From positions 1,110,001 through 1,142,000 of the forward strand of contig JAXLZO010000001.1 in assembly GCA_046350815.1 (NCBI GenBank): DNA of 32,000 nt, in the 5' to 3' direction. A model generated the notes under the pieces. The model had not been told where the DNA came from, did no database searches, and worked only from the letters and a program-made list of their open reading frames with translations. Origin of the DNA: Candidatus Saccharimonadota bacterium (GTDB lineage: Bacteria; Patescibacteriota; Gracilibacteria; BD1-5; UBA2023). Both the position numbers and the translations under genes were made by a program. Below, in pieces: positions 1-32,000 of this stretch; the stretch's first letter is position 1; every line of letters starts with the position of its first letter.

Positions 1-313
1 TTGGTTCACCGATCGTAATGGTTCCAGTATACTTCTGCACATCGATATAGACATCAAAGTATTCTCGATCTGGAGCTATGCGATGACTGACATGGACCAC
101 TTGCATATCAGCCTCTTGCACCGTGATACAAAGCTCTTCTTGGAGCTCGCGAGCAAGAGCAGATTTTACGAGCTCACCTGACTCAAAGTGTCCAGCAGGA
201 AGCTGGTATTTACCATCTTTGAATCCAGAGTTTTGACGCTGCATGAAAAGTATTTTCCCAGATGCATCACGGATGATAGCATAGATAGCACCATAGAGAT
301 GAGGAGATCGCAT
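1..313 (-). CDS. NUDIX hydrolase (N-terminal part; 3' end runs off the window)
   Basis: ATG at 313-311. The translation is MRSPHLYGAIYAIIRDASGKILFMQRQNSGFKDGKYQLPAGHFESGELVKSALARELQEELCITVQ... It carries the Nudix box GHxExGE-x7-RELxEE. The frame is open to position 1. Confidence 0.85.
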   Translation of the reverse strand, partial: MRSPHLYGAIYAIIRDASGKILFMQRQNSGFKDGKYQLPAGHFESGELVKSALARELQEELCITVQEADMQVVHVSHRIAPDREYFDVYIDVQKYTGTITIGEP

Positions 314-514
314 AAGATAAACTATATAAAAATAAAAACTCCCCACTCACACAGGAAGTTTTTATTTCACCAAAAAACACCCTATGCAGAGAACAAAGAT
401 AATGTGCGTGTTCACAGTCGTGTGACCATACCAAAGGGTGATGAGTAAATAACTCTAAGAAATATAGTTTTTTTCTGATTTCTGTCAAATCAGCACAAGA
501 CAGAGTGGTCCAGA

Positions 515-1152
515 ATGTTACAATTTCTAATGATATATGATAGCATCGAAGCCATGACGACTCTTTTTCTCATTATCAGCATCACTGCTCTCGCCGCTAT
601 CAGCCCGTGACATGATTCTCTCATCATCTCACGAAATACCCTCATCCACGGACGTAAGCATGGATTTGCAACTGCTCTCGGTTGTAGTATGAGTCTCATG
701 ATTCATATGAGCTATTGTATTCTAGGTATAGCAACACTCCTATCATCCTCACCTATCGCATGGAATATACTCAAAACTCTGGTTGCATATTATCTCATCT
801 ATCTTGCTTACAAACTCATTCGTCAGCACACAACGCATCAAAGCAAAGCAATGGGAGAAAGGAAAGAAAGAGATATCAAGAAATCATTTCTCGAAGGATT
901 TTTCTGTGATGTACTCAATCCAGTTGTAATCGTGTTTTTCTCGGCGTCTTTACCCAAGTCATCGATCATGCAGCCTCATGGTGGATTATGCTATGATACG
1001 GACTCGTGATGATCCTTACGATTGTAATCTGGTATGCCATCCTTGCCTACATGGTGAGCTACCAGCGATTCAGAACATACCTCGCACGATTTCATATATG
1101 GATTGATAGGATATTTGGAGTACTACTGATCATGCTTGCAATAAAAATGATA
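515..1152 (+). pseudogene. LysE/RhtB-family amino-acid exporter, disrupted by a frameshift in a T5 run near 935-939 and an IS insertion two codons before its original stop
   Basis: Frame 2 gives ...ALAAISPG(TGA)HDSLIISRNTLIHGRKHGFATALG...FLEGFFCDVLNPVVIVFF. Frame 1 then continues LGVFTQVIDHAASWWIMLG(TGA)YGLVMILTIVIWYAILAYMVSYQRFRTYLARFHIWIDRIFGVLLIMLAIKMI. This is typical LysE topology with an N-terminal SPG motif. An alternative start is the ATG at 554. Confidence 0.7.
1146..1152. repeat. Target-site duplication (left copy, AATGATA; right copy at 1934-1940)
   Basis: Identical 7-mers directly abut both IS ends. Removing the IS plus one copy restores ...AIKMII-TAA for the LysE gene, just before the terminator at 1945. 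Confidence 0.7.
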
Positions 1153-1169
1153 GGCTCTAGACCAGAAGA
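1153..1169. repeat. IS1595-family left terminal inverted repeat
   Basis: GGCTCTAGACCAGAAGA, a perfect reverse complement of 1917-1933. Confidence 0.85.
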
Positions 1170-1193
1170 AAGTAACTCATATACTCTCTTCTT

Positions 1194-1904
1194 ATGATCC
1201 CATACAGCAAAATATCAGTTCACGAACTTAAAAAGATTATTAAGTGCTTTTGTGTGGATATTGATGCCACAAAAACAAGCGAGCTTTTGGGATATAATCG
1301 AAAGACCGTTAACCATTATTTCTCTATCTTTAGGAAAATAATCTACACGAATCGTATTGAGGCTTTCAAAGAAAAGATAGGTTGAGAAATAGAAGTAGAT
1401 GAAAGCTATTTCTGAGCCAAGCGAAAAAGATGATTTGCAGGAAAACTTAAACGATGAAGATGAACCCTCAAACAGCCAGTATTTTGACTCATCAAGAGAA
1501 AAGATGAGAATGGAAGAGTAGAAATATATACAGAGATTATTCCGAATTGCAAAGCTGTAACACTCCGCCCTATAATACAGGGAAAAGTCAGTATAGAAGA
1601 TTCTATCCTATATTCGGATGGCTGGAAGGGATACGATGGTCTCGTAGATGTATGAATCGACAAGCACTTTCGAGTCAACCATGGTACAAGTGAATTCTCA
1701 CTTGGGAATGGAATTCACATCAATGGGATTGAGAACTTCTGGAGTTTTACAAAGCGCCGATTGAACAAGTTCAACGGCGTGAAAGTAAACTTTCACCTTC
1801 ATCTCAAAGAATGTGAATGGAGATATACCAAAGAAAGCTTTGAACTTGAGCAGGAACTTCTTACAATGATTAAAATCTTTTATAAAAAATCCAGAAAATC
1901 TTAG
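1194..1904 (+). CDS. IS1595-family (ISXO2-like DDE) transposase, 236 aa, with 7 in-frame TGA=Gly codons
   Basis: Table-25 translation: MIPYSKISVHELKKIIKCFCVDIDATKTSELLGYNRKTVNHYF...KIGGEIEVDESYFGAKRKRGFAGKLKRGRGTLKQPVFGLIKRKDENGRVEIYTEIIPNCKAVTLRPIIQGKVSIEDSILYSDGWKGYDGLVDVGIDKHFRVNHGTSEF...HINGIENFWSFTKRRLNKFNGV...LKECEWRY. The family hallmarks (VDESYFG, GKxKRGRG, PVFG, TDxWxxY, HxxVNH, NxIExFW) are all present. TAG stop at 1902-1904. Confidence 0.9.
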
Positions 1905-1916
1905 ATATTTCTAAAA

Positions 1917-1933
1917 TCTTCTGGTCTAGAGCC
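1917..1933. repeat. IS1595-family right terminal inverted repeat
   Basis: TCTTCTGGTCTAGAGCC, a perfect reverse complement of 1153-1169. Confidence 0.85.
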
Positions 1934-1944
1934 AATGATAATAT

Positions 1945-1970
1945 AAAAGCCACCCTATCGGGTGGCTTTT
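1945..1970. terminator. Bidirectional rho-independent terminator
   Basis: AAAAGCCACCC-TATC-GGGTGGCTTTT lies between the LysE/IS unit (+) and the convergent small ORF (-). Confidence 0.7.
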
Positions 1971-1989
1971 GATCCAACAAAGCTGGCAG

Positions 1990-2178
1990 TTAGGAAGATT
2001 TATCCCCCGTATGCGCAATCACAGTGCTGGTGTGTCGGTGACCATGTCCATGCTTCCATTCCATAGAGGCACGATGCCTCTCATGAAGGTCCAGAACATC
2101 TGGTAAAGCCACTTCAGGTGGGACACTTTTGTTTTTGTTTTCTTCAGGACGAATATCGCCCTCGCTATTGTTCGCCAT
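1990..2178 (-). CDS. Small His-rich hypothetical protein (62 aa)
   Basis: Intact ORF MANNSEGDIRPEENKNKSVPPEVALPDVLDLHERHRASMEWKHGHGHRHTSTVIAHTGDKSS. A canonical AAGGAG Shine-Dalgarno (complement of 2188-2193) lies 9 nt upstream of the ATG. It is visibly GC-richer than its surroundings. I recognise no homolog. Confidence 0.5.
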   Translation of the reverse strand: MANNSEGDIRPEENKNKSVPPEVALPDVLDLHERHRASMEWKHGHGHRHTSTVIAHTGDKSS

Positions 2179-2237
2179 TTTTTTTACTCCTTAGCTAGCA
2201 AAATGGGATATCATTATACATAATATCCCAACTTGTC

Positions 2238-2269
2238 AAAAAAATCTCTGATTAATCAGAGATTTTTTT
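2238..2269. terminator. Perfect 16+16 palindrome overlapping the yidC stop codon; likely terminator
   Basis: AAAAAAATCTCTGATT/AATCAGAGATTTTTTT is centred at 2253/2254. Confidence 0.5.
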
Positions 2270-3475
2270 TGCTTTCTTCTTATGAGTTGCTACCTTGTTT
2301 GCGACAATCTGTTGAGCGATCATAAAGAGATTCCCTATGAACCAATAGAGTGTAAGACCAAGTGGAAAGAATAATGCAGATACCGAGATAATCACTGGCA
2401 TAAAGTAGAGAAAAAATCGACTCATTACCTCCTGATTTGGCATAGCAGATCAGCTCGCAGCACTCTCTTCAAGGGCTTGCATGAGTGACTTTTTCGGCTT
2501 TGTCTGATCATGGGTTGTCTTGAGAGAAAGACGAATCTGGATGAACTGTGCCAATCAGAGAATAACAGCAGCAATGATACCAAGAGTCCCACCTACTGAA
2601 AGGAGGTCGATACCCAAAAACATCTTGTCAATGGACGGAAATGAGAAATCGTGAAAAAATTGATAGAGATAATACCCATTCGCCGTATCATGAACACTAA
2701 TCAGGAGAAAATAAATCGCAGAGAGGAATGGAAGCTGTATAAGAATTGGGAGACAAGCACCAAAAGGATTCACATTCTCTCTCTTCCAAAGTTCCATCAT
2801 CTTGAGACCAAGTTGTTGTTGATTATCTTTGTACTCTTCTTTGAGGGCAGCAATCTTTGGTTGAAGCTCTTGCATTCGACGAGCTGCTACCATAGACTTG
2901 TGTTGTGGCACCAAGAGGATGAGTCTCACTAATACCGTCAAAAGAATAATAGCAAGCCCGAGGGAATGATCTGGAAGAAATGTTATAATACCGACAAAAA
3001 GATTGAGGATCGGTGCATAAAAAGCTGTGGTAACAAGCGATCGAAAGAATCATTGCTTTTCGGCTATGATCGTAAGATTACTCACCTCACTCCCCGATGA
3101 AAAGAGTCGAACATCAAAACTCGCAGGAATATAGAAAAGCTTATTGAGATGATATGTGTCAACATTAATCTTGGAATTTGGTCAAATTATCACCTCATCT
3201 CGACAAAAATCTTTTGGAAGATCTTCTACAAGATCGCCATTTCGGCGAAACATAAGATCACGGCAGACTTCAAATTTCTTTGGGTCACTAGTATTATTCT
3301 CAATAGTAAGAACTGGGGAGTTTGGAACGGTAATACTTGAATCAGCAACCGATATAGCATATTTTCATTGGAGAGAACTCTGATGCTCCTGTGTTGGCAT
3401 GAGCCAACTCACCATCAAGAACGTAATGCCAAAAACAAGAAAGAACTGAAAAAACTTGGGAGAATTTTGTTGCAT
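2252..3475 (-). CDS. yidC: Membrane protein insertase YidC (407 aa, re-joined across in-frame TGAs)
   Basis: The table-25 reading is continuous. It begins MQQNSPKFFQFFLVFGITFLMVSW (TM1). It continues ...GFFRSLVTTAFYAPILNLFVGIITFLPDHSLGLAIILLTVLVRLILLVPQHKSMVAARRMQELQPKIAALKEEYKDNQQQLGLKMMELWKRENVNPFGACLPILIQLPFLSAIYFLL. The C-terminal part reads ...MSRFFLYFMPVIISVSALFFPLGLTLYWFIGNLFMIAQQ. These are the conserved YidC/Oxa1 core motifs. Confidence 0.9.
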
Positions 3476-3496
3476 GGAGAGAGCTATTGAGTGAAA

Positions 3497-3913
3497 TTAG
3501 ATGAGACAGATGACAGCGACTGACATCCCGAGAAGACTTCCAGCAAAAGCCTCAGAGGGAAGATGTCCTATGGATTCATTGAAGTCATGTTCACGTCCTG
3601 TAAGCTCATTGAGTACCTTTGCATGGAGTCATGCCTCAAAACGCACATTCATAGCATCATAGATAATAATGAGCGAAACAATGAGTCCAATCATAAAGTA
3701 ATCAGAACTGACGCCATGCTTGATACCAAGTGCTGTTGCCATAGACGTTGCAAGTGCAGAATGTGAGGATGGCATTCCACCAGATGAAAGCATCAAAGGA
3801 ACGCTAAAACGACCAATCGCAAGAAGCCATATCCCCTTTCCAATAACAGAGGCAAGCCAAGCAATTGTTGGAATCAAGAGAAGATGCTCAAGAAAATATT
3901 GCGATATGGTCAT
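3497..3913 (-). CDS. Divergent PAP2 / DUF212 (acid phosphatase-vanadium haloperoxidase-related) membrane protein, 138 aa
   Basis: ...SSGGMPSSHSALATSMATALG...IIIYDAMNVRFEAG(TGA)LHAKVLNELTGREHDFNESIGHLPSEAFAGSLLGM matches the DUF212 signature (GGMPSSHSA, YDA.gvR..aG, GH.P.Ev..G). TAA stop at 3497. Confidence 0.75.
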
Positions 3914-3920
3914 AAAAATG

Positions 3921-4409
3921 TTATTTTATCTCCAAGATAGTAGCGCTGTATGTTTCTTCCATACCCTTCCACTCAACATTGTCACCTTTAAAATGATTCA
4001 GAAGTGCGGAACCAATAGGAGATTCATTAGAAATTCTATTTTCAAAGATATCAACTTCAGTTGGACCAACTATTTTATATGTTTCTTCTCGACCATCATC
4101 AAAAGAAAGCGACACGAAAGAGCCTATGATTGCTTTTGCACCAGATTTACGTGCCGTTGTATCAATGAGCTCATAGTTCTTGAGAATTTCCTCAAGCTCC
4201 GATATACGTAACTCAATACGAGCCTGCTCATTACGAGCATCTTCGTACTCTGAGTTCTCAGAGAGGTCACCAAATGAAATTGCTTCTTTGAGCTTTTCAG
4301 CAACATTGAGACGTTCTACCTCTTTGAGATTCTGAAGTTCAGACTTGATCTCTTCAAGACCTTCTTGAGTGAGAAGCACTTTTTTGTTATTTGCAGCAGA
4401 AACAGACAT
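3921..4409 (-). CDS. greA: Transcription elongation factor GreA
   Basis: Intact 162-aa ORF: MSVSAANNKKVLLTQEGLEEIKSELQNLKEVERLNVAEKLKEAISFGDLSENSEYEDARNEQARIELRISELEEIL... This is the GreA coiled-coil plus C-terminal domain. It has no TGA codon among its 9 Gly. Confidence 0.95.
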   Translation of the reverse strand: MSVSAANNKKVLLTQEGLEEIKSELQNLKEVERLNVAEKLKEAISFGDLSENSEYEDARNEQARIELRISELEEILKNYELIDTTARKSGAKAIIGSFVSLSFDDGREETYKIVGPTEVDIFENRISNESPIGSALLNHFKGDNVEWKGMEETYSATILEIK

Positions 4410-4499
4410 ACGGAAAAGAAAGACAAAATATGTTCGAGCATATAGAGTTTTCTCTTTATTGCAAGCGGTTTTTTGAGAATTTTTCTTTTTTAAATGAAG

Positions 4500-4860
4500 A
4501 AGGAAAGCTCTTCTACATTCGTACTATTTTACTTGAATACAAAAGAAGAAGGATCGAAAAATAATTACAAATAGGAAAAGTGAGAGTCAAGCGAAAGAGT
4601 TTGCTTTTTGTTCTCAAGCGTCGATAATGTTCATGTTTCGCTCGTCCGTGCATCTGGCTATTATTTTTTCTCATCAAACCATTGCTCAGGAGAGAAGATC
4701 GCGAGAGGGTGACGGCTTCGTCCTCATCCGCACTTCTCAACAACATCATCCGTGATTTCGAATAATGTTGATTACGCTCCATGAGATACAAAAATCTAGT
4801 CAAAACGGCGAGAAAAATCAAAACTCTTCAGAAATGGAGAGTTTTGTGTTACTACAAATC
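4500..4860. other. Unassigned spacer with a GC-rich hairpin core: candidate structured ncRNA or a small leaderless ORF (ATG 4782, minus strand, 89 codons to TAG at 4513)
   Basis: On the minus strand there is a long irregular hairpin, GAGAAG-UGCG-GAU-GAG-GACG-AAGC-CGUC-ACC-CUC-U-CGCG-AU-CUUCUC (about 4692-4738). A second stem is CAACAUUAU...AUGAUGUUG (about 4742-4771). An AU-rich hairpin AAAACTCT-N10-AGAGTTTT lies at 4821-4846. I found no conserved motif of any known RNA family. Confidence 0.3.
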
Positions 4861-4889
4861 TATAGAAAGATATTTGTCAACAAAGAAAG

Positions 4890-4918
4890 TTGCATAGATG
4901 TTCAGCTTAGAGTATGAT
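4890..4918 (+). promoter_or_regulatory. Putative sigma70-type promoter of the giant ORF (TTGCAT-17 nt-TATGAT)
   Basis: -35 TTGCAT at 4890-4895, a 17-nt spacer, and -10 TATGAT at 4913-4918. The ATG at 4929 is only 10 nt downstream, implying a very short leader or none. Confidence 0.35.
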
Positions 4919-4928
4919 AACAAAAAAT

Positions 4929-7900
4929 ATGCCAAAAAATATCAACACTCCGACAGGTAATCAAGAATCACAACTTGAGGATTTTCTCACAAACAAAAGC
5001 GAGAGGATGAATACCTTTCGTAATTTTTTCTATAACTACAGTGATACTCAAGCATGATCTGCTTTTTTACGAAACGAGGGTCATAAGGCATTCAGCGGAG
5101 CCATGAATACCAATGTACTTTTTGTCGCATATTTTGAGTCACTCAAAAAAACAAATCCATACACCAACCCGGCAAATGGAGCAGGGCTCACTGACCAAGG
5201 AAAAACTGATGTACAAGACAATATAGCAAATGTGAACAAAAATGAATTTGAATCACTCGTTTATTCGCAACACAATCTTCTTTTGAGACAAGAATCACAT
5301 CTTCTCACAAAAATCGAATCATGGTATGCGGTAGATACACCTGGTCACCTCACGAGAGTACAAGTATGATTAGAGGTAAAAAAACTCAATCTCAAAGAGA
5401 TCAATACCGCCATCTACTCATCATCCAGACTCACGAACCTCATTAATACATGGCACAAAGCAAGTACAACTCATGACTACAATTTTCAAGGTCATAAGAA
5501 AAAAATGATCGATGATATTGCAGCAATTACTGGAATACCTGCAACTGATACAAATCTCACAGATATATACAATCGTCTCACTCGAGAAGAGAATGCTGAT
5601 GTAACTAATCTTGAAAAAATTCTCGGAAATATTGACGGACTCACTCCTGATCAGAAATTCAATATTCTCGCCATCATCAAGCCAACCATTTCACTACGGG
5701 AATATCGCACTATTGCTGCAAAACACAATGGCGGAACACTCAAGGATGATGATGAGATTATAGATAATATCATCAATGCTCATCCAGCAGTACCACCACT
5801 CACGCCAGATCAAAAGGCTCTTATTAGAACAAGAATATTAGCTACAATCGATCAGAATGGAGATATCATTCGTATACCACTTTCACAAATTAGAACCCAA
5901 AGACCAACAGATTATCTGAATATCCTTCAAGAAACGACCGAAGAGGCGCTCGGAACTATAGCAGATAAGAAAAAGAGAGAATCAACCCTTGAAAAATTCG
6001 ATCAACGTGAAATTGGAGCAAAACATACCGAGCGAGATAAAGATATCAAAGTAAATCTTGATGATGAGCTTGAATCTCTCAAGACACAAGGTGAACAGAA
6101 TTTTGCACAACTCAAAGATGCAGGAATCAATGCAGATAGTCATGATCAAATACTGAACGCATTTATCATGAGACTTAGTGAACTAAAAATCGATCAAGCC
6201 CAGAAAATAAAAAATCTCACCGCGAGTCCTCCGTCAAAACTCTACATCATTTATCGAATGGGTGGAGTTAATCAATATGTAGAAATAACAGCCTACAATG
6301 GCAACGCTACACCAATACCAACAATCCGATGTATCAATCACACTAATGTTGATGGTGAATACTATGCAAATAAGCATGCTACTGATGTACCAATTGACAA
6401 AATCGCAAAAACCATCTCCCGTGCTGATCGATGAGAGGGATGAAAAGATAATTTCATAAAAAAAGGTGAAAGTGGCTGTGTTGTGGAAGAATCTTTTGTA
6501 CAAGACTTAGTGAATAGAGGTGTACTCAAAGAAAATATTCAAGATGGAGAAATGAAACGCGAAGATCTTGAAAAAAAACTCTTTGAGCTCGATGGAGAGA
6601 AAAACAAGCTCGAGCCAGGTCTCCTCATACAAACCATGGATACTGAGGGGAAGCCGATGTTTGTTGAGGTAACTGCGATTGATGAGAATGCAAAAACTAT
6701 CTCTATCAACACCACGATTGATAGTGATAATACCCAAAATATTGTTCATCTTCAATTTCATGAATTTCTCTGAGTATTTAACCGAACACAATGTAGGAGA
6801 GTTTGACTCGCAAAAGATATCAAATCATTTATCGAACTCTGCAAAAAGACACATAAACCTTCGGAATTTGCGAACATCAGCTTAGGAAAAGATGGAAAAC
6901 TGCAATATAAAAATGATAAAGAAAGAGCAGACTATATTGTCGGCTGATTTCGTACTCGTGGAAACAAGCCAAATCATATCATCATAAACGAGATAAGTGA
7001 TACGGGAGTAACATTTATCTATGTCGAGGAGGGTGAACTTGAGAAAGATAAGGACGGGAAAAATACAAATGTCATCAAAACAAAACCAAAGCCAAAATTC
7101 GTCCGAAAATATGAGAATGTATCGCTCAAATTCCTCGCTGATCAGCTCAATTTTCTCCATGACGGGGATTGGCAGACATTCAAAGATGATATAGGTGAAG
7201 AAGCAAAAAAGAGATTAGAAGAAGAGCACAAAAAACACGAACGGGAGAAAAATCACAAACATGAGCACAAACCACACTATCATGGATGACCACTCCAGTG
7301 GATGGCACATTCCAAGAATTTTTGACACCTTTTCAAGGGTATTGGGATGGCATTTGGTGAACTCAAACATTTTATCGAGCACGGAGATGAACATGTAGCA
7401 AAAGAGATGGAATATGCATTCATCTCGTGGATGCGAGATACCCCATGATTCAAGAAATTCATGCCGGAAGAGATTTATCTCGATATGAAGGCAGAAATCG
7501 AATCAAAGAAGAAGAAAGCGATTGATGAGCTCGCTGAGAAATGGGGTGGATTATCCACAGGAGATTGTGGAAATATGGCTGTAGCACTTCTCGCCGATAA
7601 GCATACAACGATGGAACAAATGTTCGGAATTATCTTTGGTATTCACAAAAAGGTTGGAAATCTGTATGGTATACCCATTCTCCAATCAGAGCGTGACCAA
7701 ACACATGTTGATGGTATCGATGATCCCGTGCCAATTTTTCTCTATAAGCTCTGTGTTATTCAGGGAGATGATCCAGTTAAAATGATCAACGAACTACGAA
7801 AAAAATGTGGTAAATGATGAGAGAGAGCTTTTGAAGGCGGTATTGATCCAGTGCCTGAAATGTATCTCATTCAAGTGTATTCACATACGGTACTACAAAA

Positions 7901-9158
7901 CAAGAATCCTCCCCCTGTCCCTGGTTCATTTCATGCCAAGATTGCAGGCGCAGGAGGACCAAATGAGCAGGAGCAAAAAAAGAAAGCAACCGATGGAGAA
8001 GCAGATATGTACTCAACACAGGATCAGATAGAATCTCGGATGTATGCTCTGGCAAAAGATGGAGAGATAGCACAAGCAATAGGATTCTATGAAAGACTCA
8101 TACCTCGATGAGCCCCTATGAGTACGCTCATGGGATTACCATTTATCGTAGCAACAACATGACTGAGAGATTACATGAGTAATCAGCTCGTACGTCAACT
8201 TCATATAAATGGCGTCTACGAACAAGGTTTTTCATCGAGCTTATTCACAGCACTTGAGAGTCAAGATAAATACACGAATTTTCACACACTTCTCAAGGCA
8301 CTTTCAGAAAATGCCTACGAGATGAATGGTGAGGCAATTCTTCCGGATGCAGCACGTACTGATCTTAAAGAGCTCCTAAATGGCACATTCAATGATGTAG
8401 CCGCCGTAGGACGAAAATGAGCGCCAGGCTTTAAAGGAGGGAAAACAATCTTGAATCAAAAGGTAGATCTTGCACAGAAATTCTGGACATCCTATGGTAA
8501 GCGACTCATGCAAGTACTTGATGGAAACGATGATAATCTCCTCCTTCTCCAACAGCAAAAGGGTATTCCATGAGCAGAAGAGCACTTTAAACAAACCAAG
8601 GAACGAACGGAATGACGATCATTTAATGCGAATCTCACGAGCTGGAAGAATGGACACTATAACACGGACAGCACCAACTATACGCTCCTCAACCCAAAAG
8701 AGGCAGCATCAAGTTTTTGATGAGTAAATAACTTAACTGGAAAGTTTAAATCAGATGAGACCTGACAAATGCATGAGAATATTTTTATGTCTTTTCAACA
8801 AGCATTTCAACGTGTTAAAAAAATTAAGGATCCAGAGGTACAAAAGGATAAATTCTTTGAAATGCACTATGAAATACTCAAGAAAATCATGGGGGAACTC
8901 AGTGATGATGTCATCGAGAAATTGATGAAGACAAACAATCATCCAAATTGGTACAGTATGCTACGAAGAACGATTGGATTCAATATCAGAAACTATAACG
9001 CTAATGATGTAAACGGATATAGCGGATCCGAAGATCCAACGTATCGAGCAAAAGCACAAAAAGAACTTGATTTTCTTCTTCAAGGTGGTACCGTAAATAG
9101 TGTTATTGGAAATGTGAGTTGACACACAGGAGCAACGATTAATCCGGCATTTCAATAA
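4929..9158 (+). CDS. Giant orphan protein, 1409 aa, with 21 in-frame TGA=Gly codons; no domain recognised
   Basis: Seven track ORFs (5103, 5505, 6483, 7461, 7851, 8175, 8769) all lie in frame 0. I walked every gap codon by codon and found only TGA, never TAA or TAG, from the TAG at 4908 to the TAA at 9156-9158. In-frame ATGs occur at 4914 and 4929. A hairpin terminator follows immediately. There is no signal peptide. The protein is charged and K/E/D-rich, with internal repeats and a His-rich tract (EEEHKKHEREKNHKHEHKPHYHGG). Confidence 0.8.
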
Positions 9159-9190
9159 GATAAAATCCCTTAATTGTGAGGGATTTTATC
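9159..9190. terminator. Bidirectional rho-independent terminator between the giant ORF (+) and the MFS gene (-)
   Basis: GATAAAATCCCT-TAATTGTG-AGGGATTTTATC. Confidence 0.7.
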
Positions 9191-10388
9191 TTGAACATTT
9201 TGATACAAATATCCATCTGCTTCCAAACATAAATATTCAAAGCAGTACAACAAATACACAAGTTGCAAAGAAAAAAGGAAGGCGAATAGAGTGAGCATAC
9301 ATCATTGCACCAAGAACTGGACCGAGTACATTTGCCGCCCCAGCAAGACTCATATTAATACCCATAATTCGCCCAGACTCATACTCACGACCTATAGTGA
9401 GAAGAGAGTTAATCGTTGGGTTAAGAGTTCACATAGCAATCGGCATGAGTATCATCCATATGTACACCATCCACTCTCTATTCATCAAGGAAAATCATAA
9501 AAATGATATAATGAATAGGAGAAAGGATATCGCAAGTAATGTTTGATGACTACAAAGAGATCGGAGATGTCGGGTAATAGCACCCTGATAAATAATAGAG
9601 GTTAAACCAACTCATGAGAACACCCACGCAATCTCATGAGCATTCATTCCAAATAAATCAGTGTAGTATTGAGAAGAGAGTGTTGTCATGATACTAAATG
9701 CAAAAACTACTCCAGCGGATAAAACAAAAAGGAGAAGAAGTCATTGATCATGGCGAATGAGTGAGGATTTTACAAAATTCTCTACTCTATGTTTGAGAGA
9801 TGGCTGGTGTGTCTCAGGAAGTATAAAATAAATAGAAAGAAGATTGAGAGATGCAGCAACCATCATAACTACCGGTATGCTGATGAGCCCAAATACAACA
9901 GAGAGAAGACCACCAATAAATGGACCTATGAGAAATGCGAACCCAAACGTTGCGCCCATCATACCGAAATATTTTGTTCGTTCTGCTTTTGGAGCAATAT
10001 CGCTAATCATTGCCTGTACCACTCAAAATCATGCTCAACTGACTCAAGCAACCAAGCGAGAAAGGAGAAAAAGTATGACAGCTATATGAAGTGGTACAAT
10101 ACCTAGAAGACTAAGGAGTAAGAGGATAGACCCAAGAGCATTTGCAAAACTCGTCAGAAATATCATTGGACGACGTCACACACGATCAGAAATTCACCCT
10201 ATCCAAAAAGCAACGAGAAATGTTGAGAGTGCATAGAGTGCTTGTGAATATCAAGCCCACTCGCCTGAGAGATGAAGAAATTTGAGGATATCAGGAAGAA
10301 CTGGAAGGAGTACACCAACACCTAAAAGATCGAGGAAAGCAGTAGAAAGAATAACAGGGAAACGATATCGAGTGATGAGATGATGCAT
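9186..10388 (-). CDS. MFS transporter (400 aa)
   Basis: MHHLITRYRFPVILSTAFLDLLGVGVLLPVLPDIL...WIGG(TGA)ISDRVG(TGA)RRPMIF...VVQAMISDIAPKAERTKYFGMMGATFGFAFLIGPFIGGLL... MFS motif A (GxxSDRxGRR) has its conserved Gly encoded by the TGA at 10176-10178. The protein is hydrophobic throughout. TAA stop at 9186. Confidence 0.85.
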
Positions 10389-10473
10389 AAAAAAATAATC
10401 TGAAAAGAAGATTGAAATTTTTGACCGATCACTATACTCAATTCCATCAATTTATCAAAATCTCAAACAAAAT

Positions 10474-10836
10474 ATGTTCGAAATACCTGTAGGGGAACTG
10501 CTCACAAGCTATGAAGGTGATACAAGATCACTTACATTTCATGATGATGTACCAGAGAATACATGGGATGGTCTTATTCTTAAAGATACACTTGAGCTAG
10601 ATATACAACTTACTCATATCAAGGGTGGTATTGAGGTGCATTTTACAAGATTTGAAACAGTTGCAGATATTGACGGTATCGAATATGAAATAGATATTCC
10701 ACCATTTGAGCGAGTATTTCTTGAGAGAGAAGATATGAACGATCCTGGTTCTCTTGATATTATTCATAGAAAAACTGGAATAATTAACCTCTCTCATGTT
10801 ATACGAGAGGAGATCATTATGGATGCTCATTATTAG
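10474..10836 (+). CDS. DUF177 (YceD-like) family protein, 120 aa (tentative)
   Basis: Intact ORF. Its acidic C-terminal half (...DIDGIEYEIDIPPFERVFLEREDMNDPGSLDIIHRKTGIINLSHVIREEIIMD) resembles the DUF177 pattern. It is shorter than typical family members. Confidence 0.45.
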   Translation: MFEIPVGELLTSYEGDTRSLTFHDDVPENTWDGLILKDTLELDIQLTHIKGGIEVHFTRFETVADIDGIEYEIDIPPFERVFLEREDMNDPGSLDIIHRKTGIINLSHVIREEIIMDAHY

Positions 10837-10985
10837 GTAGATTATTTACAATACTATGATAGATTTTATTATTATAACATGAATAGTACTCGTATCATTA
10901 CGAGTAATTTATTTAGCCCAGTCATGGATCTTGATGTGTCTATAAACAAAAATAAAAATATTTGTAAAAATCTCTCAACCGATCT

Positions 10986-11019
10986 AGCCACGGTCTAAAG
11001 CGCCGTGGCTTTTGTTTTG
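10986..11019 (+). terminator. Rho-independent terminator (it could instead be the subterminal hairpin of the adjacent IS200-like element)
   Basis: AGCCACGG-TCTAAAGCG-CCGTGGCT followed by TTTGTTTTG. Confidence 0.6.
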
Positions 11020-11021
11020 CT

Positions 11022-11462
11022 TTAAATTTCTATTTCTGTACCTTCGACATCTTCTTTTCATTGTTGTTCTACATATTTTTTGATGATATCTCCATCTACT
11101 ACTCAGACTGTTGCACAAAAGTATCACACTGCCCAGAGAGATTTCTTTTCTCACCAATAGAAGTTTTTTAGATGAGACTTAAATATTGTATCGGTCCATA
11201 TATGGTGTGAGCTTCTTCATTTAAACATTTGGACTACAAATGGAATTGGATGTACAAGAGGAATACTCAGATATACATGTATATGATCTTCTTCCATACC
11301 AATAGCAATGGGTGTGATGTAGAGTTCTTTGCAGATTCATTCTATGATTCGTTGTACTGATTCTTGAATTGGTTTCGTAAGACATTTTCTTCTATATTTC
11401 GTAATCCATACTATGTGATACCTGCAGTCATAGACAGCATGTGATGCTTTTCGGTACACCAT
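11022..11462 (-). CDS. tnpA: IS200/IS605-family Y1 (HUH) transposase TnpA, 146 aa, with 6 in-frame TGA=Gly codons
   Basis: It is absent from the ORF track because TGAs cut it into pieces shorter than 60 aa. The table-25 translation is MVYRKASHAVYDCRYHIVWITKYRRKCLTKPIQESVQRIIEGICKELYITPIAIGMEEDHIHVYLSIPLVHPIPFVVQMFKGRSSHHIWTDTIFKSHLKNFYWGEKKSLWAVGYFCATVGVVDGDIIKKYVEQQGKEDVEGTEIEI. It shows the HUH motif (HIHVY), KG.SS, LW..GYF..TVG and the catalytic-Tyr region (KKYVEQQ). Element ends could not be defined. Confidence 0.9.
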
Positions 11463-11543
11463 GTTGATTTATATTGAGTCATGTATACACTTGACACTCT
11501 AGTTACAATCGGCTTGAAAGCAAACGGGGTTTTGGACCCAAGG

Positions 11544-11693
11544 ATGGAAATAAAAATCAGCATAGTTATATTAATGGGTTTAGCTGTTATTACATTTAAC
11601 AGAGGATTTGGTCAAGAATGGTGACCATTATTTACTATGATGTGAGCTGGAGTTATAGCTTTTGTATGGTTCATTAATGCGATATTGCATTAA
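11544..11693 (+). CDS. Possible small membrane protein (49 aa)
   Basis: MEIKISIVILMGLAVITFNRGFGQEWG(TGA)PLFTMMG(TGA)AGVIAFVWFINAILH has two hydrophobic segments and is followed by a strong terminator. There is no homology support. Confidence 0.3.
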
Positions 11694-11722
11694 TTTCAAG
11701 GAAAATTCAAAAAATCTTCAAC

Positions 11723-11754
11723 AAAAAAATTAGGCAATATTGCCTAATTTTTTT
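11723..11754. terminator. Bidirectional terminator (perfect palindrome)
   Basis: AAAAAAATTAGGCAAT/ATTGCCTAATTTTTTT lies between the small ORF (+) and ychF (-). Confidence 0.65.
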
Positions 11755-12868
11755 ATGCACCAAACTTAAACAACATTACATCACCATCCTGTACAATATA
11801 CTCCTTCCCTTCCATTCGAGCTTTTCCTTTCTCCCGAGCTCCTGACCATCCGCCAAATTCAACAAGATCTCTCCAATTCACTGTCTCAGCTTTGATAAAC
11901 TTTTTCTGAAAGTCAGTATGGATAACTCCAGCAGCCTGAGGTGCACTCCATCATTTCTCAATAGTCCAAGCTCGCACCTCTATTTCTCCAGCAGTAAAGT
12001 AGTACTGTAGCCCCAAAAGATCATAACACGTCTTAATGATAATATCCATAGGATTGTGTTCAATACCGAGATCCTTAAGGAACTCAGACCTTTCTTCTTC
12101 GCTAAACTCAAGCATATCCATTTCAAGTTTTGCACTCACCGGAAGAACTGGAATATGTTCATCAGTGATATGAGTGATATCTCGGAGAGTCTTTTGAGAT
12201 CCAACATCAAGACCTCATTGCCCCTGAAGAAGCAATGATTCTTCTTCCACATTGACCGCATATACAAAAGGCTTGTTCGTAAGCAAATGAAGATCAAGGA
12301 GAGCTTCCTGTTCATCGCGGCTCATATCCATACTGGATGCAATCTTACCTGTCTCAAGATGTGTTTTGAGACGGGCATATATATCCTCTCGAGCTTTTGC
12401 TTCTTTATCACCTGAACGAACTTTCTTCATATTATCACCAATTCGTCGCTCAAGTGTTTCAAGATCAGCAATGATAAGCTCGGTGTTAATAATTTCTATA
12501 TCTCGTTTTGGATCGATAGAACCATTTACATGATGTACATTTTTATCACCAAAAGCACGAACAACCTGAAGTACCGCATCAACACCACGAATATGAGAAA
12601 GGAATTTATTACCTAACCCCTCTCCCCTACTTGCGCCCTCGACCAATCATGCAATATCCACAAACTCAACCGTAGCTGGAATAATCTTTGCTCCATTCAC
12701 GGTAGCACGAATTTTTTCAAGTCGCTCATCAGCAACATTGACAATGCCAACATTTGGTTCAATCGTACAAAAAGGGAAATTAGCAGCCTCTGCAGCATAT
12801 GATTTTGTGAGAGCATTAAATAAAGTAGATTTACCAACATTTGGAAGACCAACAATACCGATTTTCAT
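11753..12868 (-). CDS. ychF: Ribosome-binding ATPase YchF (371 aa)
   Basis: [21 protein letters not shown]...[10 protein letters not shown](TGA 12647-12649)[32 protein letters not shown]...[17 protein letters not shown](TGA)[22 protein letters not shown]...[18 protein letters not shown]. Three track fragments join in one frame. Confidence 0.95.
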
Positions 12869-12879
12869 AGAAAAATATT

Positions 12880-13134
12880 TTAATAAATGAGTTCTGCGGA
12901 ATAATCCGAAACACTTTGTACCGAATTTGATCGCCAATCACCATCAAATCGAAATGCAAGAATAATAAGCAGAAGGAGTAAGCCGAGGATCGTACCAACC
13001 CAAAGAATGAGCATCTTACGAAAAAAAAGATTCGATCGTATTTCAGGAAGCACTCGAGCAAGAAAAATGGCAAGAATAACTATGACAAATACACAAAATA
13101 TCAGTGCAATGAGTATAGGAACAATATATCACAT
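12880..13134 (-). CDS. Possible small two-TM membrane protein (84 aa)
   Basis: MG(TGA)[82 protein letters not shown] lies between murF and ychF. This frame is preferred over the overlapping track ORF 12831..13073 because of its clean TM and positive-inside pattern. There is no homology support. Confidence 0.35.
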
Positions 13135-13146
13135 AGAAGACGAACG

Positions 13147-14562
13147 TTATGAAAGATCCGATTCACCAAAGGTAAGCTCACTACACACGATATCAAAAAA
13201 ATCTTGTTTTTTCTTTTTCCAACGAGCATTCTGACGTGGAAGATACTGTTCATCAGAAGGATCAAAAAGAAATTCTTTAATTCCCTCTTCAAGAAAAATA
13301 GTATTCTGTGATCATTTGACATAAATAACAGCCTTTGATTCATCATTATTTTTCATTCGCAAAAGCTGTGCTATTTTTCTACCTGCATTGATACTATTGA
13401 GAAAACTCTCAACAATAATTTGAGAATCTCCACTGAACGCTTCCGTCAAACGAGGATATACCAACTCTCGCATCAGAGGGCCAACAAGATAGACAGCATC
13501 TGGATGGGACTCTTTGATGCGATCAGCAAGTTTTATATGCATCTCTTCTGCTTCATTCCCTAGTTCTCGCATATCTCAGAGAAGAAGAATTCGATAATAT
13601 TTTTCTGGAAGTCGAATCATATCTTCCAGTCATGCGACAATTGATACATATCAACCATTATAGCTTCCATCAATGATTTTAGATCAGGAGAGTCCATCAA
13701 GTAACACTCAACGACCCCGATTCGGATGCACATTCTTGAGGAGCTCTGGAATATCTGAGAGTGGCATGGAAAGTCTGCGAGCAATAGCAACGACTGGACA
13801 AGTATTGAATGCTTGATATTTTCCAACCAATGGAATATCAAAATGGATAACTTCACTCTTGTAAGTAATATCAAAAGAAATTCCTTCAAGTGAACTCTTG
13901 ATATCTCCAACAACAATGTCAGTACCTTCTTTTGGGGTACCATAAGATATAGACGGAATATTCTTCATAGCAAGTGCTTCTTGTACAAGACTGGTAACTA
14001 TCTCGTCATCATGAGAATACACAATAGAGCGTGACCGGGAAATGATTTTTGCCTTCTCATGCGCATATAAATCAAAACTCCCAAAATTAACAATATGATT
14101 CTTAGAAATATTGAGAAGCACAGCTACATCTGGCTCAACAATGGATAATAAAAAGTCCATCTCACCTATCCGATCAATACCATATTCCAGCACCAGATAT
14201 TTTGGATACGATTTTGAAAAAAAAGCCATCCAAAAAGCTCCCAATAAAAGAAGCATCCAACGGAATGGATTGACTCATGGACCCTCAGACTGAAGAATCG
14301 AGAGAGATAGCCCCCATTCACCATTATAGTTATGTGGAGACATATACACATGTTCATGATAGACCTGAGAGAGGAATTCATAGACAAAATGTGTTGTTGT
14401 TGTCTTGCCAACGGTACCAGTGACACCGATAACATAAGGCTTATGGCGAGTAATCACGCGATGTGCAGCCCAAGCAAGATAATTACGAACGATGTTTTTT
14501 GGTTGCCGAAAATACGAACCAAAACCATCAACATCACCTGACTGAGTAACAAAAGAAGACAT
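13147..14562 (-). CDS. murF: UDP-N-acetylmuramoyl-tripeptide--D-alanyl-D-alanine ligase (MurF-type Mur ligase), 471 aa
   Basis: ...KPYVIGVTGTVGKTTTTHFVYEFL...HNYNGEWGLSLSIL...LVLEYGIDRIGEMDFLLSIVEPDVAVLLNISKNHI...HPNRGRG(TGA)VLLDG..IIDGSYNGG(TGA)...ILLLG(TGA)DMRELGNEAEEMH...AVIYVKG(TGA)SQNTIFLEEG. It has the P-loop, DxSYN, GDMxELG and KGS motifs. Confidence 0.8.
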
Positions 14563-14631
14563 AGAAAATTTTACTAAAAGTATAGTGACAATCCAATGAA
14601 GGGCAAGGAATTTGTTTGATAGCGGATCACA

Positions 14632-16026
14632 TTATTTTGTAATACGTGAATATCGCGTCATATGTGATCGAAAAAGGGATTGTCCAGAGATATTGGACAA
14701 AGATCATGAGTCTATTATTTGTGATAATGTTGTGAATATATATCCATCAGATTGGTATTTTGTAATATATGCATCAAGCATTTTTATAGCACCTGGATGA
14801 ATATCATGAAAGAGAACAATATCACCAGAACGAGCAACCGAAGCACGATTCATAATCGATTTTGGACGTTGATCTTTCCAGTCAAGCGTATCTACAGACC
14901 AAAGAGCAAAAGGTGTATTGAGCTCTCGCTCCATATCAAGAGATATTGCACCATAGGGAGGTCGCACGAATGATAGAGTCATACTCATACCAAGTATATC
15001 ATTGATGATTTTCTCATTACGAACAATTTCATCCTGTACCTGCATAATACCAATCGAAGTAAAACTCGAATGTGTTACGGAATGATTACAAATTTCATGT
15101 CACCCTTCATAGATACGTCGAACCAATTCAGGATATTTGATAGCCTGAGATCAAAGTACACAAAAAGTTGCTTTGACGTGATGAGATTTCAAAATATCAA
15201 GAAGGATTGGTGTATATTCCTTACTTGGACCATCATCGAAGGTAATAGACAAAGTTTTTTCAGGTACATCAGGACGAACAAAGGAATTCTCAATTTTATA
15301 GCGTCTTGTGAGATTTGATGGAAGTACAATATGCCACGCATCTTTTGATCAAACAAAGCGAATTTCTTGCCAATCTGAAGGCCATGATACTACTGGAGGT
15401 TTTCGGAAAAAAAGAATTCTCTCATGATCACTTGTTGCTATTACTCGTCCTTGAGCATTCATTTGTCTTATTTTTTCTTCAAGTGTAGCGACAATATTTT
15501 TTCCAAAATACGGTGATAGATCATAAGTAAGATCATGACTATTGATATGAAAATCATGATCATTTTCCAGAAGATAACCTCCAGTATCAAACGCGAGATC
15601 AAGATTGAATGCTGATGTAACTCATCAGGAAAAAGTAAGTATGAGCGAGCCACTTGAATATCACCATCCATCATCCCGAAAAACTGGGCGATCTATCTCT
15701 CATACACAATCTTGCAGGGGTACATTTTCCGATTCATTCTTCAAAATAGCCTTAAACAAATGTTCACCTGAGCTTATGTGAGATGATCATGATAAAAAAA
15801 TCGGATAGGTAATATCACAAGGGGTATCTTTTAGAATGCCCAATGTCTTCGTATGAACCATTTCCCAATGAGCTTCATTACGATTTGAAAATTGAGAGTC
15901 AAATTCCTGAGCAAAAAAATGAAGTAATATATCTTTTAAAGAAATCCATCCAAAAGTAGTGATAAAGAAAATACCAATCAAAACGATTGATATTTGGGGC
16001 GTATTACGAAGAAGCTTCATACTCAT
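14632..16026 (-). CDS. Polysaccharide deacetylase (CE4/NodB domain) with an N-terminal membrane anchor, 464 aa
   Basis: The N-terminus [30 protein letters not shown] is a TM segment. The C-terminal NodB domain reads [34 protein letters not shown](TGA)[17 protein letters not shown](TGA)[10 protein letters not shown]...[10 protein letters not shown]...[10 protein letters not shown]...[10 protein letters not shown]. Track fragments 15787..16026 and 14704..15045 are in one frame, and the gap was walked without TAA or TAG. Confidence 0.85.
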
Positions 16027-16040
16027 GAAGGGGGAGTATA

Positions 16041-19000
16041 TTAACGAACATGATAGATAACATCTCTTCGAAGTGATCCAGCCTCAATCGTCACAATGTG
16101 ATCACCTGGTGTAAGACCATAAAAATTCGTCTGATATTTCTCTTGATTGGTCTGAAAACTACGAGCATCAACACCCCCATCAACTGATACTTTGATCGTA
16201 TCAGCAGCTGTTCCTATAACCTCAAAACTCACAACTGCGGGTTGTCATGATTTGATGGTCGCCTCTCAAAGAAGTGGTGAGAGAATCTTAATTCCAGAAG
16301 ATCAATTCGAAGTACTCTCTGAAGAAGTTGATCCAGTGCTTGCAGGGATAGGAGCAATTTCTCAACCACGCGAAATAGTAATATTTGATTCGAGAGAGCT
16401 CGCATAACCAAATCGATCATAGAGAACCGCTCGAAGAGTATGTTGCCCTTTATTATCATTATCAAAAGATGGAGTGAGCGTGATAGATCATTTTGATTGA
16501 TTACCTAATTCTTTCTTAATATCATATGATGTAATCAAATTATCATCAAGGAACAATGCAATACTATAAGCAAATGCTTGTGCCTCATAATTCAAAACAA
16601 TTGGATATCTCCCAAAACCAATAGAACCTGAAGGGAGATCGCCAGAAAGTTTGAGAAGCTGGGCTCATTCGCTCGGGCGCGTACATGGAGTATCTTTATA
16701 GTCCGTGAGGATTTTCACTCATTTCTCGAGTCAATCGTCAACAACGATTCACTTTTTCCATGCCGCTTGGAAAGACTCAATAATCGGCTCAACAGCAAGG
16801 ATCATACCCTTACGACGTGATCATTCAGGTGTTGCATCCGTCGCAAGACCATTACAGAGCGTATCATATTCTACGATCTGATTTCCAGCATCCGCCTGCT
16901 GTGGTTTAACAGCAAAAAGCGCATTGATAGTGAGGGATTTTGGTGTATTTTCGCTCGCAATTTTTCCTGATATTTTTGATATTGCGACATCATAGATACC
17001 TTCTTTTGGTCGCTCAAAATTCTTTACTGGCAACTTCTCATGAGCATAGTTCATATAATCTCGCCAAATAAATCAAGTACATTGAGATCAAATACATGAG
17101 GGAGATGTTTCTTTTCAATCTAAATTACCAATCCAAACTGCTGTTGTAATTTGTGGTGTGTAACCAATATTCCATATATCTCGTGGAGCTATTCATCACT
17201 TAGCTAATTTTTTATCAGCCGTTCATGTTTTTGCTGCTGCCGGACGTCATTTAAGGGTTAATGGTAGACCCCATCCAGCTGGACGAGCTTCATTATCAGA
17301 TAATATTACGGATAATAAATATGATGCCGCTGGACTAAAAGCAAGAATTGGCTTTTTAGAATTATCCTGACTGCTTTCATATATTATATTGTATCCACCA
17401 CCGAGAGTATCATCTATCTTTTTTTCTATTTTATTAATAGGATTTATTGGTTTATACCATCATTCATTAGCAAACACTGAATATGCCTGAACCATCTCAA
17501 TAGGCTTAATATCCTTTGCTCACAATGATATAGTGGAGTCAGGTTTTACACCAATGTTCAAAGAATCAATACCGATACTTTGAACAAATTTTTTAATCGG
17601 ATCAACTCATCAAGCATAAAGAAAAATCTTTACTGCTGGAATATTTCGAGAATGATCCAATGCTGTTCGAAGTGACATTCTTCCTTCAAATTTACCATCC
17701 CAATTATTAGGTGACCAATCACCAAATTTTGTATCCACATCATAAATCGGTGTATCGGGAGAGACTGGAAATTTAGACATAGCATATGCATAACTAAATG
17801 GCTTGAATGTTGAACCTGGAGCTCGACGAGATGTGATAACATTCACTTGACCATTTCATTCTGTATCCCAATAATCATGGCTTCCAACCATAGCAAGGAT
17901 TCCTCCATTCGAATTATCCACCGATACAAGTGCTGCTGAATTAGCACTTCGAGACTTATTTTTCTCAACCTGTGCTTTTACAAGTGATTCTGCTTTTGCT
18001 TGCAAATCAGGATCGAGTGTTGTATAGATTTTTACTCATGATTCAATATCAAAATCTTTTCCAAAATTCGACTCAAGATATTCTTTCACATAAAAGATAA
18101 AATGTGGAGCTCGAATGCTTTCCTTTCAACGAATGAACTGATAATCGAATCATGCAACAACTGCATCACGAGCTTGCTCAAAGGTAATCTTCTGGTCTTC
18201 GTACATTCGAGCAATGACAGAATCCTTGCGACCGGGATAATATTCCAGAAAATATTTACCTGATGGGTTTTCTCAACCACCTTCGTAGTGTGCATCAAGG
18301 CGGATCTTCGTCAAAAAATCGAAAAACTTGGATCGTGCAATGGTCATACATCCATTATCAATCGATGCTATTGAAGTATCAACAAAATCTTTTTCACTAA
18401 GATTACAGAGCGTCACATCTATACTATTTTCATTTTGAACATTGATCTCATTCAAGAATTTCTTCATAAGAAGAAGGTCATCTTGAAAAGTTTTCATACG
18501 ATCAGCAGAATTAATTTTTCCTTCTGGAAAATCACTTGATGCTGTTACTGATGAGACGCTCGTAGAAGGATAGAGAAAGGGATAACCTATAACGCGATCA
18601 CGATTGGAAAAAGGTGAATAGAGAGTCGGACCCTTTGGAAGAGATGCGAGTATAGATGCTCCAAATACGCCAACATCCTTTGCGCTCTTACCAAAATATG
18701 TTTTTGAAGCTTCTTCGATACCATAAGCGTTGTGACCAAAAGAAATTTTATTGAGGTAGAGCTCAAGAATTTGATCCTTGGAATAACTTTGATTCAATTC
18801 ATACGAAAGCCACGCCTCTCGGATTTTTCGAGAAAGAGTTTTCTCAGGTGTGAGTAACATATTTTTGATAAGTTGCTGTGAGATGGTCGATGCCCCACCA
18901 GTTATGAGATGGAGTCCAAAGAGACGATTACCAATAGCATTCACAGAAACACGAGCAAGACCAAAAAAATCAATTCCTTTATTTTCATAAAATGTCTTGT

Positions 19001-19556
19001 CCTCAATGGCTACAATAGCATCCTTAATGGGTTGAGAGATGGCTGCAACAGGAATATATGTACGCTTTTCATCTCAAAATCTATAGAGCTCTCCCCCATT
19101 TTTATCATAGATAACCGAAGCTTCGGCAAGTGATTTTGATTCAATAGTTTTGATGTCAGGCAGTGGTGCAATAATGAGCGCATAAATACCAAGAACCGTA
19201 ATCATTCACACCAATACCAAAGCAAGAAAGATTCAAAGAATATATTTTCGAAAAGGTGGCTTTTGACGTGGTCGTTTTGGTGATCCATTTGATCATGGGA
19301 AAGAGCGATCATTATTCCCAGATACAAATTTTGATGCATCACTCTGGTGACTATCAGATTTATACACAACGTGTTTTCTTTTTAGTCACCTTAATCGACC
19401 GATATGCCCCCTTCAATGTTTGACCGTTCCATGAAAAAGAGTTCTCATAGAACGCAAAATACTATCAGCTGCCTGATAGCTCCAACTCGAATTGAGAGAA
19501 GATGCACGTCTTGATCGACGATCAGACGAGTATTTATCTTGTTGTGATGACTGCAT
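16041..19556 (-). CDS. Class A penicillin-binding protein (bifunctional GT51 transglycosylase / transpeptidase), 1171 aa
   Basis: GT51 motifs are IEDKTFYENKGIDF, GGASTISQQLIKN and RKIREAWL. Transpeptidase motifs are STFK, SRN and KTG(TGA 17223-17225)T. Four track fragments (18273.., 17610.., 16821.., 16041..) share one frame, and all gaps were checked for TAA/TAG. It has a long basic N-terminal tail before the TM (GIFLALVLVGMITVLGIYALII) and a C-terminal extension of about 330 aa. Confidence 0.95.
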
Positions 19557-19571
19557 AGCAATATTTGAAAA

Positions 19572-21386
19572 CTATTCCAATGAAAATTTATAACCTGGTG
19601 CAAGAAGAATTGATATATCTGGTACAGATCATACGCCATCATACCAAGGAAAGTTGCTTATATCTCACTCAATCACAGGAAGATGCGTATCTTGTGAGAG
19701 ATATTCAGCAACTTTTTTCATAGCATCCGAAGCTGTTGGTAATACAACGATCACAGATTTTTCAAATCCATTTTTATCAAATCAAGGTATACTATCCGAT
19801 ATAGATCAAGTCGACGTTGTCTTAGGTGTTCGAAGTTGCTTGAGAGTTTCTTGATCAAATTGATATCCGGATCGAATAAGTGCTTGTCGGAGGGTATATG
19901 CTTGTGCCATAGCGCTCTGAGTTGTATACATCCGAATACGATAATCGGACGAAAGAATGCTACTTTGCGCAAATATTTTTGTGATAAATTGTGTTATATA
20001 TTCATATTTTGAAACTTGTGTGAGAGTAGCACCCTGAGGAAGCAACGTCCATGCACCAGCTGTTAAATCACGATTAGGCGTATAGAGAAGACCCCCTGCC
20101 TGACATGCCATATTGAGAGCATAACATGACTCATTGATATTAGTAGCATAGATAGCGTCACGATGAACATCTTTTGCTCGAACAGCAAGAAAGCCAAGAT
20201 CAGTTACATCAAGATCTGTCCACACATGTTCTTTGAGTGAGTCGTAGAGATCTTGAATTTTTGAAGGAGATGTAAGTGTATCGACAGAAAACACCTTATC
20301 ACGAATAGCCTGAAGAACAAGCTGCTGACGAACAGATCGATCAAAATCACTCGTCGAATGCCGAGATCGAACATATTTAAGTGCTGTCTTCCCATCAAGT
20401 ATTTGCTTACCTGCATTAATACGAAACACCTGATACCCATAATTATTATCTGGATAACTCATATCTACAATCGATTTTGGTACATCAATTTCAATACCAC
20501 CAATCAAATCGATAAATTGAATAAATCATGAAAAATCAATAAGTGCCACATGATCAATCTGCTGTCCAGTAATTTCTGTGATTTTCTTGGACAAATCTCA
20601 AAGTGCCAGCTCTTTATCTCCATTATGTAGTTTAAGTGATCGCGCATAGAGCTCATTGATCTTTGCTGGATTACCAAGTCCAAGATTCGACATGCTGACA
20701 TACAGATCTCGTGGTATAGATACGAGAGTTGCGTGATCAGGTTTGTCTGCAAGGTGAATGATTTGTATTGAATCTGTGAGATTACCCCCATCATGGCCAG
20801 CACCGCCAATTCCAACAACAAGAAAAGTTGTATTTGCAAATTTTGATACAGGAGGAAGGTCTTTGAGTATATTTGGAAGAGAAAGATTATCAAAGAATCA
20901 TGTTTTCTCTTGAGTTTCGATATTGTTTACAAAAATCGGCGCAAAAAATGACTGTATTCATGACCAATAAGCTCCGCCAAGCATACGAGAGATAAAGATG
21001 CTCGCAACAACAATCGTCGCAAAAACTCACATCCAAGAAAAGAAAGAACGTATAAAAAGAGAGAACGATGACTCGTGACGTATCTTAGGCGTACGATGTT
21101 TGCTCTCTAAATCATGGGAAGACACATATATATCACCATCTCTGTCGATAAAACCATGATTATATCTATCTTCACCATAACGATCTTCAGTATGCCTCTC
21201 TACTTGAGGAAGATGTTCTTTTTTTGAAATAATAATTTTTTTTCATTTAACTATTGGCTGATGTTGATCAGCTTCATCATCAGTATGAATAGATATTTTT
21301 TCACTCCTCAGAGTATTAGGAGAAATAATATCATCATCAATATTAATAGCACCAGAAGAGATTTTTTGTCGACGAAACTTTGGCAT
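19572..21386 (-). CDS. LytR-CpsA-Psr (LCP) family cell-envelope phosphotransferase, 604 aa
   Basis: ...TTFLVVGIGGAGHDGGNLTDSIQIIHLADKPDHATLVSIPRDLYVSM...KINELYA...IDHVALIDFSG(TGA)FIQFIDLIGGIEIDVP...GKTALKYVRSRHSTSDFDRSVRQQLVLQAIRDK. A TM segment (VFATIVVASIFISRMLGGAY) follows an N-terminal tail of about 130 aa. TAG stop at 19572, 15 nt before the PBP start. Confidence 0.85.
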
Positions 21387-21481
21387 GATAACAACTCAAT
21401 AAAAGACCGAGAAATTATAGAGAAAAAGGGTGAATTGCCAAAAATCTTTCCAAAAAGGAGTCGCATTTTTTCATTTTCTCT

Positions 21482-21487
21482 TATAAT
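21482..21487 (+). promoter_or_regulatory. -10 box (TATAAT) placed 7 nt upstream of the rsmH ATG; leaderless-type arrangement
   Basis: cttTATAATacacagaATG. There is no Shine-Dalgarno sequence. Confidence 0.4.
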
Positions 21488-21494
21488 ACACAGA

Positions 21495-22448
21495 ATGTAT
21501 AATGAACATATTCCCGTCCTTCTTGATCCAGTACTGGAAACTCTTTCAGACACATGGCTCACATCACAACGACTTACAAATAAGTGAGGCGTTGTTTGTG
21601 TAGACGCCACTCTCTGACTCGGCGGTCATGCTCATCACATCATTTCACGACTCTCAAGTGGAGACACTTATATTGGATACGATCGAGATGCTGATAATTT
21701 GAAGAAAGCACTAGAAATACTAGAGCCTCTTGCACAAAAGAGATGAGTTGAGCTCATAACAACTCACGCTTCATATCGTGATATCATTGACTCAAAAATA
21801 TATTTTGATTTTCTTCTTGGTGACTTTTGAGTGTCAAGTGTTCACTATGATCGAGGTGAGCTTGGATTCTCCACTCGTCATGAATGACCTCTCGATATGA
21901 GGTTTGATCGCACAAGCACATCTACTACTCAGACCGCTACCCAATACCTCGCATCAGTGTCATCTGAAGAGTTACTCAAAGTACTCTATCAATTCTGAGA
22001 AGAAAAGAAGGCTCGATTTATCGTCGATGCTATTATGAAAAGACGGGCGATAAAACCCATTCAAACAACTGAAGATCTTGTTGATATTATCAAATGATCA
22101 AGCTTTGACCCAAAATCAAGCATTCGCGTCTTTCAGGCAATTCGCATAGCTGTCAATCATGAATTCGATGAACTTGAATATCTCATATCACATATCAATT
22201 CATGACTCAAACCATGATGAAAAATTGCCCTCATTTCATTTCATTCCTTGGAAGATCGACTCATCAAAGAAAATATGAAAATATTTCTCGAAAATGAAAT
22301 AGATTCATGGAGTGGTAAAATCAAAAAAAGTGCTCCTCTCCAAAAGATCAGCAAAAAACCAATTATCGCAACAGAAGCAGAAACAGAAGCTAATCCACGA
22401 TCGAGATCCGCAAAACTCAGAACCTATGAAAAACCATTTAGCAAATAA
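21495..22448 (+). CDS. rsmH: 16S rRNA (cytosine1402-N4)-methyltransferase RsmH (MraW), 317 aa
   Basis: [17 protein letters not shown]...VCVDATLG(TGA 21615-21617)LGGHAHHI...[11 protein letters not shown]...LLGDFG(TGA)VSSVHYD...G(TGA)PLDMRFD...FG(TGA)[12 protein letters not shown]...[17 protein letters not shown]...LKPG(TGA)G(TGA)[16 protein letters not shown]...[16 protein letters not shown]. Confidence 0.95.
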
Positions 22449-22461
22449 ATAACATTCATCT

Positions 22462-22806
22462 ATGAATGCAAATATCCTCATCGTCAAAAAAAACCACAAC
22501 CCATTTGATTGCTCACGAAAAACAGAACGTGAGAGCTCAAAACTCTCATTTCGTCATAGCTATATTATCGCTGGATGTTTCATCACGATACTTGCTGTAA
22601 GCTACGTATATCTGCTCAATCTCAACGCAACAAGATGATATGCGATTCGTACTCTTGAAAATGATCGGAAAAATGCGCTCTTTCAGGAAAAGCTTCTCAA
22701 TATCAAGATCGCTGAGAGTCAATCAATAGATAACATACAGAGCTCTCCAATACTTGCACGCATGCACTCGGTAGATACTCCAAAGTACGTCATCGAGAAA
22801 GAATAA
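22462..22806 (+). CDS. FtsL-like cell-division protein (114 aa; call rests on position and topology)
   Basis: It lies directly downstream of rsmH. It has a single TM (YIIAGCFITILAVSYVYLL) followed by a coiled-coil-like region (RTLENDRKNALFQEKLLNIKIAESQSIDNIQ). Confidence 0.45.
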
Positions 22807-22818
22807 TATATTTGTCTT

Positions 22819-23469
22819 ATGAATCTCTCCTTCTCAAACCTGCAAGAAAAATTCAACAGTTACGACACCCAGATCATGAAGTGAATACTTCTTCCTTATA
22901 GAAAAAACATTGAACTTACCCTTCTTATCCTAGCTTTTCTCATACCGATTATTTGGTTTTTCTTTGGCATAAATCAGGACTCCAAAAATGCGGGAGAGAT
23001 TTTTAAATCTGCGGGTAGTGGAGGACTCTACCTTATCTTCTTGCTCCTTCTCATCTCCCCACTTGCAGAGCTCACCAAATCAAAAGTTCCACTCTTTTTC
23101 AAGACGATGCGTAGACCATTTGGTATATGCAGCGGTCTTCTCATTGGTATTCATGCTATACACTACATTGACTATCTCTTCTGGGCAGTTATGAATTGGG
23201 AATTTACTCTCTATAGTACAGCTCTTCTGAGCGGATGTATAGGATCTGTAATTCTCATAGCACTTACACTCACATCGAACAATCTATCACAAAAAATGCT
23301 TGGGAAAAAATGGAAGCTCATACAACAATGAAGTTATTATGCATTACTCTTCTGACTCATACATGCGATTCTCATAACACAAGATTGGTCTTATATAATA
23401 CTCGGATGTATATATCTCTGAGCAAAATGATTTTTAATGTATAAAAAATATGCTACCAAAAGCACTTAA
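22819..23469 (+). CDS. Ferric-reductase-like transmembrane (YedZ/MsrQ-like, heme b) protein, 216 aa
   Basis: It is a multi-TM protein with the conserved His pattern: ...MRRPFGICSGLLIGIHAIHYIDYLFW...LGKKWKLIQQG(TGA)SYYALLFG(TGA)LIHAILI. It overlaps the recR start by 20 nt. Confidence 0.6.
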
Positions 23470-24058
23470 ACGCGTTCAAGATACCCTCTCACTCCTTCCA
23501 TGAATCGGCGAAAAAACAGCACTTAGGCTTGCCTTTTTTCTCTTCGAAGCCAACCAACAATTCAGTGATGAGATGAGCAGCGCTATTGCAAATCTTCACA
23601 AAGATCTAACCATTTGCCCAACATGCTACGGATACACGGATAGCAGTCGAACGGTTTGTACAATATGCGATGATATAAACCGTGATAGTAGTATGCTTTG
23701 TGTTGTTGAAGAATATATTGATATGCTGATTATTGAACGCAGCTGATCATATAAGGGTTACTACCACATACTCGGATGATCACTCTCCCCTATCCACGGC
23801 AAGCCTCTCGCAGAACTCACGATCAACCGACTCTTTGATCGAGTACAATATCAAGATGAAGCAAAACCAATCAAAGAAATCATCCTCGCCGTCAATCCCA
23901 ATCTTGAGTGAGAAGCAACTGCGCTCTATATCGAAGGAAGAATTCCAAAAAAAGATACCTTCAAAATCTCACGACTCTCCAAATGATTGCCAAATGCAGG
24001 ATATATCGAATATGCTGATGATCTCACACTCATTAACGCTATGAGGGGACGAGGGTAA
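23450..24058 (+). CDS. recR: Recombination protein RecR (202 aa)
   Basis: MLPKALKRVQDTLSLLPG(TGA 23501-23503)IGEKTALRLAFFL...CPTCYGYTDSSRTVCTICDDINRDSSMLCVVEEYIDMLIIERSG(TGA)SYKGYYHILGG(TGA)SLSPIHG...EIILAVNPNLEG(TGA)EATALYI...ISRLSKG(TGA)LPNAGYIEYADDLTL. It shows HhH, zinc-finger and Toprim motifs. Confidence 0.95.
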
Positions 24059-24059
24059 T

Positions 24060-24091
24060 AATAGTCAAGTAAATTATATTACTTGACTATT
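24060..24091 (+). terminator. 13-bp perfect hairpin just after the recR stop; probable terminator
   Basis: AATAGTCAAGTAA-ATTATA-TTACTTGACTATT. Confidence 0.5.
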
Positions 24092-24145
24092 ATTGAAATA
24101 ATGTTTTGAGAAAATATATTTTTGTATACCATAAGGGATATTATA

Positions 24146-24151
24146 TATAAT
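24146..24151 (+). promoter_or_regulatory. -10 box (TATAAT) 6 nt upstream of the ATG at 24158; leaderless-type arrangement
   Basis: tataTATAATtttcttATG. Confidence 0.4.
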
Positions 24152-24157
24152 TTTCTT

Positions 24158-24730
24158 ATGGAATCACGACAATTTGAATACGAAGGAGAAACCGATGAAC
24201 AAATGGAGCTCTTTGATCACTACAACGATAAAATTGTTGCATTAAAAACACCGACACTCACACAGCAGATCGATGAGTGGCAGACGAGTTATTTTGTTGA
24301 AAGATTGGAGGCAATGATTCATAGCGATCTTAAAGGAGAAGAAGAGCATGGCCAACTTCATGTCATGACTCGTCTCCATCATTTTTTCACAACAACATCA
24401 AGTCAACATATGCTTATGTTGTTACCCAACGAAAAAATAATGGGAGTAGATATGGCAAAGTACTGAGAAATCAACAAAGTTCTTGATTTAATCAAAGAGG
24501 TGATGGATGATACGATACTATCTGCATGACAAAAATACAGACTCCGAGAGAGGTTAGAGCACATATGAGAATCAAAACCTTTTCAAGCATATATCAAGCA
24601 ACTTTGAGATGCAAGCAAAGATTATTTTTTAACAGGAAACAAGCGAAATACAGAAGTGGAAAGCAAGACGAAAGGAACACAAACAATAGGACAACGAGCC
24701 AGAGCGATATTGGGAAGATGGGGGAAATAA
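24158..24730 (+). CDS. Hypothetical protein, 190 aa (4 in-frame TGA=Gly)
   Basis: MESRQFEYEGETDEQMELFDHYNDKIVALKTPTLTQQIDEWQTSYFVERLEAMIHSDLKGEEEHGQLHVM...MAKYG(TGA)EINKVLDLIKEVMDDTILSAG(TGA)QKYRLRERLEHIG(TGA)ESKPFQAYIKQLG(TGA)DASKDYF...ILGRWGK. The frame is open from 24122 to the TAA at 24728. A strong terminator follows. Confidence 0.55.
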
Positions 24731-24752
24731 TATAGAATAAGACATCTGTATG

Positions 24753-24787
24753 AAAAATACTCAATGAATTATTCATTGAGTATTTTT
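24753..24787 (+). terminator. Rho-independent terminator
   Basis: AAAAATACTCAATGAA-TTA-TTCATTGAGTATTTTT. Confidence 0.65.
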
Positions 24788-24851
24788 AGAGAATAATATC
24801 ATACAACTCATTATGCTAATGAAAATGATGATCCACATTTCGTAAATAGAA

Positions 24852-24891
24852 TTGACACTATATATAATATATTTATATTATATATAGTGTC
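24852..24891 (+). promoter_or_regulatory. Promoter overlapped by a 16-bp perfect inverted repeat (candidate operator)
   Basis: TTGACA lies at 24852-24857. The arms are GACACTATATATAATA (24854-24869) and TATTATATATAGTGTC (24876-24891), separated by TATTTA. -10-like TATTAT/TATAAT hexamers sit inside the arms. Confidence 0.45.
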
Positions 24892-24957
24892 CTTGTTAGC
24901 AATAGCAATGAACTTCCAAAACACATTCTCCCGAATACTCGGGAATAGGAGAGCAAA

Positions 24958-25461
24958 ATGTTCGATTCATTGAATTCATTGATCCATCAGGTGAAGCTTT
25001 CTCTCTCGCCCGAATACGCAAGGCAAGAAAAGGAAAAAGAGGTGGTTTCACAAATTTCGGTGCTCGTTCAGAACATTGGCAATGCTAAAAAAATCAAGGA
25101 AATGCTGAATGAGCTGAGCGGTAAAACCCTTGAAACCATTACCAGTATTTTGATTCAAAGTCAATACTTCGAATACAATGACCTCGCTATACATCTCGAT
25201 CCAAGCAAAGCAGGCATCGCCATTGCAGAAGTCATGAAGATGGCACGTGCACACGCCGAACTCTCCGGTCATGGAGATCGAGCTGGCTGGGCAGCAAAGC
25301 GAATTATGTTCGCTCACAAATGGGCAGTGATCGGCAAAATTCTTACCGCATCGCTGGAAACAGAAATCCGCGCAATTGCCACCAAGATTGCATGGGCAAA
25401 AGATGGTTACATCGAGCGCGAAGTGCAGCAGTATTTGATGTGCAACGGATTCATCCGATAA
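24958..25461 (+). CDS. Hypothetical protein, 167 aa; GC-rich compositional outlier
   Basis: Intact ORF with AGGAG (24947-24951) 6 nt upstream of the ATG, its own promoter/operator and its own terminator. Its 3' half is 52-55% G+C by hand count. It has no TGA among 9 Gly codons. I recognise no family. Confidence 0.75.
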   Translation: MFDSLNSLIHQVKLSLSPEYARQEKEKEVVSQISVLVQNIGNAKKIKEMLNELSGKTLETITSILIQSQYFEYNDLAIHLDPSKAGIAIAEVMKMARAHAELSGHGDRAGWAAKRIMFAHKWAVIGKILTASLETEIRAIATKIAWAKDGYIEREVQQYLMCNGFIR

Positions 25462-25550
25462 TGAAGTGCAAATTCTACCTCATCTAACAAACACAGCTTC
25501 CACTCCCCTTCTCAGTATCTGAGATCTGTGATGGAAGCATACAACCACCA

Positions 25551-25588
25551 AAACCTCAACCAATGAATTGGTTGAGGTTTTTCTTATT
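25551..25588 (+). terminator. Rho-independent terminator
   Basis: AAACCTCAACCA-ATGAAT-TGGTTGAGGTTT followed by TTCTTATTT. Confidence 0.65.
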
Positions 25589-25641
25589 TGAGAGAGAGGA
25601 TATTTGATCGTTTTATCTTGATTTCAAAAGTAAAAGGTTCA

Positions 25642-26085
25642 TTAGAGGTTCTTAAGAAAATTAGAAACAAACAAGAATAATGGAATACCTAAAATACATA
25701 AAAGCATATAACTGGTACTAAAATCGACAGAATCACCTTGTTTAAAACGATCGAAATTATATGGATCATAGAGTATATTTATATGACTTCCAATCACTGT
25801 ACTTGTATTATCTTTATCGATGCGCATTTTCACTTTTCAATGTCCATTTGGGGTGTTAAATCCAACATATGCATAAAAATTGTCACACATACTAAAATTA
25901 CTTCGAGTTCAAACTGTACAAAATTCAGACTCAGAAACAATAGTTTCCACTTGTCCAATAACTTGAACTCAACGATAGGAAAGTAACATATCTGAAATTA
26001 TAGATGGAATAAACAATCAAATCAAAATAAATACTATGAGAAAAAGATGAGTTTTACTTGTAAATTTGTAAGGAGAATATCACAT
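25642..26085 (-). CDS. DUF3592-like membrane protein (TM - beta-rich domain - TM), 147 aa
   Basis: MG(TGA)YSPYKFTSKTHLFLIVFILIG(TGA)LFIPSIISDMLLSYRG(TGA)VQVIGQVETIVSE...VIGSHINILYDPYNFDRFKQGD...YMLLCILGIPLFLFVSNFL. The topology and the ..V.ilYDP.N.. motif resemble DUF3592. It starts 4 nt after the upstream gene's stop. Confidence 0.55.
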
Positions 26086-26088
26086 ATA

Positions 26089-26799
26089 CTATAAATTATT
26101 TTTCGCTACCTCAATCTTTCGAGCAAGCGAACTTGGTAACACCACATCAAATGGATCTTCTTGAAGAACTACACTCACTTTTACAGATTTTGGGAGAAAT
26201 TTTGGTGCAACTGTTGAAGTATTACCTATCACTTCCGTCGCATAATGAACCGTAATGTAGTATCGCTTGGAGATCCTGTCAAGTTCCACTCCGACGCCCA
26301 TGAGACGAAACTCAGGCATCACAATTGCCTTGTAGTGCGGAGCATATTGTCTCCCTTTTTCACTCATGAAGAACTTCCATGTGCTTTTGGTAGCAGCAAT
26401 CAGAGTATCAGTACAATCCCCTTCTTTTGGACACTTCACTACTCAATATCAGATCGACTCAGAGAAGGTTTTACGGGATACATTCTTGAACTTTAATCCT
26501 TGATCACCAAACCATTTCTCTATCTCCTTGTAGTCATAGTACGATGATTTACTTGTTCGTTTATGACTCATGTCACCACGTTTTTCTGATTCGATACTCC
26601 ATACTTTTGCTGTCTGAGTGAGTCCAGAATACGAGGCAATGATTGGAACACCCACGAGAGAGCGCTCAGTATTTGTCCATTCTATCCAAGCATTTTGCAC
26701 ACGATCAGCATCAAAATCATCTTGAGCAAAAGCAAGAGAAGAAAAACTCATCGATATTGCAAAAGTAGCAAAAGTGATAATTCAGGATTGAATTTTCAT
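26089..26799 (-). CDS. Secreted CAP/SCP/PR-1-like domain protein, 236 aa
   Basis: The Sec signal peptide is MKIQSG(TGA)IITFATFAISMSFSSLAFA|QDD. The CAP-like core reads ...VQNAWIEWTNTERSLVGVPIIASYSGLTQTAKVWSIESEKRGDMSHKR...FSESIG(TGA)YG(TGA)VVKC...YAPHYKAIVMPEFRLMGVGVELD...YYITVHY. Confidence 0.65.
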
Positions 26800-26854
26800 A
26801 CAACGAATGATTATAGACAAATCATACTATAGTATTTATAATAAATCAAATTTA

Positions 26855-29044
26855 TCACACTTTTTTGACAGGAGCCATTTCAAGATTGAGTTTTCGTATG
26901 CCATGTCCACCACCAAAAGCAATTTCTGCAATTGGGCTCGACCAAGAGATGATAACACCCGCACCAAACTGAGCATGCTCTACTCTCACTCCAACATGGA
27001 AGACTGATATGTCATTCTTGCTGCGAGCTTTTGCCGTACTCAAAAAACTATTTACATCCACACCAAACGATCCAAATGTAGGTTTTGTTCATTTTTGTCC
27101 AAATATATCTTGTTTTGGATGAACCTCTTCGATAAATTCTTCTGGAATTTCTTTGACAAACCGAGACAACGGATTAGCAGAGTAAGAGCCAAAGTTATAC
27201 CGCTCTCTCGCAGCAAATAAATAGAGCTGCTCCTTCGCCCGTGTAAGTGCTACGTACATGAGTCGACGCTCTTCTTCGAGAGCCTGTGGGTCAACAAGTG
27301 ATCGTGTATGTGGAAAGAGTCACTCTTCGAGACCTACGACAATCACATTACGAAATTCCAGACCCTTTGCGCTATGAACAGTCATTAGAGAGACAACACT
27401 CGATCCTGCTTCATCCGTGTCATGATCAGTAATGAGGGCAATATCTTCGAGAAATGCCTGCAAACTCTCACGTGGAGAGAGTCCAGCATATCGAGAAGAA
27501 AGATTCGCAAGCTCACGCAGGTTGTCCATTCGAGCCTCCGCACCATCATCTCCATATTCCTCTTTAAGAAAATCTTCATACTTAATTGTCTTGATAAGAG
27601 CAATCACAACCTCCTCAACTCCTGATGCATGTGAGAGACTATAGAGAGTTCGATAATTTGCAACGAATGAGATCATACCACGATTTGCAAGTGCGGGCAA
27701 ACCCATCGCTGGTACCATATCCTCGGTAAGAGTATCAAGCGTGATAAATTGTGATCGGAGATAATCAAGAGCTTTTTCTTGAGATTTATCACCAATTTTT
27801 CGTGATGGTACATTGAGGATCCGTCCAAGTGATACTTCATCACTTGGATTCGCGATGAGTCGAAGGTAGGAGAGAATATCTTTAATTTCTTTTCGTTCGT
27901 AAAACTTCACTCATCCATAGATCTTGTACGGAATTGAAGAGCGGAGGAGTGCTTCTTCTATGAGACGTGATTGCCCATTTGTTCGATAGAGGATCGCCCA
28001 ATCTTCATACTCACCCTCATGTGCTGAGATAATTGATGCAATTTTCTGAGCTTCTGTTTTTTCATCATTGGCGACTTCGAGGACAATTTTTTCTCAAAGA
28101 GTATTATCGGTCCAGAGAGTCTTCTCGAGAGCTGTTTTATTATTTTTAATCACAGCATTTGCAGCTGCAATAATCGTCTTGGTCGATCGATAATTCTGCT
28201 CCAGCTTTACAACTGTAGCATCAGGATAGTCTTTTTGAAAAGAGAGAATATTTCCGACATTTGCACCGCGCCAAGAGTAAATTCCTTGCCAATCATCACC
28301 AACTACAGCAATATTTCGATGTTTTGCTGCAAGTTTATGGACTATATCATACTGAATATCATTCGTATCTTGATACTCGTCAACCATGATGTGAGTGAAA
28401 CGGTCATGAAAAACAGCAAGTACATCAGGATAAGCAAGAAGTTCTCGCCACTTGATAAGAATATCATCAAAATCAATTGCATTCATCTCAAGCATGCGAT
28501 TCTCATACTGAGAGTAGATATCCCCTACCAATGCACGAGCATAATTATCCGATGTTGCCTTAAAAGTTCGAGCATCAATTCATGTGTTCTTTGCTTCGCC
28601 AATTTGGTACATTACCTGACGTGGTGGCATTTGCTTCGTATCGATCTTCAGATCATCCATAATCGATCGAATAAGTCGTTGCTTGTCATCTTCATCGAAA
28701 ATACTGAATGACGAAGTATATACACCGAGTCGCTCAATATAACGCCGCAAAAAGAAAACTCCGATCGAGTGAAATGTACCGATAATAGGAAGCTCACTCT
28801 GCAAAAAAGGATGCCCGGACGTATGCTCGAACTTAAGTCGTTTCGACATACGTTCACGCATTTCCTTTGCGGCCTTATTCGTAAAAGTCAGCGCTAATAT
28901 GCTGCGAGGCGATACACCCCCAAACTCTATCATCTGTGCAACCCGCTCAGTCAATGTGTGAGTTTTACCAGCACCAGCACCAGCAAGGATCAGGAGTGGG
29001 CCAGTGGAATGTTGAACTGCTTTTTGTTGTGCACTATTGAGCAT
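26855..29044 (-). CDS. pcrA: ATP-dependent DNA helicase PcrA/UvrD (SF1A), 729 aa
   Basis: [35 protein letters not shown]...[15 protein letters not shown]...TFHS...[14 protein letters not shown]...[15 protein letters not shown]...[12 protein letters not shown]...[12 protein letters not shown]...[25 protein letters not shown](TGA)LFPH...[18 protein letters not shown]... The C-terminal part is [15 protein letters not shown]. Four track fragments share one frame. Confidence 0.95.
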
Positions 29045-29163
29045 CTTATCAGAGAAAATGAGAAGAGATTATATAGAAAAATAGAAGTTGAGAAAATAAA
29101 AAACATAACTGTTGCTGAAACTCAGCATAAGATTAGACTACATTCCATAATCATTCAACTTCT

Positions 29164-29583
29164 ATGAGAATATATTTGGTATCGATAATCATTCTTAGCG
29201 TCGGTTTATCCAGTTGCAATCAGCTAGAACAAAATATGACCAATAAAACAAACAGTAGCAATGAAATAGGTACAACACTCACAGGGCAAGAAAAGGCATG
29301 AGAGAAGATTTATTCCGTAGATGACTTTGTGGAAAATGGTTTCCGAGAACAAAAAAAGGCACAGATTAAGATAGGATCGGTTACATGTTATAATGACCTC
29401 TGTGGTGTTGAAGGAAAAAAATGGGGAATCAATCTCAACAAAGAGGACAGTAAACAATTTTATCCATATTCATCATGAACCGGCGTAAACATGATTATAT
29501 CTGCAGAACCAGATAATTGCGAAAATACAATGATACAATGTCACACGATTAAAAACGCTTCCATAATAAAGATAGAGTGATAA
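29164..29583 (+). CDS. Putative lipoprotein, 139 aa
   Basis: MRIYLVSIIILSVGLSSC has a lipobox (L-S-S-C). There are three in-frame TGAs, a TAA stop at 29581, and a terminator follows. Confidence 0.5.
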
Positions 29584-29653
29584 AAAACTTCTCAATAGGA
29601 ATTTTTTGAGTATATTCAAATCTGTTCATTATAGTATGAAGGTCGAAAGAAAG

Positions 29654-29684
29654 AAAAATCCTTAGATCAAATCTAAGGATTTTT
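29654..29684. terminator. Bidirectional rho-independent terminator
   Basis: AAAAATCCTTAGAT-CAA-ATCTAAGGATTTTT lies between the lipoprotein gene (+) and the PKD protein gene (-). Confidence 0.65.
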
Positions 29685-29701
29685 GGAGCATTTCCTTCAT
29701 C

Positions 29702-32000
29702 TTATTCTATCTTCACATTCGTACTTGCTGTTGCGGTAGTACCATCGACATATCGCACACGAAGCAGGATATTATATTCACCCGCTTTATTATAGGAATG
29801 ACTTGGTGATTCTTCTTGAGAAGAAATGTCATCACCAAACTCCCAATAGTAACTTGCAATATTATTTGATACTGTATTAAGGCTAAAATCAATACTCTGA
29901 TCAGGTTGAGCGCTGGAAAGTGACCGAGAAATAGAAAGAGTTTTTGGTGGGGTATTCACGATAACAGTTCGCTTAATACTTGCCTTAGTACCATCATCTT
30001 TCACAATAGTGAGCACCACTGAGTACTCGCCTGGGCGATCATAGATATACGTTTGAACTGCTTTCGACTCATCAACAGGTGGTTTATTTTCGCCAAAATC
30101 AAAGAGATATTTTGCTATACGACCAGATCGAACATTCGAGGCAGATGCATCAACAGTAAGAGTCACGGGGGCAAAATCACTCGAAACATGGAGCTCCATT
30201 ATAGGATTCATCGCTTGAGCACTACTCTCAATAATAATTTTTTGAACTACGGCATCTTTATCTCATCGATTCGTCTCAATAAGATACTTGAAATAAATAT
30301 TGTACTTTGCTGATTGTGGAATCAAAAATTCTCAACTGATACCATTTGTAACACGTTGATCATCAAAATAAACCTCAACATCTTTGAGAGTAACACTCTC
30401 ACCCGGAAGACCATCGATACGAACTTCTTCAGCATTGTAGCTCAATCTCGTACCCGCAGTAATACCTCGAATAACCGATGCGCCAAGCTCACGATTATAA
30501 TTAAACGGGAGAAGATTCGGTTGAATAGATCCATCATCTGAGGCACGTCTAAGATCAAGCAAGCTTTGTGAATTATTTCCAGACCTAAGTACACGTGGTT
30601 GTTTTATATTGAGAGCTTGTGTGAGAGTCACACTTTCATTGTTTCCATCTACCATACGAAGACCGATTTCATAATCACCATATTGATTGAATGTATAAGT
30701 AAACTCTTTTCCATTTCATTTTTTCACACCATCAATGAGCCATTCATAGGTTTGAATTTCACCTCATTTTTTCGTCTTTGGATCTTGTACTTTTAAATCA
30801 TAAGCAAGTCAACCTTTCTCAGATGGCTGGATAACAAGTTCTCATGTGATAGGAGCACGATCTTTCCCGGGGATTACAATGAATTTATTACACGGTGCAC
30901 TATAGAAAGCTCCTCCAGCAAAAGGGTACTTATTATTTACCTTTACAGCAAGACATACACCATAATCAGTATTCTCGATAGGTGCAGTAAACTTTGCACC
31001 ATCACCTACCTTTTTGCCATCACGATACCATTCAATATCTCCTTGAGGCAAGAGAGTATCAGCATTGAGACTTATAACATTTTGTTTTGATTCGAGAGTT
31101 ACCACTTTGTTCATAGTAAAAGCTGGAAGAACCATCTCAATACGAATCGTCTTTTTGGTTACTCGATCAATTCCTTCATAAAATCCAGTTGGTCTATAGG
31201 TAATATCAGGCCTTGTATACGTAGCAATCAAAGTATCGTCGGTGCGTGGATCTTTTCAGGTTTTTCGACTCTTTTGATCATTATTATCAAAATTGATTTC
31301 AAAACTCGTTATATTCATTACCTGAGAGACTTTCTTTGCATTTGCTTTAATATCATAACGTATCGTCACAGGACCTATGAGAGTGAGGTCTGTGTTGATC
31401 ATGGCTGATCGGTTATTTGGAAGCTTTCGGTTGATAGAATCAAGATATTTATCATTATCATAGAGTATAATGCCACCATTCGGATTAGCAAAGTCTACAT
31501 CGCCGATTTGACGAAAGAGTGCAGCCCACGCAGCTACTACACCAAAAAGGAGAATAAACACGATCATCGTACCAACACCATAGAGAAGTTTTTGTTTCTT
31601 TTGCTCAGGATTCTTAAACGAAAGAAATTTATAGAGACAAATAATCGCAATGATCGACAATGTCAATGTCGTAATCGAAAATGTTGCAGAAATCAACTGT
31701 TTCAATACTTGAGCAATATTCTCAGGATCAATACCGAGAGAATTGAAGAATCAAGCATCTTCTGGATGAAACACAACATAACCAAGTACTACCGAGGCAA
31801 AAATCGTGATGGAAAGAGTGAGAAATGCAAGTGCGCGAAAAGCATCAGCAGGACTCAGAGATTTTTTTGGCTTCTTTGGTGGCATGCTGCCACCGGTAGC
31901 CCCTATAGCATTCGTTGCTCCAGGATTTGTTCCACCTTCAGGTGTCGCCTCAACAGCTGCTTTTTGTGAGTCAGAAAGCGATGCTTGAACAAGGTCAGCA
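29702..32000 (-). CDS. Large membrane-anchored surface protein with tandem PKD/Ig-like domains (at least 766 aa; the frame is still open at the window edge, with an internal candidate start at ATG 31885)
   Basis: Four track fragments share one frame, and the gaps contain only TGA. The N-terminal region has three hydrophobic helices: AFLTLSITIFASVVLGYVV, ISATFSITTLTLSIIAIICLY and YGVGTMIVFILLFGVVAAWAALF. PKD consensus segments are YEWLIDGVKKGNGKEFTYTFNQYGDYEIGLRMVDG, YLFDFGENKP...YIYDRPGEYSVVLTIVKDDG and YWEFGDDISSQEESPSHSYNKAGEYNILLRVRYVDG. TAA stop at 29702. Confidence 0.85.

Follow-up and report, generated by a model that had tools for sequence, protein, structure and literature searches.

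Does the stretch from position 4929 to 9158 of the window, i.e. of the 32,000 nucleotides of DNA that were analysed as a whole, encode one large protein or several small ones, and what might the product be? A sequence-only reading had proposed a single 1409-codon orphan gene, hidden by 21 in-frame TGA codons. The position of every one of these codons proved exact (Table 1), and the frame runs from the TAG at 4908 to the TAA at 9156 without any further TAA or TAG, as had been claimed; each of the five remaining frames contains 16-50 TAA/TAG in this interval. From the base composition, a run of 1409 TAA/TAG-free codons is expected by chance with a probability of 1.7e-32, and the longest such run in 500 shuffles comprised 215 codons vs 1409 in the orphan gene. 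Under table 11 the frame indeed breaks up into the seven reported ORFs (starts at 5103, 5505, 6483, 7461, 7851, 8175 and 8769; 81-309 aa), all of which share one frame. Read across TGA, a single ORF of 1409 aa starts at 4929, whose translation is identical to GenBank entry MFO0764296.1 (P0055; "hypothetical protein U0518_05620" of a Candidatus Gracilibacteria MAG), encoded on a 1.28-Mb contig. The gene is thus hidden under table 11 only, since it already figures as one hypothetical protein in this genome's public record. The start codon at 4929 is backed by the alignment of N-termini among orthologs (MANNTNTP, MSSPNTPT).

Table 1. Features of the orphan gene, its product and its flanks (positions refer to the window).
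Feature	Position	Strand	Remark
Structured RNA, about 215 nt	4635-4850	+	conserved; directly upstream of orphan gene
Promoter-like TTGCAT-17 nt-TATGAT	4890-4918	+	putative; fails consensus scan
Coding sequence, 1409-aa orphan protein	4929-9158	+	stop TAA 9156-9158
In-frame TGA, first part	5055, 5367, 6432, 6441, 6771, 6804, 6945, 7287, 7323, 7446, 7815
In-frame TGA, remainder	7818, 8109, 8160, 8418, 8571, 8613, 8718, 8721, 8763, 9120
N-terminal region, aa 1-430	4929-6218	+	predicted helical; least conserved; dN/dS 0.11-0.24
Beta-rich middle, aa 431-745	6219-7163	+	three predicted strand clusters (AlphaFold2 model)
His cluster HKHEHKPHYHGG, aa 776-787	7254-7289	+	family alignment
HFIEHGDEH (HxxEH motif), aa 814-822	7368-7394	+	family alignment
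C-terminal region, aa 791-1409	7299-9155	+	predicted all-alpha; most constrained part
17-bp hairpin from stop codon	9156-9193		-20.5 kcal/mol, z = -6.3

As judged from its coding sequences, the genome of the window reads TGA as glycine (genetic code 25). Hereby, ORFs of at least 100 aa sum to 21 kb under table 11 vs 84 kb when TGA is taken as sense, and all long genes of the window require the reading of TGA as Gly. TGA codons lie within the motifs DIA-x-LVEGA of YchF, HILG-x-S of RecR and YG-x-VKFYERKE of PcrA, at sites which we take to be conserved Gly positions of those families. The codon alignment of the orphan gene with its orthologs holds 30 TGA-containing columns; counted by column, the codons that swap with TGA encode Gly (15), Arg (4), Ser (2), Lys (2), Asn (1) and Gln (1), and TGG (Trp) never replaces it. 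The TGA density amounts to 14.9 per 1000 codons in the orphan gene and to 8-27 in its neighbours. Compared to the table 25 recoding of Gracilibacteria and Absconditabacteria (SR1), the gene shows the same known code and no difference. The 32-kb window holds no tRNA genes, and hence also no tRNA-Gly(UCA).

Syntenic homologs, for which a search had been suggested together with the initial proposal, do exist: intact orthologs were found in at least ten independent assemblies (L001-L003, L005-L007, L009-L013; 1346-1454 aa), the gene order greA, orphan gene, MFS is kept across them, and 10/10 reconstructed family members are intact. The recurrence of the same intact frame in at least ten independent assemblies strongly argues against assembly indels. 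Among the word-indexed searches, only that with the C-terminal profile brought in new family members. Between the orphan gene and its orthologs dN/dS is 0.09-0.13 overall, at dS values of 0.67-1.24, and 0.02-0.08 in windows over most of aa 500-1400; these ratios indicate that the protein is under strong purifying selection. The gene is present in a single copy per locus, with no paralog in the window, and the family is confined to TGA-recoded relatives. Viral or plasmid relatives were found neither in IMG/VR, INPHARED phages (tblastn) and PLSDB plasmids (tblastn) nor among the BFVD structures. Two scans of the GTDB representative genomes gave no matches, a null result that does not prove absence, as both used exact peptide patterns. 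A literature search with the accession numbers found nothing.

The opposing explanation, according to which TGA is a stop codon and the seven table-11 ORFs are separate small genes or a decaying pseudogene, can draw on the very split of the frame under table 11 and on related MAGs that are publicly annotated in just such fragments. It is contradicted by the 1409 codons without TAA or TAG (p about 1e-32), by purifying selection that spans the TGA sites and the full length of the gene, by the exchange of TGA and GGN among orthologs, and by the essential window genes YchF, RecR, PcrA, PBP1 and YidC, which need TGA as a sense codon. These findings effectively refute it, and we assign it practically no probability. 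The interval 4929-9158 is a genuine single-copy chromosomal protein-coding gene.

Both transcription signals that had been proposed at the borders of the gene were located. The TTGCAT-17-TATGAT promoter is present and plausible, but only 3/6 positions of the -35 hexamer agree with the consensus and the site fails the promoter criteria. In a distant relative (L006/L009) the position of this site is kept as TTGCAC-17-TAATAT. If the site were used, the 5' leader would be very short or absent, given the ATG at 4929. The hairpin directly after the TAA is of high stability (Table 1), with 0/200 shuffles equally stable, and is flanked 5' by an A-run and 3' by a U-run. It separates the convergent orphan gene (+) and MFS gene (-), and is probably a bidirectional terminator; a simple terminator scan did not have it among its reports.

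Upstream of the gene lies a structured RNA with a promoter-like site of its own (TTGCTT at 4601-4606, 18 nt, TAATGT at 4625-4630), whose 3' end consists of a terminator hairpin and a U-run (4819-4850). The RNA is found directly upstream and on the same strand in the window as well as in 8/8 fetched loci with enough upstream sequence, and the loci that carry it represent four lineages with protein identities as low as 37%. Its conservation exceeds that of coding DNA, and 12 pairs covary. In Rfam no match reached the gathering score, the only family to appear in the window being SpF10 with 28 bits vs a cut-off of 60, and the L006 copy matched nothing at E up to 10.

In line with the initial description, the orphan protein is rich in K, E and D (9.1%, 7.4% and 6.5%, respectively), and neither a transmembrane segment (highest Kyte-Doolittle 19-residue mean 1.22) nor a signal peptide was found, the N-terminus MPKNINTPTGNQESQLEDF being polar as judged by hydropathy and by eye. 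A K/E-rich stretch is located inside the N-terminal region at about aa 345-430. In the middle region the predicted strands comprise aa 439-521, 567-595 and 651-730, and the family alignment shows the conserved strings LYIIYR..QYVEITAY, PGLLIQT..FVEVTAIDE.AKTI.INT and DHIII. The His-rich tract HKKHEREKNHKHEHKPHYH is present at 7227-7283 as claimed. The His cluster has the pattern H-x-H-x-x-H-x-H-G-G (aa 778-787) and forms the end of a charged linker; H778, H780, H783, H785, G786 and G787 are invariant, including in a relative with 20% overall identity. A helix with the pattern H-x-I-E-H-x-x-E lies 27 residues past this cluster, in which H814, E817 and H818 (HxxEH) as well as E821 are invariant across all full-length members. 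The C-terminal region, with dN/dS values of 0.02-0.08 in most windows, carries the motifs FMPxEIYLDMK, KWGxLSTG, TTxEQMFG, YKLC, NPPPVPGSFHAK and DQIExRMYxLAxDGExAQAIGFYER. A stand-alone paralog of 601 aa (L004) corresponds to the C-terminal portion from about aa 820 and has neither the His cluster nor the HxxEH motif. An internal domain duplication was not detected in the orphan protein (hhalign probabilities below 1%). Assignment as an NTPase was rejected, the sole Walker-A-like string (aa 86) being missing from relatives, and so was that as a reverse transcriptase, DEAD-box, CxxC or HExxH protein, as no such motif is conserved.

The statement that no motif could be assigned to any family withstood all profile, sequence and structure libraries tried. 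Scans of the orphan protein against Pfam, NCBIfam, PHROGs and PADLOC gave only noise, the best sub-threshold profiles being TipAS (E 0.18, 12.7 bits vs a cut-off of 23.8) and ATP synthase B (E 0.014, 14.8 bits vs a cut-off of 339), and no Pfam family recurs among six family members. Searches of PDB sequences with phmmer and three profiles (one whole-length, two regional) yielded nothing below E = 0.6. An exhaustive HMMER search of 1.84 billion representative proteins, whose query carried Trp instead of Gly at the TGA sites, returned 10 matches, all of them fragments or members of the orphan family. The two AlphaFold2 models, likewise computed with Trp at TGA, reach a pLDDT of about 55 overall (about 80-90 for aa 390-530) for the N-terminal part and of 63.9 for the C-terminal part, where 319 residues are at 70 or above and the segment with the His cluster and HxxEH is below 50; their pTM values are 0.38 and 0.30. 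With these low-confidence models, Foldseek (PDB, BFVD) gave a best E of 0.22 for the C-terminal and 0.49 for the N-terminal model, at TM-scores of 0.2 or less. KOW/Tudor-like matches of the beta-rich middle (E 0.5-4) and generic alpha-solenoid matches were discarded as non-significant. Because the models are weak and carry Trp at the TGA sites, the missing Foldseek matches are weak evidence for a new fold. HMMER, structure prediction and Foldseek, which had been put forward as checks of the orphan status, thus place the protein in no known family and found no similarity beyond its own small family. The newness of the family consists only in undetectable similarity to characterised families, not in a demonstrated mechanism.

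Taking these data together, we lean slightly towards a joint reading in which the genuine code-25 gene encodes a probably cytoplasmic four-part protein with a putative divalent-metal site, a C-terminal core and an N-terminal adaptor or scaffold part. Hereby, six invariant His and two invariant Glu residues would make up this divalent-metal site, situated at the entrance to the C-terminal module. The latter would provide the core activity or binding surface, as suggested by the fact that it is also encoded alone, and the N-terminal and beta-rich parts may link the protein to a macromolecular partner as its adaptor or scaffold. Since neither the His cluster nor HxxEH occurs in L004, the C-terminal module can evidently function in their absence, a pattern which argues that the His site may be regulatory, structural or of use to the full-length form only. 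Metal binding itself, suggested by the invariant residues, is put forward tentatively, at somewhat less than an even chance, and a putative enzymatic role appears doubtful. The His tracts of the metallochaperones HypB, SlyD and UreE usually sit at a terminus and vary in length. Similar to these, the alternating HxHxxHxH of the orphan protein could chelate Ni or Zn; in contrast to them, its His residues are internal, fixed in position, invariant at 20% identity and placed beside a second His/Glu motif. Profile scans detected no homology to the HypB, SlyD or UreE families.

The HxxEH motif also brings peptidase M16 to mind, and the protein could in principle be a zinc peptidase of a divergent inverzincin (M16-like) type, in which HxxEH would be the catalytic motif. 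G-x-x-x-K stands ahead of the invariant H-[FA]-I-E-H (aa 814-818), and the invariant E896 follows HxxEH at a distance of 78 residues, similar to that at which M16 enzymes have their third zinc ligand. Apart from this likeness, Pfam scans of the family members gave no M16 match at E up to 10, PDB sequence profile searches and Foldseek found no M16 or peptidase match, respectively, and the region is predicted to be helical instead of forming an alpha/beta sandwich, albeit in a low-confidence model. As only the motif is shared, profile and structure comparisons show no similarity and the predicted secondary structure differs, we do not count the protein as a member of M16 and consider this assignment very improbable. 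A functional link to the neighbouring RNA is another option, in which protein and RNA would be a functional pair of one code-25 Gracilibacteria clade, either as a new ribonucleoprotein, whose protein part would bind metal and have no known fold, or with the RNA as a new cis-regulatory element of the gene. The same-strand adjacency in the window and all 8 loci from four lineages, the 12 covarying pairs and a conservation above that of coding DNA are in favour of such a pair, as are the weak, non-significant KOW/Tudor-like structural echoes in the beta-rich middle. Yet the RNA is apparently equipped with a promoter and terminator of its own, and a separate promoter-like site precedes the gene; moreover, Pfam scans detected no RNA-binding domain in the protein, and L004 has no such RNA upstream. 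As the whole region is syntenic, the adjacency may merely mirror genome collinearity, and we regard a functional pair as quite improbable.

A role of the orphan protein in host interaction has to be weighed as well. Large, charged, cytoplasmic and lineage-specific proteins are known from mycoplasmas (HMW1, HMW2 and P200), i.e. from reduced genomes with reassigned UGA; the parallel to these attachment-organelle proteins is an analogy only, and the orphan protein has no sequence relationship with them. In a presumably episymbiotic bacterium, the protein might serve as a large cytoplasmic scaffold on which a structure for attachment or predation is built, or as an effector that reaches the host cell by non-classical export through type IV pilus or secretion machinery. 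Its size, K/E/D-rich composition and lineage restriction, the reduced 1.28-Mb genome and the modular C-terminal domain that is also encoded alone would be compatible with such a role. A BD1-5 Gracilibacteria genome has been described with many large proteins suggesting hostile interactions and with abundant pilus and secretion genes, the highlighted proteins being mostly secreted, surface-associated or annotated as toxins or adhesins (PMC6851277). The orphan protein resembles these in being large, lineage-restricted and from a small TGA-recoded genome, but differs in that signal peptide, transmembrane segment, repeat, toxin and adhesin domains were not found and in that it is encoded by a syntenic, constrained core gene. 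Strong purifying selection, synteny and single copy are moreover unlike typical fast-evolving effectors, and no secretion genes adjoin the locus. Hence, we consider host interaction unlikely, and the four-part protein with a putative metal site remains the reading to which we lean.

Large orphan proteins are common in Gracilibacteria-type genomes, so that a specialist would be interested in the present one, not astonished. The earlier description of the gene as the best candidate in the window for undescribed biology is accordingly fair, but the case is not exceptional, because large proteins have been noted in at least one Gracilibacteria genome (PMC6851277). The gene defines a conserved 1400-aa family that is marked by an invariant histidine cluster and for which the libraries searched contain no relatives. 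It takes up 0.33% of the 1.28-Mb genome and is strongly constrained; lineage-specific core proteins of this kind are among the few handles on the uncultivated, probably host-dependent Gracilibacteria. The adjoining RNA, which is not in Rfam, provides a second concrete lead. The gene is, finally, an example of how annotation is destroyed by the use of a wrong genetic code: related public MAGs under the labels Peribacteria or Peregrinibacteria contain this gene, of 1410 aa, as at least six deposited "hypothetical proteins" of 50-250 aa, fragments which pollute protein databases.

The frame from 4929 to 9158 is one translated gene in which UGA is read as Gly. Its 21 in-frame TGA codons, the absence of TAA and TAG between 4908 and 9156 and the seven standard-code (table 11) ORFs lying in this frame were all recovered exactly as the sequence-only reading had listed them. 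Over the same stretch the other five frames carry 16-50 TAA/TAG codons apiece, the chance of 1409 codons free of both is 1.7e-32 given the base composition, and open runs in shuffles of the region reach at most 215 codons. The need for TGA readthrough is not special to this gene but window-wide: with TGA as sense, long ORFs appear throughout, and ORFs of at least 100 aa total 84 kb compared to 21 kb under table 11. With TGA as Gly, Pfam matches are obtained for the neighbouring YidC, GreA, MFS transporter, IS200-like transposase and ISXO2-like transposase. TGA codons in the window's YchF, RecR and PcrA fall at conserved Gly positions of these families. When the target and three orthologs are aligned by codon, TGA occurs in 30 columns, 15 of which contain GGN as alternative and none TGG. 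The window code is code 25 (UGA = Gly), a recoding already known. TGA density is 14.9 per 1000 codons in the target and 8-27 in correctly framed neighbours; no tRNA gene was found in the window.

The description of the ORF as hidden holds under table 11 only, since the same 1409-aa product is already deposited in GenBank, full length, as a hypothetical protein (MFO0764296.1, on a 1,283,673-bp contig). This entry is identical to the code-25 translation including the start at 4929, where the N-termini of the orthologs align too; the window GreA likewise has an exact match (MFO0764295.1). Two 1410-aa relatives (83% and 80% identical) are found in databases with TGA translated as Trp, and further members were rebuilt from contigs under code 25 (see table). 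Assembly indels are very unlikely, since the assemblies are independent and no rebuilt frame is interrupted. Every family member found lies in TGA-recoded DNA. Over 8.7 kb, L007, the locus with a 1408-aa ortholog, shares 82% DNA identity with the window, and the order YidC-(DUF212)-GreA on the minus strand, target on the plus strand and MFS on the minus strand recurs. dN/dS is 0.09-0.13 at dS 0.67-1.24, and each 100-codon segment has a low value, with all TGA sites included. We give practically no weight to separate small genes or a pseudogene.

Target gene, upstream RNA, protein regions and related loci (positions in the respective sequence).
Feature	Position	Strand	RNA copy at	Remarks
Target gene	4929-9158	+		1409 codons
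Conserved structured RNA, ~215 nt	4635-4850 (4601-4850 including promoter-like site)	+		between greA and target
Helices	aa 1-430			AlphaFold2, modest-quality model
Strand clusters	aa 439-521, 567-595, 651-730			AlphaFold2, modest-quality model
All-helical C-terminal region	~620 residues			AlphaFold2, modest-quality model
L001, ortholog			2352	
L002, ortholog			1418	GCA_018061975.1, public MAG of the Candidatus Peribacteria/Peregrinibacteria-labelled group
L004, stand-alone paralog	572-2377			601 aa; ENA ERZ22157953 NODE_7216
L005, relative				20% identical
L006, ortholog			7395	37-38% identical; GC ~46%
L007, ortholog			6507	1408 aa; NCBI GCA_020632315.1
L007, ortholog fragments	7388-11014			JACKFT010000001.1; e.g. 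MCB9804095.1, MCB9804097.1-MCB9804099.1
L009, ortholog			7716	37-38% identical; GC ~46%
L011, ortholog			3109	46% identical
L012, ortholog			3143	46% identical
L013, ortholog			1860	46% identical

The product is constrained, lineage-restricted and modular. It has no transmembrane segment, in agreement with the sequence-only reading: hydropathy over 19 residues peaks at 1.22, with no hydrophobic segment, and the N-terminus is polar. AlphaFold2, run on two overlapping halves of a Trp-coded relative's sequence, gave models of modest quality for aa 1-795 (pLDDT 55, pTM 0.30) and aa 736-1410 (pLDDT 64, pTM 0.38), which together give a consistent layout. Internal duplication was not detectable in the target protein. 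Conservation increases toward the C-terminus, and the most striking segment is aa 776-822, in which H778, H780, H783, H785, G786, G787 and W791 as well as K813, H814, E817, H818 and E821 are invariant down to the 20%-identical relative. H-[FA]-I-E-H is the sole classical motif kept in all full-length members. The stand-alone paralog (41% identical) is limited to the C-terminal all-alpha module; it starts just past this segment and lacks both the His cluster and HxxEH. It stems from the same metagenome as the ortholog L001.

The protein had been called an orphan, and the searches bear this out. Neither the target protein nor six diverse members matched Pfam, NCBIfam, PHROGs or PADLOC, and PDB sequences gave no match with a single sequence or three profiles. 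Exhaustive HMMER against 1.84 billion representative proteins returned 10 matches, and 16 came from 5.8 billion clusters searched with a profile, all of them from the family itself. Foldseek against PDB and BFVD yielded nothing below E = 0.2. An alpha-solenoid similarity of the C-terminal model was dropped, as the Foldseek matches were generic and none fell below this value; so was a KOW/Tudor-like barrel for the beta-rich region, where matches were non-significant. Viral contigs, phage records and plasmids held no relatives. None were found in GTDB representative genomes by two pattern scans, which need exact peptide words and leave absence unproven. The target protein fits no characterised family, and we place its family outside the known kinds, a rating that reflects undetected similarity and low-confidence models, not a demonstrated mechanism.

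Within the 520 nt that separate greA from the target, one block shares ~98% identity with close relatives, against only 82% for their coding DNA, and remains alignable with the distant L006 and L009 (1-3-nt indels). RNAalifold predicts seven helices: a long closing helix pairing GUUUCGCUCG with CGGCGAGAAA, nested helices, two apical hairpins and, at the end, a hairpin with a U-run after it. Paired cells amount to 95% versus 37-48% with partners slid, and compensatory changes to 12 pairs versus 0-2 in the slid controls. The G-U pairs are consistent with the plus strand only, and single-sequence folds reach z -4.4 and -3.1. With five sequences only, representing some three lineages, the covariation can be called suggestive but not conclusive. 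Rfam gave no match. A promoter-like element, TTGCTT-18-TAATGT, ends 5 nt upstream of the first helix. The promoter proposed for the target, TTGCAT-17-TATGAT (4890-4918), fails a consensus scan, but L006/L009 carry TTGCAC-17-TAATAT at the corresponding position. At both promoter-like sites (4601-4630 and 4890-4918) the -35 hexamer begins TTGC, not TTGAC, a start kept in L006/L009 (TTGCAA, TTGCAC), which hints at a lineage-specific -35 preference missed by standard scans. At the other end, the hairpin noted directly after the TAA is present: 17 bp in length (-20.5 kcal/mol, z -6.3), it starts at the stop codon and separates the target from the convergent MFS gene.

As to function, the invariant His/Glu constellation could form a divalent-metal site, an assignment that we hold tentatively, at somewhat below even chances. 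A catalytic role for this site is disfavoured by the stand-alone paralog, which lacks it. Being under the strongest constraint and able to stand alone, the C-terminal module would be the functional core, with the N-terminal helices and the beta-rich middle probably serving to recruit a partner. Given the lifestyle, a host-interaction scaffold or effector would be plausible, yet the target is constrained, syntenic and without export signals, and we consider this unlikely. Slightly less likely still is a functional pair of target protein and upstream RNA. Wherever a lineage is covered far enough upstream (8/8 fetched loci, plus the window), the RNA precedes the gene; it is absent upstream of the stand-alone paralog. 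An M16-like peptidase is quite improbable: the motif alone is common to both, whereas M16 profile and fold tests failed.

At least one Gracilibacteria genome is noted for its large proteins (PMC6851277), and GenBank already lists the ORF as a hypothetical protein, so that the significance is moderate. It gains somewhat from the invariance of the His cluster, from a gene so strongly constrained within a genome of 1.28 Mb and from the adjacent non-Rfam RNA.

In related MAGs labelled Peribacteria/Peregrinibacteria, standard-code annotation (established for at least GCA_020632315.1) breaks the ortholog into hypothetical proteins of 50-250 aa. The genomes of L007 and L002 clearly use TGA as sense; their annotated code therefore looks wrong, and perhaps also the taxonomic label.

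Elsewhere in the window, 6 in-frame TGA codons occur in an IS200-like Y1 transposase (11022-11468, minus strand; Pfam E 5.5e-31) and 7 in an ISXO2-like/IS1595 DDE transposase (1176-1904, plus strand; E 1.1e-22); these insertion sequences are therefore confined to code-25 hosts or adapted to them. With TGA as sense, both strands of 24797-25641 are open for ~278 codons, and a TGA-free third ORF (24949-25461, plus strand) is nested within. Just past the MFS gene, 10474-10836 (plus strand) encodes an acidic 120-aa protein (MFO0764298.1, hypothetical) without a Pfam match, which is at least 90% identical in at least three other assemblies.
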